Source of the DNA: an uncultured Acidobacteriota bacterium | Lineage (GTDB): Bacteria; Acidobacteriota; Terriglobia; Terriglobales; Acidobacteriaceae | Assembly (NCBI GenBank): GCA_963757135.1 | Contig: CAVWQE010000008.1 | Location: forward strand, 469,167-533,166 | Direction: 5' to 3' | Length of the DNA stretch: 64,000 nt | Part shown: positions 1 through 64,000 of the stretch, one piece after another | How the letters are laid out: each line of letters starts with the position of its first letter | How positions within the stretch are numbered: position 1 is the first letter of the stretch | Position numbers and translations under genes: made by a program | Notes under the pieces: model-generated | Seen by the model: only the letters and a program-made list of their open reading frames with translations | Told to the model about the DNA's origin: nothing | Databases searched by the model: none

Positions 1-694
1 GCCGAAAGAGACGGTTACGCTGGTTGCGCCCTCGATGGACATTCCGGTCATGAAGCCGGCGAAAGCTCCGTCAGGTGGCGGTGGCGGCGGTGGCGACCGC
101 GACAAGTTCCAGGCGCCTAAGGGGAATATCCCCAAGCCGGCGATGGAGCAGATTACGCCTCCAGCGATTGTTGTCCGCAACGATCATCCCAAACTGGCGG
201 TTGAACCCACAGTGGTGATGCCTCCACAAGTGAAGCTGGCGATGAATGCGCCGAACCTCGGCAATCCTACGGCGGCGATGCCGTCGGGCCCGCCTTCGAA
301 TGGAACCGGTTCAGGCGGCGGCATCGGCTCAGGCTCGGGCGGCGGCATCGGCGTCGGCACCGGACCGGGAGTTGGCGAAGGCCGCGGCGGCGGAATCGGA
401 GGCGGTGTGTTTCGTGTGGGCGGCGGCGTGAGTGCGCCCAAAGTCACCTATCAGCCTGACCCGGAGTATTCGGAAGAGGCCCGCAAAGCGAAGTACCAGG
501 GCGTGTGTGTTCTGAGCTTGATTGTTGGACCTGATGGCAAGCCGCGCGACGTTAAGGTCGCACGCAGCCTCGGCTTAGGCCTGGATGAGAAGGCGATTGA
601 AGCCGTTAACCAGTGGAAGTTTGAACCGGCTCAAAAGGACGGCAAGCCAGTCGCTGTCGCGATTAACGTAGAAGTGACTTTCAGGCTTTATTGA
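1..694 (+). CDS. TonB-family protein, C-terminal domain (5' partial; the frame is open to the window edge)
   Basis: Gly/Pro-rich linker followed by a TonB_C-like end (VSAPKVTYQPDPEYSEEARKAKYQGVCVLSLIVGPDGKPRDVKVARSLGLGLDEKAIEAVNQWKFEP). The reading frame is open upstream of the ATG at 35. Confidence 0.75.
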   Translation, partial: PKETVTLVAPSMDIPVMKPAKAPSGGGGGGGDRDKFQAPKGNIPKPAMEQITPPAIVVRNDHPKLAVEPTVVMPPQVKLAMNAPNLGNPTAAMPSGPPSNGTGSGGGIGSGSGGGIGVGTGPGVGEGRGGGIGGGVFRVGGGVSAPKVTYQPDPEYSEEARKAKYQGVCVLSLIVGPDGKPRDVKVARSLGLGLDEKAIEAVNQWKFEPAQKDGKPVAVAINVEVTFRLY

Positions 695-715
695 AATCAG
701 AATTGCTAGGTGTAT

Positions 716-745
716 GGGCCGGCTTGCGAGCTGGCCCATTTTCTT
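716..745 (+). terminator. Candidate intrinsic terminator between the convergent TonB-like gene and murI
   Basis: Hairpin GGGCCGGC-TTGCGA-GCTGGCCC (one mismatch) followed by ATTTTCTT. Confidence 0.45.
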
Positions 746-752
746 GGTGCCT

Positions 753-1583
753 TTATTCTTTAAGGTCCACGTGGGTGATGTTTACGATCTTCTGGCCAAG
801 GAACGAAGATCCCAGGCGACGGAATTTTTCAGTCGAGTCGGTGACGAAGAATCTGAGCTGCCCCGTTGTTTTCGCTTCTGGCGGGTCGAGTTGAGGGCCC
901 TGGTTGGCTCTGAGAATGTTGTGTACCGCCAACGCGGTGGACTCAGCAGAGTCGACAAGCGTGACATGGTCTGGCGCGACGCGCTGCAGAAGCGGCTTCA
1001 GCAGAGGATAGTGCGTGCAGCCGAGAAGCAGAACATCAGCGGGAGCGAAACCATCACTGAACGCTTCATTCAAATAAATGCGCGCCACTTGCTCGGTCAC
1101 GGGATGGTCCACCCAGCCTTCTTCCACCAGCGGGACCAATAGAGGGCAGGCCTTCTCGCGTGCTTCGATGTTCAACGCAGCCAGAGCCTTCTGGTATGCA
1201 TGACTCGATATTGTGGCATCAGTGCCTACCACGACAACTTTGCGCTCTCGCGACGCCAGTTTCGCCTGCTGTGCCCCGGGCTCGATAACGCCGACCACCG
1301 GCACCGAAGATGCTTTCTTGATCTGATCCAGCGCGAGGGCGGTGGCCGTGTTGCAGGCGATCACCAGCATCCCTGCGCCTTGCTGCTCGAGGAACTTGGC
1401 GGCTTCGCAAGCGTAGCGGGCAACGGTCTCGACGGATTTCGACCCGTAGGGCAGGCGAGCCGTGTCTCCAAAGTAGAGATAATCGGCGTCGGGGACAACT
1501 TCAAGTAAAGCTTTAAGTACGGTCAGCCCTCCGAAGCCGGAGTCGAAGACGCCGATAGAGTTATGCACGAATATAGTGTACAC
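753..1583 (-). CDS. murI: Glutamate racemase
   Basis: IGVFDSGFGGLTV, GDTARLPYGSKS, VIACNTA and LGCTHYP motifs typical of MurI. The start is GTG at 1583 or GTG at 1568. Confidence 0.9.
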   Translation of the reverse strand: MYTIFVHNSIGVFDSGFGGLTVLKALLEVVPDADYLYFGDTARLPYGSKSVETVARYACEAAKFLEQQGAGMLVIACNTATALALDQIKKASSVPVVGVIEPGAQQAKLASRERKVVVVGTDATISSHAYQKALAALNIEAREKACPLLVPLVEEGWVDHPVTEQVARIYLNEAFSDGFAPADVLLLGCTHYPLLKPLLQRVAPDHVTLVDSAESTALAVHNILRANQGPQLDPPEAKTTGQLRFFVTDSTEKFRRLGSSFLGQKIVNITHVDLKE

Positions 1584-1592
1584 TATTGTCGT

Positions 1593-1814
1593 ATGAAAAA
1601 CATTACTTTAAGCGCGGAAGAACATCTCATCGAAGAAGCGAGACGAACGGCGCAGGCGCAGCACAAGACGCTGAATGCGGCTTTTCGTGAGTGGCTCGAA
1701 CAATATACTGCGCAAAGTGGGGATGTTGAGGCCTACGAGCGATTGATGAAGAAACTCAGAGGTCGTGTAGTCGCCGGCCGCAAATTCAGCCGGGAAGAAA
1801 TGAATGAAAGGTAG
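1593..1814 (+). CDS. Small antitoxin (ribbon-helix-helix/VapB-like)
   Basis: About 73 aa (MKNITLSAEEHLIEEARRTAQAQHKTLNAAFREWL). It overlaps the downstream PIN gene by 11 nt. The internal ATG at 1593 is preferred over 1563, which would overlap murI. Confidence 0.6.
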   Translation: MKNITLSAEEHLIEEARRTAQAQHKTLNAAFREWLEQYTAQSGDVEAYERLMKKLRGRVVAGRKFSREEMNER

Positions 1815-2223
1815 GTTTTTTCTAGACACCAATGTGTTTGTCTACGAATTTGACTCGCGTGCTCCCGCCAAGGCGGCGCAAGCCTCGGCGCTGATCCGAA
1901 CGGCCCTTCGGACGAAACGCGGAGTGGTGAGTTATCAGGTTATTCAGGAGTTCTTTAACGTCGCGTTTAAGAGCTTTTTGAAACCGCTCCCTGTTGACGA
2001 TGCTGAGAATTATCTCCGAACCATCTTCATGCCATTACTTGCGGTTCATTCCTCTGCCCGGCTTTACGTTGAAGCGATCCGCATCAGGGATTCCCACCGC
2101 CTCTCTTGGTACGACTCCTTAATAGTTTCGGCAGCACTCGATGCTGATTGCGAGATCCTATATTCAGAAGATCTTCAAGATGGACGAAAATTGGAAGGCC
2201 TGACGATCCAGAACCCGTTCTAG
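1804..2223 (+). CDS. vapC: PIN-domain ribonuclease toxin (VapC family)
   Basis: 139 aa. N-terminal FLDTNVFVY acidic motif, later SWYDSLIVSAAL and a C-terminal SEDLQDG acidic residue. Paired with the upstream small ORF. Confidence 0.75.
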   Translation: MKGRFFLDTNVFVYEFDSRAPAKAAQASALIRTALRTKRGVVSYQVIQEFFNVAFKSFLKPLPVDDAENYLRTIFMPLLAVHSSARLYVEAIRIRDSHRLSWYDSLIVSAALDADCEILYSEDLQDGRKLEGLTIQNPF

Positions 2224-2241
2224 CTGATTAGAAGCAGCATG

Positions 2242-3462
2242 CTAAACCGTATTCCGACGAGCCCGAACTTCCGCAATATCCAACAATTCCGTCCGGGCGC
2301 AGCATTGGCCCGGGGGTATAGCCGCTCCATGCGGGCACGTCTTCGGATGGCCCAGAAAGGTGCAGATTTTGTCGGTAGCCTCTGGCGAAAGAATATGTTC
2401 GAACTTGCAGGCTTGCTGCTCGATTTCGGTTTCGCTGTCGAGAGCAAGGCTATCGGTGAACAAGCGTTCAGCCAGGCGATGTCTGCGGATAATATCCGCC
2501 GCGCGCTGTCGCCCGCGGTCAGTCAGCTCCACGATCATGCTGCCGTCGCCAATCGAAACGCCGGAAGGCTTGAGCGCGTCGTGGCATGGATTCACGAATG
2601 GCTTGTGATCGTGCGCTAACGGCGGATGCGGCGCAGTGGTCAGCAAGCCCATATCGCGCATGCGTTCGACGGCAAGGCTCACCGGCAGCGCGCCGTGCAC
2701 TTCCATGTGTTCGATCTCGGCGATCTCTCCGTGTTCTTCCATAGCCCACAGTTCTTCGAGGACTTCGTCGAATTGCTCGTCGTCGGCCATGGAGAAAACT
2801 TCCTGCGCCGCGATTTTGCCATGGTGGAGTTCGATTCGACGATCGCTCAGGCGCGCCACCACCGGATCGTGCGTCACCATGACGATGGTTCGGCCCTGAC
2901 TGTGCAGCTCGCGCAAGAGACGCAGCACAATTTCTTCGTTCGCGGCATCGAGATTGCCGGTAGGCTCATCCGCGAGAATAATTTTGGGATCGTTGATTAA
3001 GGCGCGGGCAATGCACACACGTTGCTGTTCACCGCCCGAGAGCTGCGCCGGAATGTGGTGAGCCCGGTCTTTCAGCCCCACTCGGGCGAGCGCGGCCAAG
3101 GCTTCCTGCTCGTCAGTCATGCTGTGGAAGTATTGCGCCAGCATGACGTTCTCAATGGCCGAAAGATACGGAATGAGGTGGAACTGCTGGAAAACAAATC
3201 CAATCTTTTCGGCCCGCACCCGGTTGAGATCGTTGGTGCTGAGAGAAGCGACATTTTCATTGTCGAGCCAGATTTCGCCGGAACTGGGGCGATCGAGACA
3301 GCCGATGAGATTCACCAGGGTAGATTTCCCCGAGCCCGACGGGCCCATGATGGCAATCCATTCGCCGGAGTCAACCTGCAAGCTGAAATCGTCTAGGGCA
3401 CGAATACCGCCACCGGCGCTTCTCGCTGCATAAATTCTGCTGACATTTTTCAGCCGGATCAT
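2242..3462 (-). CDS. ABC transporter ATP-binding protein (MacB/LolD-like) fused to a C-terminal DtxR/IdeR-like metal-dependent regulator module
   Basis: Walker [10 protein letters not shown], signature LSGGEQQR, Walker B ILADEPT, H-loop VTHD. The C-terminal roughly 170 aa contain [10 protein letters not shown]...[11 protein letters not shown]...[14 protein letters not shown], which resembles DtxR helices and metal-site residues. Confidence 0.8.
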
Positions 3463-4580
3463 TATTCGCCCCTCAGAATCATAGCGGGCTGGATGGCGCG
3501 CAGCAATCGCAAGGGAAGCAACGTCGCCAAGAGCGTTACGGCCAGACAGCCGAGCAGAACGGAGGGCAGCACGCTAAGCCGCAGCGCGACAGGAGCATGA
3601 AAGTTGGCGCGGCCAATCCATTCAGCGATGCCGAATCCGGCGGCAAATCCGATAACACCGCCGGTCAATCCCAAAATTGCGGCTTCCCCGGAGACGAATG
3701 CGGCGATCAGACGATCAGAAGCCCCCAGCGCCTTCATGATGGCGAAATCACGGCGCCGGTCAAAGACCCAGCCCATGAGGGTTGCGAGCACGCACAGCGC
3801 AGCTATCGACACGATGAACGAGGAAGACCACAGCAGAGTAGAGCGCGTCTTACCAAGAATGTTGGCCTCGCCCTCTGTGACCTGCCGCACCGCGCGCACG
3901 TCGGCGGATGGCAGAGCAGTGCGAAGATCCTGAATCGTTGTACTGATATCTTGCGCAGAACCGAACGCCGAAATCTCAATCACGGAGGGTTCAATGCCAG
4001 TCCAGGCGCGGAAGCTTTGAAGTGAGATATAGACGCGGCTGTCTTCACCGGCCCCGGTGTGAACGCTTCCCGCTGGAGACAGACTAAGGCGGCGCCCCTG
4101 AAAGGTCAGGGTGAAAGGAGCGCCGCTGTTTTGATTCAGCAATTGCGCAGCGCGCACTCCCACCAAGGCTTCGTCGTCGGCGGTTGGCCACGCACTGACC
4201 GACCACCACGGATTCAACTCGCGTGCGGCAGCAAAGTCGGTTCCTGCAACAACGATCGGTTGATCTTTGTCGGTGCGAGCGACAGCGTAAGCGAAGGGAA
4301 CTGCCAAGCCGCGGCCTCTGAGTGTCGAAGCAATCTTCTGGACTAGGTCCGGCATTAATGTCCCGCCAGTGCCCGATTGCACTACAATGTTCGCGCCAAA
4401 TTTCCGGAATTCCTTGCGCAGCTTGGTTTGAACATCCACGTAGAGGTTCAGCATCGCTGTGGCAGCCGCGGCCGCGACGATGACAGCCGCGAGGGCTGCT
4501 GCCGCTTGTCCTTTGCGCAGCACAGCCGCGCGCCTCAGCATGCGGAAGTACATTGCGGGCCTGGCGGCGCTTCCGCTCAT
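3462..4580 (-). CDS. ABC transporter permease, FtsX/MacB-type
   Basis: N-terminal TM helix, a large periplasmic domain, then the C-terminal FtsX-like TM bundle (DFAIMKALGASDRLI...). 1-nt and 4-nt overlaps with neighbouring genes. Confidence 0.8.
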   Translation of the reverse strand: MSGSAARPAMYFRMLRRAAVLRKGQAAAALAAVIVAAAAATAMLNLYVDVQTKLRKEFRKFGANIVVQSGTGGTLMPDLVQKIASTLRGRGLAVPFAYAVARTDKDQPIVVAGTDFAAARELNPWWSVSAWPTADDEALVGVRAAQLLNQNSGAPFTLTFQGRRLSLSPAGSVHTGAGEDSRVYISLQSFRAWTGIEPSVIEISAFGSAQDISTTIQDLRTALPSADVRAVRQVTEGEANILGKTRSTLLWSSSFIVSIAALCVLATLMGWVFDRRRDFAIMKALGASDRLIAAFVSGEAAILGLTGGVIGFAAGFGIAEWIGRANFHAPVALRLSVLPSVLLGCLAVTLLATLLPLRLLRAIQPAMILRGE

Positions 4581-5830
4581 GCTTCACCTCGCAATGCGAG
4601 CACCGGATCGTATTTGACCGCGCGACGAATCGCGAGCGCACTGCCGGCGAAGGTCACGGCAACTGCGAGACCCAGGATGACGGGCAGCAGCACCGGCGCG
4701 ACTGCGATCTTCGAACCGAAAATCGCGCGGCCCAGTTCGCGTGCCAGCAGCGTTCCAAAGAAGAAACCGACGATACCGCCTCCGATTGCCAGCAGCACTG
4801 CCTCCGTGATGTAGATCATAGAAAGCGGAAAATATCCGGCGCCGAGCGCTTTCATCAGTCCCACTTCCGTGCGTCGCTCGAACATTGCCGTTGCCATTGC
4901 CGCGGAAACGGCCAGCCCTGACGTGAATAGCGCAGCCAGCGTAATCAGCAGAATGATTCCCTTAATGCGCGACAAAATGCCGCCTTCGTTCTGCGCAACC
5001 TGGCGAATCTGTTCGGCGTGCGAATGCGGAATCGCTTCCCGCAACTGGAAGGCGATTGACTGTGGATATGGCGAACAGTACCAGCGATCGCGATCAGCGG
5101 GGCTGAGTGAGTCAGGATTACGCCGGGCAAACGCGTCTTCAGGCTTGGTGACGGCGCTGACATAAATCTTGCGGACAGCGCCCGGCTTTCCGGCGAGGGT
5201 TTGTGCGAGCCGGAGAGGAGCCACAATCTGCTCATCTTCGGCTCCGCCAGTGGAAAGAATTCCCGAGACGTGATGTTGATTGCCGTCGATCGCAAGTTGG
5301 GCTCCCGGGGTAACTCCGAGATTGCCCGCAAGTTGTTCGCCTACGAGTACGTCGTCGGAATCATCGGCCGGCCACGCGCCGTGCACCTTCCACCAGGGAA
5401 ACGCTTTCTGTGCGCCGGTCGTTAACGTGTCTTTGCCGAATTGCAATTGCTTAGCGAAATATGTTCCCAAGAGCGTGACTTGGCCGGAGCCGGCCTGCAC
5501 GTTGACCGGAAGTTCGGGCGCAAATGCCGTAATGTTGTTTCGCCAGAAAATCCCCTTGATCTTTGGAAGAGCTGATTCGTCGAGATACGCTCCGTTAGTG
5601 GACGGTTTAAAGTTGACGCTGCCTATCTGCACATCGAGAGTGTCTTCCTCAGGCGTGACCACCAGGTTGGCGCCATAAGTGCGGAGCTCGCGGCTGATCT
5701 TGTCCCCAATGCCGGTGGCAATTCCGATCATCGCCGTCGAAACCGTTGCGCCGAGGGTCACAGCGATCGCCACCAGCAGCTTGCGGCGGGTCTGCCGTCG
5801 AAAAGATTCATAGACGAGTCGAACGAACAT
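4577..5830 (-). CDS. ABC transporter permease, FtsX/MacB-type
   Basis: Same architecture as the neighbouring permease (EVGLMKALGAGYFPL, C-terminal TM bundle). Overlaps the downstream permease gene. Confidence 0.8.
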   Translation of the reverse strand: MFVRLVYESFRRQTRRKLLVAIAVTLGATVSTAMIGIATGIGDKISRELRTYGANLVVTPEEDTLDVQIGSVNFKPSTNGAYLDESALPKIKGIFWRNNITAFAPELPVNVQAGSGQVTLLGTYFAKQLQFGKDTLTTGAQKAFPWWKVHGAWPADDSDDVLVGEQLAGNLGVTPGAQLAIDGNQHHVSGILSTGGAEDEQIVAPLRLAQTLAGKPGAVRKIYVSAVTKPEDAFARRNPDSLSPADRDRWYCSPYPQSIAFQLREAIPHSHAEQIRQVAQNEGGILSRIKGIILLITLAALFTSGLAVSAAMATAMFERRTEVGLMKALGAGYFPLSMIYITEAVLLAIGGGIVGFFFGTLLARELGRAIFGSKIAVAPVLLPVILGLAVAVTFAGSALAIRRAVKYDPVLALRGEA

Positions 5831-5839
5831 AAAAAGAAG

Positions 5840-7087
5840 TCAGCGCTGAAAGATGTGCGCTCCCGCCGCCACATCAGATTCATGAATCACAATGTCTCCG
5901 CCGTTAGTGGTTGATTGCAGCGGCAGGGGATTGCAGCCTCCGGGAGTGCCTACGGATTGGGGGTTGATCGGCGCGGCGCAGTTCTTGCAGACCAGCCCAT
6001 TCGGCCCCTTGAAGAAGCCGACCGGGCCGCAGATCTGACAGGCGTCAAATACCGCGACAACTTTGCCGTCCGGCTTTTGATAAAGCAAGAAGCGAATCTC
6101 GGTCCCGTTCTCGTGGACTGAGAAGCGATGTAGATCGCCGTCAGAAACTTGCCCCAATGGAATATTTGCGACGCCGTTGACAAAGCTGACCGGAGTCGCC
6201 GGAGAAAGCTGGCTCGTGCTCTTGGCGTAAATAAATTCGGCGGTGACCAGCATGATGAATACGAACGAAGTTACGTAGACAGACATCGTCCATAGGCGCT
6301 CACGCCGCGCAGTCCAGGCGGCTTTCCGCTTTTCTGCGGAAGTCTCAGGCACTGGCGCAGGCTGACGGCGCTTGGCATCGAACAGCAACATCAGTGCCGC
6401 CAGAGCGAGGATTAGAACGATAAAGAACCATTCGTTGCTCACGATGGGCCCAATCAACGCCATCTCTTCTTTGGAAGAGGGAAGCACGCCGTTTTCTGAG
6501 AGCTCGTGCAGTCCGGAGATGATCAACTGGCCAGCAACGAGGAACAAAATCACCGTGGTGACGCGGAAAAACTTTTGCAGATTAATGCGGACGCTGCCTT
6601 TAACAAACATCACTCCGAACAGCACTGCCGCGAAGATGCCGGCAAGGGTTCCGATAAAGCTGAGAAGCGCGCTGGAGTTCAGAGTCACGGCAGCGAGGAA
6701 CAGAACAGTTTCCGCGCCTTCACGCAAGATCATCAGAAAGACAAACAGGAACACGCCGATCTGCGAACCGCGGCTGGTCAATGTACCCAGCTTGCCTTCG
6801 ATCTCGCCTTTCATCTTCTTGCCGGTTCGGATCATAAAGATGATCATGGTGACGACGAAGAAAGCAGCCGCCAGCATGACCCAGCCTTCGAAGATGTCTT
6901 CATTCAGTTGCAGGCGAGACAGGGCAATAGCGACGCCGATACTGGCAATGAAGGCAGCACCGAGTCCAAAAAAGACGGAGCGGCGGAGGTCCGGCCTTTG
7001 GACCTTATTCAGATACGCGAGCGTAATGCCGACGATGAGCGCGGCTTCGACGCCTTCGCGCAGAGTGACAATAAAAGCTTCGAGCAA
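5840..7087 (-). CDS. FTR1-family iron permease fused to a Cys-rich DUF2318-like C-terminal domain
   Basis: Two REXXE motifs (LREGVEAALIV, LREGAETVLFL) in a multi-TM N-terminal half. The C-terminal half has FDACQICGPVGF...CKNCAAPINPQSVGTPGGCNPLP. TTG start. Confidence 0.8.
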   Translation of the reverse strand: MLEAFIVTLREGVEAALIVGITLAYLNKVQRPDLRRSVFFGLGAAFIASIGVAIALSRLQLNEDIFEGWVMLAAAFFVVTMIIFMIRTGKKMKGEIEGKLGTLTSRGSQIGVFLFVFLMILREGAETVLFLAAVTLNSSALLSFIGTLAGIFAAVLFGVMFVKGSVRINLQKFFRVTTVILFLVAGQLIISGLHELSENGVLPSSKEEMALIGPIVSNEWFFIVLILALAALMLLFDAKRRQPAPVPETSAEKRKAAWTARRERLWTMSVYVTSFVFIMLVTAEFIYAKSTSQLSPATPVSFVNGVANIPLGQVSDGDLHRFSVHENGTEIRFLLYQKPDGKVVAVFDACQICGPVGFFKGPNGLVCKNCAAPINPQSVGTPGGCNPLPLQSTTNGGDIVIHESDVAAGAHIFQR

Positions 7088-7114
7088 GGGTGTCCTTTTG
7101 GAGGAAGTTACAGA

Positions 7115-7129
7115 TGCAACTGAGTTGCA
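7115..7129. promoter_or_regulatory. Perfect 7-1-7 palindrome TGCAACT-G-AGTTGCA, a candidate operator upstream of the FTR1 operon
   Basis: Read directly from the sequence. It lies 28 to 42 nt upstream of the FTR1 start, in the 98-nt gap after ndh. Confidence 0.4.
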
Positions 7130-7185
7130 ACTAGCTGACTAATCTTAAGGATAGCTGCACTCGGAGAGGCAGTCAATGCGCGGAC

Positions 7186-8496
7186 CTACACCTTCATCGC
7201 TGGTTCGCTCTCCCGCTCCTTCGGCGGGGTCACCGTCCAACCGGGAAGAGTCGTGTCACCGGTGATCAGCCGTGCTCCACGTTCGTAGGTAAGATACGAC
7301 CACGCCCACTGGATGAGTACAATGATGCGGTTGCGAAAGCCGATCAGGAAGAAAATGTGCACGAACAGCCAGGCGAGCCAGGCAAAATATCCTGAAATAT
7401 GCAGCTTGCGAATTTGCGCAACCGCAGCGGCGCGGCCTATGGTCGCAAGATTCCCCTTATCGAGATAGTGGAAATTCTGGCGCGGTTGATGTTTCAGGTC
7501 GCGCGCAATGGTTTTCGCGACGGCGCGTCCTTCCTGCAATGCAACGGGAGCGACGCCGGGTAGCATGTTGCCATGCTCGTCCTTCAAGGTTGCGAGGTCG
7601 CCGATAACGAATACTTCCGGATGGCCGGGGAGCGACAGGTCTGGGGCGACCGGGACGCGTCCAGCGCGATCCACCTGAACGCCGAGCTTTTTGCCCAGAC
7701 TCGAAGCCTGGACTCCAGCGGCCCAGAGCACTACGGCGGCGGGAATGCGTTCTTGACCGACCCAGACCGCGCCCGGCTCAATATTGGTGACCATTGCTGA
7801 AGCGCGAACTTCGACGCCCAGTTTCTCCAACTGGCGAACTGCGCTGGAGGAAAGATCTGGCGGGTACACGGGAAGGACGCGCGGCCCCCCTTCAAGCAGA
7901 ACGATGCGCGTGCGCTTGGGATCGATGGTGGCGAATTCATCCTGCAGAACCTTCCTAGCGATTTCAGCCAGAGTTCCGGCGAGTTCTACCCCGGTTGGAC
8001 CGCCGCCCACTAACACGAAATTTAGCGGCGGCTCAGGCTCGCCGGCCAGAGTTGCGCGCTCTGCGAGTTCGAACGCCAGCAGCACCCGCCGGCGAATTTC
8101 GAGCGCGTCTTCGATGGTCTTGAGTCCGGGAGCAAGCGGCGCCCACTCGTCGTGTCCGAAATAAGAATGGCGGGCGCCGGCGGCGACGACCAGATAGTCA
8201 TAAGGAATCTCGAGGTCAGCGAGCTTTACCAGCTTCTGCGAAAGGTCGAAACCGATCACCTCGCCGAGCAGCACTTCTACATTTTTGCGCCCGCGTAAGA
8301 TCCAGCGGATAGGCGCGGCGATTTCGGCGGGAGAAATCCCGGCGGTCGCAACCTGGTACATCAGCGGTTGAAAGGTGTGATGATTTTTGCGGTCAATCAC
8401 AGTCACGCGTACCGGCAACCTAGCCAGCCTGCGAGCAGCCTCCAGGCCACCGAATCCCGCACCGATGACAACAACGCGAGTTTCGTTTTGCGCCAT
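7186..8496 (-). CDS. ndh: Type II NADH dehydrogenase (NDH-2), FAD-dependent pyridine nucleotide-disulfide oxidoreductase
   Basis: VVVIGAGFGGLEAA and VLVGGGPTGVELAG dinucleotide folds, FVIGD motif, and a C-terminal hydrophobic anchor. Confidence 0.85.
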   Translation of the reverse strand: MAQNETRVVVIGAGFGGLEAARRLARLPVRVTVIDRKNHHTFQPLMYQVATAGISPAEIAAPIRWILRGRKNVEVLLGEVIGFDLSQKLVKLADLEIPYDYLVVAAGARHSYFGHDEWAPLAPGLKTIEDALEIRRRVLLAFELAERATLAGEPEPPLNFVLVGGGPTGVELAGTLAEIARKVLQDEFATIDPKRTRIVLLEGGPRVLPVYPPDLSSSAVRQLEKLGVEVRASAMVTNIEPGAVWVGQERIPAAVVLWAAGVQASSLGKKLGVQVDRAGRVPVAPDLSLPGHPEVFVIGDLATLKDEHGNMLPGVAPVALQEGRAVAKTIARDLKHQPRQNFHYLDKGNLATIGRAAAVAQIRKLHISGYFAWLAWLFVHIFFLIGFRNRIIVLIQWAWSYLTYERGARLITGDTTLPGWTVTPPKERESEPAMKV

Positions 8497-8608
8497 AACA
8501 CTCCTTCCGCCAAGATGTAATCGGCCGCACGAGCCCTTGCATCTGAACGTTATATAGATTCATAAATGTCGTCGAAATCCAAACTTTTTTCCGTCCGGAG
8601 AATCGCGC

Positions 8609-9262
8609 GTGTTCGATCTCTTGCAGGTGATAACCCGTCATAAACTTCCCCACCTGCGGCGAAACTTGTTGGAGATCACAATTGTTTTCGTCTTGATTGT
8701 GATTGCGGTCTGGACTCAACCCGGGCACATACAATTGCTTGTCAGCCTGATTGCAACCGCGTGTGTAGTGGCATTCGCGATGGCCGGAAAGTGGAGTCCG
8801 TCTGAGTTGGGACTAACCCAACCTCTGACCGGAGCGGTCCCCATTTTGCTTGTCGGCGCTGTGGCATGCGGCGCAATCGCGCTGGTCGGAATTCTACTCA
8901 GGGGTGTGGGCCCAGGTTACACCGTCGCATTGAGCAGGTCATGGCAATACGCCATATGGGCGCTAGAGCAGGAGTTCATTCTGCAATCAATTTTCTTTGT
9001 GCGGCTGGAGGAAGTCGCCGGGTCACGGCGGGCAGTGATTGTGTCCGCAATGCTGTTTGCGCTTGTACACATTCCTAGCCCCATTCTGATGTTGTTGTCT
9101 GTTGCGGGGGGAATTCTGTTTTGCAATCTCTTTCGCAGATGGCGGAATCTGTATCCGCTGGGAGTTATTCATGCAGCCCTGGGATTGACGATTGCCGCCA
9201 GCTTTCCCGATAAGTGGATGCATCACATGCGAGTGGGGATCGGGTACTTGGTGTATCACTGA
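8609..9262 (+). CDS. CPBP-family intramembrane glutamic endopeptidase (CAAX protease-like)
   Basis: Multi-TM protein with EQEFILQSIFF (EExxxR-like), FALVHIPSP and VIHAALG motifs. Confidence 0.7.
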   Translation: MFDLLQVITRHKLPHLRRNLLEITIVFVLIVIAVWTQPGHIQLLVSLIATACVVAFAMAGKWSPSELGLTQPLTGAVPILLVGAVACGAIALVGILLRGVGPGYTVALSRSWQYAIWALEQEFILQSIFFVRLEEVAGSRRAVIVSAMLFALVHIPSPILMLLSVAGGILFCNLFRRWRNLYPLGVIHAALGLTIAASFPDKWMHHMRVGIGYLVYH

Positions 9263-9275
9263 AAGTGGCACCAGG

Positions 9276-11159
9276 CTACTGCGTATCCACGCCAAAGCCC
9301 AAGATCGCATTCACCGCGACCGCCTGATTTCCGCGAGTTGCGGGGGTCAACTTCCACTCCGGTACAGCAAGTAGCATCTTTTGCGCGAACTCGCTGCCGT
9401 CTGATTGCAGAAGATGGGCGTTCTTCACATTGCCATTGCTGTCGAGCTCGCAGCCGATCAGCACCTTTGAGTGATGCTGGCCACGCAGCAGCTCTGACGG
9501 AACATAGGCTTCCAGCACTCGCGGCGCAATCAGTTCTGTGGTGTAAGCGTGGCCAACAGAAGCTGGATCGGCAAACTGCATAACCGCGGTGCCAATTCGC
9601 GTGTTGATGTAGATGGTGTAAACGCGGTCGCCTTTTAACGCGCCGTAAAGATTCAGTGCACCGCCGGCACGCGGGCTGGCAATTACCGTAATGCCGTTGC
9701 CCATGTTCTTTGCAATATCTGAGTGTCCCGCCGGAGCCGGACTCGCCGGGCCGCCGAAGCTGGGAAGTGTAATTGAATTCTTGCCGCCGGAGACAGAGAC
9801 CCCAGGGGCTCGCGGCGTTCCGCTGCTCAGATTTCCCGTCCCGCCGGGGCCGAGATTGGGCGAGTTGCCGTTGCGGGCGTAGAAGTCGGTGCCCTTGTCG
9901 TTCCCAACAGTTGTTGCGCCAGCCGATGAACCGGATTCGGAACTGCCGGTTCCTTTGCCGGGTTGCATACCTGTGCCGCCGCCGGTCCCTCCGGAGCCGA
10001 GGTTGGTTGATCCTCCGTGTGCCATGGCAACGGTGGTTTTTTCGTCGTTCTTCGGAGCGGCCTGTTTTGGACCTGGATTCGGAGTGACGATCACGCCAAC
10101 GGTATGAGAATCGGCGGATCCAACTGGCTGCCGAAAAGCGGCGGGAAGATCTGGCGAGGGAGAGGCGACGATTGAGGCAAGCTGGTCGTTTCGTCCAACC
10201 GCAGATGAGGCATCGATCTTTGGAGCAGCCATCGTGTTTGGATCAGAAGAGGGTTTGCGCGAGCGGGCAACCTTGATCGGTGAAGGCGCTGGTGGAGGCG
10301 CCTGCACGGCCGTGTTCGTCTCGGGGAGATCAGGCATTTGTTGTCGCGCGCTAATCTTTGGAGCAGACGGTGAGGGGAGGGTAAGCCGGGCGCGATTATG
10401 CGTTACTTTGATGGGCGCGGCAACCGGAGGGGGGGCGACTGCTGCCACGCTGGTTGCCGGCAAATTCGGCATTGCGTTTTTCGGAAGCGAAACTTTCGGC
10501 GGCGCAACTACTGCGGATGTTGTTTTGTTGCGGTGCTCGCGATTCGCACGTACCAAAATCGGAGGCGTGGTGATGGCCGGCCGTACTATCGGCGGGGGGT
10601 CGGGTGCGGGTGGAACCGCAGTTTTGTAGGTCAACAGGTTCGATATCTGCGAATCAGATTGCGGCAAATGGAGGTCAGGAGCATCGACAACGCGAGCACG
10701 CAACTTTTCTCCGCGTGCGACCTTGATGGTTTGGGATGGATGCTGAAGGGAAGTGCCTCCGCGCGCACCCTGCTGACCAGCAGAACCGCCGGCAAGATCC
10801 TGAGTGCGCGGTAGCTCATCGGCCGAGAAATAGATCACATCGTGAGTCTGCGAAGACGGTTGAACAGACTCACGCCGAAGTACTTCAGATGGAACAGCAA
10901 TGACTGTGGCCAGCGCCGCGACTTCGAGCAAGAGAGCCAAGAGCATGCCGCGAAGAGGGAAGAGGCCGGCGTGTGCCTCAACATGCACTCGCGGAGGCGA
11001 GGGCCTCAGAGCGGGCCCAAGCGCAGAAATAAAGTCGCGCCACGGCGATGACCACTGAATCAGAAGCTGGGGAGAGTCGTTCACTCGGCGGCCTCGTGCA
11101 CGGGCGCTGCCTGCGCAATTAGTCCGCAAAAGTGTTTCCAATGGGTATTCGCCAGGCAC
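9276..11159 (-). CDS. Membrane-anchored proline-rich protein with a TonB-like C-terminal domain
   Basis: One TM helix (MLLALLLEVAALATVIAV), long Pro/Ala-rich repeats (APPP..P.PIKV occurs twice), and a C-terminal beta-rich end (NGNVKNAHLLQSDGSEFAQKMLLAVPEWKLTP). Confidence 0.45.
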   Translation of the reverse strand: MPGEYPLETLLRTNCAGSARARGRRVNDSPQLLIQWSSPWRDFISALGPALRPSPPRVHVEAHAGLFPLRGMLLALLLEVAALATVIAVPSEVLRRESVQPSSQTHDVIYFSADELPRTQDLAGGSAGQQGARGGTSLQHPSQTIKVARGEKLRARVVDAPDLHLPQSDSQISNLLTYKTAVPPAPDPPPIVRPAITTPPILVRANREHRNKTTSAVVAPPKVSLPKNAMPNLPATSVAAVAPPPVAAPIKVTHNRARLTLPSPSAPKISARQQMPDLPETNTAVQAPPPAPSPIKVARSRKPSSDPNTMAAPKIDASSAVGRNDQLASIVASPSPDLPAAFRQPVGSADSHTVGVIVTPNPGPKQAAPKNDEKTTVAMAHGGSTNLGSGGTGGGTGMQPGKGTGSSESGSSAGATTVGNDKGTDFYARNGNSPNLGPGGTGNLSSGTPRAPGVSVSGGKNSITLPSFGGPASPAPAGHSDIAKNMGNGITVIASPRAGGALNLYGALKGDRVYTIYINTRIGTAVMQFADPASVGHAYTTELIAPRVLEAYVPSELLRGQHHSKVLIGCELDSNGNVKNAHLLQSDGSEFAQKMLLAVPEWKLTPATRGNQAVAVNAILGFGVDTQ

Positions 11160-11229
11160 GCGCTGTTCGACAGACGAGTGCCGCGACTCGATTTAACTGC
11201 AGACATGGGTGAATGGGACAACATGCAAA

Positions 11230-12180
11230 CTACTTTCGTACCGCCGGGGACAGTTCGTGGAGGAGTTCGATCAGTGCCGGCCCGAGGGTTACAAATATCA
11301 GCGGGAGCAGCGCAAACACAACCAGAGGGATGATCATCTTGGTGGAAGTCTTGGCCGCAGCTTCTTCGGCTCGACGGCGACGCTCGGTGCGCAGCGCGTC
11401 GGAGTAAAGGCGGAGAGCCTGGGCAATGCTGGTTCCGAAGCGGTCGGTCTGTACAAGGGCGCTGACGAGAGCGCGAACGTCGTCCACGCCGGTACGGGCC
11501 GCCAGGCTGCGAAGCGCGTCGGCGCGAGGCTTGCCGGCCCGCATCTCAAGATTGGAAATATAAAATTCCTCGCTCAACGCCGGATGCGCGTACTTCAGGT
11601 CCTCACCTACTCGCAGCAGAGCATTGTCGAGCGCGAGCCCGGCCTCGACGCAGACCACCGTCAGGTCCAGTGCATCCGGCAACCCCACGGTAATTTCGCG
11701 CTGACGGATGCGGATGAGGCGCTTCAAAATGAAGCGGGGCAGAAATAGTCCGAGCGCGGCAGCGCCAGCCAGCAAGGCCACGGAATCAAAGCCGGTTACT
11801 GCCAGCGCAAAGAGGAACAACGCTGCGGCTCCGACGATTCTGCTGCCTTGATATATCACCAGATGCCGGCGCTCGCGGAATCCTGCCTGAATCAGCCAAA
11901 TGCGCGAGCGGTCTCCGGGAGAAAGTTGCAAAGCTCGGCCCAAGGGATCGAGTACATGGTCCATACGCTCGCGAAAGCTGGATTTCTGGCGCGCCGCAGA
12001 GGGCTCAACCCCGAGCGACTTCAGCCTTTCGCCCAATACCGACGAAGGCGCGTAAGCAGCGGAGGCCAAAGCAAAGACGGCCACAGCGACTGCTACGAAT
12101 ACGAAGATTGCGATCACCGGCAGCATGGGACTGGATCTTGATCCGTCAGACCTCGATCTGAATGATCCTCCTGATGACAA
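11230..12180 (-). CDS. tadC: Tad/Cpa platform protein, type II secretion system F family (TadC-like)
   Basis: T2SSF-type polytopic protein (GLPDALDLTVVCVEAGLALDNAL...). Last gene of the cpa/tad block. Confidence 0.75.
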   Translation of the reverse strand: MSSGGSFRSRSDGSRSSPMLPVIAIFVFVAVAVAVFALASAAYAPSSVLGERLKSLGVEPSAARQKSSFRERMDHVLDPLGRALQLSPGDRSRIWLIQAGFRERRHLVIYQGSRIVGAAALFLFALAVTGFDSVALLAGAAALGLFLPRFILKRLIRIRQREITVGLPDALDLTVVCVEAGLALDNALLRVGEDLKYAHPALSEEFYISNLEMRAGKPRADALRSLAARTGVDDVRALVSALVQTDRFGTSIAQALRLYSDALRTERRRRAEEAAAKTSTKMIIPLVVFALLPLIFVTLGPALIELLHELSPAVRK

Positions 12181-13123
12181 AATATCCGATCGTCTGCAAG
12201 CTTATACCGGCAGCCAGCAGCATGTGACCGATGGGATCGTCGAATAGCGGCCGTATGAACGACGGATTCACAAACAGCATGGTCACCACAATAACGGGGG
12301 GCAGCGCCATTAACAGCATCATGGTGAGGCGCCCTTGAGCGGTATAAACCCTGACCTGGCGCAGAATCTTGAAGCGCTCACGAATCATATAAGAAAGATT
12401 ATCGAGAATTTCTGCGAGATTGCCGCCGGTCTCACGCTGCAACATAACCGCCGTGACGAAAAACTTGACATCCATTAGCGGCATGCGCTGGGTCAGGTTC
12501 AGCAGGGCATCGCGGACGGGCATGCCATATTTCTGTTCCTCATAAAACTTACGGAATTCTGTCGACACCGGTTCGGCCAGTTCGCTACAAAGAATTTCAA
12601 CGGCCATTGTAAAAGCGTGACCAGCCCGGACGGCGCGCGCCAGGGTGTCAATGGCTTCGGGAAATTCTTCTTCGAATTTCTGAAAGCGCCGGTTACGTTG
12701 CCGCGAGGCGTACGAATACGGGACGATCGCGCCGAGGCCGCCACTGACCAGCGTGAACAACAGGTTTTCATTGAACGGGAAGGTGTCAGTAAGCAGATAT
12801 CCGCCTGCACCAAACACGAGCATGCTGATCACTGAATAGATCAGAATGTTGCCAGCGCGCATCGAGAGTCCGGCCTGGTCGAGCAAATTCTGCAGACGCG
12901 AAACCTGTTCTGAACGCCGCAAAAGCAGGTCCAGAGCCGGAATGCGGCTGAACATTTCGTCGCGCAGCAAGGCCATCGCCTCGGAAGACGCTCCGGGCGC
13001 TTGGGCAGCAGCCACGCGTTCGCGAATCAGGCGGGCGCGGGCATTGCGCTGGTCGAGCAATACCAGGAAAGAAAATGCCGCAATGGAAACGGTTACGAAC
13101 AGGATGAGAGGTATTAAAAGCAT
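12146..13123 (-). CDS. tadB: Tad/Cpa platform protein, type II secretion system F family (TadB-like)
   Basis: T2SSF domain (FPEAIDTLARAVRAGHAFTMAVE...). Immediately downstream of the CpaF ATPase gene. Confidence 0.75.
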   Translation of the reverse strand: MLLIPLILFVTVSIAAFSFLVLLDQRNARARLIRERVAAAQAPGASSEAMALLRDEMFSRIPALDLLLRRSEQVSRLQNLLDQAGLSMRAGNILIYSVISMLVFGAGGYLLTDTFPFNENLLFTLVSGGLGAIVPYSYASRQRNRRFQKFEEEFPEAIDTLARAVRAGHAFTMAVEILCSELAEPVSTEFRKFYEEQKYGMPVRDALLNLTQRMPLMDVKFFVTAVMLQRETGGNLAEILDNLSYMIRERFKILRQVRVYTAQGRLTMMLLMALPPVIVVTMLFVNPSFIRPLFDDPIGHMLLAAGISLQTIGYFVIRRIIQIEV

Positions 13124-13132
13124 TTCTCCCGC

Positions 13133-14428
13133 TTAGACCTCCGTCCGGGTCTCAAACAGCTCGGGCCGCAATGGATATCCCGCAGTCGCCAGACGTTCTG
13201 TAAACCGCGATTTTGCTCCCGTCGCCCGAAATACACCATGCACTTTACCGGCCTTGTCGATTCCGCTGCGGTCGAAGGTGAAGATGTCCTGCATCCAGAT
13301 GCTGTCGGCTTCCATGCCTGTGATTTCAGAAATTGACATGATCTTGCGGGTGCCGTCGGTAAGCCTGGCAACCTGAACCACAATGTGAATCGCCGAAGTA
13401 ATCTGTTGTCGAATCGCCCGCTCGGGAATATTCAGGTTCGCCATGGAGAACATACTTTCCAGCCTGGCCAGGGCATCTCGCGGCGTGTTAGCGTGCACCG
13501 TGGTGAGCGAGCCTTCGTGGCCGGTGTTCATCGCCTGCAGCATGTCAAAGGTTTCTTCGCCGCGCACTTCGCCGATGATGATGCGGTCAGGGCGCATACG
13601 CAGGCTGTTGATGACCAACTGACGTTGTCGAACCGCGCCCTTTCCTTCAATGTTTGGCGGCCGTGTCTCCAGCCGCACAACGTGTTCCTGCTTGAGTTGT
13701 AACTCGGCGGCGTCTTCGATGGTGACCACGCGTTCGTAGTCCGGAATAAAGCCGGAGAGAACGTTCAGCAATGTAGTCTTGCCGGCGCCGGTCCCGCCGG
13801 AGATCAGAATGTTCAGCCGGGCCTTGACCATGCAGACTAGTGTTTCAAGCATGGAATCAGTCAGCGTGCGGTTCTCAATCATGTTGCGTGAAGTGATGGG
13901 ATCGCGGCCAAAGCGGCGGATCGAAAGCACCGGGCCGTCAAGCGCCAGTGGGGGAATGATCGCATTTACGCGCGAACCGTCGGCAAGGCGTGCATCAACC
14001 ATGGGCGAGCTTTCATCCACGCGGCGCCCTACGCGCGAAACGATGCGGTCGATGATCTGCATCAGGTGGGCGTCGTCTTTGAAGCTGAGGCCGGTGATTT
14101 CCAGCTTGCCACCGCGCTCCACATAAACTTTGTTGTAACGGTTGACTAAAATGTCCGAAATTGTTGGATCCTTTAGCAGTTGCTCCAGCGGGCCAAGGCC
14201 GAAAATCTCGTCGAGAATCTCACGCGACAAGCGCTCACGTTCGGCGAAGCTGAGAGGCACGGCTTCACTGTTGACAGTGCCTCGGATGACAAGGAGAACT
14301 TCCTCACGGGCAGCGGCGCTGGGGGTGCGCCCCAGTTTTTCCAGATCCAGGCGGTCCAGAATCTTACGGTGCAGGTCGGCTTTTACCTGCTGATAGCTGC
14401 TGCGCTCAAATGCTTGAAGATTCGGCAT
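13133..14428 (-). CDS. cpaF: CpaF/TadA-family secretion ATPase
   Basis: Walker [10 protein letters not shown], Asp box and Walker B ([11 protein letters not shown]), His box ([12 protein letters not shown]). Confidence 0.9.
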
Positions 14429-14439
14429 AACATCAGCCC

Positions 14440-15900
14440 TTACTTTTTGGCTCCGCCATTGGATCCTTGTCCATCAAACTTGCCCTTGTCCATGAACGGC
14501 TGCGGATACTTCGGCGTCCCTGGCGTCTGCGCATTCGGGAAAATGCGGTGAACGGTGCACAGTACAACCAGTTCGGTAGTGCTTTTTTGCATGTTCTTGC
14601 TGCGGAATAAATTACCCAGAATCGGAATGTCTCCCAGCCCTGGGACCTTGCTGTATTGATCGGTGACTCGGTTGTCCATCAATCCCGCAATCACGAAGCT
14701 CTGTCCATCCTGCACTTCAAACTCCGTCTGTGCGCGACGGGTGCTCAAGGCAGGAACTGTAAAGCCGGATATCGTCAATGCATTGGTGAAATCGAGCTGA
14801 CTGACCTCCGGCACTACCTGCAAATGGATGTTGCTATTAGGCATGATCACAGGTGTGAATTTCAGTTTCACACCGAACTCACGGAATTGGATGGTGACGG
14901 CGGTGAAGCCTTGTCCAGGCTGCACGATGGGGAAGGGAAACTCACCACCGGCCAGGAAGCTGGCTTCTTTGCCGTTGACTGCGATCAGGTTCGGCTCGGC
15001 GAGGATCTCAAGAAGGTTTTTTTGTTGCAGGGCCTGAATCACCGCTCCCAGATTGATGTCGGGGCGAAACAGGAACAAATTCAGCGGTTGATTGAAATTG
15101 ATAGCGGGGGTGGTGGCGGTGCCCGAACCAGTGCTGGAGGTCCCGCCGGCACCCGAACTTCCCGTCTGAAAGCCGCCGAACTGCCCCGTAGTGCTCGTAC
15201 CGATAGTATTTGCCGCGCCGTTGCTGAAGATGTTCACTCCCAGCTGGGTTACGGCAGTGCGGTCGACCTCGGCAAATTTGACCTCCAGTAAAACTTCTTG
15301 CGCGCCCACAGGGCCAAATGTCAGAACGTTGATCACGTTCTTGGAATAGGCGGCCGCCACCATCCCGGCATGTTTGGCGACGTCTTCGGTAGTCACGTGT
15401 CCGGATAGCACAATGGCCGAGCGGGATGCCGAGATATCAATCTGCTCATCAGGGAAGATTCTCTTGATCTCTTCGCGTGCAGCCGTCACATCCACGTCCA
15501 CACGTAAGTCAAAGCTGCGCGAACGCTCAAACTCATCCCAGATGAGCAGGGAAACTTCGCCTGGTGAGCGTCCATGTACTAGCACCTGGGTTGGGGTGAC
15601 GACTAACGCGTCGGCGATTTCGGGATCAGTGACCGAGACACGCTTGAGTTTGTCCGTGGTGTTGATCAGCAGAGACTTGCCCACCATGACCCGCAGGGGC
15701 GCGGGCCCTTCTTCTTCGGCAGGAGTTTGTGCCGGGGTTGCGGTAGGGGTCTGTGCGGGTGCTGACGTTGAGGCGGGAGTCTGGCTTTGCGTATCCGGAG
15801 CCGGCGGAGTTGCGGCAGACTGCTGTGCCGCGCAAACTGCCCCGAGCACCAGGGCGATCACGAAATGGAGACCGCGAGAATCTGAAAATTGCTTGCGCAT
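14440..15900 (-). CDS. cpaC: Tad secretin (CpaC/RcpA family)
   Basis: Signal peptide, a BON-like N-terminal pilus-assembly domain, and a C-terminal secretin domain ([16 protein letters not shown]). Confidence 0.85.
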
Positions 15901-15945
15901 TTATGAAAACCCGACGCGTAGATTTCCACTTCTACTACAGCGGGA

Positions 15946-16788
15946 TCAATCTGGCAGCTTGGTAATATCCCGCTTGTCGCCCCTGATCACTTCCACCGGA
16001 TACGCCGTCGGCGCCGGAGCCTGGACCACCGGCGCAGCTTTCGGTCTTACATGTGCCGCCGTTGAAGTGACCGCAGGCTTCTGATTCGGATAGAGCGAAT
16101 GAATGCCAACCGCGGCAACTTCGGCCTGACTTGTATCCAATGGATTCCGCAGAGCCAGTTGAATCCTGCCCTGCGCCACAGCCAACGCCAATTTTTGCGC
16201 GTCGTCCGGAGAAACCAGCAGGGTGATCAATGGCGAGTTTTGCGAGTCTGCTGCGGTAGCGCTGCGGTCAAGCCTAGCGCCATTGGCGAGCACCGCTATG
16301 TTCCTAAGGACGGTCATGGTTTGAGCTTCACCGGATCCCGAGGTTCCAGTCATTAGCACGTCCACGCGAGTGCCCGGCTGCACAAATCCGCCTACCGAGC
16401 TGCCATCGTTCACTCGCACTGAAACCGCGCGCATGCCGGATGGAATCATTGACGGCAATCCTGAACCGGCGTTTTCCGACGCTAGATTCTTGCCCGAGAT
16501 GAAAAACTCGCCTTGCGCAATGGGTAAGACAGCGCCTCGTCCAAGCAGCCGCTTGGTGCTGCCGAATGCGCCGGGAGGCGTTGCGTCGGTCGAAACCTCG
16601 ACCATGCGGACGTCCTTCTCCTGTATCCGTGTGCCGACTGAAATGTCAGCCGCCGCAACTGCAACTTGTTGCATACCTGCCCGAGACCTGCCGCTCCGCT
16701 CCTGAAGAGTGCGGTACGCCCAGATACTCGCGAGCAAGCCCAGTGCCAGCGCCAGAAATCCAATAAAAATCAAACGAGTACGGTTCAT
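15946..16788 (-). CDS. cpaB: Flp pilus assembly protein CpaB/RcpC
   Basis: N-terminal TM helix, a SAF-like domain (VAVAAADISVGTRIQEKDV) and an RcpC-like C-terminus. First gene of the cluster. Confidence 0.8.
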   Translation of the reverse strand: MNRTRLIFIGFLALALGLLASIWAYRTLQERSGRSRAGMQQVAVAAADISVGTRIQEKDVRMVEVSTDATPPGAFGSTKRLLGRGAVLPIAQGEFFISGKNLASENAGSGLPSMIPSGMRAVSVRVNDGSSVGGFVQPGTRVDVLMTGTSGSGEAQTMTVLRNIAVLANGARLDRSATAADSQNSPLITLLVSPDDAQKLALAVAQGRIQLALRNPLDTSQAEVAAVGIHSLYPNQKPAVTSTAAHVRPKAAPVVQAPAPTAYPVEVIRGDKRDITKLPD

Positions 16789-16983
16789 CTACTGCTCCGG
16801 GCTAAGTTTCCGTCCGGCAGAGACACTTCCGCCAGCTTCCAACTGCTGGCCAATGCTCCAATGCCGGTCGTAGTCAAGCAAAAGGGGGAGGTGCTTCGAA
16901 GTGCTGACCATGATACCGCGCCGAAAGGCAAAAAGGATGATTAATTTGTCGGCTACAGAAGGCCTCAGCTTCCGGGTGCTAAA

Positions 16984-18264
16984 GTGCTACCGTCCTCGGA
17001 TTCGACCGGTAACGGAGTGTACGGTTTGCTGAGTCTGGCCTACAAACGCGGGTTTATCGTGCTTCTCGCCACCGGACTGACGTTAAATTTCTTCTTACTG
17101 TGGAGCGATTGGCGCGAACTGAAGCTGGGCTATGCCGACTTCACGATTTTCTACTCCGCCGCAGGAATTGTGCGTTCCGGCCAGGGAGCAGGCCTGTACA
17201 GCGAGCAGGCCCAGTGGCAGGCGCAGCAGGCATCCGCTCCAGGCGTGAGCATCCGGCATGGTGCGCTGCCGTACAATCACCCGCCGTTTGAGGCGCTGCT
17301 GTTTGTGCCCTTCACTTTTCTCCCGTACTTTTCGGCGTATCTGGCATGGGACGCGGTGAATGTGGTCATACTCGTCGTGGTGATTTGGCTGGTTCGACGC
17401 CGGTCAGAACGGTTGCGCCGGATTCCGTGGTTGCTGTTGCTTTTGTCCACCCTGAGCTTTTTTCCGGTCTTCATGTGCTTGTTCCAGGGGCAAGACGTGA
17501 TTCTGCTTCTGCTGGTGATGAGCAGCGCGTACGCTTTCCTGAAAGACGGCTCCGACCTTAGAGGTGGGATCGCTCTGGGGCTGGGAGTGTTTCGTCCTCA
17601 ACTGGTGCTGCCTTTGGCGCTGCTGGTGCTCTGCATGCGCAAAACTGCGCGCTTCGCAGTGGGGTTCGTGCTCTCAACCGCGGCCATGGCGGCAGTTTCG
17701 ATCGCGGTCGTCGGGTGGCGGAGTTTCATTGCTTATCCGAGCTACGTGTGGAGGATAGAGGGGGCGCTTGGGAATGGCGCCATCGTTCCGGCAAACATGC
17801 CTAACCTGCGTGGGCTTTTCTCGGTTCTGCACGAAGGCAGTTTGAGCGCCTTCCTCGTGACTGGGCTGAGCTCGATTCTCTTGTTTGCGTATGCCGCGCG
17901 AGTGCTTGGCTCACCGGGGCGGCGGCTTAACTTGGAATTGAGCTTCGTGGTCGCCGTTCTGGTTGCGTTGCTTGTGAGCTACCACTTGCTTATCTATGAC
18001 CTTGCGCTTTTGTTCCTCCCCCTTCTCTTGATGTACCAGGAATGGGAGGCGATTTCGGATCGATCTTTTTCGGCAGCAAGACGCTTGGCAGTCATCGGGC
18101 CGATCGGTTTCTTGTTTTGTACTCCTCTACTGATGTGGCTATGGCTACGTTGGGGTCACTTCAACATGGTTGCGATCATATTGCTGGTGTGGCTGTTGGG
18201 AATTGTGCAGCTCCGTTCGCGACCAGCCATGCGGCGGGATGAAATGCTGGCGGCACAGAAGTGA
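16984..18264 (+). CDS. Polytopic membrane glycosyltransferase, GT87/DUF2029-like
   Basis: More than 10 predicted TM helices, with YNHPPFEALLFVPF and FRPQLVLP motifs resembling DUF2029 mannosyltransferase-like proteins. GTG start. Confidence 0.55.
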   Translation: MLPSSDSTGNGVYGLLSLAYKRGFIVLLATGLTLNFFLLWSDWRELKLGYADFTIFYSAAGIVRSGQGAGLYSEQAQWQAQQASAPGVSIRHGALPYNHPPFEALLFVPFTFLPYFSAYLAWDAVNVVILVVVIWLVRRRSERLRRIPWLLLLLSTLSFFPVFMCLFQGQDVILLLLVMSSAYAFLKDGSDLRGGIALGLGVFRPQLVLPLALLVLCMRKTARFAVGFVLSTAAMAAVSIAVVGWRSFIAYPSYVWRIEGALGNGAIVPANMPNLRGLFSVLHEGSLSAFLVTGLSSILLFAYAARVLGSPGRRLNLELSFVVAVLVALLVSYHLLIYDLALLFLPLLLMYQEWEAISDRSFSAARRLAVIGPIGFLFCTPLLMWLWLRWGHFNMVAIILLVWLLGIVQLRSRPAMRRDEMLAAQK

Positions 18265-19532
18265 AGGCTGCGGCACAACTAGCGCTCGCTATTCTCTGCG
18301 CGGCAGGCATGTGGACATATGTTGACCGCGTGTTGGTGCAACACCAAAAGTCAGAAGCTCTTATCATTGGCAGCCCTCGCGGCAATCTCTCCGATCTCTA
18401 TCCCAGTTGGCTGGGCGCGCGTGATCTGTTGCTGCATCGCCGCGATCCCTACAGCACCGAAGTCACGCGCGAAATTCAGGCCGGATATTACGGACGCCCC
18501 ATCAACGCCTCGCGCGCTAAAGATCCAACCAACCAACAGGCGTTCGCGTATCCGGTGTATGTTGCCTTCCTGCTCGCACCGGTGGTGAAAATGCCTTTTA
18601 CCATCGTGAGGGTGATCTTTTTCTGGCTGCTTCTCGGGCTCACCGGGCTGAGCGTCGTCCTGTGGTTGCGCGTCTTGAAATGGCGGGTTTCGTGTATCGC
18701 GTTGGCCACGCTGATTGTTCTCACTTTAGGTACTTTCGCGGCGGTGCAGGGCATCAAGCTTCAGCAACTCAGTCTGCTAGTTGCTTTTCTCATCGCGGCG
18801 GCGGTCGCGCTACTGTGTTCAGGGCGATTGATTCTTGCTGGGATTCTGCTGGCTCTTGCCATGATCAAGCCCCAGCTCACGCTTCCACTCGCAGGATGGC
18901 TGATGCTGTGGGCGCTTTCAGACTGGCAGCGTCGCTGGAAACTGGCGGCGGCTTTCTTCGTGTTCTTCGCGGCTTTGGTCGGCGGTGGGGAGCTTCTGCT
19001 CCATGGATGGCTTCGCGAATTCTATTCCGCGGTGCTTGCTTATCGTCGTTATGCCGCCGGCGGAGCTTTGCTTGAGCAGATGCTCCCCCGCGCGATTGCC
19101 ATCCCTGCCGTCGCTGTGCTACTGGCGGCGGTTGCCGCTGGCTGCTGGTACGTGCGGCGATCTGAATCGCACGACGATCAATTCCTGTATATGACGTCGC
19201 TGGTGCTGGCGGTCACGCTGCTGATTCCACCGATGTATCCGCCGCACTATCAACTATTGCTGTTGCCGGGAGTGTTTCTGCTGGCGCGGGACGCGCAGCC
19301 GACAAAAATTGTATTCAGATTTTTATATGTGTTGTCAGCGGGGTTGATGGTTTGGTCGTGGCTGCTGGCAATCGGGTTGGCAGGTGCATCGTTTTTCACC
19401 ACGCGCGCGCAGCAGTTTTGGGCAGCACCTTTGTGGACGACGGTGCTGTTTCCGGTGCCGGTTATCGCGTGTTTGGGATGGATGGCATTTGAACGAGTGC
19501 CCCGTCTGTTGAGAGAGCGTGTCAGTGAGTGA
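18261..19532 (+). CDS. Polytopic membrane glycosyltransferase, GT87/DUF2029-like (paralogue)
   Basis: Same architecture as the upstream gene (FAYPVYVAFLLAP, IKPQLTLPL). GTGA start/stop overlap with it. Confidence 0.55.
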   Translation: MKAAAQLALAILCAAGMWTYVDRVLVQHQKSEALIIGSPRGNLSDLYPSWLGARDLLLHRRDPYSTEVTREIQAGYYGRPINASRAKDPTNQQAFAYPVYVAFLLAPVVKMPFTIVRVIFFWLLLGLTGLSVVLWLRVLKWRVSCIALATLIVLTLGTFAAVQGIKLQQLSLLVAFLIAAAVALLCSGRLILAGILLALAMIKPQLTLPLAGWLMLWALSDWQRRWKLAAAFFVFFAALVGGGELLLHGWLREFYSAVLAYRRYAAGGALLEQMLPRAIAIPAVAVLLAAVAAGCWYVRRSESHDDQFLYMTSLVLAVTLLIPPMYPPHYQLLLLPGVFLLARDAQPTKIVFRFLYVLSAGLMVWSWLLAIGLAGASFFTTRAQQFWAAPLWTTVLFPVPVIACLGWMAFERVPRLLRERVSE

Positions 19533-19550
19533 TTAACGTGATACCAAGAA

Positions 19551-20609
19551 CTAGTTGTGTCTGCTAGGGCGAGATACCTTCGTTTGGGTAACAAGAACGA
19601 TTCTCGCGCGCCGACTCCGAATGATGTCCATAGCTGCGATAACGTCTGACCAAGAAACTTGGTCATCCGCCTCGACGTACACCACCCAATCGGGCCGCAG
19701 TTTGAGTTGATTCGTCAATGCATTCCCTAACTCGTCCCACCCGATCACTTTCGAGTTCAAGTACAACGTCGCCGGCAGTCTGCGGCTAGGCTGTTCCAGA
19801 CGCACTACCGGGTGTGGAATGGAGGAAAGAGTGCGCCCAGGTAACGAACGCTCTTCTGCCACAGAAATTCTGATCCCTACGGAAGGCCGATCCCATCCCC
19901 ATGCATAGATGAAAATGAGAAAGGTTGGCACGAGAACGCTGCTCAACACGAGTCCATACGTCAGGCCAAACGGCGGCAAGAGTGGGAACAGTGTTTTTGG
20001 CGCTAGCTTTCGGAGATGATACCATCCGTGCCGTGTACCTTGGGAGATTGAAAATCCTTCGGTTGTTGCTGCTCTGGCCCTGATTTGGAAAATCAAAAAG
20101 GCAAACAAACCAAGTCCGGCGATGGTAACGATAAGCCCAATCTCCCGGAGCTCATTGTAGAGGTACAAACTCCTGCTTGAGTCAGTCCAAACTCCGATCC
20201 GAGGGTGTCCCTCGTTGAGGCAAGAAGGGTCGCTTATGATTTCGATACTGACTTTGTATCGCCCTTTTGTGTCAGCGTAAAAATGCCCTAGGTAGCGATC
20301 GACGCCTTCCGATGATTCGATTGCGTGCCCATTACGGTAAACAATCGAGCGTGAGCGTAGGGCCAGGTGGGAAAGACCGGACTGGCACCCCGAAAAATCG
20401 CTGTCAACCCAAAGACTGATGTGATACCACTGTTTGAGATTGACAGAAAAATCAGCAGTTCTGACTTGGCCACGGGAAAGGACCAGTGGCATCTCCAGGG
20501 CAACGAAAGTTCGGGTATTCAGCCAACGCAAGTAGCCCTGGGGTAGAACGATCCCGGCAAGAATGACAGCTGCCGAGAGATACGCGCTTTTCGGTAAGTG
20601 CAATCCCAT
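19551..20609 (-). CDS. Hypothetical membrane protein with an ExbD/TolR-like C-terminal domain
   Basis: Three hydrophobic segments. The C-terminus (LYLNSKVIGWDELGNALTNQLKLRPDWVVYVEADDQVSWSDVIAAMDIIRSRRARIVLVT) resembles the ExbD periplasmic domain. Confidence 0.45.
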   Translation of the reverse strand: MGLHLPKSAYLSAAVILAGIVLPQGYLRWLNTRTFVALEMPLVLSRGQVRTADFSVNLKQWYHISLWVDSDFSGCQSGLSHLALRSRSIVYRNGHAIESSEGVDRYLGHFYADTKGRYKVSIEIISDPSCLNEGHPRIGVWTDSSRSLYLYNELREIGLIVTIAGLGLFAFLIFQIRARAATTEGFSISQGTRHGWYHLRKLAPKTLFPLLPPFGLTYGLVLSSVLVPTFLIFIYAWGWDRPSVGIRISVAEERSLPGRTLSSIPHPVVRLEQPSRRLPATLYLNSKVIGWDELGNALTNQLKLRPDWVVYVEADDQVSWSDVIAAMDIIRSRRARIVLVTQTKVSRPSRHN

Positions 20610-20840
20610 ACCTTTACTTAGACACCGGACTACGGATGGGCATATAGATTACCGAGGTCATTCAATCTGATTGTCTTACAACATCGGGGCGCATTGTTTG
20701 CGATAAATCTCCAGAGCACTCATTGCCCCCGAACTCTCACGAGTTAACCGCGGCAGTATCTCATCTAACCCTTATCAGCCACTAGCCACTGACCAGCACA
20801 ACTGCTATTCTGCGCTCAACTCAGGTTTTCAGGACCATTC

Positions 20841-22523
20841 TTGCTCGTCGAACTGCGTCTCGAGAATTACGCCGTCATCGATCATCTCGCGGTCGAGTTC
20901 GCGGCTGGACTGAATCTTTTGACTGGCGAAACCGGCGCCGGAAAGTCCATTCTGATTGACGCGCTCAGCTTGCTGATGGGCGAGAAAGCGTCCGCCGACG
21001 TGGTTCGTTTCGGCGCCGAGCGCGCCGTCATTTCCGCCGTCTTTGAGGTCGAGGCTGGATCAGAGAAGAGGGTTGCGAGCATCCTGGAAGACAACGGCAT
21101 TGATGCGGACGAAGACAATCTGATTCTCCGCCGCGAAATCGCCACCAAAGGCCGCGTGTTTGTAAATAACCAGCCGGCCACTGTCGCCGTCCTTAAGCAG
21201 CTTGCTCCGCATCTCGCCAGTATTCACGCGCAGAACGAGTCGCTGGTGTCGTTCGACGGCGAGGTCCGGCTTGAACTGCTCGATGCTTTTGCCGGCTCGC
21301 AACTGGACAGCGTCAGCGCGGCGTTTGCCGAGTGGAAGAGAGTCAAGGACCGCATCGAGGAACTCGAGCACGGCGAACAGGACCGGTTGCGCCTGGTGGA
21401 TTTGTGGTCGTTCCAGAAACGCGAAATCGAAGACGCGAAGGTCCAGCCCGGAGAAGATGAGCGCCTCGAATCCGAAAAGCGTGTCCTCGCCAACGCCGAA
21501 AAAATCTATAACGCCGCCATGCAGGCGTTTGATCTGCTGTACGAAGGCGCTTCGTCCACATCGGCGACATTGCGTTCGGCTCAGAAGCATGTGGAAGAAC
21601 TGATTCGTTTCGAGCCAAAGTTTCAGGAGGCCTACGGCGCGCTCGATTCAGCGCGCATCAGCGTCGAAGACGTGGGTGTCACGTTACGTGACTACGCTGG
21701 GGGCATCGAAGCTTCGCCAGAGCATCTGGCAGAGGTTGAAGATCGCCTGGCGCTGCTGGATCGACTGAAGCGCAAATATGGTCCGGGCCTGGAAGATGTA
21801 TTGCGTCTCGGCGAGGAGGTCACGCGCAAGCTTTCTGAAGTCGAAAACAAAGACGAAATCCTGCGAGAATTGCGGGCCAGCCTCGCGGTGGCGGCGGAAC
21901 AGTTCTTACAGAAGGCGCGTGCGTTCTCGAAGAAACGTTACGAGGCAGCAAAGAAGCTTGAAAAGCTGGTCGAAGCCGAAATCAATGAACTGGCCATGAA
22001 GTCGCAATTCCGCATCGAAATCAGTGGCACGGATGAAGAGTGCAACTGGACTTCTGCCGGCTTCGATCAGGTCGAGTACATGATTTCAACCAATCCCGGC
22101 GAGCCGATGCATCCGCTCCAGCAGATCGCGTCCGGCGGCGAATTGTCGCGTGTAATGTTGGCGCTCAAGGCGAGCGTGGAATCGGCTTCGCGCAAGAAAG
22201 CGTCGGCGGGGCAGCGAACATTGATTTTTGACGAAATCGACACCGGGATCGGTGGCCGCGCTGCCGAGGCGGTCGGCAAGAAGCTGAAATCGCTGTCGCG
22301 CGCGAATCAGGTGCTCTGCGTGACACACCTGCCCCAGATCGCTACCTTCGCCGATCACCATTACCTGATCGAGAAGAAGCGCGCCGGCGAGCGCACACAA
22401 ACAACCGTGACGTCGATTTCGGGTAACGAACGTACCGAAGAGATTGCCCGCATGCTGAGCGGAGCCAAAGTAACCGAGACCTCTCTGAAACATGCCGAGC
22501 AGATGCTGAAGAGCAGCTCTTAG
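20841..22523 (+). CDS. recN: DNA repair protein RecN
   Basis: LRLENYAVIDHL...LTGETGAGKSILIDAL Walker A, a long coiled coil, and C-terminal SGGELSRVMLAL and LIFDEIDTGIGG. TTG start. Confidence 0.92.
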   Translation: MLVELRLENYAVIDHLAVEFAAGLNLLTGETGAGKSILIDALSLLMGEKASADVVRFGAERAVISAVFEVEAGSEKRVASILEDNGIDADEDNLILRREIATKGRVFVNNQPATVAVLKQLAPHLASIHAQNESLVSFDGEVRLELLDAFAGSQLDSVSAAFAEWKRVKDRIEELEHGEQDRLRLVDLWSFQKREIEDAKVQPGEDERLESEKRVLANAEKIYNAAMQAFDLLYEGASSTSATLRSAQKHVEELIRFEPKFQEAYGALDSARISVEDVGVTLRDYAGGIEASPEHLAEVEDRLALLDRLKRKYGPGLEDVLRLGEEVTRKLSEVENKDEILRELRASLAVAAEQFLQKARAFSKKRYEAAKKLEKLVEAEINELAMKSQFRIEISGTDEECNWTSAGFDQVEYMISTNPGEPMHPLQQIASGGELSRVMLALKASVESASRKKASAGQRTLIFDEIDTGIGGRAAEAVGKKLKSLSRANQVLCVTHLPQIATFADHHYLIEKKRAGERTQTTVTSISGNERTEEIARMLSGAKVTETSLKHAEQMLKSSS

Positions 22524-22597
22524 CTTCTAGCTCTTAGCTTGGACCACGAGCACGCAGAGCTAAGAGTTGAGAAATATCGCAACAGGCGAATTCAAGC

Positions 22598-23629
22598 ATG
22601 GCCGCGGATCAAATCATCGAAGTCGGCGGGCGCCAGCTCAAACTGACGAATCTCGACAAGATTCTTTATCCCGCGGCCAAGTTCACCAAAGGCCAAGTCA
22701 TTGATTATTACGCGCGCATTGCGCCGGTGCTGGTGCCGCATCTCAAAGGCAAACCGCTTACATTGAAACGCTATCCGGACGGCGTGGATGCTCAACCGTT
22801 CTTCGAAAAGAATGCCACCAAACATCGCCCTGACTGGGTGAAGACCGCTCCCATCTGGAGCGAGGGCAATAAGCGCGACGTCAATTACATTTTGTGCAAC
22901 GACCTGGCGACACTGGTGTGGGTGGCGAATCTTGCCGGCATCGAGCTGCACCCGTCGCTTTCGCTGGCCGAGGATATTGAAAGCCCGCGCAGCATGGTTT
23001 TCGATCTTGACCCCGGCCCGCCCGCCAACATCGTGCAATGCTGCCAGGTGGCGCTCTGGCTGCGCGAGATTTTTGAGCACTTCAAGCTCGAAAGCTTCCC
23101 CAAAACCTCCGGCTCAAAAGGGATGCAAATTTATGTGCCCTTGAATACGAAGACCAGTTACGACGAAACCAAGCCATTTGCGAATGCTCTGGCCCGTCTA
23201 CTGGAAAACGAACACCGGGACCTCGTGGTCTCGGATATGAAAAAGGCGATCCGGACCAACAAAGTATTCGTTGATTGGAGCCAGAACGACGAGCATAAAA
23301 CCACGATCAGCGTGTACTCGTTGCGCGCACGCGAGCGACCCACAGTTTCAACGCCAGTGACGTGGGATGAAGTCGATCGTGCAATGAAGAAGAGGGATGC
23401 GGGGCTGCTGGTGTTCGAAGCCGATGCCGTGGTGAAGCGTGTGGAGAAGATGGGCGACTTGTTTTCGCCGCTGCTCACGCTGAAACAGAAGTTGCCGAAA
23501 TTGGCCGGGATCGAAGACGCGTCATCCGCCGAAGTGGAGATTGCCGCCCAGGCGGAGAAGCCGCGTTCGGCCAAACGCAAGCCTTCCGCGCAAGTGAAGG
23601 GAAATCGGCGCGTGAGGCGCAAGGTATAA
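22598..23629 (+). CDS. Stand-alone LigD-type polymerase/primase domain (NHEJ PolDom) with a basic C-terminal tail
   Basis: LKLTNLDKILYP, LTLKRYPDGV..FFEKN, FDLDPGPPA, PKTSGSKGMQIYVPL, VFVDWSQNDEHKTTISVYSLRAR. The tail is KPRSAKRKPSAQVKGNRRVRRKV. Confidence 0.8.
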   Translation: MAADQIIEVGGRQLKLTNLDKILYPAAKFTKGQVIDYYARIAPVLVPHLKGKPLTLKRYPDGVDAQPFFEKNATKHRPDWVKTAPIWSEGNKRDVNYILCNDLATLVWVANLAGIELHPSLSLAEDIESPRSMVFDLDPGPPANIVQCCQVALWLREIFEHFKLESFPKTSGSKGMQIYVPLNTKTSYDETKPFANALARLLENEHRDLVVSDMKKAIRTNKVFVDWSQNDEHKTTISVYSLRARERPTVSTPVTWDEVDRAMKKRDAGLLVFEADAVVKRVEKMGDLFSPLLTLKQKLPKLAGIEDASSAEVEIAAQAEKPRSAKRKPSAQVKGNRRVRRKV

Positions 23630-23646
23630 TCCACTCGCAGATTTTT

Positions 23647-23676
23647 GCTGAATGCTGATTGCTGAGTGCTGATTCC
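23647..23676. repeat. GCTGATT-rich 30-nt repeat, with an inverted copy at 26526-26555
   Basis: gctgaatgctgattgctgaGTgctgattcc matches the reverse complement of 26526-26555 at 28 of 30 positions, including a 19-nt perfect core. Confidence 0.8.
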
Positions 23677-23678
23677 TC

Positions 23679-24398
23679 ATGCCCCAAGTCTTCGTCGGAA
23701 CCTCTGGATGGGCGTACCCAAGCTGGAAGCCGGGTTTCTATCCGGAGAAACTGGCGCAGACAAAGTTTCTCACTTATTACGCCAGCCAATTGAACACGGT
23801 TGAGGTCAACCTGACCTTCCGGCAACTGCTCAAAGACACCACCGCCCAAAAATGGATCACCCAGGCACCCGAACATTTCCGCTTCGGAATCAAAGCGCAT
23901 CAGGTCATAACGCACATCAAGCGACTGAAAGGCGCAGAAGAATTCGTGCAGCGCTTCTTCGGCACGATAGAACCGCTTGCGCAAGCCGGAAAACTTGGCC
24001 CGGTACTCTTCCAGTTGCCGCCAAATATGAAAGCCGACATCGCCGTGCTCGATGCTTTCCTGGGCACGCTTCCGCGCGGAGTGCAGATCGCCTTCGAATT
24101 TCGTCACGAGTCGTGGTTCGGCGATGACGTCTTTTCCTGCCTGAAGGCGCACAATCGCGCCCTGTGCATAGCTGAAACGGAAGAGCGAATCACGCCAGAC
24201 GTCACTACTGCCGATTTCGCCTACTATCGCTATCGCAAGCCGGAGTACACCGCCGAAGAGCGTGCCGCCATGCTTCACAGAATGCGTGACCACCTCTCTG
24301 CCGGCCGCGATGTCTTCGCCTATTTCAAGCATGAAGAAACTCCACAGGGAGCGATCTATGCGGTGGATGTGCTGAAGCAGGCGATTGGCCAGGTCTGA
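23679..24398 (+). CDS. DUF72 (YecE-like) family protein
   Basis: GTSGWAYPSWKPGFYP, YYASQLNTVEVNLTF, VLFQLPPN and FEFRHESWF are hallmark DUF72 motifs. Confidence 0.8.
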   Translation: MPQVFVGTSGWAYPSWKPGFYPEKLAQTKFLTYYASQLNTVEVNLTFRQLLKDTTAQKWITQAPEHFRFGIKAHQVITHIKRLKGAEEFVQRFFGTIEPLAQAGKLGPVLFQLPPNMKADIAVLDAFLGTLPRGVQIAFEFRHESWFGDDVFSCLKAHNRALCIAETEERITPDVTTADFAYYRYRKPEYTAEERAAMLHRMRDHLSAGRDVFAYFKHEETPQGAIYAVDVLKQAIGQV

Positions 24399-24496
24399 TG
24401 TTGCATAACCCACCCTTTCTCGCAAATGACGCGAGACAAGGGTGGGCAACCCTGTGATTACTTTTCGCAGCGTCCGATAACGGGCATACTCAGCTT

Positions 24497-25429
24497 GTGC
24501 CTTCGGAAGTCAACGCACGTCTGGTGTCTTCTTTTCTCGATTACCTAAAGGTCGAGAAGGGACTCGCCACACTCACCGTCTCTGCTTACACACGCGACAT
24601 CGGCCAGTTTGCCGGATTTCTGGAATCGCACAAGCGCACTTTGCTGAACGCGCGTCGAGACGACGTTCGCGGATTCATTCAGCAATTATTTTCTAACTCG
24701 GTTGATGGGCGGTCGGTCGCGCGCAAGCTTTCAGCGCTGCGGCATCTTTATCGTTTCCTGCTGCTCGACAAACGCATTGAGCGCGATCCCACGCTGAATA
24801 TTCCGCTACCAAAGCAGTGGAAGGTGCTGCCGAAATCGTTGGGACGCGATGAAATCGATCAGATGCTCGTAAGTGGAGCGACGAACGTCGATTCTTCCGG
24901 GATCGGTAAAGAGAGCGCTGCGCTCTCTTTACGCAACCGAGCTATGCTCGAAGTCTTTTATGCCGGAGCCCTGCGAGTTTCAGAAGTCATCGCGCTCAAG
25001 ATCGAAGACGTCAAGCTCGACATGGGATACGTGCTGGTGCGCGGCAAAGGCGACAAAGAACGAATCGTTCCGGTGGGACGCTCGGCGCAGGACACGCTCT
25101 CGACTTATTTGCGTGATGCTCGCCCAGCGCTGGCAGCAGGGAAGAGTTCGCCACTTCTGTTCATCTCACGAGGGGCAAAAAGACTAACACGCCAGCGGGT
25201 GTGGCAGATGGTCAGCGCGGCTTCAGTCAGTTCCGGACGGCACGCCAGTCCACACATGCTGCGTCATAGTTGCGCAACACACATGGTCGAAAACGGGGCC
25301 GACTTGCGCACCGTGCAAACGATCCTCGGTCACGCCGATATCTCGACTACGCAGATTTATACCCACGTCGCGCTCGACAGATTGAAGAGCGTTTATGCGA
25401 AGCATCATCCGCGGGCGAAGGCGAGATGA
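24497..25429 (+). CDS. xerD: Tyrosine recombinase, XerD-like
   Basis: SAM-like N-terminal domain (FLDYLKVEKGLATLTVSAYTRDI). Catalytic R..HxxR..Y residues (LRVSE, HMLRHSCATHM, LGHADISTTQIYTHV). Confidence 0.7.
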   Translation: MPSEVNARLVSSFLDYLKVEKGLATLTVSAYTRDIGQFAGFLESHKRTLLNARRDDVRGFIQQLFSNSVDGRSVARKLSALRHLYRFLLLDKRIERDPTLNIPLPKQWKVLPKSLGRDEIDQMLVSGATNVDSSGIGKESAALSLRNRAMLEVFYAGALRVSEVIALKIEDVKLDMGYVLVRGKGDKERIVPVGRSAQDTLSTYLRDARPALAAGKSSPLLFISRGAKRLTRQRVWQMVSAASVSSGRHASPHMLRHSCATHMVENGADLRTVQTILGHADISTTQIYTHVALDRLKSVYAKHHPRAKAR

Positions 25430-25433
25430 AAGC

Positions 25434-25520
25434 TTTTCACCACGGAGACACGGAGGCACAGAGGAAGTCAACTTCTGCTCCACGGATCAACACAGATGAA
25501 CGCAGATGGGAACTTCTTAT
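25434..25520. repeat. REP-like intergenic repeat block
   Basis: Contains tccacggatcaacacagatgaacgcagat. This closely matches the arms of the 54720-54861 element (tccacggataaacacggatgacgcggat), and a small palindrome gaagt-ca-acttc is also present. Confidence 0.6.
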
Positions 25521-25631
25521 GTAGTCGAACGCTTGTAACGGGCTGGCAGTAGCCGTGTACGCTGGAATTCAAAGAGCGTCAGCCCTGGGTCGACGAAGTA
25601 AGGCGATGGGAATCTATAGGGACGGCACAGA

Positions 25632-26522
25632 ATGAATGTCCACAGCGCAACGACAAAATTCCTGCAGTCTCTTCGTGAGCGCAACGCTTCGGCGCACACC
25701 ATCAAGGCCTACAAACAGGACCTTGAAGGCTTTTCAGCTTACGTCGGCTCGCGTACCTGGCGCGAAATAGACCACGTCACCATTCGCGGATTCCTATCGA
25801 ACTTATATGAAAAGGGACTCAGCAAGACTTCGGTCGCGCGGTCGCTGGCTGCTGTTCGTTCCCTCTACCGCTGGCTAGCGCAGGAAGGAGTTGTCGAGCA
25901 AAATCCGGCGGCGCTGGTTTCTACGCCGAAGCTGCCCAAGAAACTTCCCCGCGTGCCGACCATGGAAGAGATGAATTCCGTTCTCGACGGCGAAATGCCT
26001 GAGATAGCAGCCTTTCCCGAGCGCGACCGCCTGATGCTTGAACTGCTCTACGGATGCGGCATTCGCAACTCGGAACTCGTGGGCATCAACCGCGATGACA
26101 TTCGCCCGGCTTCTGAGGCGCTGCTTATTCGCGGTAAAGGAAAGAAGGAACGTTACGTTCCCTTTGGCGACGCGGTCACGTCCGCGCTCGCGGCCTATCT
26201 GCCGGCTCGTCAAGGGATTCTTTCGCAATCACGCAGGAACACGCCCGCGCTCCTGATTAACACTCGCGGGGGGCGCCTCACGACGCGGAGCGTCGGGCGG
26301 ATCATCAAAAAAATTGCTGTCGCAAAAGGCTTGTCGCCGGACGTTCACCCGCACACGCTGCGCCACGCCTTCGGCACCCACATGCTGGAAGAAGGCGCCG
26401 ACTTGCGTGCAATCCAGGAGATGCTGGGTCACGAGCGGCTCTCGACTACGCAGCGTTATACCCAACTCTCGATGAAACATCTGCTGAGCGTGTACGACCA
26501 AACGCATCCGCGCGCGAAGTGA
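25632..26522 (+). CDS. xerC: Tyrosine recombinase, XerC-like
   Basis: [55 protein letters not shown]. Assigning XerC versus XerD between the two genes is tentative. Confidence 0.65.
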
Positions 26523-26525
26523 GCT

Positions 26526-26555
26526 GGAATCAGCTGTCAGCAATCAGCATTCAGC
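26526..26555. repeat. Inverted copy of the 23647-23676 repeat
   Basis: ggaatcagcTGtcagcaatcagcattcagc is the reverse complement of the upstream copy (28/30). Confidence 0.8.
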
Positions 26556-26557
26556 TA

Positions 26558-29425
26558 TCAGGAAAGCTGAGCGGATGCTTTAGCTGCACCCTTCCCGCGA
26601 ATTTCCTCCCACATCTGCACCACTTTTTCTTTCAACTCCGCCGTGAACTTGGCGTAAGCCTCTTCTGACGCTGTGGATTCCGGGGGCGGCTTCATGGGCG
26701 TACCGATTTTTACCTTGATGGGGGCAAACTTCTGAAAGGACTTGCCACGCGGCCAGGAATCGTAGTCGCCTTCAATCGCGATGGGAACAATTGGAACTTG
26801 AAGATGGATTGAGAGAATGGCAGCGCCTTTCTTGAATGTTTTTGGCGCGCCGTCAATACTACGCTCGCCCTCGGGATACAGAATCAGCCCCATCTGATGG
26901 CGCAGCCCATATGCACCTGCTCGCATCGCGGGGAGCAGATTTGAGTCGGGATCGACAACGACCACCCGCACCAACCTCGCCACCATTGACATAAGTCCTG
27001 GCGTGAAAATCTCGCTGGTGCCCACCGCAAACAGTCGGCGCAGAATGCGTAAAGGCAGCACCGCTAGCAGAATTACGGGATCGAGGAAGCTCTGATGATT
27101 CGAGCACAACAGATAAGCGCCCTCTTGCGGAATGTTCTCAATTCCTTGAACTTCAATTCGCGAACGCATGCGCCAGACGAGGCCGGCCAGCCGCGTGACC
27201 ATAAAAATCAAACGATCGGTCACGGGACGCGACTTAGTGATTCTCAGTGCCGCCGGATCAGTAGGGTCTTCGCGCAAGACCGCTCTCCAGGCGGCGACTT
27301 GTTGCTTCGGTGCCGTTTTCCCCGAAGCCGCACTCTCCACAACGGTATCCACCAACTCGCGGACGGTATAGATGTTAGAAAGCTGAGACTCTTCCACATC
27401 ACCGCCCAATTGCTGTTCCACCGCTACGAGCAATTCAACCCTGCGCATGGAATCGAGCCCCAGATCCAGTTCGAGATTGTCTGCGGGGCGAATGCGGTCA
27501 GGACTGGTGGTCGAATACTCGCGTACAATCTTGATTGCCTGCTGGACGTCCGGTCGCTCCAGCCACAATTGATCTTCGTCGGTGAGCGGTTTCGCCGACG
27601 AAACCTTGTCGCTGGCTTGTTTGTTTCCCGATTTCACCATCTTCTGGATTTCGAATCGCTTCAGCTTGCGCGTGGTTGTGCGCGGCAAATCTTCCTGCCA
27701 GATTTCGTATCCGCTGATTCGCTTCGTAGAGGCCAGCTTCGCCGATAGTCCTTCAATGTCGAACCGGATTACCTCTTTTGCGTTCACAACTTTGCGTTGC
27801 CGCAGCAATTCGAAATTCGGGACGACGACGGCATATAGTTTGTCTGTGCCTGGGCCGCCTTCCATTCCCATCACGCAGATTTCTTTTATGATCGGCGATT
27901 GCAGGTAGTGCGCTTCAATCTCTTCCGGGTAAACGTTCTTTCCATTTGAAAGAATGATGACGTCTTTCTTGCGTCCGGTGATGAACAGGTTTCCGGCGGA
28001 GTCGAAGTGCCCGAGATCGCCGGTGTGGTGCCAGCCGTCCTTGAGGACTTCGGCGGTTGCGTCGGGACGGTTCCAATAACCCTTCATGATGATCGGACCG
28101 CGGATTAGAATCTCGCCGCTCGCAGGCTCGCCATCGTCCGATGATTGCGGATCAACGATTCTTGCTTCCACTCCTTTCAGTGGTTTGCCCACCGAGCCGA
28201 TCACGAGATCGTCTATAGCATTCACGAATGCGCCGCCCGTGGTCTCAGTTAGGCCATAGGCCTGCAAGATGTCGATACCGAGAGAATAGAAGTCGCGTCC
28301 GATTTGCGGATCGAAGCGCGAGCCGCCGGTGACCAGGTAGCGCATTCGCTTCCCGAACAGAGCGTGAACCTTGCCGAAGAAAAGTCCACCAGGATTGAAG
28401 CCTGCTCGGCGGCACATCACCGTGATCTTCCGCATCAGGCCAAACGCCGTTCGTGTCGCCGCGCCTTTCTGCGACACTTCTTTGAAGATTCTGTCGTGAA
28501 TGAGATAAAAAAATTGCGGCACAACGGCGAAGGCAGTGATCCCGCGATCGCGCAGAGCTTTTAGTAGTTCCGTTGTGTTGAGCGTCGAAAGAAAAACGGT
28601 GCGCGCGCCTGCGACCAGCGGCAGCAGCAGGTTGGCCATTTGTGACAACACGTGAAAAAGCGGCAGCACTCCAAGGATTGCGTCATCGGGGCCAAGATGC
28701 GCCCAGGCGAACACGGCCTCAGCTTCACCCAGCAGGTTAGCGTGTGTGAGCATGACCCCTTTAGGATCGGCGGTTGTGCCTGATGTGTAGAGCAGGGAAG
28801 CAATGTCGTCAGGTGCGCGAGCAACTGGAGTGAAGTTCTGATAGTTTTGGGCGAAGATGGAGCTGAAGGTTGTGAAGGGTTCAACTTCTTTCTCTGAGCT
28901 TCGCTCAGAGGGGCGGTCAGCCACCCCATCCGACGAAAACCGCGTCGTCTGGGGACCCCGGGCGGGGGCGCCCGTCCCCACATGGCCTGTGCCCGTCGAT
29001 GGGTCGCCTGTGCCAGGCCGGGACGGTGGGGAATCCGTCAGCACGATCTGCACTTCCGATCCCGTCGCCTCTCGCGCTACCTCCCAATGCTTCGCATCGC
29101 ATAGCAGCAGCGACGCGCCACTGTCCTTCAAAAGCTTTGCAACCTGATCGGCGTGATAAGCCGTGTCGAGCGGCACCGCCGTGCCGCCCGCGGCAATAAT
29201 TCCCAGGTAGGCGGCAATCCAACGCGGATGATTGTCTGCCAGGATCGCGACCCTCTCCCCCGGCGGCATGCTGTTTGCGACCAGCCAGCCCGCGAATGAC
29301 TCCGCCATGCGGCGCAGTTCGGCGTAGGTGTAGCTCTCAAGTCCATCGGGTTTCTGGACCTCGACCCCAACGTTTTGCGGCCAGCGTTCTGAGCACTCGA
29401 CGAAACGGTCGTAGAATGTGGGCAT
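26558..29425 (-). CDS. Tri-domain protein: acyl-AMP/CoA ligase, phosphopantetheine carrier domain and PlsC-type acyltransferase
   Basis: LLYTSGTTADPKGVMLTH and GWHHTGDLG..GRKKD AMP-binding motifs, a carrier motif LDLGLDSMRRVEL, and the acyltransferase motifs NHQSFLDP (HX4D) and YPEGERS. The ORF is open to 29518, but MPTFYDRF at 29425 is the more likely start. Confidence 0.8.
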   Translation of the reverse strand: MPTFYDRFVECSERWPQNVGVEVQKPDGLESYTYAELRRMAESFAGWLVANSMPPGERVAILADNHPRWIAAYLGIIAAGGTAVPLDTAYHADQVAKLLKDSGASLLLCDAKHWEVAREATGSEVQIVLTDSPPSRPGTGDPSTGTGHVGTGAPARGPQTTRFSSDGVADRPSERSSEKEVEPFTTFSSIFAQNYQNFTPVARAPDDIASLLYTSGTTADPKGVMLTHANLLGEAEAVFAWAHLGPDDAILGVLPLFHVLSQMANLLLPLVAGARTVFLSTLNTTELLKALRDRGITAFAVVPQFFYLIHDRIFKEVSQKGAATRTAFGLMRKITVMCRRAGFNPGGLFFGKVHALFGKRMRYLVTGGSRFDPQIGRDFYSLGIDILQAYGLTETTGGAFVNAIDDLVIGSVGKPLKGVEARIVDPQSSDDGEPASGEILIRGPIIMKGYWNRPDATAEVLKDGWHHTGDLGHFDSAGNLFITGRKKDVIILSNGKNVYPEEIEAHYLQSPIIKEICVMGMEGGPGTDKLYAVVVPNFELLRQRKVVNAKEVIRFDIEGLSAKLASTKRISGYEIWQEDLPRTTTRKLKRFEIQKMVKSGNKQASDKVSSAKPLTDEDQLWLERPDVQQAIKIVREYSTTSPDRIRPADNLELDLGLDSMRRVELLVAVEQQLGGDVEESQLSNIYTVRELVDTVVESAASGKTAPKQQVAAWRAVLREDPTDPAALRITKSRPVTDRLIFMVTRLAGLVWRMRSRIEVQGIENIPQEGAYLLCSNHQSFLDPVILLAVLPLRILRRLFAVGTSEIFTPGLMSMVARLVRVVVVDPDSNLLPAMRAGAYGLRHQMGLILYPEGERSIDGAPKTFKKGAAILSIHLQVPIVPIAIEGDYDSWPRGKSFQKFAPIKVKIGTPMKPPPESTASEEAYAKFTAELKEKVVQMWEEIRGKGAAKASAQLS
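28890..29040. repeat. Palindrome-rich repeat-like segment lying in frame inside the adenylation domain
   Basis: ctctgagc-ttc-gctcagag (28892-28910), ggggac..gggcg-ggg-cgccc..gtcccc (28951-28979), and ggcctg...caggcc (28984-29019). It encodes the low-complexity stretch RPGTGDPSTGTGHVGTGAPARGPQTTRFSSDGVADRPSERSS. Confidence 0.6.
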
Positions 29426-29549
29426 TGGAGCGGAATATACACGAAAACTAAACCCGCAGCGCGGGTTCCGGCTCACGGACAAGGTTCCTCGCCCGCGACT
29501 TACGGCGGTGGCCCGCATCTAATATGCTAGGCTTCTAAACAGCGGGCGT

Positions 29550-32582
<3,033 letters not shown>

Positions 32583-32606
32583 TCTCTGTTCCTCGGTAAC
32601 ATTTCT

Positions 32607-33776
32607 TCACTTGGCGACGGGAAGCATGAACGACTTCACCGCAACATTGTTCGGCTGCTCGCCAGCGGGAATCATGGTCAGCAGGCCATATTCTCCAGGC
32701 TCAAGCTTGCGCGGCTTGCGCTTTTGAATCACCGTGACGTCGCCCGATTGCGAATCAAGCACCAGCAAATAATTCTGACTGGCCGAGAGCGCCAAAGCAT
32801 CCGGCTGCGATCCGACAGGGAGAGTAGCGACGATCTTTCCCATGTCAATGTCATAAACCGCAATGGAATTCGAGCCGAAATTGCTGACATATAAACGCGA
32901 GTTGTCGTTGGAAACCACGGCCCGCGTCGGATGCGTCCCAATAAGGTAACTTCCACTGACCTCATCTGTGGGCGTCTCGATAATCGAGATACTGTCGGAA
33001 TCAAAGTTGCAGACGATCAACTCTCCACCGTCGGGTTTAAGCGCGAGACTGACGGGGGTTTTGCCCACATCGAGCAGGGCGAGGAGTTTGTCGCTCTTTA
33101 GATCGATCGACGCCACCTGCGCCGACCCGGAACAGGCAACGAATGCTTTGCTGCTGTCTGGAAGAATGGCAATATCGGTTGGCTGATGACAGAGGGGAAT
33201 TGTGCTCTTGACAGTCAGCGTCCGGGTGTCAATCAGCGAAATCGAATCGCTGCCGCGATTGCTGACCACAACAGCATTGCCGTCCGGTGACACGCGCGCC
33301 ATTCCGGGTGCATCTCCTACGCGAATGGTCGCAAGCACCCTGCGCTGATCAAGATCAATGACCGAGATGTTTGCCGATCCGGAATTTGCCACATATGCGC
33401 GCTGCCCGTCGGCGGACACATCGACGAAATAGGGGACGCCGTGCACCCCAATAGTTGCGACCACAGCATTGTGCTCGGCATCGATCACGCTCACATTGGC
33501 GGAACCGGCATTGGCCACATAAACTTCGTTTCTCTTTGAATTAGCGCTCACGCCGGTGGGAGCGCCACCCACGTGGAGCGTTCGCATGAGCCGGAAAGTA
33601 CGCAGATCGACAACCGAAACCGTGTTGCTTTTTCCATTCGAGATGTACGCGTATTCGTGATAAGCAGGATCAAACGCTGGAATTAATCGCTGGTGAAAGT
33701 ACCACCAGCCCATGCCTATGAGCACCGGCAGAGCAATCACGATGAACAGTAGTTTCTTCACGGCGAGCAAAGACAA
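32607..33776 (-). CDS. YVTN-family beta-propeller repeat protein (YncE-like), membrane-anchored or secreted
   Basis: N-terminal TM/signal helix followed by about 7 repeats of the ..VYVANSGSANVSVID.....V.TI.VG..P pattern. Confidence 0.75.
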   Translation of the reverse strand: MSLLAVKKLLFIVIALPVLIGMGWWYFHQRLIPAFDPAYHEYAYISNGKSNTVSVVDLRTFRLMRTLHVGGAPTGVSANSKRNEVYVANAGSANVSVIDAEHNAVVATIGVHGVPYFVDVSADGQRAYVANSGSANISVIDLDQRRVLATIRVGDAPGMARVSPDGNAVVVSNRGSDSISLIDTRTLTVKSTIPLCHQPTDIAILPDSSKAFVACSGSAQVASIDLKSDKLLALLDVGKTPVSLALKPDGGELIVCNFDSDSISIIETPTDEVSGSYLIGTHPTRAVVSNDNSRLYVSNFGSNSIAVYDIDMGKIVATLPVGSQPDALALSASQNYLLVLDSQSGDVTVIQKRKPRKLEPGEYGLLTMIPAGEQPNNVAVKSFMLPVAK

Positions 33777-33882
33777 ACGAAAGAGTACCAGAACTGCTGT
33801 GGTTGACAGGGTACGGTTATTGCGAACGCCAACTGGATGACCTCATATCCGCCATCCGTCTACTTGTTATGATGATCTCCGA

Positions 33883-34980
33883 ATGATTCGCATTCCCGTA
33901 AACACACCCTCATCAACTTACGAAGTTGTCATCGAGCGGGGTTCCTTGACTCGTTCGGGTGCGATCTTGAGAGAACTGTTGGGCGGTGTTCAGGCGATAT
34001 TTATTGTCACTGTACCGCCAGTGCGGCGGCGCTGGGGAAAGGCCCTTGCAACCTCACTGCAGAAGGCCGGATTTTCGCCGCACTTTATCGAAATGAGTGA
34101 TGGCGAACGCTCCAAACGTCTAGCGACCGTCGAAAAACTCGCGGAAGCAATGCTTCGGCTCGGCGCCGATCGCAAGGCCATTGTGATCGCGTTCGGCGGG
34201 GGCGTTGTCGGGGACGTTGCCGGAATGCTGGCTTCGGTTTATATGCGCGGCGTGAATCTGGTTCAGATTCCGACAACAGTGCAGGCGCAGCTTGACGCTG
34301 CTATTGGCGGCAAGACCGGCGTGAACCTCAGAGCAGGGAAGAACCTGGTCGGCACGTTTTATCAGCCGCGGTTGGTTCTCATCGATCCGGACACGCTTGC
34401 GACCCTCACGGAGCGTGAATTTCGAGCCGGAATGTACGAGGCGCTGAAGGCTGGGATTATCGGCAACGCGGAACTATTTGGGCGTCTGGAAAACTCCACA
34501 ATTAAGTCTTTGCGAAAGGATTCAGAGCTCGCGACCTGGGCAATTGCGGAGTCAGTCCGCCTGAAAGCGCGCGTCGTTTCGGCTGATGAAAGAGAAGGCG
34601 ACCTGCGGCGTGTGCTCAATCTAGGGCACACACTTGGTCACGCACTCGAGGCGGCTACTAACTATCGCCAATTCTTACACGGTGAAGCAGTGGCGTGGGG
34701 TATGCAAGCTGCCGCGCGGATTGCGCTGGCCGTCGGCGTCTGTGATAACGAAGTTTACGAACGCATCCGCGAGGCTGTTCATGCGTGGGGTCGTTTGCCG
34801 GCGGTCACTTTACAGTCCAGTAAAGCCCTGCGATTGATTCAATCCGACAAAAAGACTGAAAGCGGCGTGGTTAATTTCGTCCTGCCGCGAGCGATCGGCA
34901 AGGTTGAAATCGTCAAAAACGTGCCCAAGAGCGCAATCTCGGCAGCCCTGGATGAAATCAGGCGAGTATCTCGTGGTTGA
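33883..34980 (+). CDS. aroB: 3-dehydroquinate synthase
   Basis: FGGGVVGDVAG, IPTTVQAQLDAAIGGKTGVN, GHTLGHALE, HGEAVAWG. Confidence 0.9.
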   Translation: MIRIPVNTPSSTYEVVIERGSLTRSGAILRELLGGVQAIFIVTVPPVRRRWGKALATSLQKAGFSPHFIEMSDGERSKRLATVEKLAEAMLRLGADRKAIVIAFGGGVVGDVAGMLASVYMRGVNLVQIPTTVQAQLDAAIGGKTGVNLRAGKNLVGTFYQPRLVLIDPDTLATLTEREFRAGMYEALKAGIIGNAELFGRLENSTIKSLRKDSELATWAIAESVRLKARVVSADEREGDLRRVLNLGHTLGHALEAATNYRQFLHGEAVAWGMQAAARIALAVGVCDNEVYERIREAVHAWGRLPAVTLQSSKALRLIQSDKKTESGVVNFVLPRAIGKVEIVKNVPKSAISAALDEIRRVSRG

Positions 34981-35737
34981 GAACTCCACGAACGCGGGTG
35001 CAGGTCCGGTCCGGGGAGCGGCCCCGGAAGGGGCAACCGACGCGGCTTCCGCCGCTCGTGCGGTCCGTGAGATGTTCTCGTCCATCGCGCCAAAGTACGA
35101 TCTGCTCAATCATCTTTTATCAGCCAACGTGGACAAACTGTGGTGGCGGCGGACAGCGCGCAGTTTTTCTACGGTACTGTCTCGTCCGGATGCGCGTGTT
35201 CTTGATCTTTGTTGCGGTACGGGTGACATGGCTTTTGCCCTTCGAAAACAGGCGCCGGACGCACAGATTGTAGGTGGAGACTTTTCTCATGCCATGCTGA
35301 AGCTGGCTCTTGCCAAATCGTCTGAGCGACCAGTAATGAATTGGGTGGAGGCCGATGCGCTGCAACTGCCCTTTCCCGACAATAGCTTCGATGTGGTCAC
35401 GTCGGCGTTCGGATTTCGCAACCTTGCGGATTACGATGCCGGCTTGCGGGAAATCTACCGCGTACTCAAGCCAGGAGGCGAGTGCGGTATTCTGGAATTC
35501 AGCGACCCACCTGGCCTGCGCGGAAAGATTTACGGCGTGTACTTCAAGTCGGTGCTTCCGCGAATCGGCAAGCTGATCTCCGGCGACAATGGCGCCTACT
35601 CTTACCTGCCGGCTTCGGTAGCACGCTTCCCGAGCCCAACGGAAATGCTGGGGCGAATGCGACACGCGGGATTCCAGGATGCCATATGGACGCCTTATAC
35701 CTTCGGGATCGCAGGTCTATATCGCGGTCGGCGCTGA
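34973..35737 (+). CDS. ubiE: Demethylmenaquinone/ubiquinone methyltransferase (UbiE/MenG)
   Basis: MFSSIAPKYDLLNHLLS, VLDLCCGTGDMA, FDVVTSAFGFRN, YLPASVARFP. A GTG at 34973 gives about 254 aa. The ORF-track start at 34904 would overlap aroB by 77 nt. Confidence 0.8.
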   Translation: MVENSTNAGAGPVRGAAPEGATDAASAARAVREMFSSIAPKYDLLNHLLSANVDKLWWRRTARSFSTVLSRPDARVLDLCCGTGDMAFALRKQAPDAQIVGGDFSHAMLKLALAKSSERPVMNWVEADALQLPFPDNSFDVVTSAFGFRNLADYDAGLREIYRVLKPGGECGILEFSDPPGLRGKIYGVYFKSVLPRIGKLISGDNGAYSYLPASVARFPSPTEMLGRMRHAGFQDAIWTPYTFGIAGLYRGRR

Positions 35738-36826
35738 CGACGCTTTAACGGCCGTTTCTTTCTTTTCCTTAGCGTCCAGTTTGAAACAATCTGCAAATGC
35801 TTCCGCGATCGAGTAGCGGATCACATTCGTGTATTCGACTCCGAGAAACTCTGCCAGCCGGAGCGTATCCATCAAGCTGTCAGAAGTCATGTAAGGCGCG
35901 ATGTCCGGCGGAATTGTGGAAATTTTCATTTTCCACAAAAACAGCAACACCAGTGCGAACAGCTTTTCCGAGGGCACCCGCACCAGTTTTGCGTGTGCCA
36001 TTTGAATGCACTCTTCGTAGGTGAGAGGCTGTCCCCGGCCGGCTACGTTCATGATGGTGAGGCGCTGTGCTTCGGGATCGGTCTTTTTCAGGATAAACGC
36101 AATCACCCTGGCAACATCGTCAACGTGAACGAACTGCAGTCGATTCTGGAGATATTGTTTGCCAGACGGGAGCATGCAGGGAAGCCGGGTGCCCTTCGCA
36201 CGCAGTTTCACTGCACGCGCACTTGTGCCGCCGGGGATGCCGCGAAAGCCTTCCATGAAGTAGTTGTCAACACTGGCCCCGGCAAAAATGTGGGGACGAA
36301 GTATGTAAACACTGCATCCGCGGAGTGCAGGCGCGCGTTGCTGTACCACGCGGTCTGCTTCCATCTTGTGGACGCCGTAAACGTAGGTATGCGCAGCCAG
36401 CGGCGTCTCTTCGGTGGCCAGTTTCGAGAGATTGGGCCCGTAAGCCGAAACGCTGCTCAGGAAAATAAATTTCTCGATCATCGGCCAGTCGCGATTGGCC
36501 TCGGTGATTGCTTCCATCACCCGGGCGGTGCCGGCCACATTGATCTTCCACATGCGATCGCGATCCAGGACATCGGTGCGGACCGCATCCAGTACAAACG
36601 CCAGGTGAAGGACCGCAACTGGGCGAACCTCGCGCATTAACTGGATGAACTGAAGGCAGGAAGCCTCTTCGCCCAGATCCATCTGCTCAAATTGGAGTGA
36701 CTGGTCCGTCACAGGCGGGCGGAAGTCCACCCCGACTACCCGGAAACCGCTCAGCAGCGGCAGCAATCGCCGGCCCAGGTTTCCAGATATTCCCGTCACC
36801 ACAATCGACGGTGGTCCGTTTCCCAT
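35717..36826 (-). CDS. NAD-dependent epimerase/dehydratase-family (SDR) protein
   Basis: Rossmann motif VVTGISGNLGRRL and the catalytic-type motif YGVHK. Confidence 0.65.
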   Translation of the reverse strand: MGNGPPSIVVTGISGNLGRRLLPLLSGFRVVGVDFRPPVTDQSLQFEQMDLGEEASCLQFIQLMREVRPVAVLHLAFVLDAVRTDVLDRDRMWKINVAGTARVMEAITEANRDWPMIEKFIFLSSVSAYGPNLSKLATEETPLAAHTYVYGVHKMEADRVVQQRAPALRGCSVYILRPHIFAGASVDNYFMEGFRGIPGGTSARAVKLRAKGTRLPCMLPSGKQYLQNRLQFVHVDDVARVIAFILKKTDPEAQRLTIMNVAGRGQPLTYEECIQMAHAKLVRVPSEKLFALVLLFLWKMKISTIPPDIAPYMTSDSLMDTLRLAEFLGVEYTNVIRYSIAEAFADCFKLDAKEKKETAVKASSAPTAI

Positions 36827-37885
36827 TTACTTCTGTCCAGGGGCAGGTGGTACGTTTTCTGGTTTTGGCGCCGGTTCACCCGGCTTTCGCAGCGTGGGCG
36901 GCGCGGGCGCCGCGAAATATGTGTCGTCATATTTCGTGTCCTCGGTGGCGGTTTTCTGTATTTCTTCCGAGGCGCCCTTCAGTTTCTCCTGTTGCGCGGC
37001 GCGTGAGACTTCTTCCTTTACGTCGGCTAGTGGCTGGTCCTCGGTGTCCTCAACCTTGAAAATCATGAATCCTTGAGGATCGGTGATCACCGGCGAAACT
37101 TCACCTTTTTTCAAATCGAAGATGGAGGCATCATTGGGCAGAAGTGCGTTCTTCTTAACTTTGTCCACGCGGGTGCTGCTGGCCGTCAGCTTCATGCCGG
37201 CAAAATCGTAGGCTTCCTGCTGCAGTTTGGTGAAGTCTTCTCCGGCGGCGGCACGTGCACGTAATTTTTCGGCCTCGGCTTTCATCTCTGCTTCGGCGGC
37301 TTGGCGCTTTTTCTCCGCGTCGGGGCCGGTGGCAGATGCGCTGGTTGTGCCTTGGTTCTGTTTGGGAACAAAAATCTTGTCGTAGCTGATGGTTTTAAAA
37401 TCTCCGCTGTGCTGGCGATAGTAGCTTTCAATGTCCGCATCGGAAACCTTGGCCGAATCTTTTTGAATATGCTCGCCAGCCATACGGGCCAGGAGTTGCA
37501 AGCGCGCAAGGTACAACTGTTCATCGAACTCCGGACCCTTGTCCAGGCCCATCTGATGCGCTTTGCCGGCCAGAATGATGGCCTGCACGTAACGCGAAGC
37601 CAACTGTTTCTGTGCCGGCTTTGGCATGTTGGGTTGGAGAGCGTTCACCAGCCGTTCCCACTCGGCGCGCGTAACCACCGTTTTACAGTCGGCCGTACCG
37701 GGTGCGTTGTCGCAGACACCCTGGACCGTAATCACTGGAGTATCCGGAGAAATGCCGGAATTGTCGCTTGAGGGCGTAAGGTCCTGAACTGCGTTAGGGC
37801 TGGTAATTACAGGTTGGGAGTTGGCCTGGCCGAAAACGACGCCTGCAAGAAACAGGCAGACCAAGGCAGCGTGAATGATTTTCAA
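36827..37885 (-). CDS. Secreted SurA/PpiC-like peptidyl-prolyl isomerase-family chaperone
   Basis: Signal peptide, a SurA-N-like helical region (ASRYVQAIILAGKAHQMGLDK..) and a parvulin-like C-terminal part (AGEDFTKLQQEAYD...GEVSPVITDPQGFMIFKVED). Its stop abuts the downstream start (TAAATG). Confidence 0.55.
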   Translation of the reverse strand: MKIIHAALVCLFLAGVVFGQANSQPVITSPNAVQDLTPSSDNSGISPDTPVITVQGVCDNAPGTADCKTVVTRAEWERLVNALQPNMPKPAQKQLASRYVQAIILAGKAHQMGLDKGPEFDEQLYLARLQLLARMAGEHIQKDSAKVSDADIESYYRQHSGDFKTISYDKIFVPKQNQGTTSASATGPDAEKKRQAAEAEMKAEAEKLRARAAAGEDFTKLQQEAYDFAGMKLTASSTRVDKVKKNALLPNDASIFDLKKGEVSPVITDPQGFMIFKVEDTEDQPLADVKEEVSRAAQQEKLKGASEEIQKTATEDTKYDDTYFAAPAPPTLRKPGEPAPKPENVPPAPGQK

Positions 37886-37995
37886 GGATTCCTCCGGAAC
37901 TCAGCGGTAAAAGAAAATCGTAGCACAGTGGCTACTTGGGATTGTGAAATGGCCTTAACGCGAACTGGGATGCTCGCGGGGTGAACGGGTGGAGC

Positions 37996-39510
37996 TTAGG
38001 AACCCAAATCCAACCCGAAGCTGGGGTGGCTGTACGTCCCGCCGACGTGGACCGGAACTACGGTTTCATGGGGCTTCTTCTTGAAGAATGGCTCGATAGC
38101 TTTTGCGAAGACGGCTTTTATCCCGTGCGTGGTCTTGGTCAGAGATGCTTCGGTTTTGAGTTTCCCGTGCAGATTGACCTTCTGATCGGTCAGATCATAA
38201 TTGCCAACTAGCAATGCGGCGGCGCCGTCGTCATGGACGGACAAATTAGTGAACTGAGCGATGCCGTGGTTCAATTCCACACTTCCCTGGAAATCGGCGA
38301 GAGTGTCAGTCTCATCCTGATTTGGGGGCGCCGAGACGCGGCTGATGCGCGTTTGGGTGCGGGAATTTGTGAAACGCGCATTTTGAATTCGGAACTCGCT
38401 ATCCAGTTGTAGTCTTTTCAGGAACGGCTCGTGCCCGGAAGGGAGCACGACGTGCATTTGAAACGCGACTTTACCCGCGAGGGGCGATTTCGAGCTTTTA
38501 ATGAATGGATAGAAGGTGTCTTCTATTCGCCCGGGATCGCAAGTCAGGTCAAGGATGGCCGAGCGTTTACCGTCGTCCCGTCGCGCGATAGTGCCTTTCA
38601 CAGTAATGCTGTCCTGGCCGAAATGAGCTGCGACTTGATTAAACGTGACATCGCCTTTGATTGCGTCCACGGTGGCGCGGAAATTAGTGTCGAGAGGCAA
38701 TCCGTGCCCGGTTTTGGCGACCACAAATTCCGGTATTCGAGTGCTGCCCTCAACTGCGAGTTGTTTGAACGTCCCACTGAAATTGCCTTTCGAAGACAGC
38801 GGGCCCGCGATCGAATGAAAGACAGCCAGGTCTGCATTCTCCAGTGAGTAGTCGCCTGAAACTGCTGTCGCGCTTGGGTCCGAGGAGTTCCATGGCCCGA
38901 ATTGACCGCAGGTTCGAATGAGTCCTGCAGGCAATGGGTTTTCAAACACTGCAGCAAACTTTGTAATTCCCGGTCCGTTGAGATTATTCAACCAGAAGTT
39001 GTGAAAGACGAAGCGCAGCGACGGCTGGGAGCCCTTTCCTAGGATTTCAAGGACCGCGTCGTCAGCTACAAAATTGTCGATTGTGGTTTGTTTGCGCAGC
39101 TGATTCTGTTGGAGTCCCTTTGCGGCAACGGTTACATGCATTCCTTCGGCCCGGAACAGGCTGACGTGATGCCGAAACAGGCCGCCGAGTCCGCTAGTTA
39201 TAGTCAGGCGACGAATTTCGGCCAAGGGTGCGCTGTCATCATCTCGTTGAAATACGACGTTTTCTGCGATGCACCCTGGAGGAAAGTATTTGTGGTGAAA
39301 ACTGCCAATGCGAACGTTTGCAGAGAAGGCCTCAGAAAGATTCGAGCGTACTGCAGCCTCAGTGAAGGGCCAAAAATGATAGAGCAATGCGCCGCCGACG
39401 ATTAACGCCAATAGCAGAAAAGAGCCGGCAATTCCGAGAAGCTTGAGACTTCCAGGGCGCAGACCGGAATGTGTAAGAGTTCCATTCATCAGGCAAACCG
39501 CGCGGCACAA
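37996..39510 (-). CDS. AsmA-family protein
   Basis: N-terminal TM anchor, a long beta-rich body, and an AsmA_2-like C-terminus (VVPVHVGGTYSHPSFGLDL). Confidence 0.5.
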   Translation of the reverse strand: MCRAVCLMNGTLTHSGLRPGSLKLLGIAGSFLLLALIVGGALLYHFWPFTEAAVRSNLSEAFSANVRIGSFHHKYFPPGCIAENVVFQRDDDSAPLAEIRRLTITSGLGGLFRHHVSLFRAEGMHVTVAAKGLQQNQLRKQTTIDNFVADDAVLEILGKGSQPSLRFVFHNFWLNNLNGPGITKFAAVFENPLPAGLIRTCGQFGPWNSSDPSATAVSGDYSLENADLAVFHSIAGPLSSKGNFSGTFKQLAVEGSTRIPEFVVAKTGHGLPLDTNFRATVDAIKGDVTFNQVAAHFGQDSITVKGTIARRDDGKRSAILDLTCDPGRIEDTFYPFIKSSKSPLAGKVAFQMHVVLPSGHEPFLKRLQLDSEFRIQNARFTNSRTQTRISRVSAPPNQDETDTLADFQGSVELNHGIAQFTNLSVHDDGAAALLVGNYDLTDQKVNLHGKLKTEASLTKTTHGIKAVFAKAIEPFFKKKPHETVVPVHVGGTYSHPSFGLDLGS

Positions 39511-39651
39511 ACGGTCTATGCGCGTCGAAGTTGGATTCTTTACACATCAGATCGTTGCCCGCTTGCCTTCGGAAAGCTGCGGAAAACCAGGGCTGCTCAT
39601 CGAAATTGAGCCTGGTTAGTCCCGCCGAAGCATTTGTGATACAAACCTGCG

Positions 39652-40986
39652 GTGCCTGAACCAACGCCAGGGCCGAGACATCTGAGGACAGCTCAACCCA
39701 CGCTGGTGCGCGCCATCGGCCGCTGGAGCCTGGCTGCGCTGATGATCAATTGCATCATCGGCAGCGGCATTTTTGGGTTGCCTTCCGTCATCTCTGGCCT
39801 GGTGGGCAACGCGAGCCCGTTTGCATGGTTGTGCGCGGCGGCCGCGACCGGGCTGATAATGGCGTGCTTTGCGGAAGTCGCCTCCCGCTTTGACCGTAGC
39901 GGTGGCGTATATCTTTACACCCGCTATGCCTTTGGGCGCACCTTCGGCATCGCTATCGCATGGACGGGATGGCTGGCACGACTTACGGCGGCGGCCGCCA
40001 ACGCCAACTTATTTGTGATCTATTGCGCAGAATTCTGGCCGCCGGCGAAGAATCCCCTTCCAAGAATACTGATACTCACTCTGTTGCTGGGGGTTCTCGC
40101 GGCGGTGAATTACGTGGGAGTTCGTCACGGCACCACCCAAAGCAATGTTTTTACGGCTGCGAAGCTTCTTACCTTGGGAACGTTCGTGATCGCCGCCCTC
40201 CTGTTCCTCGCATTTCATCATCATCCGCTGGCCGTTTCGTTGCCTTCTGGATCAGGGAAGAGCTGGCTGCGCGCAATTTTGTTGCTGATGTTTGCCTATG
40301 GGGGGTACGAAACCGCTCTCATGGTCGGAGGTGAAGCCAAAGACCCGCGGCGGGACTACCCGTTCGCTTTATTCACGGCCCTTTTGGTTTGCACCCTGGT
40401 TTACACCATGACGCAATGGGTGATCGTGTCGACCCTGCCTCCGTCACTTGTTACCGATAGGCCGATGGCGGCGACGGCGCAATTGATGTTTGGAGTGTGG
40501 AGCGCCCGCGTGGTGAGCGTCGGCGTGCTGATCGCCTGTTACGGATACTTGAGCGCAAATATTCTGGGCTTCCCGAGAATATTGTTCGCGCAGTCGGAGA
40601 ATGGAGATCTGCCCCCGGTACTTGCCACTGTGCATCCCAAATTTCGCACGCCGCACATCGCCATAGTTATCTTTGCAGCGGCGCTTTGGCTGTTCGCGCT
40701 CATCGGAACCTTTGAGTGGAACGTCGCTATCTCTGCCATGTCGCGTTTGTTCTACTACGGATCGGTTTGTGCAGCGCTCCCGGTGCTTCGGCGCAGCCGA
40801 GAGGCTCCAGAACCGCAGTTTCGACTCCCCGCTGGGAACATTGTGGCGGGCCTGGCGATAGCCGTATCCTTGTTACTCTTCCCACATCTTGATCGAGCGA
40901 GTGGAATAATGTTGGCTGTGCTAGTTTTCTGCGTGATCGCGAATAGCTGGTGGGCAAGAAGGCAAGTCTCGCGCGAAAGCCTGTAA
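39652..40986 (+). CDS. APC-superfamily amino acid permease
   Basis: About 12 TM helices, an N-terminal GSGIFGLPS motif and FAYGGYE. GTG start. Confidence 0.8.
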   Translation: MPEPTPGPRHLRTAQPTLVRAIGRWSLAALMINCIIGSGIFGLPSVISGLVGNASPFAWLCAAAATGLIMACFAEVASRFDRSGGVYLYTRYAFGRTFGIAIAWTGWLARLTAAAANANLFVIYCAEFWPPAKNPLPRILILTLLLGVLAAVNYVGVRHGTTQSNVFTAAKLLTLGTFVIAALLFLAFHHHPLAVSLPSGSGKSWLRAILLLMFAYGGYETALMVGGEAKDPRRDYPFALFTALLVCTLVYTMTQWVIVSTLPPSLVTDRPMAATAQLMFGVWSARVVSVGVLIACYGYLSANILGFPRILFAQSENGDLPPVLATVHPKFRTPHIAIVIFAAALWLFALIGTFEWNVAISAMSRLFYYGSVCAALPVLRRSREAPEPQFRLPAGNIVAGLAIAVSLLLFPHLDRASGIMLAVLVFCVIANSWWARRQVSRESL

Positions 40987-41030
40987 GAACACGAAAGCAC
41001 CTAGTGCCCGGAGTCGACATCTAACCGATC

Positions 41031-41372
41031 ATGTCCGTCGTGATCAACATCAATACCGCCAGCACCAAGGAACTGACTCAACTACCAGGGATCGCGAAAA
41101 ACGTCGCCTACAATATTGTGAACCACCGCAAGCGCCACGGTTACTTCACTGACTGGAAGGAACTTCTTGAGGTGAAGGAATTTCCTGCGGCCGCGCTTGA
41201 CCGCTTTAAAGCACGCGCGACGCTGCTTCCCATCAAAGGAATCCGGCCGGAGGACTTCGGCCCGCGTAAGGTAAAGAAAGAGCATCTCGATCGAACTGCC
41301 AAAAAGCCCAAAGGCTACACGAAGGCGATTCGCGCTACCCGCGACGCTGACCGGTTGAAGCGCAGCGCTTAA
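41031..41372 (+). CDS. Helix-hairpin-helix (ComEA-like) DNA-binding domain protein
   Basis: INTASTKELTQLPGIAKNVAYNIVNHRKRHGYFTDWKELLEV is an HhH motif. The C-terminus is basic. Confidence 0.6.
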   Translation: MSVVININTASTKELTQLPGIAKNVAYNIVNHRKRHGYFTDWKELLEVKEFPAAALDRFKARATLLPIKGIRPEDFGPRKVKKEHLDRTAKKPKGYTKAIRATRDADRLKRSA

Positions 41373-41418
41373 GCGACGGTCGCGCCAGCTTCCGAAAATC
41401 GCAGGCAGAGCCGCTATA

Positions 41419-42276
41419 ATGGACAAAATAGGCGGATTAACTCCGCCGTCATTTTTCCACATGTCCATCATCTGGTTGCGAGTAGCTCTATCCTTATACG
41501 CGCTCGGACTCGTGTATGTGCTGGTAGCCCTCACCCGCACCAAAGAGCTGTTGAATCGCCTGGCTTTGCACGCCGCCTATCTTGGCATGGTCTTTCATTT
41601 TGTGGCGATTGTTGAAGCGGTGCGACAATCCGGCGAACTGAGCCTCGCCTCGCTTTCTGATGGCGCATCAGTCCTGGGATTTCTGATCATGGTGGTATTC
41701 CTGCTCGTCTATTTGGTTTACAAAACCACCTCGCCCGGCATCATCGTATTTCCTCTGGTTTTCATCCTCACTTTTATTGGTGCTACTCGCCAGGAACCGT
41801 TTGTGCTGGCTTCGGCCACGACGCGCCAGGGCTGGCTTATCGCCCACATTTCGCTAATCTTCGCCGGATATGCGGCCCTCGTGCTCAGCTTCGCCGCCAG
41901 CCTGATCTACCTGATCCAGGAGCGCGCTCTGAAAGCCAAGCGGCCCGGCGGGATGCTCTCGCGGCTTCCTGCGTTGCAGGTGACCGACGACATCGGTTTT
42001 CGTTCGCTCCTATTCGGCTTCCCGTTCATGACGGGCGGCCTGCTAGCCGGCCTGGTCATTGCCCAGGCGAATTTTGGCACGGTGGACTTTCGCGATCCTA
42101 AGATTTTCTTTTCGCTGATCACGTGGGCTGTCTATCTGATTCTGCTTTACACCCGCTGGAGCGCCGGATGGCGCGGCCGCCGCGCCGCATTGCTGGCGGC
42201 GGGCACGTTTGTGATGGCAATCGTGGCGTGGGCGGCGAATTACTTCAGCGCAGTGCACCAACTGGCGAAGCCATGA
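41419..42276 (+). CDS. Cytochrome c assembly-family membrane protein (CcsA/HemX/YpjD-like)
   Basis: 8-TM protein directly upstream of hemA, overlapping it by ATGA. This arrangement is typical of hemX-type genes. Confidence 0.6.
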   Translation: MDKIGGLTPPSFFHMSIIWLRVALSLYALGLVYVLVALTRTKELLNRLALHAAYLGMVFHFVAIVEAVRQSGELSLASLSDGASVLGFLIMVVFLLVYLVYKTTSPGIIVFPLVFILTFIGATRQEPFVLASATTRQGWLIAHISLIFAGYAALVLSFAASLIYLIQERALKAKRPGGMLSRLPALQVTDDIGFRSLLFGFPFMTGGLLAGLVIAQANFGTVDFRDPKIFFSLITWAVYLILLYTRWSAGWRGRRAALLAAGTFVMAIVAWAANYFSAVHQLAKP

Positions 42277-43592
42277 ATTTTCAACTGCTCGGCGTGAACC
42301 ACAAGACGGCGCCCGTGGAAGTCCGCGAGCTACTCGCCATTCCGGAACGGAAGCTTCCCGAGGCCTTGCAGCAGTTGTTGTTGCTTCCCGGCGTCAGCGA
42401 GGGGCTGATCCTGAGCACCTGCAACCGGGTTGAAATTCTTGCTCAGACGAAAAACGGCAGCACAGATTTGCGTGGCTTCCTGGCGCAATATTTTCGCGCC
42501 GAGCCGCAATCATACGAGTCCCATTTATATGAATATCGCGCCGGGGAGGCAGTGCGCCACGTTTTCCGCGTAGCGGCAAGCTTAGACTCGATGGTGGTTG
42601 GAGAGCCGCAAATCCTGGGTCAAGTGAAAGAAGCGTATGCCACGGCACGGGCGGCTGGCGCAGTGCAGTCGTATCTCGACCTTTTGCTCACCCGAGCGTT
42701 TGCCGTAGCCAAGCGTGTGCGGACTGAAACCGCGGTTGGCTCTTCGTCGGTGTCGGTTGCTTCGGTTGCGGTTGAACTCGCGGGCAAGATATTCGGCTCC
42801 CTTGAAGGCAAACAGGTATGCCTGGTCGGCGCTGGCAAGATGTCAGAACTCGCGGCCCGGCATCTGTTGGCCAAAGGCGCCGGCCCGATCTTCGTCGCGA
42901 ATCGCACATATGATCGCGCCCAGGCGCTGGCAGAGAAGTTTGGCGGGAGCGCCGTTCGCTTTGATGACCTGCACCGGCAGTGCGAACAGGCGGACATCGT
43001 GATTACGTCAACCGGATCGCCGGTCGCCATCTTCCGCCGTGAACACGGAGAACTTTTCCTTAGCCGTCGCCGTAACCGGCCGATGTTCTTTATAGACATC
43101 GCTGTCCCTCGTGATGTCGATCCGGAAATGAACAAACTCGACGGCATTTTTGTTTATGACATTGATGATCTGCAGGAAGCCGTCGGATCGCACGTCGCCA
43201 GTCGCCATCAGGAGGCCGAGCGCGCTGAAAAAATAATCGACGCCGAGGTCGAACGCTTTCAAAGGCGTCTGCACACCCTGCACTTGAAGCCAACCATCAT
43301 CTCGCTTCAGGACCAGTTCGAGACCATTCGCCAAGCTGAACTGGATCGGGTTCGCGGCCGTCTAGGGAGACTTACGGCCGATCAGGAACAAGCCATCGAG
43401 GCGTTGAGTCGCGGCATCGTAAACAAGATTCTGCACACGCCCATTCGCAGCCTGAAAACTGCCGCGGCCGATCCGGAGATCACTACGCTCATCGAATCAT
43501 TCCGCAAGATCTTCGACTTACAGGCAAAAGCTGCGGCAATAGGTGAGAGAAGCGATTCCGACAATGATGCCGACCCCGGGCAGGGGAGCTGA
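42273..43592 (+). CDS. hemA: Glutamyl-tRNA reductase
   Basis: MNFQLLGVNHKTAPVEVRE, STCNRVEIL (catalytic Cys), VGEPQILGQVK, LVGAGKMSELAA. The ORF-track extension back to 42123 is rejected. Confidence 0.92.
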   Translation: MNFQLLGVNHKTAPVEVRELLAIPERKLPEALQQLLLLPGVSEGLILSTCNRVEILAQTKNGSTDLRGFLAQYFRAEPQSYESHLYEYRAGEAVRHVFRVAASLDSMVVGEPQILGQVKEAYATARAAGAVQSYLDLLLTRAFAVAKRVRTETAVGSSSVSVASVAVELAGKIFGSLEGKQVCLVGAGKMSELAARHLLAKGAGPIFVANRTYDRAQALAEKFGGSAVRFDDLHRQCEQADIVITSTGSPVAIFRREHGELFLSRRRNRPMFFIDIAVPRDVDPEMNKLDGIFVYDIDDLQEAVGSHVASRHQEAERAEKIIDAEVERFQRRLHTLHLKPTIISLQDQFETIRQAELDRVRGRLGRLTADQEQAIEALSRGIVNKILHTPIRSLKTAAADPEITTLIESFRKIFDLQAKAAAIGERSDSDNDADPGQGS

Positions 43593-43595
43593 CGG

Positions 43596-44528
43596 TTGCG
43601 TCTGACCATTGGGTCGCGGGGATCGCAACTGGCGCTCTGGCAAGCCAATCACATCGCCTCCCGTTTACGGGAGCGCGGGCACGAGGTCGCGATCGAGATC
43701 ATCCATACCACAGGCGATAAAATCACCGATGTTGCACTGGCCAAAGTCGGGGCCAAGGGAATGTTTACCAAAGAGATTGAAGAGGCGCTGGCTGACAAAC
43801 GTATCGATCTTGCGGTGCACAGCCTGAAAGATCTGCCGACTGACATTTCTCCGGAGTTCGAGATCGGCGCCGTACCCGTGCGCGAGGACCCGCGTGATTC
43901 GTTTTGCTCGAGCCAGTATCGCTCGATTGCGGAACTTCCAGTGGGCGCGCGTGTGGGTACCAGTAGTCTGCGGCGGGAAGCTCAGCTACGGGCCCTGCGC
44001 CCGGACCTGAATGTCCATCCTCTGCGCGGCAACGTCGATACGCGCCTGCGCAAACTCGAATCTGGCGAGTACGATGCGATAATTCTGGCCGCGGCGGGAC
44101 TGCGCAGACTGAACCGCACGGATGCGATTCAGCAGATCCTTTCCGCCGATGTGATGTGTCCAGCGGCAGGGCAGGGAGCTCTGGGGATTGAAATCCGCGT
44201 TGGGGATTTGGCGGTGCGTGATGCGCTCACTTTCATGGAGGACGCGGCTACGCGCGCGGAAACCGGTTGTGAGCGCGCCCTCCTGCGAAAAATGGGCGGG
44301 GGCTGCCAGGTGCCAATCGGCGCGAGTGCAAAATGGTCAGGGGGCAAGCTGCATTTGCAGGCGATCGTCGCCAACCCCGACGGCAAATCCGTGCTGCGGG
44401 ACTCGGCCGAAGGTTCGGATGCGACCTCGGTCGGTGAACTGCTAGGCAGCCGCCTGCTGAAAAACGGCGGGGCCGCGATACTCGACCTGGTTTATGCTCA
44501 GAGCGCGCCGCAACCCGAGCAGCCGTAG
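43596..44528 (+). CDS. hemC: Hydroxymethylbilane synthase (porphobilinogen deaminase)
   Basis: [50 protein letters not shown] start. Confidence 0.92.
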
Positions 44529-44539
44529 CAGGCCAGGAA

Positions 44540-45160
44540 ATGTACATCCCCGAATTCAATCGCGTCGAAGACCAGGCCGCCGCTCTGGCTTTTATGCGGG
44601 CCAATCCTTTTGCGATTCTTGTCTCCAGCTGCGATGAAGGTCCATTCGCGACGCATCTTCCGGTTGTGATTACTGAAAGCGCCGGCAAAGTAATTTTGCG
44701 TGCGCATGTCGCCAAGGCGAACCCGCACTGGAAAATGCTGGAGCAGCAGGAATCGCTTGTGATCTTTCACGGGCCGCACGCATATGTTTCACCATCACTT
44801 TATGAAATCCGCGAGAGCGTTCCAACCTGGAACTACGCAACTGTGCATGCTTATGGCCGCGGACAAATTCTCGCTTCCGACACGGACAAACATCAGGTGC
44901 TGGCTGAATTGATCTCACAGTTCGACGCTTCTTATCTGGAACAATGGAACTCTTTTGATGACCAATACCGCAGCCGCATGTTGAACCACATTGTCGCGTT
45001 CGAAATTGCAGTCACTCGCGTCGAGGCCAAATTCAAGTTGAGCCAGAACCGGACCAGGATCGAACAGGAAAACGTGATCCAGGCGCTCGGCGCCAGTTCG
45101 GACTCCGCGGTCTCTGGCGTGGCTGAGATGATGCGACAGTTGGGGCTGGGCGCGAGATGA
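44540..45160 (+). CDS. paiB: PaiB-family FMN-binding protein (putative transcriptional regulator)
   Basis: MYIPEFNRVEDQAAALAFMRANPFAILVS...HLP...RAHVAKANPHW...VPTWNY..VH..G...KFKLSQNR, the typical PaiB pattern. Confidence 0.8.
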   Translation: MYIPEFNRVEDQAAALAFMRANPFAILVSSCDEGPFATHLPVVITESAGKVILRAHVAKANPHWKMLEQQESLVIFHGPHAYVSPSLYEIRESVPTWNYATVHAYGRGQILASDTDKHQVLAELISQFDASYLEQWNSFDDQYRSRMLNHIVAFEIAVTRVEAKFKLSQNRTRIEQENVIQALGASSDSAVSGVAEMMRQLGLGAR

Positions 45161-46068
45161 AGGCTCCCAGAGGAAAGAGTGCGCCTCTCGCCGGACTGCG
45201 CGTGCTGGTAGGGCGTGCGCGGCATCAGGCAAGCGCGCTATCTGTGGGATTGCAAGCGTTGGGCGCCGAGGTTATCGAAGTCCCCTTCATCGAGATACGC
45301 CCGCCGCGATCGTACGCAAAACTCGACTCTGCGCTTAAGCGAGCTGCCGAATACGACTGGCTGATTCTGACGAGCGTCAACGGGGTGGATGCGTTGGCCG
45401 CGCGCCTGAAGCGTCTGCACATCAGCGCGCAGAGCTTGAAACACTTGCAGATAGTTGCGATTGGGCCGGCGACGTGTGACGCCATTGAAGCAAGCGGTCT
45501 AACAGTTTCTGTCGTTCCCGAGCGCTATGTCGCCGAATCGGTGGTCGAAAGTTTGCGCGGAATGGCAAGAGAGAAGCGCATCCTGCTGGTCCGCGCGAAA
45601 GTCGCGCGCGACGTGATCCCGCGTGAACTGCGGAAGCTCGGCGCGACAGTGGATGTGGTGGAGGCGTACGAAACGGTGGTGCCAGACGCTTCCCGAAAAG
45701 GGCTGCTCGCGCTAATGACAAACGTAAATCAACGGCCGGACATAGTCTGTTTCACCAGTTCTTCCACGGTCAGAAACTTTGTCGACTTGTTGGTCGCTGC
45801 ACCGAACAGAAATGCCCCGACTAAGCACGGCTTTCGTTCCGGAGGAACGTCTGCCAATAGCCCGGCGCTTCAGCGCCGGGGAAAGATGCCCACCGGATCG
45901 AGTCCCGGAAGGACGACCGATCCCTCGAAGCTTCCGGACGCAATCAAGTTTGCCTCGATTGGCCCCATCACATCCGCGACGCTGCGCGAACTCGGGCTGC
46001 CGGTTCACATCGAAGCGGAGGAATACACGATTCCGGGGTTGATTCAGGCGATTAAGAGCGCGCTCTAA
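45157..46068 (+). CDS. hemD: Uroporphyrinogen-III synthase, carrying an approximately 45-aa low-complexity insertion
   Basis: LAGLRVLVGRA, DWLILTSVNGV, FTSSSTVRNFV, IGPITSATLRELGL. ATGA overlap with paiB. Confidence 0.8.
   Translation: MKAPRGKSAPLAGLRVLVGRARHQASALSVGLQALGAEVIEVPFIEIRPPRSYAKLDSALKRAAEYDWLILTSVNGVDALAARLKRLHISAQSLKHLQIVAIGPATCDAIEASGLTVSVVPERYVAESVVESLRGMAREKRILLVRAKVARDVIPRELRKLGATVDVVEAYETVVPDASRKGLLALMTNVNQRPDIVCFTSSSTVRNFVDLLVAAPNRNAPTKHGFRSGGTSANSPALQRRGKMPTGSSPGRTTDPSKLPDAIKFASIGPITSATLRELGLPVHIEAEEYTIPGLIQAIKSAL
45800..45940. repeat. Palindrome-rich repeat-like segment lying in frame inside hemD
   Basis: cgttcc-gga-ggaacg (45835-45849), cccggcgc-ttca-gcgccggg (45861-45880), ggatcg...cgatcc (45893-45923). 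It encodes HGFRSGGTSANSPALQRRGKMPTGSSPGRTTD. Confidence 0.6.
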
Positions 46069-48105
46069 TTACTCCAGCTTGCAGCCGCAATCCGCGGGCG
46101 GGACGCGGGCCTTCAAAAAATTCGCCACTCGCTGGTATGCGTCGATCTGATTTTCTACCCGCGAGAAGCCGTGTCCTTCGTCTTCGTAGATTTTGTAATC
46201 CGCCACGCCGCCATGTTTCTTGATTGCATCCACAACCTGGATAGTTTCTTCTTTCGGACAGCGCGGATCGTGGCCTCCGGCCAGTAATAGCAGAGGCGCT
46301 TTGATCTGATCGACGAAGAAGAATGGCGAGCGCTCACGGAAAAAGTCGGGCTTCGTTTTCGGATCACCCATGGTCGCTAGATCCGATTGCTGCAAGATGG
46401 GGTCTTCGTTTTCGATTTCGGTAAACCAGTTCACGAACGGCACAATCGGCACGCCCGCCGCCCACAGTTCCGGTGCTTTGGTCACCGCCATCATGGAGAG
46501 ATAACCACCGTAGCTGCCGCCCATCACGATCAGCCTCTTTTTGTCGGGATAACCGGTCGCCATCAGGAAATCAGTTGCGGCCAGCACGTCCTGCAAATCG
46601 CCTCCACCCATGTCGAACAGGTTCGCGTTCTGAAAATCTTTTCCGTATCCAGTCGACCCGCGATAGTTCGGCGCGATCACCATGTATCCCTGGTTGACGA
46701 TGTGCTGGATGAAGCGGTTGAACGAATTCACGGTTTGCGACGCCGGGCCGCCGTGAATGTAAACAATGGCCGCATTCTGGCCATTCCGTTGCATGTTGCG
46801 AGTAACGTACAGCCAGGCCGAAATTGTGTGCTTGCCGTCGCGGCTGGGGTAGTGGACGAGGAACGGTTCTACCATGTGGGTGGCGGGTACGCCCGCCATG
46901 AGCGAATGCGTGACCTGCGTCGATTTGCCGGTCGCAAGGTGATAAACCCAGACATCATTCGGCGAGCTCGGGCCGTTGTGATAGCAGAGCAATTGCGAGC
47001 CGTCATGCGAGAACGCCGTTTCGGCGCCGCCGAAGGAATTCACGCCTTCAGGAAGCTGGATCTGACCTGTTTTGTTCGAGGTCAAATCGTGGATGTAAGC
47101 GTTGATATCTCCATCCACATTTGAGGTCCAGGTGACGGATTTCCCGTCAGGCGAAAAATGCCCTCCAGACACTTCCCACTTGTCTTGAGTAAGCCAGCGA
47201 ATTTGCTTGGACGCGACACCTAGCAACCCCGCATTTTGGAAGGCATTGCCAGCCTCAGACGTGATCAGCAGCTTCTTTCCGTCTGGCGAAATATCATTCG
47301 CGTCATACAGCTTCTCGCCTTCATGCGGCGTCAGCAGCGTGCTCTGGCCGGTCGCCACATCGGCGATGAAAATATTTGAATTCGTGCCCTTGGCTTCACT
47401 CTGGGTGTAAACGATTGACTTGCCATCCTTCGACCAGATTGGATTGGTATTCAGTTTGTCTGCGGATGTATTCGTGGTGACGTGCCTGGTCTCGCGCATC
47501 AACGTATCGAAGACATCGATTTCATACGACGATGACGTTTTCGGTTTCACCATGTAGGCCAAAAATCGCCCGTTCGGCGACCATGTCGGATTTTCTTCCG
47601 CAACCTCGCGCGTTTTGGTTACGTTCACGACCTGTCCCGTCTTCGGTGAGACGAAAAAGATATCCCACTGCTCATCTCCGTCGTAGTCGGACTGATAGGC
47701 GATCCACTTACCATCGGGCGACCAGGTGGGGTGTGACTGCCGCTGATCACTGACCGTGAGTTGTGTAGGCCACCCACCCTCGGAGGGCACAAGCCACAAA
47801 TTGTTTCGGCCGGTGATATTCGATACGAAAGCAATCGTCTTGCCATCCGGAGACCACGCTGTGCCCCCGACCTGCCGCGTCATGTAGAGCCGCTGCAGTG
47901 AAAGGCTTTCTTCGCCTTGCTCGACGTCGGCGTCGGGCTTAGCAGTGATCTGCTTGGGGTCGGTAATGGCAGTGCGCGCACTCAAGTGGTCGGCTGATTT
48001 GACATCTGTTCGCGAAGGTTTCTGTTGTGAAAGCGCGGACACACTCATGCTTAAAACCATAACAAACAGGACGGCCGTGGTGTGAGAGCGAAGGACGGTG
48101 AACAC
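46069..48105 (-). CDS. S9-family serine peptidase with an N-terminal TolB-like beta-propeller
   Basis: Signal peptide, WSPDGK propeller repeats, nucleophile motif GGSYGGY, and C-terminal D and H residues (GGHDPRC, EGHGF). Confidence 0.85.
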   Translation of the reverse strand: MFTVLRSHTTAVLFVMVLSMSVSALSQQKPSRTDVKSADHLSARTAITDPKQITAKPDADVEQGEESLSLQRLYMTRQVGGTAWSPDGKTIAFVSNITGRNNLWLVPSEGGWPTQLTVSDQRQSHPTWSPDGKWIAYQSDYDGDEQWDIFFVSPKTGQVVNVTKTREVAEENPTWSPNGRFLAYMVKPKTSSSYEIDVFDTLMRETRHVTTNTSADKLNTNPIWSKDGKSIVYTQSEAKGTNSNIFIADVATGQSTLLTPHEGEKLYDANDISPDGKKLLITSEAGNAFQNAGLLGVASKQIRWLTQDKWEVSGGHFSPDGKSVTWTSNVDGDINAYIHDLTSNKTGQIQLPEGVNSFGGAETAFSHDGSQLLCYHNGPSSPNDVWVYHLATGKSTQVTHSLMAGVPATHMVEPFLVHYPSRDGKHTISAWLYVTRNMQRNGQNAAIVYIHGGPASQTVNSFNRFIQHIVNQGYMVIAPNYRGSTGYGKDFQNANLFDMGGGDLQDVLAATDFLMATGYPDKKRLIVMGGSYGGYLSMMAVTKAPELWAAGVPIVPFVNWFTEIENEDPILQQSDLATMGDPKTKPDFFRERSPFFFVDQIKAPLLLLAGGHDPRCPKEETIQVVDAIKKHGGVADYKIYEDEGHGFSRVENQIDAYQRVANFLKARVPPADCGCKLE

Positions 48106-48107
48106 GC

Positions 48108-49361
48108 TTACCTGACCAGGATCGCCGCCGGCTGACCGGCAAGTGTGACCGTAGAAGTGGTTCCCGGCGCCAGTTTGCCGCCTGGCCCGACGCTGAATAC
48201 AGACATGCTCGAGCCGTTGTTATTGGAGACGAAAACGTAGCTGCCGTCGGAGGTCACTCCTCCTCCGACGGGATTAGATCCGGCATTAACCGAAGCGGGA
48301 GTGAGAGTTGTCAGGGCGCCCGTCGCCGAACCGTACCGGTACTGCGTAACGTCGTTACCTTTCGAGTTCACCGCATAAACGAAACCCAGCAGCGGATGCG
48401 CAAAAATGGCGACCGGTGAATCTCCTGCCGCAACCGGCGAGGTCCGAATCTGGACGAGACTTCCATTGGGGATTGAACACGTAGTCGATAGTTGAATGCA
48501 GGCCGCAAAGATACTGACGTTGTTGGAACCGGAATTGGTTACGAATAAATTATTGCCATCGGCTGCAGGGCAGCTGGTTGTACCCTGGGTGATGCCTGCG
48601 CATCGCGAGAACGCCAAGCCCGAGGGATTGCTGCCCGCGGTGTAAGTGTTGAGCGGCAGTAAGGCTCCGGTAGAGGCGTCGTATGAGAAAGCTTCGACGG
48701 TGTTGCTGAACTGATTCGCCACGTATAGAAAGTTTCCAGCGGGAGATGTATGCACCGCCGCCGGACCTGTACCCGTAAGGTCTGTGGGCGCCTCAGTCTG
48801 GGCTGCGCTGTTGAAGGTTAAATTAGTGGCGCTGATTGCGTAAGTGGAAACTCCGCCGCTGGAACTGTTGCCCGCAGTGGGGTCGCACTGGTCAAAGGTT
48901 CCCTGAGTGGCGACGAACAAAAATTTTCCGCCGGGATCAATGGCCAGCGAGACTGGAAGAGCACCGCATGTCGGTGGCGGGGGAGCGCCCGGACATGGAG
49001 GCGGTGGCAGCGCGCACGAAGTGGTCGTGTTCGTTGTACTTCCGGCACCCAGGGAACCGTCACTATTTACCGAATAACTGGTAATCGAGCCATCGGAACT
49101 GTTGGCGATAAACAGAGCCGTGCCATCCGGCGAAAGCGCCATGGCGACGGGTGAAACTCCGGTGGGCTGGCTGCTGCCCACCTGACCGATGGAACCATTG
49201 CTCAGGTTGATGTTGAATGCCCTGACCTGCTGGTCGCCTTCAGTCGCAACCCAAACGAAGCCTGTGCCCGTGGCACCGGTCGTGCTTGATTTTACGCAGC
49301 TGAGCATTGCCCCAATCAACACCGCGGCAATCAGCAGACCCCACGCTGACTTCATTCGCAT
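48108..49361 (-). CDS. Secreted/lipoprotein 7-bladed beta-propeller lactonase-family protein
   Basis: Lipobox-like GAMLSC. Repeated ..P.G.FLYVAN..SN.V..F.. blades, as in the Pgl-like lactonase family. Confidence 0.65.
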   Translation of the reverse strand: MRMKSAWGLLIAAVLIGAMLSCVKSSTTGATGTGFVWVATEGDQQVRAFNINLSNGSIGQVGSSQPTGVSPVAMALSPDGTALFIANSSDGSITSYSVNSDGSLGAGSTTNTTTSCALPPPPCPGAPPPPTCGALPVSLAIDPGGKFLFVATQGTFDQCDPTAGNSSSGGVSTYAISATNLTFNSAAQTEAPTDLTGTGPAAVHTSPAGNFLYVANQFSNTVEAFSYDASTGALLPLNTYTAGSNPSGLAFSRCAGITQGTTSCPAADGNNLFVTNSGSNNVSIFAACIQLSTTCSIPNGSLVQIRTSPVAAGDSPVAIFAHPLLGFVYAVNSKGNDVTQYRYGSATGALTTLTPASVNAGSNPVGGGVTSDGSYVFVSNNNGSSMSVFSVGPGGKLAPGTTSTVTLAGQPAAILVR

Positions 49362-49553
49362 TCTTGCTCCCCAGGAAAAAGTTTCAATGTTTCAAGCTTT
49401 CGCAGTTTAGGCCGTGTCAGATTTAACCGGGCACACTGAGTCCCGGTCAGAAACGTTCGAAACTCTGGAACCTTGATACTTTGATTCTGAAAGGCTTACC
49501 CCAATTATGTATCAGGAATGGGCAAGAAAGAGCAAACCGGCAGTTGCCAGACG

Positions 49554-50969
49554 CTACGGAGTTTCGCTGGCTGCCACCGGAGTTTCCCGGTCCCGAACTT
49601 CCCCCGCGGCGGGTGGCTGCAGGGGAAGCCGGATCTCAACTAACAACCCACCCTCTGGCAGGTTTGATGCTTTGACTGAGCCTCCGTGCAGCCTGACCGC
49701 CTGATCTGTGATAGCCAAGCCAAGACCAACGCCTCCGGTGGCACGTACTCGGGCGTCGTCAATGCGGTAAAAAGGCTGGAAAATCTTCTCCAGAGCATCC
49801 TGGGGCACGCCTGGGCCACAATCGCTTACCTGAATAGCCGCCTCCGCCAGACCCCACTTCTGTACCTTTTCCGCATGGATCTTCACGGTGGTGCCATCAG
49901 GAGTGTAGCGGGTGGCATTTCTGACCACATTCTCGATGGCGCTGTGCAGAAGCGCCGGATCCCCGAGTACCGGCAACTCGTCGAGCACTTCAGCCTGTAC
50001 TTGGCAGTTCCTTGCCTGCGCCTCAAAAGCCGCGTCGCGGGCAATTTCCTCGAGCACTTCCTCAAGCTGGACTGAAACTTTGCGCATGCCGGTGCCGCTC
50101 TCGAGGCGGGCGATTTTAGTAAGGCTGCTGATCAGCTCATTCATCCGGCTGGATTCGAGGCTAATTCGGTCAAGAACGCTTTGCGCCTCGGGTCCGGTGC
50201 GCTGCCGCGCCAGTTCAAGCGCCACAGTCAGGCGCGCCAGTGGCGAGCGAAGTTCGTGGGAAATATCTTTCAGCAGGCGCGACTGTGCGCCGATCAGCTT
50301 TTCGATCTGTTCTGCCATCAGATCGAAGTCGCGGACCAGTTGTGACATTTCGTCCTTGCCGCGAAGCGAACTGCCTCCGGCGCGGGCGGAGAGGTCGCCA
50401 CTAGCCAGTTTCTGGGTGGCGAGGCGTAGCCGCAGAATGGGGGAAGTCAGATAACGCGAAAGGATGTAGCACACTAATCCCGACGACAGCACCGCGATCA
50501 GGATTCCGAGGCCCGGAACACCTCCCGGTCCAAAAAGGGCGTTCTGCCCGGGAGGCAGTTCGGTGACCAGCGTGTAGCGATGGCCGTCGCTGCCCGTCAT
50601 TGAGGTTTTCAGCATTTGAAAGCGGGGATTAATCCGCCCCCAAAAAGTGTCGGCAGTGCTGCGTTGCCCCTTCACCGTTTCCGTAAACCAGGGCGGCACC
50701 ATGTGCCCAACCAATTGACCCTGTTCGTTGAACAGAACTGCATGCACATGCTGGTTGTCACGGAGACTGCGAAGGTAGTCCCGCAGCTTATCCGCGCCGC
50801 CGCTTTGATAGGCCTCCACTGCCTCTGAGAGGAATTTGGATTGAGACAGTTCAACCGACGTAAGCTGGCGCGTGGGCCGCATGGCCAACGTAACCAGGAT
50901 CGCCACCACGATGAACAGCGCCGTTGCCAGCCAGAACGACAGGAAAATTTTAAGGAAAAGACTTCTCAT
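49554..50969 (-). CDS. Sensor histidine kinase (CpxA/EnvZ-like: 2 TM, HAMP, HisKA, HATPase_c)
   Basis: H-box ISHELRSPLARL, N-box VVRNATRYT, G-boxes DCGPGVP and GGVGLGLAI. Confidence 0.85.
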   Translation of the reverse strand: MRSLFLKIFLSFWLATALFIVVAILVTLAMRPTRQLTSVELSQSKFLSEAVEAYQSGGADKLRDYLRSLRDNQHVHAVLFNEQGQLVGHMVPPWFTETVKGQRSTADTFWGRINPRFQMLKTSMTGSDGHRYTLVTELPPGQNALFGPGGVPGLGILIAVLSSGLVCYILSRYLTSPILRLRLATQKLASGDLSARAGGSSLRGKDEMSQLVRDFDLMAEQIEKLIGAQSRLLKDISHELRSPLARLTVALELARQRTGPEAQSVLDRISLESSRMNELISSLTKIARLESGTGMRKVSVQLEEVLEEIARDAAFEAQARNCQVQAEVLDELPVLGDPALLHSAIENVVRNATRYTPDGTTVKIHAEKVQKWGLAEAAIQVSDCGPGVPQDALEKIFQPFYRIDDARVRATGGVGLGLAITDQAVRLHGGSVKASNLPEGGLLVEIRLPLQPPAAGEVRDRETPVAASETP

Positions 50970-51676
50970 CGGGCACCGTTCTTACCTTTGGGGCGCGCCA
51001 GCGCGAAGATGTATCCAGCGCCGCGAATGGTCTTGATATGTTCTTCGGAATCGGAATCGCCCAATTTTTTTCGCACCTTGCTCACGTGCATGTCAATGCT
51101 GCGGTCAAACGGCGAGAACTTGCGGCCGAGGACTTCGTCCACCAACGCTTCGCGGGTGACCACGCGTCCGGCTTCGCGTAGCAGCACATGCAACAGGCCG
51201 AACTCAACCGAAGTTAGTTCTACTGGGGTGCCGCGATGGTGCACGGTTCGTGTGGCTGGATCAAGATCGACGTCTCCCACGCGAATAACATCGGGAACCT
51301 CCGCTTCAGCCTTGCCATGCGTTCGCCGTAGAATCGCTCGAATTCGTGCGACCAATTCCCGCGGATTGAATGGCTTGGGCAAATAGTCGTCAGCGCCAAT
51401 TTCCAGGCCGACGATACGGTCCACATCCTCACCACGCGCCGTCAGCAACAAAACCGGCAATCGTGAGCTGTCGCGAATTTTTCGAAGTACATCGAAGCCA
51501 TTCATGCCGGGTAGCATTACGTCCAGGACGGCGATCAAGTAGTCGCCGCTCAGTGCGGATGCGAGGCCCGCTTTGCCATCGTGCACACATGCCACCTGGA
51601 AACCTTCAGGCCGCAGATATTCGCTGACCAGCGAACACAATTCGGTGTCATCATCAATGACGAGGATGCGTTCCAC
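50966..51676 (-). CDS. OmpR/PhoB-family response regulator (CpxR-like)
   Basis: Receiver domain (ILVIDDD, LDVMLPGMNG, LTARG) and a winged-helix output domain (LTSVEFGLLHVL...IKTIRGAGY). ATGA overlap with the kinase gene. Confidence 0.88.
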   Translation of the reverse strand: MERILVIDDDTELCSLVSEYLRPEGFQVACVHDGKAGLASALSGDYLIAVLDVMLPGMNGFDVLRKIRDSSRLPVLLLTARGEDVDRIVGLEIGADDYLPKPFNPRELVARIRAILRRTHGKAEAEVPDVIRVGDVDLDPATRTVHHRGTPVELTSVEFGLLHVLLREAGRVVTREALVDEVLGRKFSPFDRSIDMHVSKVRKKLGDSDSEEHIKTIRGAGYIFALARPKGKNGAR

Positions 51677-51746
51677 AGTAATTTCATTTTAGTAGCAGCT
51701 CTGGCAGGAAAGCAGTAAAGATTCGTCAAAGGCAAGAAGTCCTGCT

Positions 51747-51761
51747 TTTACAAAGATTTAC
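51747..51761. promoter_or_regulatory. CpxR-box-like direct repeat TTTAC-N5-TTTAC (GTAAA-N5-GTAAA on the other strand)
   Basis: Read directly. A further TTTAC lies at 51778-51782, and GTAAA-N5-GTCAA lies at 51715-51729 in the same divergent intergenic region. Confidence 0.5.
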
Positions 51762-51859
51762 TTGGTTTGACGCACTCTTTACTACCTTTTGCCCTGGGCG
51801 GTGTTCCTATCTACGTAGGGCGCATGCCTCAAAGAGAAGCTTGCGGCCAGGAGGAAGCT

Positions 51860-52357
51860 GTGAAATCGAGAATCGCAAAAACTACGGCATTCGGCGCCTT
51901 GGCGCTGACACTTATTGCGGGCATTGCCCTCGCGCAAATGCCCGAAGGTGGGAAACCCATGCATCGCGGCATGCACGGCGGCATGATGGGAGTGGGAATG
52001 GGATTTCTGCACGGGTTGAATCTGACTGACGAGCAGCACGCGCAGGTCAAGCAGATTTTGGCGGCCGAAAAACCCAACATGAAGCCGCTGATGAAACAGG
52101 AATTCCAATCGCGCCAGCAAATGATGCAGTTAATCACCAGCGGACCTTTCGATCAGGCCAAGGTGACGGCACTGGCGCAGCAGGAAGCGCAGGTTCACAT
52201 TCAATTGCAAGTAGAACACGCAAAGATGGCGTCGCAGATCTACGCATTGCTGGATTCAACACAGAAGGCCAAGGTGGCTGACATGATGGCCAAACACCAG
52301 CAGCGCATGCAGGACCACATGCAGAACCAGGCGCCGCCGGCAGATCAGCAGCAGTAA
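51860..52357 (+). CDS. Periplasmic Spy/CpxP-family chaperone-like protein (LTXXQ motifs)
   Basis: GTG start preceded by GGAGGA, a signal peptide (KTTAFGALALTLIAGIALAQ), and the motifs LNLTDEQHAQV and LDSTQKAKV. Confidence 0.7.
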   Translation: MKSRIAKTTAFGALALTLIAGIALAQMPEGGKPMHRGMHGGMMGVGMGFLHGLNLTDEQHAQVKQILAAEKPNMKPLMKQEFQSRQQMMQLITSGPFDQAKVTALAQQEAQVHIQLQVEHAKMASQIYALLDSTQKAKVADMMAKHQQRMQDHMQNQAPPADQQQ

Positions 52358-52419
52358 TCGGTGCGTGTAATCGTGTGAGGGGGCGAACGATTGGTTTCGC
52401 CCTGATACCAGGAGAGGAC

Positions 52420-52638
52420 ATGGCAAGCAGAGCTACCCAAACTGATTTTGTCGATATGGTCGCCGAGGAAGTTTCTTCAGGAATCGATCGCGCCCTGGGT
52501 TACTGGCTGGGTCGGATCGAGTTGGAAGTTGTGGACCGCAGCCTGACCACATCCCAGCGAATCGATGCCATTGAAAACATCTTGACGGAGTACAAGGTCC
52601 GCAGCGGTAGGGTTGACATGGACTGTGCCTCGGCTTAA
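52420..52638 (+). CDS. Hypothetical small protein (72 aa)
   Basis: ATG preceded by GGAGAGGA. No recognisable motifs. Confidence 0.35.
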   Translation: MASRATQTDFVDMVAEEVSSGIDRALGYWLGRIELEVVDRSLTTSQRIDAIENILTEYKVRSGRVDMDCASA

Positions 52639-52891
52639 CGATAACTTTTTGTGAAATTCTTTCGAGGTGAAGTGTGAGCTTTGAATCCGTAATTTCGTTT
52701 CTAAGCGGTTCCGACCTGCTGTTTGTGGTTTTTTGGGTCTTGCTGCTGGCTGCGGCTTTTGTTGTGGCGTTTCCGGAACCCCCGACCCTGGCCCGCAACC
52801 GATCGCATGGCGAAAACGGGCCCCGCAGGCAATAGTCCGCCGCTGGCAGATCCCTGAACCCGTCACTGCTAAAATCTCATCTATTAAATTC

Positions 52892-54712
52892 ATGCTGCTG
52901 GCAAATCTTCGTCCTCTTTTCCCCTATCTAAAGAAATACCGGAGCAGCTATCTCTGGGGCGCGCTCTGCGTTCTCCTCATGAACGGTGTATGGGTACTCT
53001 TCCCCCTGGTGGTTGGCCGGTCCATCGACTCCCTTGAACATGCCGACCCATCGCCCCAAATACTTCGCCTGATCGCAAAACTTGTAGCGATGATCCTCGC
53101 CGTGGCTGTGACCAAAGCGATCTTTCAGTTTCTTACGCGCTGGATCGTGATTGGCGTGTCACGGGAAATTGAATTTGATCTCCGCAACGATCTGTTTCGA
53201 CATCTCGAAGGGCTGTCGTACAGCTTCTACCAGCGCACAAGAACAGGCGACATAATGGCGCGGGCCACCAATGACCTGAACGCGGTCCGCATGCTGCTGG
53301 GCCCGGCGATCATGTACTCGGCAAATACGATTGTGTTCACCGCCGGCGCACTCGCGTTCATGCTGTCGATCAGTCCAAAGCTGACGTTGTATGCGTTTCT
53401 GCCGCTGCCTGTCGTTAGCATCGTCATCCAGTACTTTGGACGGCGAATTCATGAGCGCTTCGAACGCATTCAGGCAATGTTTTCGGAAATTTCCGCCCGC
53501 GTGCAGGAAAACTTTTCTGGTGTTCGCGTGATTCGCGCCTACGTGCAGGAACAAGCCGAAACCGCCAGCTTCGAAAAATCCAATCGCGAATACATTGCCC
53601 GCAGTCTGAAATTAGTCCGGCTCATGGGAATGCTGTGGCCTACGCTCGAAACCATGCTCGGGTTGGCCATCGTGCTGGTCTTGTGGATTGGCGGCCGCGA
53701 GGTCATCAGCGGACAATCAACTATTCACCTGACTTCCTACCTGGGCACGACCACCACCATCAATCTCTACGGCTCGATGAGCGTGGGTGATTTCGTAGCG
53801 TTCAACACCTACATGGTCCTGTTGACATGGCCCGTAATCGCGCTCGGCTGGGTCATTAATATTTTCCAGCGCGGCACCGCATCGCTGGCGCGCATCCATC
53901 AGCTAATGCTGGAGAAGCCGGAGATCACTGATGCTCCCGGAGTAGCTGGGTCGCCGGACGGCGAGCTCCACGGCGATGTCGAATTTCATAATCTCAATTT
54001 CGCCTACAACGGCACCACCGTATTGCATGACGTCAACCTGCACATCCCGGCAGGAAGCAGTCTAGCGATCGTCGGGCCAACGGGCTCAGGCAAAACCACG
54101 CTGGTCAGCCTGATCCCGCGAATCTACGATACGGAATCTGGCATGGTCCTAATCGACGGCAAACCTGTCCGCGAATACGCTCTCGCCGACCTGCGCCAGG
54201 ACATCGGCTTCGTGCCGCAGGAAACATTTCTGTTTAGTGAAACCATCCGCGAAAACATCGCCTTTGGCGTGCAGAAGGCCAGCGACGAAGAAGTGAGTTG
54301 GGCAGCAGAAGCGGCGAATATCGCCACCGATATCGAAGGCTTCCCTGACAAGTACAAGACTCTGGTGGGTGAGCGCGGAATCACGCTCTCAGGCGGGCAG
54401 AAGCAGCGTACCGCTATTGCCCGCGCGCTCATTCGCAATCCCCGAATTCTGATTCTGGATGACGCTCTCTCCAGCGTGGACACGCAGACCGAGGACAAGA
54501 TTCTGAATCATCTCCGTGAAGTCATGCACGGACGGACGACGATATTCATTTCGCATCGTGTCTCGACGGTTCGTAATGCCGACCGAATCGCAGTCCTTCA
54601 CGGCGGGAGGATTGTCGAACTGGGGTCGCACGAAGAACTTATCGCTCTGAATGGCTACTACACCGACCTCTACAACAAACAGTTGCTGGAAGAAGAGTTG
54701 GCTGAGGTGTAG
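52892..54712 (+). CDS. ABC exporter, fused permease and ATPase (MsbA/multidrug type)
   Basis: 6-TM domain followed by Walker A GPTGSGKTT, signature LSGGQKQR and Walker B ILILDDALS. The ATG at 52892 (MLLANLRPLFPYLKKY) is preferred over the TTG at 52733. Confidence 0.88.
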   Translation: MLLANLRPLFPYLKKYRSSYLWGALCVLLMNGVWVLFPLVVGRSIDSLEHADPSPQILRLIAKLVAMILAVAVTKAIFQFLTRWIVIGVSREIEFDLRNDLFRHLEGLSYSFYQRTRTGDIMARATNDLNAVRMLLGPAIMYSANTIVFTAGALAFMLSISPKLTLYAFLPLPVVSIVIQYFGRRIHERFERIQAMFSEISARVQENFSGVRVIRAYVQEQAETASFEKSNREYIARSLKLVRLMGMLWPTLETMLGLAIVLVLWIGGREVISGQSTIHLTSYLGTTTTINLYGSMSVGDFVAFNTYMVLLTWPVIALGWVINIFQRGTASLARIHQLMLEKPEITDAPGVAGSPDGELHGDVEFHNLNFAYNGTTVLHDVNLHIPAGSSLAIVGPTGSGKTTLVSLIPRIYDTESGMVLIDGKPVREYALADLRQDIGFVPQETFLFSETIRENIAFGVQKASDEEVSWAAEAANIATDIEGFPDKYKTLVGERGITLSGGQKQRTAIARALIRNPRILILDDALSSVDTQTEDKILNHLREVMHGRTTIFISHRVSTVRNADRIAVLHGGRIVELGSHEELIALNGYYTDLYNKQLLEEELAEV

Positions 54713-54719
54713 CGAAAAA

Positions 54720-54861
54720 CTTCTTTTCCACGGATAAACACGGATGACGCGGATCTAAGATCTTAAAAGTGCGAGCTGGCACGCTTTCTAAAGTGATTTT
54801 TATTTCTGCGCTCTTTCGCTTACTTAATCCGCGTCATCTGTGTTCATCCGCGGAAGAGAAG
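54720..54861. mobile_element. MITE/REP-like element with approximately 35-bp imperfect terminal inverted repeats
   Basis: Left arm cttcttttccacggataaacacggatgacgcggat and right arm atccgcgtcatctgtgttcatccgcggaagagaag, flanking an AT-richer core of about 72 nt. It sits between the ABC exporter and the methyltransferase gene. Confidence 0.6.
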
Positions 54862-54932
54862 TAGCTGTGTCGCGGGTCAATTGTCAGCCAATCCTGACAT
54901 GCCTGCACACTCAATCCTTTACAATCCAGCCC

Positions 54933-55820
54933 ATGCAGCGACGGCCCACGCACGAACTACTGGACGATGACTCCGGTACTCCGAAGGAAGTTGCTGATTC
55001 GCTGCTCGACCTGCGCTGGTTCAACCGCTGGTTTGGAGGCATTGCCACTACCCGCGCCCTGATTCAGACGGTCGCCCGCAAGACCGGCAAATCAGAATTC
55101 TCCCTCCTGGAAGTTGCGGCCGGCGACGGTTCTTTAATGCAAGCCGTCTGCACCAGCTTGCAAAGCAACGGAGTCCGGTTGAACATAACCTTGTTAGACC
55201 GCGCTCCCTCGCACCTTCCCGCGCTTGCGACTTCAGATCACAACGGAAACTCCTCGGCCAGCCCGGCTAATGCTCGCGTGGGCCAAGATGCTCGTGTGGG
55301 TCGGACATTCTTGTCCGACGCCGTTGGTGTTGGGGTTGGGGCTCAAGATCAAAAGCAAGATCAAAATCAAAAGCGTCGGACAAGAATGTCCGACCCACAC
55401 GAGCATCTTGGCCCACACGAGCCGAATGCTTTCAGCAGAGCCGTCGTTGCCGATGCTCTCAGCCTTCCGTTCCCCGACTCGGCTTTCGACCTGATTTCGT
55501 GCTCCCTCTTCGTCCACCACTTATCGCCGGATCATGTCACGACGTTTGCCCGCGAAAGTCTCCGCGTATGCCGCCACGCTGTCCTGGTGCACGATTTGGT
55601 GCGCAGTCCTCTGCACCTGGCATTTGCTTACGCAGGGAAGCCGCTGTATCGCAGCCGTCTGACGCGCAATGATGCGCCGGCATCCGTGCGTCAGGCCTAC
55701 ACCATCGACGAGATGAAACAGTTTTTTCGCGCCGCAGGTGTGGCCAGCGTAGACGCGCAGACGCACTACTTTTATCGCATGGGCGTGATTGCCTGGAAGG
55801 GAAGCGACCCGCAGGCATGA
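54933..55820 (+). CDS. Class I SAM-dependent methyltransferase containing an in-frame hairpin-element insertion
   Basis: Motif I LLEVAAGDGSL, then LLDR, and after the insertion ADALSLPFPDSAFDLISCSLFVHHL. ATG at 54933. Confidence 0.7.
   Translation: MQRRPTHELLDDDSGTPKEVADSLLDLRWFNRWFGGIATTRALIQTVARKTGKSEFSLLEVAAGDGSLMQAVCTSLQSNGVRLNITLLDRAPSHLPALATSDHNGNSSASPANARVGQDARVGRTFLSDAVGVGVGAQDQKQDQNQKRRTRMSDPHEHLGPHEPNAFSRAVVADALSLPFPDSAFDLISCSLFVHHLSPDHVTTFARESLRVCRHAVLVHDLVRSPLHLAFAYAGKPLYRSRLTRNDAPASVRQAYTIDEMKQFFRAAGVASVDAQTHYFYRMGVIAWKGSDPQA
55273..55423. repeat. Near-perfect inverted repeat (49-nt arms, 53-nt spacer) inside the methyltransferase CDS
   Basis: gctcgCgtgggccaagatgctcgtgtgggtcggacattcttgtccgacg against the reverse complement of 55375-55423 matches at 48 of 49 positions. 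Each arm also holds an internal palindrome gtcggaca-ttct-tgtccgac. Confidence 0.9.
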
Positions 55821-56920
55821 TTTATGACCTGATTGTAATCGGGGGCGGGCCCGCCGGTTGCGCAGCCGCGATTTCGAGGGCGCGAGGGGGTGCAGGTGTC
55901 CTGCTGCTGGAGCGAGGGCATTTTCCTCGACATAAAGTCTGCGGCGAGTTTGTTTCAGCGGAGTCACTCGAACTTCTCGAGACTCTACTAGCAGCCGATT
56001 TTCGCACGTTAATGACAACCGCGCCGCGTATCTCGACCGGTCGAATCTTTGCCGACGGAGCGGAGATTCCGGCCGAGATCAATCCTCCCGCAGCAAGCAT
56101 TGCCCGCTATGATCTCGATGCTGCGTTGTGGAACTCCGCGATTCAGAGCGGAGTAGACGCGTTAGAAGACTGCACGGTGAAGTCGGTGGCGCGCAGTGGT
56201 CCCCGACTCTTCCAAGTGGCGACACAATCGGGCGCATTCGAAGCCCGAGCCCTGGTCAACGCCACCGGCCGCTGGTCTTTCCTTACCGCCCCATCCACCC
56301 GCGCGCGTGCCGCGAATAGCCGCTGGATTGGAGTAAAGGCCCATTTTCGCGAAGCAGCCGCGGCGGCATCGGTGGACCTGTACTTTTTCCCTGGAGGATA
56401 TTGCGGAGTACAACCGGTCAGTGCACCGGTGAAGGGATCGAAAGGGATTATCAACGCATGCGCCATGGTGAAAGCCGATGTCGCCACCGACCTGGCCAAG
56501 ATTTTTCGATGTCATCCGGCTTTATACGCGCGCAGCCGGAATTGGGAGCCCGTCATGCAGCCGGTCAGCACCTCGCCGCTGATTTTTCACGAACCGGAGC
56601 CTGTGCAGGGTGACATCTTGCAAGCTGGCGACTCGGCCACTTTCGTGGATCCCTTCATCGGTGACGGCATCTCACTCGCCCTGCGAAGCGGCACACTGGC
56701 GGCAGAGTGCCTTGGCCCGCTCTTCACCGGCGAATGCACTCTCAAAATGGCGGCCGCAGAATATGCCAGCCAATATCGCCGCCAGTTTGCACCGGTGTTT
56801 CGAGCCTCGTCCCACCTGCGTAACTTCCTTAAGCTTCCCGGCCTGGTGCGCCGTCCCGTGATGTCAATTCTCCAGAGAACGCCGGCGATTACGCGGCACT
56901 TGGTCAGAATGACCCGCTAG
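55817..56920 (+). CDS. FAD-dependent oxidoreductase (geranylgeranyl reductase-like family)
   Basis: DLIVIGGGPAGCAAA dinucleotide fold, GDSATFVDPFIGDGI motif, and an ATGA overlap with the upstream methyltransferase. Confidence 0.75.
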   Translation: MIYDLIVIGGGPAGCAAAISRARGGAGVLLLERGHFPRHKVCGEFVSAESLELLETLLAADFRTLMTTAPRISTGRIFADGAEIPAEINPPAASIARYDLDAALWNSAIQSGVDALEDCTVKSVARSGPRLFQVATQSGAFEARALVNATGRWSFLTAPSTRARAANSRWIGVKAHFREAAAAASVDLYFFPGGYCGVQPVSAPVKGSKGIINACAMVKADVATDLAKIFRCHPALYARSRNWEPVMQPVSTSPLIFHEPEPVQGDILQAGDSATFVDPFIGDGISLALRSGTLAAECLGPLFTGECTLKMAAAEYASQYRRQFAPVFRASSHLRNFLKLPGLVRRPVMSILQRTPAITRHLVRMTR

Positions 56921-56936
56921 CGGATAGCGGCAAATT

Positions 56937-57605
56937 TCAACGAATCACCAGCACTTCGCGGATATTGTCGCGGGAGAGAAAGAATTTGATCGATGCGAAG
57001 TCGCGAAACAAAGTCTCGATGTGGCGATTATTGAAGACGCGTTGCAGAGCACGCGGCTTTGCCGCTGCGGGACTCCGGGGATCACGTTTGGCATTCAAGG
57101 TGTGCATTTCGAGGTCGGCGCCTTCGGTCAGGTGATAACGGAAATAGGGTGCGTCCGGGCCTGCCTCACGGGTGTGAAAGAATGCCAGCAACTGCCCGCC
57201 GGGTTTCATCATTGACCACAGGCGTCCGATAACCGGCTTCACCAGGCCCTCGTCCATGTAGTCGGCCAGGTTCCAGCAAAACACGATATCGAAGTGAGCG
57301 TTTGGATAAGCAAGGTTCTCTTCCAGAAATTTCTTGCTGTCCACTACAAGTTGGCCTTGCTCGCCTTTGACCATCAATTCCGGATCGGTCGAAGCCTCCA
57401 GCAGATCCTGGCTATAGATTCGATGTCCGCGCTGGGTGAAGAAGCGAATATTGCTGGCAGAGGTCGCCCCGATATCGAACACACAAAGCGGATCTTCGGA
57501 TTTGAAGATGCGCGAGAGTTCGGCCATGGCGCTCGACCGGCGGCTCATGCGCTGTGGAGTTTTCGGCGCCGGCGGCTCTGCCGGCGTGCTGCGAAAGAAT
57601 TTCAT
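56937..57605 (-). CDS. Class I SAM-dependent methyltransferase
   Basis: VFDIGATSASN (motif I-like), FDIVFCWNLADYM, MKPGGQLL. The ATG at 57605 is preferred over 57665. Confidence 0.6.
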   Translation of the reverse strand: MKFFRSTPAEPPAPKTPQRMSRRSSAMAELSRIFKSEDPLCVFDIGATSASNIRFFTQRGHRIYSQDLLEASTDPELMVKGEQGQLVVDSKKFLEENLAYPNAHFDIVFCWNLADYMDEGLVKPVIGRLWSMMKPGGQLLAFFHTREAGPDAPYFRYHLTEGADLEMHTLNAKRDPRSPAAAKPRALQRVFNNRHIETLFRDFASIKFFLSRDNIREVLVIR

Positions 57606-57720
57606 GAGAATTGCGGACTTGCAGTCGGCGGGATTTCCGGCCGCTGCATTCCCAACGGGTACCAATCGCTGGGAAAATAACTATAGCCCACTATAAATGC
57701 TGTGCGCCGCAAAGGCCAGA

Positions 57721-58146
57721 TCACTTGGTTTGTTCGGAGGCTGGTACTGTCGTAACCGGCGCCCCAGTGGACGCCGAGGCCGCTACCGCAGCCGCGCTCG
57801 GTTGAGGCTTGCTTTCTGGCACTATTTCCAGTTTGCCTTTGAAAAAGGCGCCTTCCTCGATGGCGATCCGTCGCGACTGGACATCGCCATTTACCACTGC
57901 GGTCTTGCGAAATTCACTGCGCTCGCTGGCTTGAATGTTGCCGTCGAGCGATCCGCCAATGTTCACATTTTTGGCCGTTATATTGGCGCGCACGCGTCCA
58001 TTTGGCCCGATAGTCAGGCTGTTACCGGAGAGCTGAATACTACCCTCGACCTGGCCGTCCACGTAAATATCCTCGCTTCCGGAGAGCTCTCCTTTGATGC
58101 AGACCGACTTCCCAATGTGAGCGAATTCTGACGATGTCAAACTCAT
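57721..58146 (-). CDS. Bactofilin-family cytoskeletal protein
   Basis: Beta-helix repeat pattern IKGELSGSEDIYVDGQVEGSIQLSGNSLTIGPNGRVRANITAKNVNIGGSLDGNI..., plus a Pro/Ala-rich tail. Confidence 0.8.
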   Translation of the reverse strand: MSLTSSEFAHIGKSVCIKGELSGSEDIYVDGQVEGSIQLSGNSLTIGPNGRVRANITAKNVNIGGSLDGNIQASERSEFRKTAVVNGDVQSRRIAIEEGAFFKGKLEIVPESKPQPSAAAVAASASTGAPVTTVPASEQTK

Positions 58147-58328
58147 GGATTGCCTCCGCGAGGGCCGCTACTGCTAATGACAAAGGATTGTAAACCATCT
58201 TCCGCCCGATCAAGCCTATTACTTGAGCGCGGTGAGACATGCGTGCTGTGATTCACTGAATGGCCTGAGTCTAAAACTGAGCACCAGCAAAAATAGCAGA
58301 GCTCCGGCTTCGGACTAGAATGGCCTGA

Positions 58329-59246
58329 GTGACAACTCGAAATATCCTGTTACTGGGGTACATTTCGACCCTGGCCTCATTCGCGGTCGCTCCGCCGGCA
58401 GTCGGCAGAGATAATCCGCGCCTCCCGCCTGCGGAGCTGGTTCGGCAAGCGGTCCAGAATGAAGCCTCTGCCAATGGGCAGCATTTCATGTTCAGAGATG
58501 AGAGAAGGACCCCGCATATTTCCGAGACGAAGTTGGTTGTTGAGGCGCGAGACGCCACCGCCGGAATCATCATTTTGAAAGACGGCCATCCGCTAAGCCC
58601 ACAGGAGCAACAGGCCGAGCAGGCGCGTCTGGAAAATTATGTTCGAAATCCGGACGAGCTCAATCACAAGCGCAAACAGGAGAAAGAAGACACTGACCGG
58701 ACCCTGCGAATTCTCAAGGCATTGCCCGATGCCTTCCTGTACCAGGCTGACGGAACGCAGGAGGGAAGCATCGGCGTTGGACGTCCGGGAGATCGGCTGG
58801 TGCGCTTGAAGTTCAGGCCCAACCCAGCCTACGATCCGCCAACTCGAGTGGAGCAGGTATTGACTGGAATGGCGGGAACATTGTTGGTGGACGCCAACGA
58901 GAAGCGGATCGCGGAAATAAATGGAACGCTGGAAAAGGACGTGGGCTTCGGATGGGGCATTCTAGGCCATCTCGATAGCGGTGGCCGTTTTGTCGTGCAG
59001 CAGGCAGACGTTGGAAATAAGCAATGGGAGCTGACGCGAATGGAACTGGCATTTACCGGAAAGATTCTGCTGTTCAAGAAACTGAACATTCGTTCCAGTG
59101 ATATTTTCTCCGGATTTCGCCCAGTCCCGAAGGACTTGAGCTTCGCGCAAGCAGTTGAATTGCTAAAGAAAGAGGCGGCTCGGATCAGGCCGATCGTCAA
59201 TGGCGACAATTCATCTGGAGAGAGATCACGGACGGACGGTGGGTAG
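58329..59246 (+). CDS. Hypothetical secreted protein
   Basis: GTG start and a signal-like N-terminus (ILLLGYISTLASFAVAPPA). No recognisable family motifs. Confidence 0.4.
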   Translation: MTTRNILLLGYISTLASFAVAPPAVGRDNPRLPPAELVRQAVQNEASANGQHFMFRDERRTPHISETKLVVEARDATAGIIILKDGHPLSPQEQQAEQARLENYVRNPDELNHKRKQEKEDTDRTLRILKALPDAFLYQADGTQEGSIGVGRPGDRLVRLKFRPNPAYDPPTRVEQVLTGMAGTLLVDANEKRIAEINGTLEKDVGFGWGILGHLDSGGRFVVQQADVGNKQWELTRMELAFTGKILLFKKLNIRSSDIFSGFRPVPKDLSFAQAVELLKKEAARIRPIVNGDNSSGERSRTDGG

Positions 59247-59264
59247 GCCGCAAAACCAGGCTCG

Positions 59265-60389
59265 CTAGGCGGAGACGGCCTGTCCGCGGACGACGTCTTT
59301 CCGGACCGTCAACTTTTCAATCAGGTCTTTTTTGACCTCGTAACCCGTTCCTGGCGCGCCGCTGACACCGATCGTTCCACGAGGGGTGACCTGGATTTCC
59401 GGTTCAACAATGTCTTCGGTCCAATAACGCTGCGAAGCAGAAACGTCGCCCGGAAGAAGGAAGTTCGGCAAGGTTGAAAGCGCAACGTTGTGAGCACGTC
59501 CGATTCCGGTCTCCAGCATGCCGCCGCACCACACCGGGATGTTGCGCCGCTGGCAGGCATTGTGGACCGCAATGGCTTCGCTGAAGCCGCCGACGCGCCC
59601 GACTTTGATGTTGATGATGCGGCAGGCTTCGATTTCGATTGCAGATTCCGCATCGCGGGCGCTGCGAATGGATTCGTCGAGGCAGATCGAGGTTTTCAAT
59701 TCGCGCTGCAGTTTGGCATGTTGGACGATATCGTCGTCCCAATAAGGCTGCTCGATCATCAGTAGATTGAAATCGTCGAACCGGCGCAGGCGTTCAAGAT
59801 CGCTCGGGCGATAGGCCGAGTTGGCATCGCAACTGAGAAGGATATCCGGCCAGCGTTGGCGCACTTTTGCCAGCACTTCGATGTCCCAGCCCGGCTTCAC
59901 CTTTACCTTGATGCGCTGATAACCCGCGGCAAGCTCCGTCTCGATTTTTTCCAGCAACTGATCGTGCGAATTCTGAATGCCGATGGAAACTCCGCATGCG
60001 ATCTCTTTTCGCGTGCCTCCAAGCAACTGCCAGAGCGGAAGGTTTTTCTGCTTGGCTTCAGCATCCCACAGGGCATTTTCGATCGCTGCTTTAGCCATGT
60101 TGTGGCCGCGCACGCGTGCGAGCAGGGCGGCGGCATCGCCCGCGCGGCTAAGCTCCGTGCCCATCAATGTGGGAGCAAGAAAATCACGCAGTGTCGCCCA
60201 TGCGGTTTCAATCCATTCATAGCTGAAAAACGGGCCTTCGCTGGCCACACATTCCGACCAGCCCTCAACCCCATCGCAGACAGCAGTCAGCAGCAGCACG
60301 CGCCTACTCTCGGTTCGGCCAAAACTGGTTTCGAAAAAATGCTTTAGGGGAAGATGCAGCTCGCGCAGCGTGATGGATTCGATTCTCAT
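59265..60389 (-). CDS. menC: Enolase-superfamily o-succinylbenzoate synthase / N-acylamino acid racemase-family protein
   Basis: MRIESITLRELHLPLKHFFETSFG; metal and acid/base motifs KVKV, DANSAY, IEQP, LDES, INIKVGRVGG, CGGMLE. ATGA overlap with mazG. The ORF-track start at 60515 is rejected. Confidence 0.7.
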   Translation of the reverse strand: MRIESITLRELHLPLKHFFETSFGRTESRRVLLLTAVCDGVEGWSECVASEGPFFSYEWIETAWATLRDFLAPTLMGTELSRAGDAAALLARVRGHNMAKAAIENALWDAEAKQKNLPLWQLLGGTRKEIACGVSIGIQNSHDQLLEKIETELAAGYQRIKVKVKPGWDIEVLAKVRQRWPDILLSCDANSAYRPSDLERLRRFDDFNLLMIEQPYWDDDIVQHAKLQRELKTSICLDESIRSARDAESAIEIEACRIINIKVGRVGGFSEAIAVHNACQRRNIPVWCGGMLETGIGRAHNVALSTLPNFLLPGDVSASQRYWTEDIVEPEIQVTPRGTIGVSGAPGTGYEVKKDLIEKLTVRKDVVRGQAVSA

Positions 60390-61318
60390 TGATTGTGAGC
60401 CGCTGGTGCAGGGGTTTGCTCGTGTTCTTTGGCTTTCTGCCACAGTGACTCCAGTTCCTCCATGCTCGCATCTTGCGGTGCAAGGCCAGAGACTCGCAAC
60501 TGCTCTTCCATCCACTGGAAGCGACGCCTGAATTTCCGGTTGGCCTTCTTCAGCGCTGATTCGGAATCGAGGGAAAGATAGCGGGCAATGTTCACCAACA
60601 CGAAAAATAGGTCGCCGACTTCCTCTTCAAGCCTGTGGCGGAGTTGCTCCGGAACCTGCGGTTTGCCTGATCCCGCGACGCTTTCTGTCGATGAGATCGT
60701 TGGCGTGGGTATCCGCTTCAATTCGTCCTGCAACTCACGTGTTTCCTCAGACAGCTTGTCAAACAATCCGCCGATCTCCGGCCAGTCGAATCCTATGCGC
60801 GCCGCACGGGAGCTGAGTTTGTGAGCTTCGAGCAGGGCTGGCATGGCGGATGAGACTCCAGCCAGCAGAGACTCCTGATTCTCCGCGCCCGGAGACTTGC
60901 CGGCGTCAGCCCCGAGTCTCGCCTTCTTTTCTTCCGCTTTGAGGGCTTCCCAGTTGCGCAGAACTTCGGCAGACGTTTCGGCAGTCACATCGCCGAACAC
61001 ATGCGGATGGCGGTTAATGAGCTTGTTCGACAGCCGGTCAAGAACATCGTCAATCGAAAAGCGGTTCTCTTCCTGCGCCATCTGGGAATAGAAAAGAACT
61101 TGCAGCAGCAGATCGCCCAGTTCGCCGGGCAATTCATGCCAATCGCGATTGTCTATGGCTTCGAGGACTTCGTACGTCTCTTCTACCGTGTAGGGCTTGA
61201 TGGAGTCGAAGCTCTGCTCGCGGTCCCACGGACAGCCGTCAGGCCCGCGCAATCGCGCCATGATCGCGACTGCACGTTCGAATCGCTCTCCAGTGGTGGG
61301 CATAGAGTCAGGGTGCAT
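60386..61318 (-). CDS. mazG: Nucleoside triphosphate pyrophosphohydrolase MazG
   Basis: CPWDREQSF, ETYEVLEAID, ELGDLLLQVLF, and a second domain with EEVGDLFFVLVN. Confidence 0.88.
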   Translation of the reverse strand: MHPDSMPTTGERFERAVAIMARLRGPDGCPWDREQSFDSIKPYTVEETYEVLEAIDNRDWHELPGELGDLLLQVLFYSQMAQEENRFSIDDVLDRLSNKLINRHPHVFGDVTAETSAEVLRNWEALKAEEKKARLGADAGKSPGAENQESLLAGVSSAMPALLEAHKLSSRAARIGFDWPEIGGLFDKLSEETRELQDELKRIPTPTISSTESVAGSGKPQVPEQLRHRLEEEVGDLFFVLVNIARYLSLDSESALKKANRKFRRRFQWMEEQLRVSGLAPQDASMEELESLWQKAKEHEQTPAPAAHNQ

Positions 61319-61355
61319 TTCGTCGTGCTTGTTCAGTTATGCCAAATACGGCAAC

Positions 61356-61382
61356 CACGAAGGGCACGAAGGTACACGAAGG
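61356..61382. repeat. Triple tandem CACGAAGG motif in the mazG-glgB intergenic region
   Basis: cacgaaggg cacgaaggta cacgaagg, read directly. Confidence 0.7.
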
Positions 61383-61401
61383 AAACTCGATCGATCTTGA
61401 T

Positions 61402-63333
61402 TTATCCGGCCTTGAAAAACAAAATCCCCAGCGGCGGCAGCGTCAGCGACAGCGAATAGGGACGGCCGTGCGTGGGCACTTCATCGGCGTTTACTCCGCC
61501 CATATTTCCCATGCCGCTGCCGGCATACTCGGCAGCATCGCTGTTCAGCAGTTCGCGCCAGTAACCTCCGGTAGGGACGCCGATTCTGTAATTCTCTCGC
61601 GGCACCGGAGTGAAATTGCAAACAACCAGAATCATGTCCTGCGGACGGCGTCCTTTGCGGAGAAGTGATATCACACTCGCGGCTGTGTCGTTGCAGTCTA
61701 CCCACTCGAAGCCTGACGGATCGTTCTCGATTTCGTGCAGCGCCGGCTGCTCGCGATAGGCGCGGTTCAATTGAGTCACCCATTTCTGTACGCCTGAATG
61801 CACGGGATATTGCAAGACGTGCCACTCCAGGCTCATGTCGTGTCCCCATTCACGCACCTGGCCGAACTCGTCGCCCATAAAGAGCAATTTTTTTCCTGGC
61901 TGCGCAAACATGTAGCCGTAGAGCAGGCGCAGGTTGGCGAATTTCTGCCACTCATCTCCCGGCATCTTGCCGACAATCGAACCTTTGCCGTGCACTACCT
62001 CGTCGTGCGAGAGCGGCAGCACAAAGTTTTCGGTGAAACCGTACAGCATGCGAAAGGTAAGCATGCTGTGATGGAACTGGCGGTGAATGGGCTCATGTGA
62101 GAAATACGCCAGCGTATCGTGCATCCATCCCATGTCCCACTTCAATCCAAAACCCAGGCCACCCAGATACACCGGCTTCGAAACCATCGGCCACGCCGTC
62201 GATTCCTCGGCATAGGTCTGAATCCCCGGGTACTCCTTATAGGCCTCGAGGTTTAGCTGGCGCAGAAATTCGATCGCGTCGAGATTTTCGCGGCCGCCGT
62301 ATTTGTTGGGAATCCATTCGTGGTCGCGGCGGGAATAATCGAGATACAGCATTGAAGCCACGGCGTCCACACGCAAACCGTCCACGTGATACTTATCCAG
62401 CCAGAACATGGCGCTCGACAGCAGAAAGCTGCGCACCTCGTTGCGGCCGTAGTTGTAAATGTAAGTGTTCCAGTCGGGATGAAACCCCAGGCGCCAATCG
62501 GCATGCTCAAACAAATGCGTGCCGTCGAAATAGGCGAGTCCGTGGGCATCGGAAGGGAAGTGCGACGGCACCCAGTCGAGGATCACTCCAATCCCGCGCT
62601 GGTGCAGGTAGTCGATGAAGTACATGAAATCCTGAGGCGTGCCGTAACGTGACGTCGGAGCGAAATAGCCTGTCGTCTGATATCCCCATGAGGCGTAGAA
62701 GGGGTGCTCCATAATGGGCAGCAGCTCAACGTGAGTGAACTGCATCCGCTCGACGTAGTCGGCAAGTTTGGGCGCAACTTCCCGATAAGTCAGCGACCGG
62801 TCGTGCTCCTCCGGAACTCGCATCCAAGAACCCATGTGGACTTCGTAAATCGAAATCGGGTCGTGCAATGACTGCCGTCCAGCGCGCGCCTTCATCCAGG
62901 CTTCGTCAGACCACTGATATTCCAAGTCCCAGACCACTGATGCTGTTCTCGGCGGCTTTTCATGATAGATGCCGAAAGGATCAGCTTTATCCGCGACGTG
63001 CCCGTGGTTGTTGGAAACAATGTGGTATTTGTACAGAGCGCCTTTACCGACCGACGGAACGAATCCTTCCCATATCCCCGAACTGCCGCGTGGTTCGAGC
63101 GAGTGCGCGTTGTTGCTCCAATCGTTAAAACTTCCGACAACCGAAACTTTTTGCGCGTTCGGCGCCCACACGCTGAAGTTGGCTCCGGCCTCGCCGCCCA
63201 CCATTGCCAGGCGAGCCCCAAGCTGGTTGTAGGCCCGGTAATTCCGCCCTTCGTTGAACAGATAGAGATCGTCCTGCGATAGCAGGCTGGCATCGTGGCG
63301 GACCGACGCGAGAGTGAGGTTCTTGGAAGTCAT
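61402..63333 (-). CDS. glgB: 1,4-alpha-glucan branching enzyme (GH13)
   Basis: [61 protein letters not shown]. Confidence 0.92.
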
Positions 63334-63463
63334 CCTGTCGAGATTAGCATTTAGTAATCAGATTTAGTACGACCTTCCGACGCTGAATGCGGGCTGCTGA
63401 CGGATCTTTCGCACATGCTAGACTGCATACAAATCTCATTGTAATCAGGAAACTCGCCTGCCC

Positions 63464-64000
63464 ATGCCTGTTTTGCGCGTCGTCGTCCTCTGGCACCAGC
63501 ATCAGCCCTACTACAAAGACTTAGTCACGGGAGAGTATCGCCTCCCCTGGGTCCGGTTGCATGCCTTGAAAGACTACTACGGGATGGTCAAACTGCTGGA
63601 AGAGTTTCCTGACGTCCACCAAACCTTCAATCTTGTTCCGTCTTTGATATCGCAAATTCAGGATTACGAGAGTGGCGCTGCCCATGATCCATTTCTCACC
63701 GTGGCTTCGCGCCCGGCCAAGGACCTTACACAGGCGGAACGCCGCTTCGCGCTGCAATATTTGTTTCAGGCAAATCCCATTCATTTGATCGGTCGTTACC
63801 CCCGGTACGCCGAACTTTGGGAAAGGTTTCAGAGCGCCGGCTCAGCCCCCGAGAAGGCTGAGAAATTCTTTCAGGCGCAGGATTTCACGGATCTGCAAGT
63901 GCTTTCTCAGTTGGCCTGGTTCGACGAATTCTTCTTGCAGGAACCTGACGTCGCCGCGCTGGTCACCAAGGGACGCGGTTTTTCTCTTAACGATCAGCGT
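63464..64000 (+). CDS. Glycoside hydrolase family 57 protein (3' partial; runs off the window)
   Basis: MPVLRVVVLWHQHQPYYKD...YRLPWVRLHALKDYYGMVKLLEEFPDVHQTFNLVPSL is the characteristic GH57 N-terminus. The frame is open for 179 codons to the window edge. It is absent from the ORF track because it has no stop codon. Confidence 0.8.
   Translation, partial: MPVLRVVVLWHQHQPYYKDLVTGEYRLPWVRLHALKDYYGMVKLLEEFPDVHQTFNLVPSLISQIQDYESGAAHDPFLTVASRPAKDLTQAERRFALQYLFQANPIHLIGRYPRYAELWERFQSAGSAPEKAEKFFQAQDFTDLQVLSQLAWFDEFFLQEPDVAALVTKGRGFSLNDQR

What the first reader, a model, noticed from the sequence alone, without database searches (positions are those of the whole stretch)
2242..3462. ABC-transporter ATPase fused to a complete DtxR/IdeR-type metal-sensor module
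Residues 1 to about 225 form a normal MacB/LolD-like nucleotide-binding domain ([28 protein letters not shown]). The same open frame continues for another 170 aa or so that read like a DtxR-family regulator. First comes a winged-helix-like segment ([15 protein letters not shown]...[12 protein letters not shown]). Then comes the dimerisation/metal-binding core [10 protein letters not shown]...[11 protein letters not shown]...[14 protein letters not shown]. The Cys-x-x-Glu-His triad corresponding to DtxR C102/E105/H106 is preserved in ACKFEH. The His/Glu pair of the ancillary site is preserved in RRHRLAE. The gene closes an iron-permease operon. I see two readings. The module could be a cytoplasmic Fe/Mn sensor that trans-inhibits the transporter, as the C-terminal regulatory domains of MetN and ModC do. 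Alternatively it could be a membrane-tethered repressor of its own operon. I do not recall either arrangement being described for DtxR-type domains.
Basis: partly seen in the sequence, partly recalled or inferred. Interest (0 to 1): 0.75.

Follow-up and report, generated by a model that had tools for sequence, protein, structure and literature searches.

The report
Iron-pump ATPase with built-in DtxR-type sensor
The motor subunit of an iron-uptake system in soil Acidobacteria carries at its tail a domain borrowed from an iron-sensing gene repressor, which most likely lets internal iron switch the pump off directly; this arrangement is conserved in many species but was not described in the papers searched.

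Summary
A 406-aa ORF on the minus strand (3462..2242) joins a MacB/LolD-type ABC ATPase (aa 1-222) to a two-domain DtxR-fold module (aa 223-388). Pfam Fe_dep_repr_C scores E=1e-25, and Foldseek matches two-domain IdeR/DtxR at TM 0.74-0.79.

It is not an artefact. All 80 related species genomes examined have an intact fused frame. At least three further clades show the fusion, and all named members are Acidobacteriota. The gene is always last in an FTR1/DUF2318, FtsX, FtsX, ATPase operon, a compact Fet-type iron-uptake system.

The metal-ligand positions are invariant. The DNA-reading positions are replaced and vary, the winged helix has a net charge of -13, and the Pfam HTH model is not met.

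The operon promoter carries a 7-1-7 Fur-type box. The box changes type between close relatives with no matching change in the module. A distant clade has a fur gene inside the operon.

Best reading: a cytoplasmic Fe(II) sensor that regulates the ATPase after translation, like MetN or ModC trans-inhibition but with a different fold. The tethered-repressor reading is disfavoured. No description turned up in the literature searches. It is a new variant of a known kind, and the mechanism is inferred, not shown.

The parts
2242..3462 (-). Whole fused gene: FetD-type ABC ATPase plus DtxR-fold module (406 aa plus stop)
   Evidence: ORF; Pfam ABC_tran plus Fe_dep_repr_C; intact in 80/80 related loci
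2797..3462 (-). Nucleotide-binding domain, aa 1-222 (Walker A 40-48, Q-loop Q92/Q93, signature 141-148, Walker B/E166, H198)
   Evidence: Pfam E=2.8e-36. NCBIfam best partial matches are MacB, LolD and FtsE, all below their own cut-offs. Foldseek to MJ0796, MacB, LolD and FtsE NBDs at TM 0.87-0.91.
2524..2796 (-). Short linker plus degenerate, acidic winged-helix-like domain, aa 223-313 (helix 226-243 carrying E233/E236; helix 261-270; strands 274-278 and 309-313)
   Evidence: AF2 secondary structure; Foldseek superposition on the IdeR/DtxR N-domain; PF01325 only 12.7 bits; hhalign aligns aa 260-274 to IdeR 40-54; net charge -13
2536..2631 (-). Clade-specific roughly 30-aa insertion in the wing, aa 278-309, with conserved H279, H284, H286, C293, H294
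   Evidence: Conserved at 0.84 mean column identity in Terriglobia but absent from the P0154, P0164 and P0137 clades; low pLDDT
2299..2523 (-). DtxR-type dimerisation/metal-binding domain, aa 314-388. Ligand equivalents H328, E332, E348, C352, E355, H356, plus invariant C367, H372, C376, H378, C387, C388
   Evidence: Pfam PF02742 E=9.8e-26; PDB phmmer E about 1e-14; hhalign probability 99%; mean column identity 0.92, the highest in the protein; invariance across clades
3462..4580 (-). FtsX/MacB_PCD permease (FetC-like), 372 aa; its stop overlaps the start of the ATPase gene
   Evidence: Pfam FtsX 3.1e-16, MacB_PCD 9.5e-06; conserved gene order
4577..5830 (-). FtsX/MacB_PCD permease (FetB-like), 417 aa
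   Evidence: Pfam FtsX 6.1e-11, MacB_PCD 6.3e-11; conserved gene order
5840..7087 (-). FTR1 iron permease fused to an FtrD-like/DUF2318 domain (FetM+FetA-like), 415 aa, with two REGxE motifs and CxxC-x13-CxxC-x14-C
   Evidence: Pfam FTR1 3e-40 and FtrD-like 2.3e-30; motifs read from the translation; DUF2318 motif as defined in PMC6083913
7112..7132 (.). Operator-like 7-1-7 palindrome (core TGCAACT-N-AGTTGCA at 7115-7129) between the promoter-like site and the FTR1 start
   Evidence: Conserved at the same position in 19 loci and replaced by TGAAAAT-N-ATTTTCA in 51 loci.
7148..7176 (-). Sigma-70-like promoter candidate TTGACT-17-TATCCT
   Evidence: Consensus scan only

Best explanation
The gene encodes the ATPase subunit (FetD-type, MacB/LolD class) of a compact Fet-type FTR1 iron-uptake system in Terriglobia. 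A DtxR-fold module has been welded onto its C-terminus. The module keeps the metal-binding/dimerisation domain and the N-terminal helix that supplies ligands, but it has lost the features needed to read DNA.

Proposed mechanism:
1. The two ATPase copies in the transporter pair their DtxR-type domains beneath the NBDs.
2. When cytoplasmic Fe(II) (possibly Mn(II)) rises, it binds the sites formed by E233/E236 on helix 1 and by H328, E332, E348, C352, E355 and H356.
3. This clamps helix 1, which continues directly from the last NBD strand, onto the dimerisation domain and restrains NBD closure.
4. ATP hydrolysis stops, and with it iron uptake. This is trans-inhibition, fast feedback layered on top of slower Fur-family transcriptional repression acting at the 7-1-7 box.

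Shown: the architecture, its conservation, ligand invariance, decay of the DNA-reading surface, the operon context, and the Fur-type operator and fur gene. Inferred: metal binding, dimerisation beneath the NBDs, and the direction of the effect (inhibition).
For: - Fusion real and ancient: 80/80 loci intact. Further clades at about 50% identity include P0164/Polarisedimenticolia, where 120 of 120 top hits carry both domains, plus the P0154 and P0133/Bryobacterales clades.
- Always the last gene of FTR1/FtrD, FtsX, FtsX, ATPase operons.
- The dimerisation/metal domain is the most conserved region: 0.92 against 0.87 for the NBD.
- E233, E236, E332, E348, C352, E355 and H356 are invariant or nearly so across clades.
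- The fold equals two-domain IdeR/DtxR. Helix 226-243 starts 3 residues after NBD strand 216-222.
- NBD catalytic motifs are intact.
- DNA-reading equivalents are lost or variable: Q43 becomes L/I or S/Q/E/A, S37 becomes H or G, P39/T40 are changed, and the R27 region is deleted. Net charge is -13 against about -4 for canonical N-domains.
- Transcription has its own regulator: a Fur-type 7-1-7 box in every clade and a fur gene in the operon in L086-L088.
- Precedent for C-terminal NBD domains causing trans-inhibition: MetNI and ModABC (PMC10710835).
- The closest standalone relatives lie next to feoB.
- FetBCD is needed for growth at low iron in Campylobacter (PMC10783030).
Against: - No experiment and no multimer model, so dimerisation under the NBDs and any effect on ATPase activity are untested.
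- The inter-domain geometry of the monomer model is uncertain (pTM 0.63).
- The winged-helix-like part is itself well conserved within Terriglobia (0.81) and R/K267 (the R47 equivalent) is retained, so it has some conserved interface that this model does not explain.
- The conserved His/Cys wing insertion and the invariant C367/C376/C387/C388 set are also unexplained.
- The ligand set is mixed: Glu at the M10 position as in MntR, Cys at the C102 position as in DtxR. Metal identity is therefore open.
- H328 is Gln in 12 of 51 members of one clade.
- MacB-type ABC systems work by mechanotransmission rather than import, and the role of FetBCD is unknown, so 'switching off uptake' assumes the ATPase is required for FTR1-mediated uptake, as it is in Campylobacter.
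Confidence: 0.55

Rival explanations
1. Membrane-tethered repressor. The fused DtxR module binds the palindrome upstream of the FTR1 gene when loaded with metal and represses its own operon from the membrane, as ToxR or CadC-type tethered regulators act.
For: The two-domain DtxR fold, including a winged-helix-like domain, is retained. R/K267, the equivalent of DNA-contacting R47, is conserved. A conserved palindrome sits between the promoter and the start codon.
Against: - The palindrome has the 7-1-7 Fur-family architecture.
- It switches between TGCAACT and TGAAAAT types among close relatives, yet the putative recognition helix is the same in both groups and no residue of the module discriminates them.
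- A fur gene heads the operon in a distant clade.
- PF01325 is not met.
- Q43, S37, P39, T40 and R27 equivalents are changed or deleted, and they vary within clades.
- Net charge is -13.
Confidence: 0.06
2. Positive regulation or metal hand-off. The module binds incoming Fe(II) at the cytoplasmic face, either activating the ATPase (as CDF C-terminal domains activate export) or acting as a first acceptor or chaperone for iron leaving FTR1, rather than inhibiting.
For: The same ligand invariance and tight NBD coupling apply. Metal-binding cytoplasmic domains that activate transporters are known, for example YiiP and CzcD (PMC10710835). The extra invariant Cys/His set and the His/Cys-rich insertion give more potential metal sites than a simple switch needs.
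Against: The operon sits behind a Fur-type box, so it is presumably expressed when iron is low, and Fet genes are needed at low iron. Activation by high cytoplasmic iron would be counter-productive for an uptake system. Nothing in the data gives the sign of the effect.
Confidence: 0.17
3. Purely structural dimerisation or scaffold domain. The DtxR-type domain only holds the two ATPase subunits together, or docks them to FTR1/DUF2318. Any bound metal is structural, not a signal.
For: In the family the DtxR domain 2 is a dimerisation domain (PMC11672702). The invariant C367/C376/C387/C388 set looks like a structural Zn site. H328 is replaced by Gln in part of one clade.
Against: The regulatory-site ligands, including those on helix 1 (E233, E236), are invariant across clades at about 50% identity. 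A mere dimerisation handle would not need that. FetD homologues elsewhere work without such a domain.
Confidence: 0.12
4. Internal translation start at M225 releases a free 182-aa DtxR-like protein that acts separately, as a soluble sensor or regulator, alongside the fused form.
For: M225 is 91% conserved. AGGAAG lies 8-9 nt upstream of its ATG in 63 of 81 loci, and the E221 codon is almost always GAA. Gene callers start there on broken contigs.
Against: Synonymous-site variation upstream of M225 is not unusual (rank 69 of 327 windows). The 'standalone' database entries examined are frameshift artefacts. The free protein would still lack DNA-reading residues.
Confidence: 0.05
5. Assembly or frameshift artefact joining two adjacent genes.
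For: Some database entries show the DtxR-like part as a separate 182-206 aa protein.
Against: Those entries come from indel-prone long-read assemblies. In L001 the frame switches inside VTHDP|VVARL, and the neighbouring permease genes are broken too. 80 of 80 species genomes from many projects keep one frame.
Confidence: 0.01

Closest known systems
MetN (C2/NIL domain) of MetNI and ModC (TOBE-type domain) of ModABC: trans-inhibited ABC importers
   Same: An extra domain directly C-terminal to the NBD. It dimerises beneath the NBD pair, binds the cytoplasmic form of the transported species, and prevents NBD closure (PMC10710835). The position of the extra domain and the logic of feedback match.
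   Different: Unrelated fold (DtxR versus NIL/TOBE). The ligand would be a metal cation. The host transporter is MacB/FtsX-type (mechanotransmission class) working with an FTR1 permease, not a type I importer. Nothing has been tested biochemically here. Foldseek overlap with MetN is limited to the NBD.
DtxR / IdeR / MntR metalloregulators
   Same: The two-domain fold, PF02742, and the ligand equivalents H79, E83, C102, E105 and H106. The acidic residues on helix 1 sit at the positions of MntR D8 and E11 (inferred from the motif match).
   Different: Not a free protein. PF01325 is not met. DNA-reading residues are lost. The N-domain is strongly acidic. There is no SH3 domain. H98 is replaced by Glu and M10 by Glu. 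There is an extra invariant Cys/His set, and a wing insertion in Terriglobia.
FetD (Cj1663) within the fetMP-fetABCDEF system of Campylobacter jejuni and E. coli
   Same: Same operon logic: FTR1 permease, DUF2318 membrane protein, two FtsX-type permeases and one ABC ATPase. All are needed at low iron (PMC10783030, PMC6083913).
   Different: Here FetM and the DUF2318 protein are one polypeptide. No P19 or thioredoxin genes are in or beside the operon. The ATPase carries the DtxR-type extension, which those papers do not mention.
FbpC, the ATPase of the Neisseria ferric-iron ABC importer, which has a C-terminal regulatory domain
   Same: An iron-uptake ABC ATPase with an added C-terminal regulatory domain that links the two NBDs (PMC2896483, abstract seen).
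   Different: Different fold and transporter type. No metal-sensor ligands are known for FbpC. I did not compare it directly with FbpC here.
Standalone 'DtxR-like + FeoA' proteins (for example P0150, P0158, P0189)
   Same: They share the subfamily signature: an acidic LDExLExLW helix, [18 protein letters not shown] and C.LLGHP..CPHG..IP.G.CC. They also lack a significant PF01325 match. Two of two with readable context lie next to feoB.
   Different: Soluble proteins with a C-terminal FeoA/SH3 domain and no ABC domain. Their function is also unknown. The context sample is only two.

Membership tests
ABC transporter NBD, MacB/LolD/FtsE class | Walker A, Q-loop, LSGGQ signature, Walker B with catalytic Glu, H-switch | tested here: met
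   GPSGSGKST 40-48, Q92/Q93, LSGGEQQR 141-148, ILADEPT with E166, H198. Pfam ABC_tran E=2.8e-36. S142, G143, E166 and H198 are invariant.
ABC transporter NBD, MacB/LolD/FtsE class | NBD fold closest to MacB/LolD/FtsE, and partner permeases of FtsX/MacB_PCD type | tested here: met
   Foldseek TM 0.87-0.91 to MJ0796, MacB, LolD and FtsE. Two adjacent FtsX+MacB_PCD genes. NCBIfam equivalog cut-offs for MacB, LolD and FtsE are NOT reached, so it is not an orthologue of any of those.
DtxR/IdeR/MntR metalloregulator family | Dimerisation/metal-binding domain (PF02742) with regulatory ligands | tested here: met
   90 bits against a cut-off of 27. H79, E83, C102, E105 and H106 equivalents are present, with H98 replaced by E. 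Invariant across clades.
DtxR/IdeR/MntR metalloregulator family | N-terminal winged-helix DNA-binding domain (PF01325) with DNA-contact residues | tested here: not met
   PF01325 scores 12.7 bits against a cut-off of 26. The fold is retained, but Q43, S37, P39, T40 and R27 equivalents are replaced, deleted or variable. Net charge is -13.
DtxR/IdeR/MntR metalloregulator family | Free-standing protein that binds a cognate palindromic operator in a metal-dependent way | tested here: not met
   Covalently fused to an NBD in all genomes. The operator at the operon is Fur-type 7-1-7 and shows no co-variation with the module. DNA binding itself cannot be tested with these tools.
DtxR/IdeR/MntR metalloregulator family | C-terminal SH3-like domain (present in DtxR/IdeR, absent in MntR-type) | tested here: not met
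   Only an 18-residue variable tail follows the CC motif. No FeoA or DtxR-SH3 Pfam hit.
Trans-inhibited ABC ATPases (MetN/ModC type) | Additional domain immediately C-terminal to the NBD | tested here: met
   The module starts about 3 residues after the last NBD strand.
Trans-inhibited ABC ATPases (MetN/ModC type) | Regulatory domains dimerise beneath the NBDs and bind the cytoplasmic substrate at or near the interface | not testable with these tools
   No multimer prediction is available. This is inferred from conservation of the DtxR dimerisation domain and ligands.
Trans-inhibited ABC ATPases (MetN/ModC type) | Ligand binding inhibits ATP hydrolysis and transport | not testable with these tools
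   Needs biochemistry.
Trans-inhibited ABC ATPases (MetN/ModC type) | NIL/ACT-like or TOBE fold of the regulatory domain | tested here: not met
   The module is DtxR-fold. The match to MetN chains is driven by the NBD (TMq 0.52, rmsd about 11 A).
Fet-type (fetMP-fetABCDEF) FTR1 iron-uptake system | FTR1 permease with REXXE motifs, DUF2318 Cys-motif protein, two FtsX permeases, one ABC ATPase in one cluster | tested here: met
   Pfam. REGVE and REGAE motifs and CxxC-x13-CxxC-x14-C in the translation, compared with the motif in PMC6083913. The order is conserved in about 76 of 82 loci.
Fet-type (fetMP-fetABCDEF) FTR1 iron-uptake system | Periplasmic P19 (FetP) and thioredoxins FetE/FetF | tested here: not met
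   None in the operon or among the immediate neighbours scanned. The rest of the genome was not searched.

The most novel reading that the evidence does not exclude
A transcription-factor fold has been converted into a non-DNA-binding, transporter-resident Fe(II) sensor. It would give an FTR1/MacB-type iron-uptake machine direct, post-translational trans-inhibition by cytoplasmic iron. That would be the first metalloregulator-fold regulatory domain on an ABC ATPase. It would also be the first handle on what the enigmatic FetBCD motor does. The invariant extra Cys4/His2 set might add a second (Zn or Fe-S) input.
Probability: 0.5. Interest if true: 0.75.

Novelty: new variant of a known kind. 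Interest (0 to 1): 0.62.

Why it matters
- Fast, post-translational shut-off of iron uptake is poorly documented in bacteria. Known control is mostly transcriptional, through Fur or DtxR.
- A DtxR-fold sensor wired directly to an ATPase would show how a repressor domain can be re-used as an allosteric transporter switch. It would extend the MetN/ModC trans-inhibition principle to a new fold, a new ligand class and the MacB-type ABC class.
- It would give a tractable entry point to the unknown function of the FetBCD module of FTR1/P19-type systems, which matter for pathogens such as Campylobacter.
- It concerns a dominant soil phylum: the fusion was found in at least 80 checked species genomes, and several hundred more are candidates.
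- On the practical side, fragments of this protein are currently mis-annotated as 'Mn-dependent DtxR family transcriptional regulator'.

Tried and rejected
1. Apparent standalone or split versions (P0011, P0082, P0438, P0449) looked like evidence for a natural two-gene ancestor. All four contexts are indel-fragmented long-read assemblies, so I rejected them as artefacts.
2. I searched the window for more copies of the operator to tie it to a global regulon. There is only the one exact site, the 3-mismatch hits are at chance level, and no type-B box is present. In 1.25 Mb of related loci the boxes are almost exclusively at the FTR1 promoter. The regulon question stays open.
3. I looked for fur or dtxR genes in the window and in the Terriglobia flanks by tblastn and found none. 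A fur gene was found only in the distant clade's operon.
4. A profile search of PDB with alignment A2 was swamped by NBD hits because A2 contains full-length rows, so it was uninformative for the module.
5. A suppressed synonymous rate upstream of M225, as evidence for an internal start, was not significant.
6. P0186 (transketolase plus Fe_dep_repr_C plus FeoA) was considered as another fusion type. It looks like a chimeric or truncated call on a metagenome fragment, and I did not pursue it.
Full report
**The observation**

The window contains a 406-aa ORF at 2242-3462 on the minus strand. The plus-strand reading of the same coordinates is full of stops.

Pfam gives ABC_tran at aa 23-168 (E=2.8e-36) and Fe_dep_repr_C at aa 314-383 (E=9.8e-26, 90 bits against a cut-off of 27). 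The N-terminal DNA-binding model of the DtxR family (PF01325) is not reached, scoring 12.7 bits against a cut-off of 26.

A sequence search against PDB chains finds IdeR/DtxR at E=6e-15 to 1e-10. In IdeR numbering, the printed alignment maps:
- H328 = H79
- E332 = E83
- E348 in place of H98
- C352 = C102
- E355 = E105
- H356 = H106

A profile comparison confirms the alignment from the 'recognition helix' onward (IdeR 40-134, probability 99%, E=3e-18).

**Fold**

AlphaFold2 with a 78-sequence alignment gives mean pLDDT 82 for the whole protein. The module alone gives pLDDT 86 and pTM 0.81.

The NBD superimposes on MJ0796, MacB, LolD and FtsE NBDs at TM 0.87-0.91. The module superimposes on two-domain IdeR/DtxR over about 158 columns, at TM 0.74-0.79 normalised to the target and rmsd about 2.9 A.

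The module's elements run in this order:
- helix 226-243
- a very short second element
- helix 261-270
- strand 274-278
- a low-confidence insertion at 279-308
- strand 309-313
- three helices between 315 and 369

This is a winged-helix-like domain followed by the DtxR dimerisation domain. There is no SH3-like third domain. Helix 226-243 begins three residues after the last NBD strand (216-222).

**Not an artefact**

The 80 best are all single-segment, full-length matches in Terriglobia, Terriglobales, Acidobacteriaceae and Ca. Sulfotelmatobacter MAGs from many projects. All 80 have one uninterrupted frame containing both the Walker A motif and RHRLAE.

Database entries that show the DtxR-like part alone on long contigs come from indel-prone long-read assemblies. 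In L001 the frame switches inside VTHDP|VVARL, and the neighbouring permeases are broken too.

More distant clades carry the same fusion:
- P0164/Ca. Polarisedimenticolia, about 360 aa. All 120 top hits have both domains.
- P0154, 401 aa.
- P0133/Bryobacterales.

Every organism name attached to these proteins is Acidobacteriota.

**Context**

The gene is last in an operon on the minus strand:
- FTR1 permease fused to an FtrD-like/DUF2318 domain (7087..5840)
- two FtsX/MacB_PCD permeases (5830..4577 and 4580..3462)
- the ATPase

This order holds in about 76 of 82 loci and in the distant clades.

The FTR1 part has two REGxE motifs. The DUF2318 part has the CxxC-x13-CxxC-x14-C motif described for Campylobacter Cj1660/FetA (PMC6083913). 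The system is therefore a compact relative of fetMP-fetABCDEF. In that system fetA-D are all required at low iron, but the role of the FetBCD ABC module is stated to be unclear (PMC10783030).

No P19 or thioredoxin genes lie in or beside the operon here.

**What selection acts on**

In an alignment of 85 fusions, mean column identity by region is:

| Region | Mean column identity |
|---|---|
| Dimerisation/metal domain | 0.92 |
| NBD | 0.87 |
| Wing insertion | 0.84 |
| Winged-helix-like part | 0.81 |
| C-terminal tail | 0.42 |

Across two clades only about 50% identical, the following are invariant or nearly so: E233, E236, E332, E348, C352, E355 and H356, plus C367, H372, C376, H378, C387 and C388. 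H328 is His except for Gln in 12 of 51 members of one clade.

E233 and E236 map to DtxR M10 and to MntR D8/E11. This rests on the helix-1 motif match (VL..LW.MEEHG against YL..IY.LEEEG) and on the structural superposition, so it is an inference.

The equivalents of the DNA-reading residues behave differently:
- The R27 region is deleted.
- S37 becomes H in one clade and G in the other.
- P39 and T40 are changed.
- Q43 becomes L/I in Terriglobia and S/Q/E/A within the other clade.
- R50 is variable.
- Only R47 is kept, as K or R.

The segment 225-277 has a net charge of -13, with a family median of -11.

**Transcriptional control is separate**

Footprinting over 73 orthologous promoters shows two types at the same position, mostly 35-50 nt before the start codon:
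- type A, as in the window, in 19 loci
- type B, TGAAAAT-N-ATTTTCA, in 51 loci

Other clades have TGCAAAT-C-ATTTACA and TGAGATT-G-AGTCTCA. All are 7-1-7 inverted repeats of the kind used by Fur-family proteins. From my own knowledge, the B. subtilis Fur 7-1-7 motif is TGATAAT-N-ATTATCA, and type B matches it at 12 of 14 specified positions. They are unlike the 19-bp IdeR/DtxR box.

The putative recognition helix ([10 protein letters not shown][IL]A[VI]EKM) is the same in type A and type B genomes. The only residue that separates the two groups is position 139, in the NBD.

In the Polarisedimenticolia-type clade the operon opens with a Fur-family gene (PF01475) directly before FTR1. The operon therefore has a conventional iron-responsive repressor, and the fused module is not needed for that role.

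**Mechanism proposed**

Two ATPase copies per transporter would bring two DtxR-type domains together. Metal binding at the sites shared between helix 1 and the dimerisation domain is what drives domain closure in DtxR, IdeR and MntR (family description in PMC11672702). Here helix 1 is continuous with the NBD.

Metal occupancy should therefore change how the two NBDs can approach each other. Because the system is an uptake system behind a Fur-type box, inhibition at high cytoplasmic Fe(II) is the coherent direction. This is the MetNI/ModABC trans-inhibition principle (PMC10710835) carried out with a different fold.

Cys at the C102 position favours Fe(II), while Glu at the M10 position is MntR-like, so the metal is not settled (selectivity rule from PMC11672702).

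The closest standalone relatives share the subfamily signature and also lack a significant HTH match. The two with readable context lie directly after feoB, which fits a ferrous-iron-transporter-associated sensor lineage, although n=2.

**Rivals**

The rivals, with my confidence in each, are:
- a tethered repressor (0.06)
- activation or iron hand-off (0.17)
- a purely structural dimerisation domain (0.12)
- an internal start at M225 giving a free protein (0.05)
- an assembly artefact (0.01)

The internal-start idea rests on AGGAAG lying 8-9 nt upstream of the M225 ATG in 63 of 81 loci and on a nearly fixed GAA codon at E221. Synonymous variation in that stretch is not unusual (rank 69 of 327).

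**Novelty**

Six full-text searches and two recent reviews gave no description of a DtxR-type domain on an ABC ATPase. Databases label the protein 'ATP-binding cassette domain-containing protein', and label its fragments 'Mn-dependent DtxR family transcriptional regulator'. The domain pair is visible in precomputed Pfam annotations, so the architecture itself is not hidden.

I rate it a new variant of a known kind: an ABC ATPase with a C-terminal ligand-sensing regulatory domain. It is interesting (0.62) because it recruits a repressor fold, concerns iron, and touches the unexplained FetBCD module. Its mechanism rests on inference only.

Noticed in passing
window 7112-7132; loci L003-L082 upstream of the FTR1 gene; L086 about 3340-3375; L089 about 1845-1870: Orthologous operons carry different 7-1-7 boxes at the same promoter-proximal position: TGCAACT-N-AGTTGCA in 19 loci, TGAAAAT-N-ATTTTCA in 51, TGCAAAT-C-ATTTACA in the P0154 clade, and TGAGATT-G-AGTCTCA in the clade with fur in the operon. 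This suggests a Fur-family regulator whose specificity has shifted between close relatives.
   Followed up: partly
window 2536-2631 (aa 278-309): A roughly 30-aa insertion in the wing of the winged-helix-like domain is specific to the Terriglobia clade. It has conserved H279, H284, H286, C293 and H294 (motif H.H[KR]..[VL]N.CH[DE]AL.P). It is predicted with low confidence and its function is unknown; it may be an extra metal site or a protein interface.
   Followed up: partly
window 2299-2364 (aa 367-388): C367, H372, C376, H378, C387 and C388 are invariant in both fusion clades and are shared with the standalone FeoA-containing relatives (C..FLGHP..CPHG..IP.G.CC). This could be a structural Zn or an Fe-S site that canonical DtxR/IdeR lack.
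   Followed up: partly
window 2788-2804 (M225 codon and AGGAAG upstream, minus strand): A Shine-Dalgarno-like AGGAAG lies 8-9 nt before the conserved internal ATG of M225 in 63 of 81 loci, and the E221 codon is almost always GAA. Overall synonymous variation there is not unusual, so this is only a weak hint of internal initiation.
   Followed up: yes
window 1563-2223 (+ strand): A small antitoxin-like ORF (weak DUF6364 hit) plus a PIN-domain toxin gene sit between the fusion gene and the murI-like racemase gene (753-1583). A PIN match was found in only 4 of 82 related loci, so this looks like a recent insertion of a toxin-antitoxin pair.
   Followed up: partly
L086 3377-3892; L087/L088 3687-4223: In the Polarisedimenticolia-type clade a Fur-family gene (HHHDH...C..C motifs) is the first gene of the same operon, immediately before or overlapping the FTR1/FtrD gene.
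   Followed up: partly
L092 665-3578; L093 14-2189: The closest standalone relatives of the module (DtxR-like domain with no significant HTH match, plus FeoA) are encoded directly downstream of feoB in both cases where context was readable.
   Followed up: partly
L001, L002, L090, L091 (ENA ERZ250394xx-395xx assemblies); database names: Long-read metagenome assemblies split this gene and its neighbours by indel errors. This produces spurious 182-300 aa 'DtxR family' proteins. Fragments of the fusion are widely annotated as 'Mn-dependent DtxR family transcriptional regulator'.
   Followed up: yes
window 35-694, 9276-11159, 11230-15900: There are two TonB C-terminal-domain proteins, one of them with a Gly/Pro-rich linker, and a Tad/type II secretion-like cluster (two T2SSF genes, T2SSE, secretin) downstream of the region. 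No link to the finding was seen.
   Followed up: no
window 5840-7087: The FTR1 permease and the DUF2318 (FetA-like) protein are separate genes in Campylobacter and E. coli. Here, and in all related loci, they are a single polypeptide. This is a second gene fusion in the same operon.
   Followed up: partly

What the first reader, a model, noticed from the sequence alone, without database searches (positions are those of the whole stretch)
55273..55423. 151-nt hairpin element with 49-nt arms kept in frame inside a SAM-methyltransferase gene
Positions 55273-55321 and 55375-55423 are reverse complements of each other (48 of 49), separated by a 53-nt spacer. Each arm also contains its own palindrome (gtcggaca-ttct-tgtccgac). 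The element lies between methyltransferase motif I (LLEVAAGDG, LLDR) and the ADALSLPFPDSAFDL block, which would be a surface loop of the Rossmann fold. The reading frame stays open through it and adds about 50 to 60 low-complexity residues (..ARVGQDARVGRTFLSDAVGVGVGAQDQKQDQNQKRRTRMSDPHEHLGPHE..). This looks like a REP/MITE-type element that inserted into a coding region without breaking it. The open questions are whether the protein tolerates the insert, whether the gene is dying, and whether the mRNA hairpin serves a regulatory or processing role.
Basis: seen in the sequence. Interest (0 to 1): 0.7.

Follow-up and report, generated by a model that had tools for sequence, protein, structure and literature searches.

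The report
In-frame REPIN hairpin inside methyltransferase gene
A mobile hairpin repeat (a REP doublet, or REPIN) common in soil Acidobacteria sits in frame in a surface loop of a working methyltransferase gene and has been inherited for a very long time; this kind of event is already known, but this is a clean example.

Summary
The hairpin is real: 61-nt arms, 92% complementary, RNA fold -119.9 kcal/mol, z = -14.

- **What it is.** It is one copy of a repeat family found in at least 55 Terriglobia MAG assemblies. The unit is GTGTGG-GTCGGACA-NNNN-TGTCCGAC, a REP with a GTGG head. Units occur as convergent inverted doublets (40 against 1), have no target-site duplication and are mostly intergenic. 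In one MAG a REP-associated tyrosine transposase is flanked by a close variant.
- **Where it sits.** Insert-free homologues have a 7-residue beta2-beta3 loop here. Carriers have 55-88 residues, predicted disordered.
- **State of the gene.** It is alive: flank dN/dS is 0.07-0.18. Shared junctions and spacer features point to an old, inherited insertion (dS 0.6-2.6). Several relatives have lost it in frame.
- **Conservation.** The 28-nt arms are about 91% identical among orthologues. Flank third codon positions are 55% identical. The constraint is therefore on the nucleotides, not the peptide. Formal covariation is not significant.
- **Hotspot.** A second, unrelated palindromic repeat occupies the same loop in other lineages.

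Intragenic REPs are already documented, so this is a new member of a known kind, of moderate interest.

The parts
54933..55820 (+). Host gene: class I SAM-dependent methyltransferase, 295 aa. The ATG at 54933 is chosen by alignment with orthologues; the ORF itself opens at GTG 54840.
   Evidence: ORF list. Pfam Methyltransf_11/25 on the C-terminal half only. 4058 homologues. AF2 model with a Rossmann core at pLDDT 80-96. Foldseek hits to BelI, CysG, Coq5 and CmoA. Flank dN/dS 0.07-0.18.
55272..55422 (.). The whole hairpin element: a REP doublet (REPIN-like) including the duplicated tails.
   Evidence: 61-nt arms, 92% complementary. RNA fold -119.9 kcal/mol, z = -14.
55294..55321 (+). Left REP arm, GTGTGGGTCGGACATTCTTGTCCGACGC: GTGG head plus an 8-bp stem and 4-nt loop (local palindrome 55300-55319).
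   Evidence: Matches the family consensus. 0 mismatches to the right arm.
55322..55372 (+). Spacer between the REP arms. It is a degenerate continuation of the palindrome, T/G-rich on the left and A/C-rich on the right.
   Evidence: Spacer identity among orthologues is 73% against 91% for the arms. Orthologues share the derived motif GTTGGTGTTG, which is absent from the family consensus.
55373..55400 (-). Right REP arm, GCGTCGGACAAGAATGTCCGACCCACAC: the same unit in the opposite orientation (local palindrome 55375-55394).
55270..55305 (+). Left tail: two 18-nt (6-codon) tandem units, ATGCTCGCGTGGGCCAAG / ATGCTCGTGTGGGTCGGA. They repeat the REP head and extend the hairpin.
   Evidence: D4. The number of units per side varies from 1 to 3 among orthologues.
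55394..55429 (+). Right tail: the mirror-image 18-nt units CCCACACGAGCATCTTGG / CCCACACGAGCCGAATGC.
   Evidence: D7.
55817..56920 (+). Downstream gene: FAD-dependent oxidoreductase of the geranylgeranyl-reductase type. Its ATG overlaps the methyltransferase stop codon by 4 nt (ATGA), so it is probably co-transcribed and translationally coupled.
   Evidence: coordinates; families. The same gene pair occurs in the orthologous loci.

Best explanation
The 151-nt hairpin is a REPIN-type element: two inverted copies of a REP unit (head GTGTGG, 8-bp stem GTCGGACA/TGTCCGAC, 4-nt loop) joined by a spacer.

Shown:
- The unit belongs to a family dispersed through Terriglobia (Acidobacteriota) genomes.
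- The copy sits in the DNA encoding the normally 7-residue beta2-beta3 connecting loop of a class I SAM methyltransferase.
- Its length keeps the reading frame and the frame in use has no stop codon. It is translated as a 55-88-residue loop that is predicted to be disordered.
- The enzyme and the translationally coupled downstream oxidoreductase gene stay under purifying selection.
- Later changes are in-frame only: 18-nt tail duplications, which are mirrored on both arms in the window's clade, and partial or near-complete deletions of the hairpin in several close relatives.
- The two REP arms stay close to the family consensus and complementary to each other, far better than silent sites of the same gene.

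Inferred:
- The family is mobilised in trans by a REP-associated tyrosine (HUH/Y1) transposase acting on single-stranded hairpin DNA. This follows from the IS200/IS605-RAYT paradigm, the absence of target-site duplications and one RAYT flanked by a close variant of the repeat.
- The copy has been inherited vertically since an old insertion. This follows from shared junctions and shared spacer features.
- The arms are kept alike by arm-to-arm templated repair and/or gene conversion from other genomic copies, and possibly by selection on the REP sequence itself.
- The copy is a tolerated passenger in a permissive loop. There is no evidence that it was built for a function.
For: **Repeat family**
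- An exact-pattern scan of species-representative genomes gave at least 117 stretches, all but two from Acidobacteriota MAGs.
- These hold 187 units in 58 sources.
- Convergent doublets outnumber divergent ones 40 to 1, with 25-164-nt spacers.
- The GT head outside the search pattern is conserved (162 and 174 of 187 units). The local stem covaries T-A (169) with G-C (11).
- There is no target-site duplication.
- Doublet lengths are spread evenly over the three classes mod 3 (11/14/15), so the family is not designed for coding.

**Transposase link**
- L088 6597-7071 encodes a protein scoring 94 bits on NCBIfam NF047646, REP-associated tyrosine transposase (cut-off 80), and 24.8 bits on Pfam Y1_Tnp.
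- It is flanked on both sides by doublets of GTAGGGCGGACACTCYTGTCCGCC. That differs from the family unit at 3 of 24 positions, two of them compensatory.

**Insertion site**
- 50 of 66 homologue loci with a recognisable loop have a 7-residue loop, and four more have 5-6 residues. Carriers have 55-88 residues.
- In the AF2 model the core is confident and residues 98-164 have pLDDT below 50 with no secondary structure.

**Orthology and age**
- Synteny is the same. Left and right junctions are the same and the spacer shares the derived motif GTTGGTGTTG.
- dS between the window and the other carriers is 0.6-2.6, with dN/dS 0.07-0.18.

**Nucleotide-level constraint**
- The arms are 91% identical pairwise, the spacer 73%, the flanks 76% and flank third codon positions 55%.
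- Only 4 of 19 third positions in the arms vary, against 190 of 207 in the flanks.
- The arms are perfectly complementary over 28 nt in 5 of 12 orthologues.

**Losses**
- L208 keeps only the base of the stem (..GCGGGC|GACCCACAC..). L207 keeps GACCC. L121 keeps only the left tails.

**Other in-frame copies of the family**
- A 42-residue insertion in ClpB relative to PDB 6dju.
- The N-terminal linker of ParB, and a full doublet in a P-loop protein.

**Literature**
- REPIN definition and compensatory changes: PMC3116915. Intragenic GTAG/GTGG REP dimers encoding 20-30 residues: PMC3733652.
Against: - The transposase link rests on one MAG and on a variant of the repeat. No RAYT and no second copy of the repeat lie in the 64-kb window, and the source genome could not be examined.
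- Transposition itself is not shown.
- Formal covariation in the long hairpin among orthologues is weak. Only 4 pairs change on both sides, 77 of 500 shuffles reach the observed number of cells with a change on both sides (105 of 500 reach the covariation score), and the changes may reflect one or two events.
- In a neighbour-joining tree of the masked protein, REPIN-bearing, second-element-bearing and empty alleles are interleaved in one clade. P0026 looks recombinant with a P0061-like C-terminus. The history therefore includes multiple losses, recombination or re-insertions, not a single clean event.
- A whole-library search with the 56-residue insert peptide found only 5 proteins. Full in-frame doublets in this frame are therefore rare, unlike the Rickettsia elements.
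- The cause of the conservation of the arms is not resolved.
Confidence: 0.85

Rival explanations
1. Co-opted functional element. The intragenic hairpin, or its REP arms, is kept by selection because it does something for the host at the RNA or DNA level. It could be a double-stranded RNA target for RNase III that couples mRNA decay to ribosome traffic, a translational pause site between the two halves of the enzyme, or a binding site for a REP-binding protein. This reading is compatible with a REPIN origin.
For: - The arms are far more conserved than silent sites of the same gene over dS above 1, and the constraint is independent of codon position.
- The hairpin is retained in all 12 carriers examined (-75 to -162 kcal/mol for the whole loop-coding region).
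- The loop-position pairs 15/105 and 18/102 change together between clades.
Against: - Several close relatives deleted the hairpin in frame and keep an intact gene under the same synteny. Distant homologues never had it.
- Another lineage carries a different repeat at the same spot, which suggests a permissive site rather than a purpose-built device.
- Covariation is not statistically supported.
- No known RNA family matches; the only hit is a sub-threshold match to a plant miRNA hairpin.
- The same conservation could come from gene conversion by other copies, or from arm-to-arm templated repair.
Confidence: 0.2
2. Recurrent independent insertions. The loop-coding DNA is a preferred target, and the carriers acquired or refreshed their copies separately and recently. 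That would explain why the arms look young.
For: - The arms are close to the family consensus.
- Loop variants (TTCT, TTCC, CTCT) differ between gene clades and also between genomes in the family at large.
- Two unrelated repeat families occupy the same loop.
- Presence and absence are interleaved in the tree.
Against: - All carriers share the same left junction (GCGACCRATGC..) and right junction (CCCACACGAGCCGRRTGCWTTCAGC).
- They share spacer features (GTTGGTGTTG) that other family members lack. Spacers elsewhere in the family are highly variable.
- The spacer diverges about as much as the gene (73% against 76%), so the insert as a whole is not young.
- Relatives that lack the hairpin carry footprints of its right end.
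Confidence: 0.1
3. Classical MITE: a deletion derivative of a DDE-transposase insertion sequence, with terminal inverted repeats and target-site duplications.
For: The element has long terminal inverted repeats, is small, has no coding capacity of its own and is multi-copy.
Against: - No direct repeat of 5 nt or more flanks any of the 40 doublets at any of five boundary offsets; shorter matches are near the number expected by chance.
- The ends are REP-like stem-loops with a GT[AG]G head.
- Single units and same-orientation arrays also occur.
- The only transposase found next to the repeat is a Y1/RAYT.
Confidence: 0.04
4. Not an insertion: an ancestral, protein-level low-complexity loop that happens to be palindromic, or an assembly artefact.
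For: Many orthologues carry the same segment.
Against: - The same sequence occurs at more than 100 unrelated, mostly intergenic places.
- The ancestral loop is 7 residues.
- Conservation is at the nucleotide level, not the peptide level.
- The segment is present in many independent assemblies from different projects.
Confidence: 0.01

Closest known systems
REPINs (REP doublets forming hairpins) with RAYT transposases; Bertels & Rainey 2011, PMC3116915
   Same: Two inverted REP units, each with its own short palindrome and a conserved head, are joined by a less conserved spacer, and the whole folds into a long hairpin. Doublets predominate, there is no target-site duplication, and the family is dispersed and multi-copy. 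A single Y1/HUH transposase gene is flanked by the repeat. Both sides of the hairpin tend to change together.
   Different: REPINs are described as almost exclusively extragenic (bioRxiv 10.1101/2021.07.10.451892), whereas this copy is translated in frame. The family is from Terriglobia and was not found described in the searched literature. Spacer length is much more variable here (25-164 nt) than in the Pseudomonas families (71 or 110 nt).
Intragenic GTAG/CGTC-tagged REPs; Di Nocera et al. 2013, PMC3733652
   Same: REP monomers and dimers with a GTAG head lie inside ORFs and encode extra residues. The head is GTGG in most Opitutus terrae GTAG-20 elements. That paper also separates acidobacterial Y1 transposases into a distinct group.
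   Different: Those dimers encode 20-30 residues, while this one with its tails adds about 50 and the loop grows by about 65. Here orthologous persistence over dS above 1, arm-specific conservation and repeated in-frame loss are documented for a single locus.
Rickettsia palindromic elements (RPEs); Ogata et al. 2000, as reviewed in PMC10969869
   Same: Palindromic elements of about 100-150 bp are inserted in frame into unrelated housekeeping genes at positions compatible with protein fold and function.
   Different: The taxon and sequence are different. RPEs are very often intragenic, whereas this family is mostly intergenic: a handful of verified genic copies among 133 elements. Only 5 proteins were found with the insert peptide.
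Quasipalindrome correction by intramolecular template switching (established replication-error mechanism; from general knowledge, not tested here)
   Same: It would explain mirrored 18-nt tail duplications on both arms and arms that stay complementary without selection on structure.
   Different: It preserves complementarity but not identity to the family consensus, so it cannot be the whole explanation for the conserved arm sequence.

Membership tests
REP / REPIN-RAYT system | The unit is a short imperfect palindrome (stem-loop) with a conserved 5' GT[AG]G head. | tested here: met
   The consensus is GTGTGG-GTCGGACA-CYCY-TGTCCGAC. The GT preceding the search pattern is conserved in 162 and 174 of 187 units. 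The local stem covaries TA (169) with GC (11).
REP / REPIN-RAYT system | Units occur mainly as inverted doublets whose arms and spacer fold into one hairpin. | tested here: met
   40 convergent doublets against 1 divergent. The window copy folds at -119.9 kcal/mol. Arms within a doublet share the loop variant in 22 of 40 cases against 13.2 +/- 2.7 for shuffled partners.
REP / REPIN-RAYT system | Many dispersed copies per genome, mostly extragenic. | tested here: met
Most elements are not inside long ORFs. Whole-genome counts were not available.
REP / REPIN-RAYT system | A cognate RAYT gene flanked by the same REP. | tested here: inconclusive
   One RAYT (NF047646, 94 bits against a cut-off of 80) in L088 is flanked by doublets of a 3/24-different variant. 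None was found in the other loci or in the window. The window's genome is not available.
REP / REPIN-RAYT system | No target-site duplication (HUH/Y1 chemistry). | tested here: met
   0 of 40 doublets have flanking direct repeats of 5 nt or more at any of five boundary offsets. Shorter matches are close to the number expected by chance.
REP / REPIN-RAYT system | Demonstrated excision or transposition, or cleavage by RAYT. | not testable with these tools
   This needs population sequencing or biochemistry.
Rickettsia palindromic elements (RPE) | Sequence membership in RPE families 1-10 of Rickettsia. | not tested
   No RPE sequences were at hand. The host here is Acidobacteriota (Acido-Lenti-1 RNA in the window), so the relation is by analogy only.
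Rickettsia palindromic elements (RPE) | In-frame insertion at positions compatible with the protein fold. | tested here: met
   Disordered loop between beta2 and beta3. Flanks under purifying selection. ClpB and ParB linker insertions elsewhere in the family.
DDE-type MITE | Target-site duplications and a parent insertion sequence with the same terminal inverted repeats. | tested here: not met
   No target-site duplications. The only adjacent transposase is Y1/RAYT.
Class I SAM-dependent methyltransferase (host gene) | Rossmann-like fold with motif I (GxGxG-type) and an acidic residue at the end of beta2. | tested here: met
   Pfam Methyltransf_11/25. Invariant E60-V-A-A/S-G-x-G66 and L87-x-D89-R90 in alignment A1. 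AF2 core pLDDT 80-96. Foldseek probability 1.0 to BelI, CysG and Coq5.

The most novel reading that the evidence does not exclude
The intragenic REPIN is not just tolerated. Its REP arms are under direct purifying selection at the nucleotide level inside a translated region: 91% identity against 55% at neighbouring silent sites over dS above 1. On this reading the hairpin or REP sequence has a host-level or element-level function that persists in a fixed orthologous copy. Candidates are an RNase III or ribosome-traffic-sensitive control point for the methyltransferase-oxidoreductase operon, or a maintained substrate ('master copy') for the RAYT. Because the copy is embedded in a coding gene, it comes with its own neutral-rate control. 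That makes the long-running question of whether REPINs are selected or merely selfish directly testable.
Probability: 0.2. Interest if true: 0.7.

Novelty: new member of a known kind. Interest (0 to 1): 0.42.

Why it matters
REP and REPIN elements are usually defined as extragenic, and whether their conservation reflects function, ongoing transposition or gene conversion is still debated. This locus is a fixed, orthologous, translated copy. The same gene supplies a silent-site clock, and relatives supply natural deletions and a second repeat family at the same loop.

It shows three things:
- An undescribed REP family spans many Terriglobia.
- A 7-residue enzyme loop can absorb 50-80 residues of repeat-encoded peptide for a very long time.
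- The REP arms, and not the spacer or the peptide, are what is conserved.

For genome annotation it is also a warning. These repeats are open in five of six frames. They create spurious ORFs (P0122, P0124) and split Pfam domain hits.

Tried and rejected
- **Other copies in the window.** None were found with up to 3 mismatches. The family was only seen after the genome scan.
- **Rfam.** No family matched. The only hit was a sub-threshold match to plant MIR904, a generic long hairpin.
- **Covariation for the long hairpin among 12 orthologues.** Not significant. I therefore do not claim selection on RNA structure.
- **Target-site duplications.** None found, so the classical-MITE reading is rejected.
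- **Whole-library search with the 56-residue insert peptide.** Only 5 hits: 2 orthologues, 2 ORFs made of REP arrays and 1 unrelated repeat protein. A Rickettsia-like proteome-wide spread is not supported, although sensitivity for such a short query is low.
- **Other REP copies on the orthologous contigs.** I looked for them to test whether the genic copy tracks its genome's variant. None were present.
- **RAYT search in all fetched loci and the window.** By motif and by phmmer, one clear hit (L088) and one marginal partial hit (L110, E = 0.003).
- **Metagenome scan with the protein.** It returned mostly insert-free homologues. Those were useful for the ancestral loop length, but only 4 carriers came from it.
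- **P0001.** DNA for the closest homologue could not be fetched because the sample file was too large.
- **'Single clean insertion' model.** Softened after the tree showed interleaved states and a probable recombinant.
Full report
**1. Observation**

The region 55272-55422 is a near-perfect inverted repeat. The arms are 55272-55332 and 55362-55422, 61 nt long and 92% complementary. The right-arm coordinates in the finding are shifted by 2 nt and the spacer is 51 nt.

Each arm holds the palindrome GTCGGACA-NNNN-TGTCCGAC. The stretch 55260-55435 folds at -119.9 kcal/mol as RNA, with z = -14.1 and none of 200 shuffles as good. As DNA it folds at -72.7 kcal/mol.

The element lies inside ORF 54933-55820 and keeps the frame open. 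Five of six frames are open across it. No other copy of the arm lies in the window.

**2. The host gene**

The ORF is a class I SAM-dependent methyltransferase. Pfam Methyltransf_11/25 match only profile positions 43-97 because the insert splits the domain. An AlphaFold model built on alignment A1 has a confident Rossmann core (pLDDT 80-96). Residues 98-164, the insert, have pLDDT below 50 and no secondary structure. They lie between strand 82-87 (ITLLDR) and the ADALSLPF block. Foldseek finds BelI, CysG, Coq5 and CmoA.

The stop codon overlaps by 4 nt (ATGA) the start of a geranylgeranyl-reductase-type FAD oxidoreductase. The gene order is ABC transporter, methyltransferase, oxidoreductase, second methyltransferase on the reverse strand, bactofilin. 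It recurs in the orthologous contigs.

**3. A repeat family**

I scanned one genome per species for GTGGGTCGGACANNNNTGTCCGAC. All but two are from Terriglobia or other Acidobacteriota MAGs. The exceptions are one Marivita and one Dormiibacterota.

In these loci I found 187 units. Convergent pairs number 40 and divergent pairs 1, with spacers of 25-164 nt. The consensus is (GT)GTGG-GTCGGACA-CYCY-TGTCCGAC-GCCTTTGACTTTGA..., then a variable low-complexity centre, then the mirror image.

- The GT in front of the search pattern is conserved in 162 and 174 of 187 units. Position 6/23 of the local stem covaries T-A (169) with G-C (11).
- There are no target-site duplications.
- Doublet lengths are spread evenly mod 3 (11/14/15), so nothing suggests design for coding.
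- Arms of one doublet share the loop variant more often than shuffled partners: 22 of 40 against 13.2 +/- 2.7, P = 0.0006. Genome-specific variant frequencies could contribute to this.

**4. Link to a transposase**

L088 6597-7071 encodes a 158-residue protein with the motifs HVHLL and YIGQNP. It scores 94 bits on NCBIfam NF047646, REP-associated tyrosine transposase (cut-off 80), and 24.8 bits on Pfam Y1_Tnp.

It is flanked on both sides by doublets of ATGTAGGGCGGACACTCYTGTCCGCC. The stop codon lies inside the GTAG head of the downstream doublet. This variant differs from the family unit at 3 of 24 positions. Two of those are the compensatory T-A to G-C change that also occurs within the family.

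These features fit the published definition of REPs and REPINs: a GT[AG]G head, inverted doublets forming a hairpin, and a RAYT flanked by the repeat (PMC3116915, PMC3733652). The link rests on one MAG. The window's own genome could not be checked.

**5. The insertion site and its history**

- **Loop length.** Among the 66 homologue loci in which the loop could be delimited, the loop between HLP and (V/I)xADA is 7 residues in 50 (xNGxMxK) and 5-6 residues in four more. Carriers of the element have 55-88 residues.
- **Carriers.** The protein alignment shows the same insert peptide in orthologues of 65-82% identity..ARVGRT[FL]LSDA..QKRRT[RG][MV]SDPHE... DNA from 12 carriers folds into the same hairpin.
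- **Common descent.** All share the left junction (GCGACCRATGC..), the right junction (CCCACACGAGCCGRRTGCWTTCAGC) and a spacer motif (GTTGGTGTTG) absent from the family consensus. This argues for descent from one insertion.
- **Age.** Flank dS between the window and the other carriers is 0.6-2.6, with dN/dS 0.07-0.18. The insertion is old and the gene is functional.
- **Tail repeats.** Between one and three 18-nt (6-codon) tail repeats, each including the REP head, occur on each side. In the window's clade they are mirrored on both arms and extend the hairpin.
- **Losses.** Several close relatives have lost the hairpin in frame. L208 (P0010) keeps only the base of the stem, GCGGGC|GACCCACAC. 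L207 (P0030) keeps GACCC. L121/L122 (P0026) keep only the left tails. P0009 and P0014 have partial deletions.
- **Complications.** A neighbour-joining tree of the masked protein interleaves carriers, empty alleles and carriers of a second element. P0026 shares a C-terminal segment with the insert-free P0061. Losses, recombination and possibly re-insertion have all contributed.

**6. What is conserved**

| Compartment | Mean pairwise identity among the 12 carriers |
|---|---|
| The two 28-nt arms | 91% |
| Spacer | 73% |
| Flanking CDS | 76% |
| Flank third codon positions | 55% |

Only 4 of 19 third-codon positions in the arms vary, against 190 of 207 in the flanks. The variable arm sites are not concentrated at third positions. 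The constraint therefore acts on the nucleotides and not on the peptide.

Five of the 12 carriers have perfectly complementary 28-nt arms. The loop positions occur as TTCT/AGAA, TTCC/GGAA or CTCT/AGAG. The formal count gives 86.9% of cells paired, against 33-45% when the partner is slid. Only 4 pairs change on both sides, and 77 of 500 shuffles reach the observed number of cells with a change on both sides; 105 of 500 reach the covariation score. I therefore do not claim selection on RNA structure.

Three candidate causes could not be separated here:
- arm-to-arm templated repair, which would also explain the mirrored tail duplications;
- gene conversion from other genomic copies;
- direct selection on the REP sequence.

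**7. The loop is a hotspot**

L123 and L124 carry a different palindromic insert at the same place (..SSRAKPNDSQSESSGAVEGP..). L206 carries both inserts. This second insert belongs to another abundant family, TGTCATCCYGAGCGRAG-[variable hairpin]-GCAGTCGARGGACC. It has 49 matches in 25 loci, 22 of them among the 117 unrelated Terriglobia loci from the REP scan.

**8. Other genic copies of the REP family**

- A single unit lies in a 42-residue insertion in ClpB, between the M-domain and NBD2. It has no counterpart in PDB 6dju.
- A unit lies in the N-terminal linker of ParB, and a full doublet in a P-loop protein.
- A unit lies in a Dormiibacterota homoserine dehydrogenase; this one could be a chance match.
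- Most of the 133 elements are intergenic.
- The 56-residue insert peptide finds only 5 proteins in 1.84 billion cluster representatives. Two of them are ORFs made of tandem REP units.

**9. Comparison with what is known**

- The architecture is that of a REPIN (PMC3116915).
- REPINs are described as almost exclusively extragenic (bioRxiv 10.1101/2021.07.10.451892).
- Intragenic GTAG/GTGG REP monomers and dimers have been catalogued, for example in Opitutus terrae and Rickettsia conorii (PMC3733652).
- Rickettsia palindromic elements are the classic in-frame case (reviewed in PMC10969869).
- I found no description of this Terriglobia family in the searched library and no Rfam family.

**10. 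Verdict**

This is a new member of a known kind: an in-frame REPIN in a permissive enzyme loop.

The points that go beyond the textbook case are:
- the depth of orthologous persistence;
- the arm-specific nucleotide conservation, measured against the gene's own silent sites;
- the recurrent in-frame losses;
- the capture of two repeat families by one loop.

Interest is moderate.

Noticed in passing
window 54719-54862: A second, unrelated long inverted repeat lies in the intergenic region between the ABC transporter and the methyltransferase. Its arms are 36 nt and 89% complementary, and the RNA fold is -70.1 kcal/mol (z = -8.4). A similar arm lies about 185 nt upstream of the orthologous gene in L121/L122 and near the contig end upstream of the gene in L199. 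It was not found in the 117 REP-scan loci at up to 6 mismatches. It could be a locus-specific regulatory or terminator element, or a diverged member of another repeat family.
   Followed up: partly
window 45835-45880 (- strand): An Acido-Lenti-1 RNA (Rfam RF01687) scores 45.8 bits against a gathering threshold of 37. This is consistent with an acidobacterial origin of the window.
   Followed up: no
L123 1438-1497, L124 3300-3359, L206 1167-1226; array in L023 4816-5954: A second abundant Terriglobia repeat family has conserved ends and a variable internal hairpin: TGTCATCCYGAGCGRAG ... GCAGTCGARGGACC. It has 49 matches in 25 loci, 22 of them among the 117 REP-scan loci. It is inserted in frame in the same methyltransferase loop in other lineages, and L023 has at least five copies within 1.2 kb.
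   Followed up: partly
L113 4488-4511 (ClpB), L063 5398-5421 (ParB), L017 3066-3152 (P-loop protein): Units of the same REP family are translated in frame inside other conserved genes. The ClpB case is a 42-residue insertion with no counterpart in M. tuberculosis ClpB (6dju). It also contains a PQRARKDGA-type peptide that looks like yet another repeat.
   Followed up: partly
L088 6456-7169: A complete 'REPtron': a RAYT gene (6597-7071) flanked by two REP doublets. Its TAG stop codon lies inside the GTAG head of the downstream doublet.
   Followed up: yes
proteins P0122 and P0124; loci L001 1390-1504, L075 2430-2558, L089 4613-5113: Tandem arrays of REP units in one orientation, with spacing of about 48-50 nt in L001 and L075. 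They are open in several frames and have been called as proteins made only of VGQECPTH / RRTRVSDPH / SDKNVRPT repeats. These are probably spurious gene calls.
   Followed up: no
proteins P0026 and P0061 (alignment A1, columns about 265-300): P0026 groups with the window's clade in its N-terminal half. It shares the segment ALRVCSVAVLIHDLIRSPLHLA with the insert-free, distant P0061. This suggests recombination within the gene near the loop.
   Followed up: no
L206 1227-1262: Between the two inserted elements lies FGKLRAGS (..TTCGGCAAGCTCAGGGCAGGCTC..). A similar CTCAGGGGCAGGCTCTG motif sits inside the spacer of the REP doublet in L082. This may be a third short repeat.
   Followed up: no
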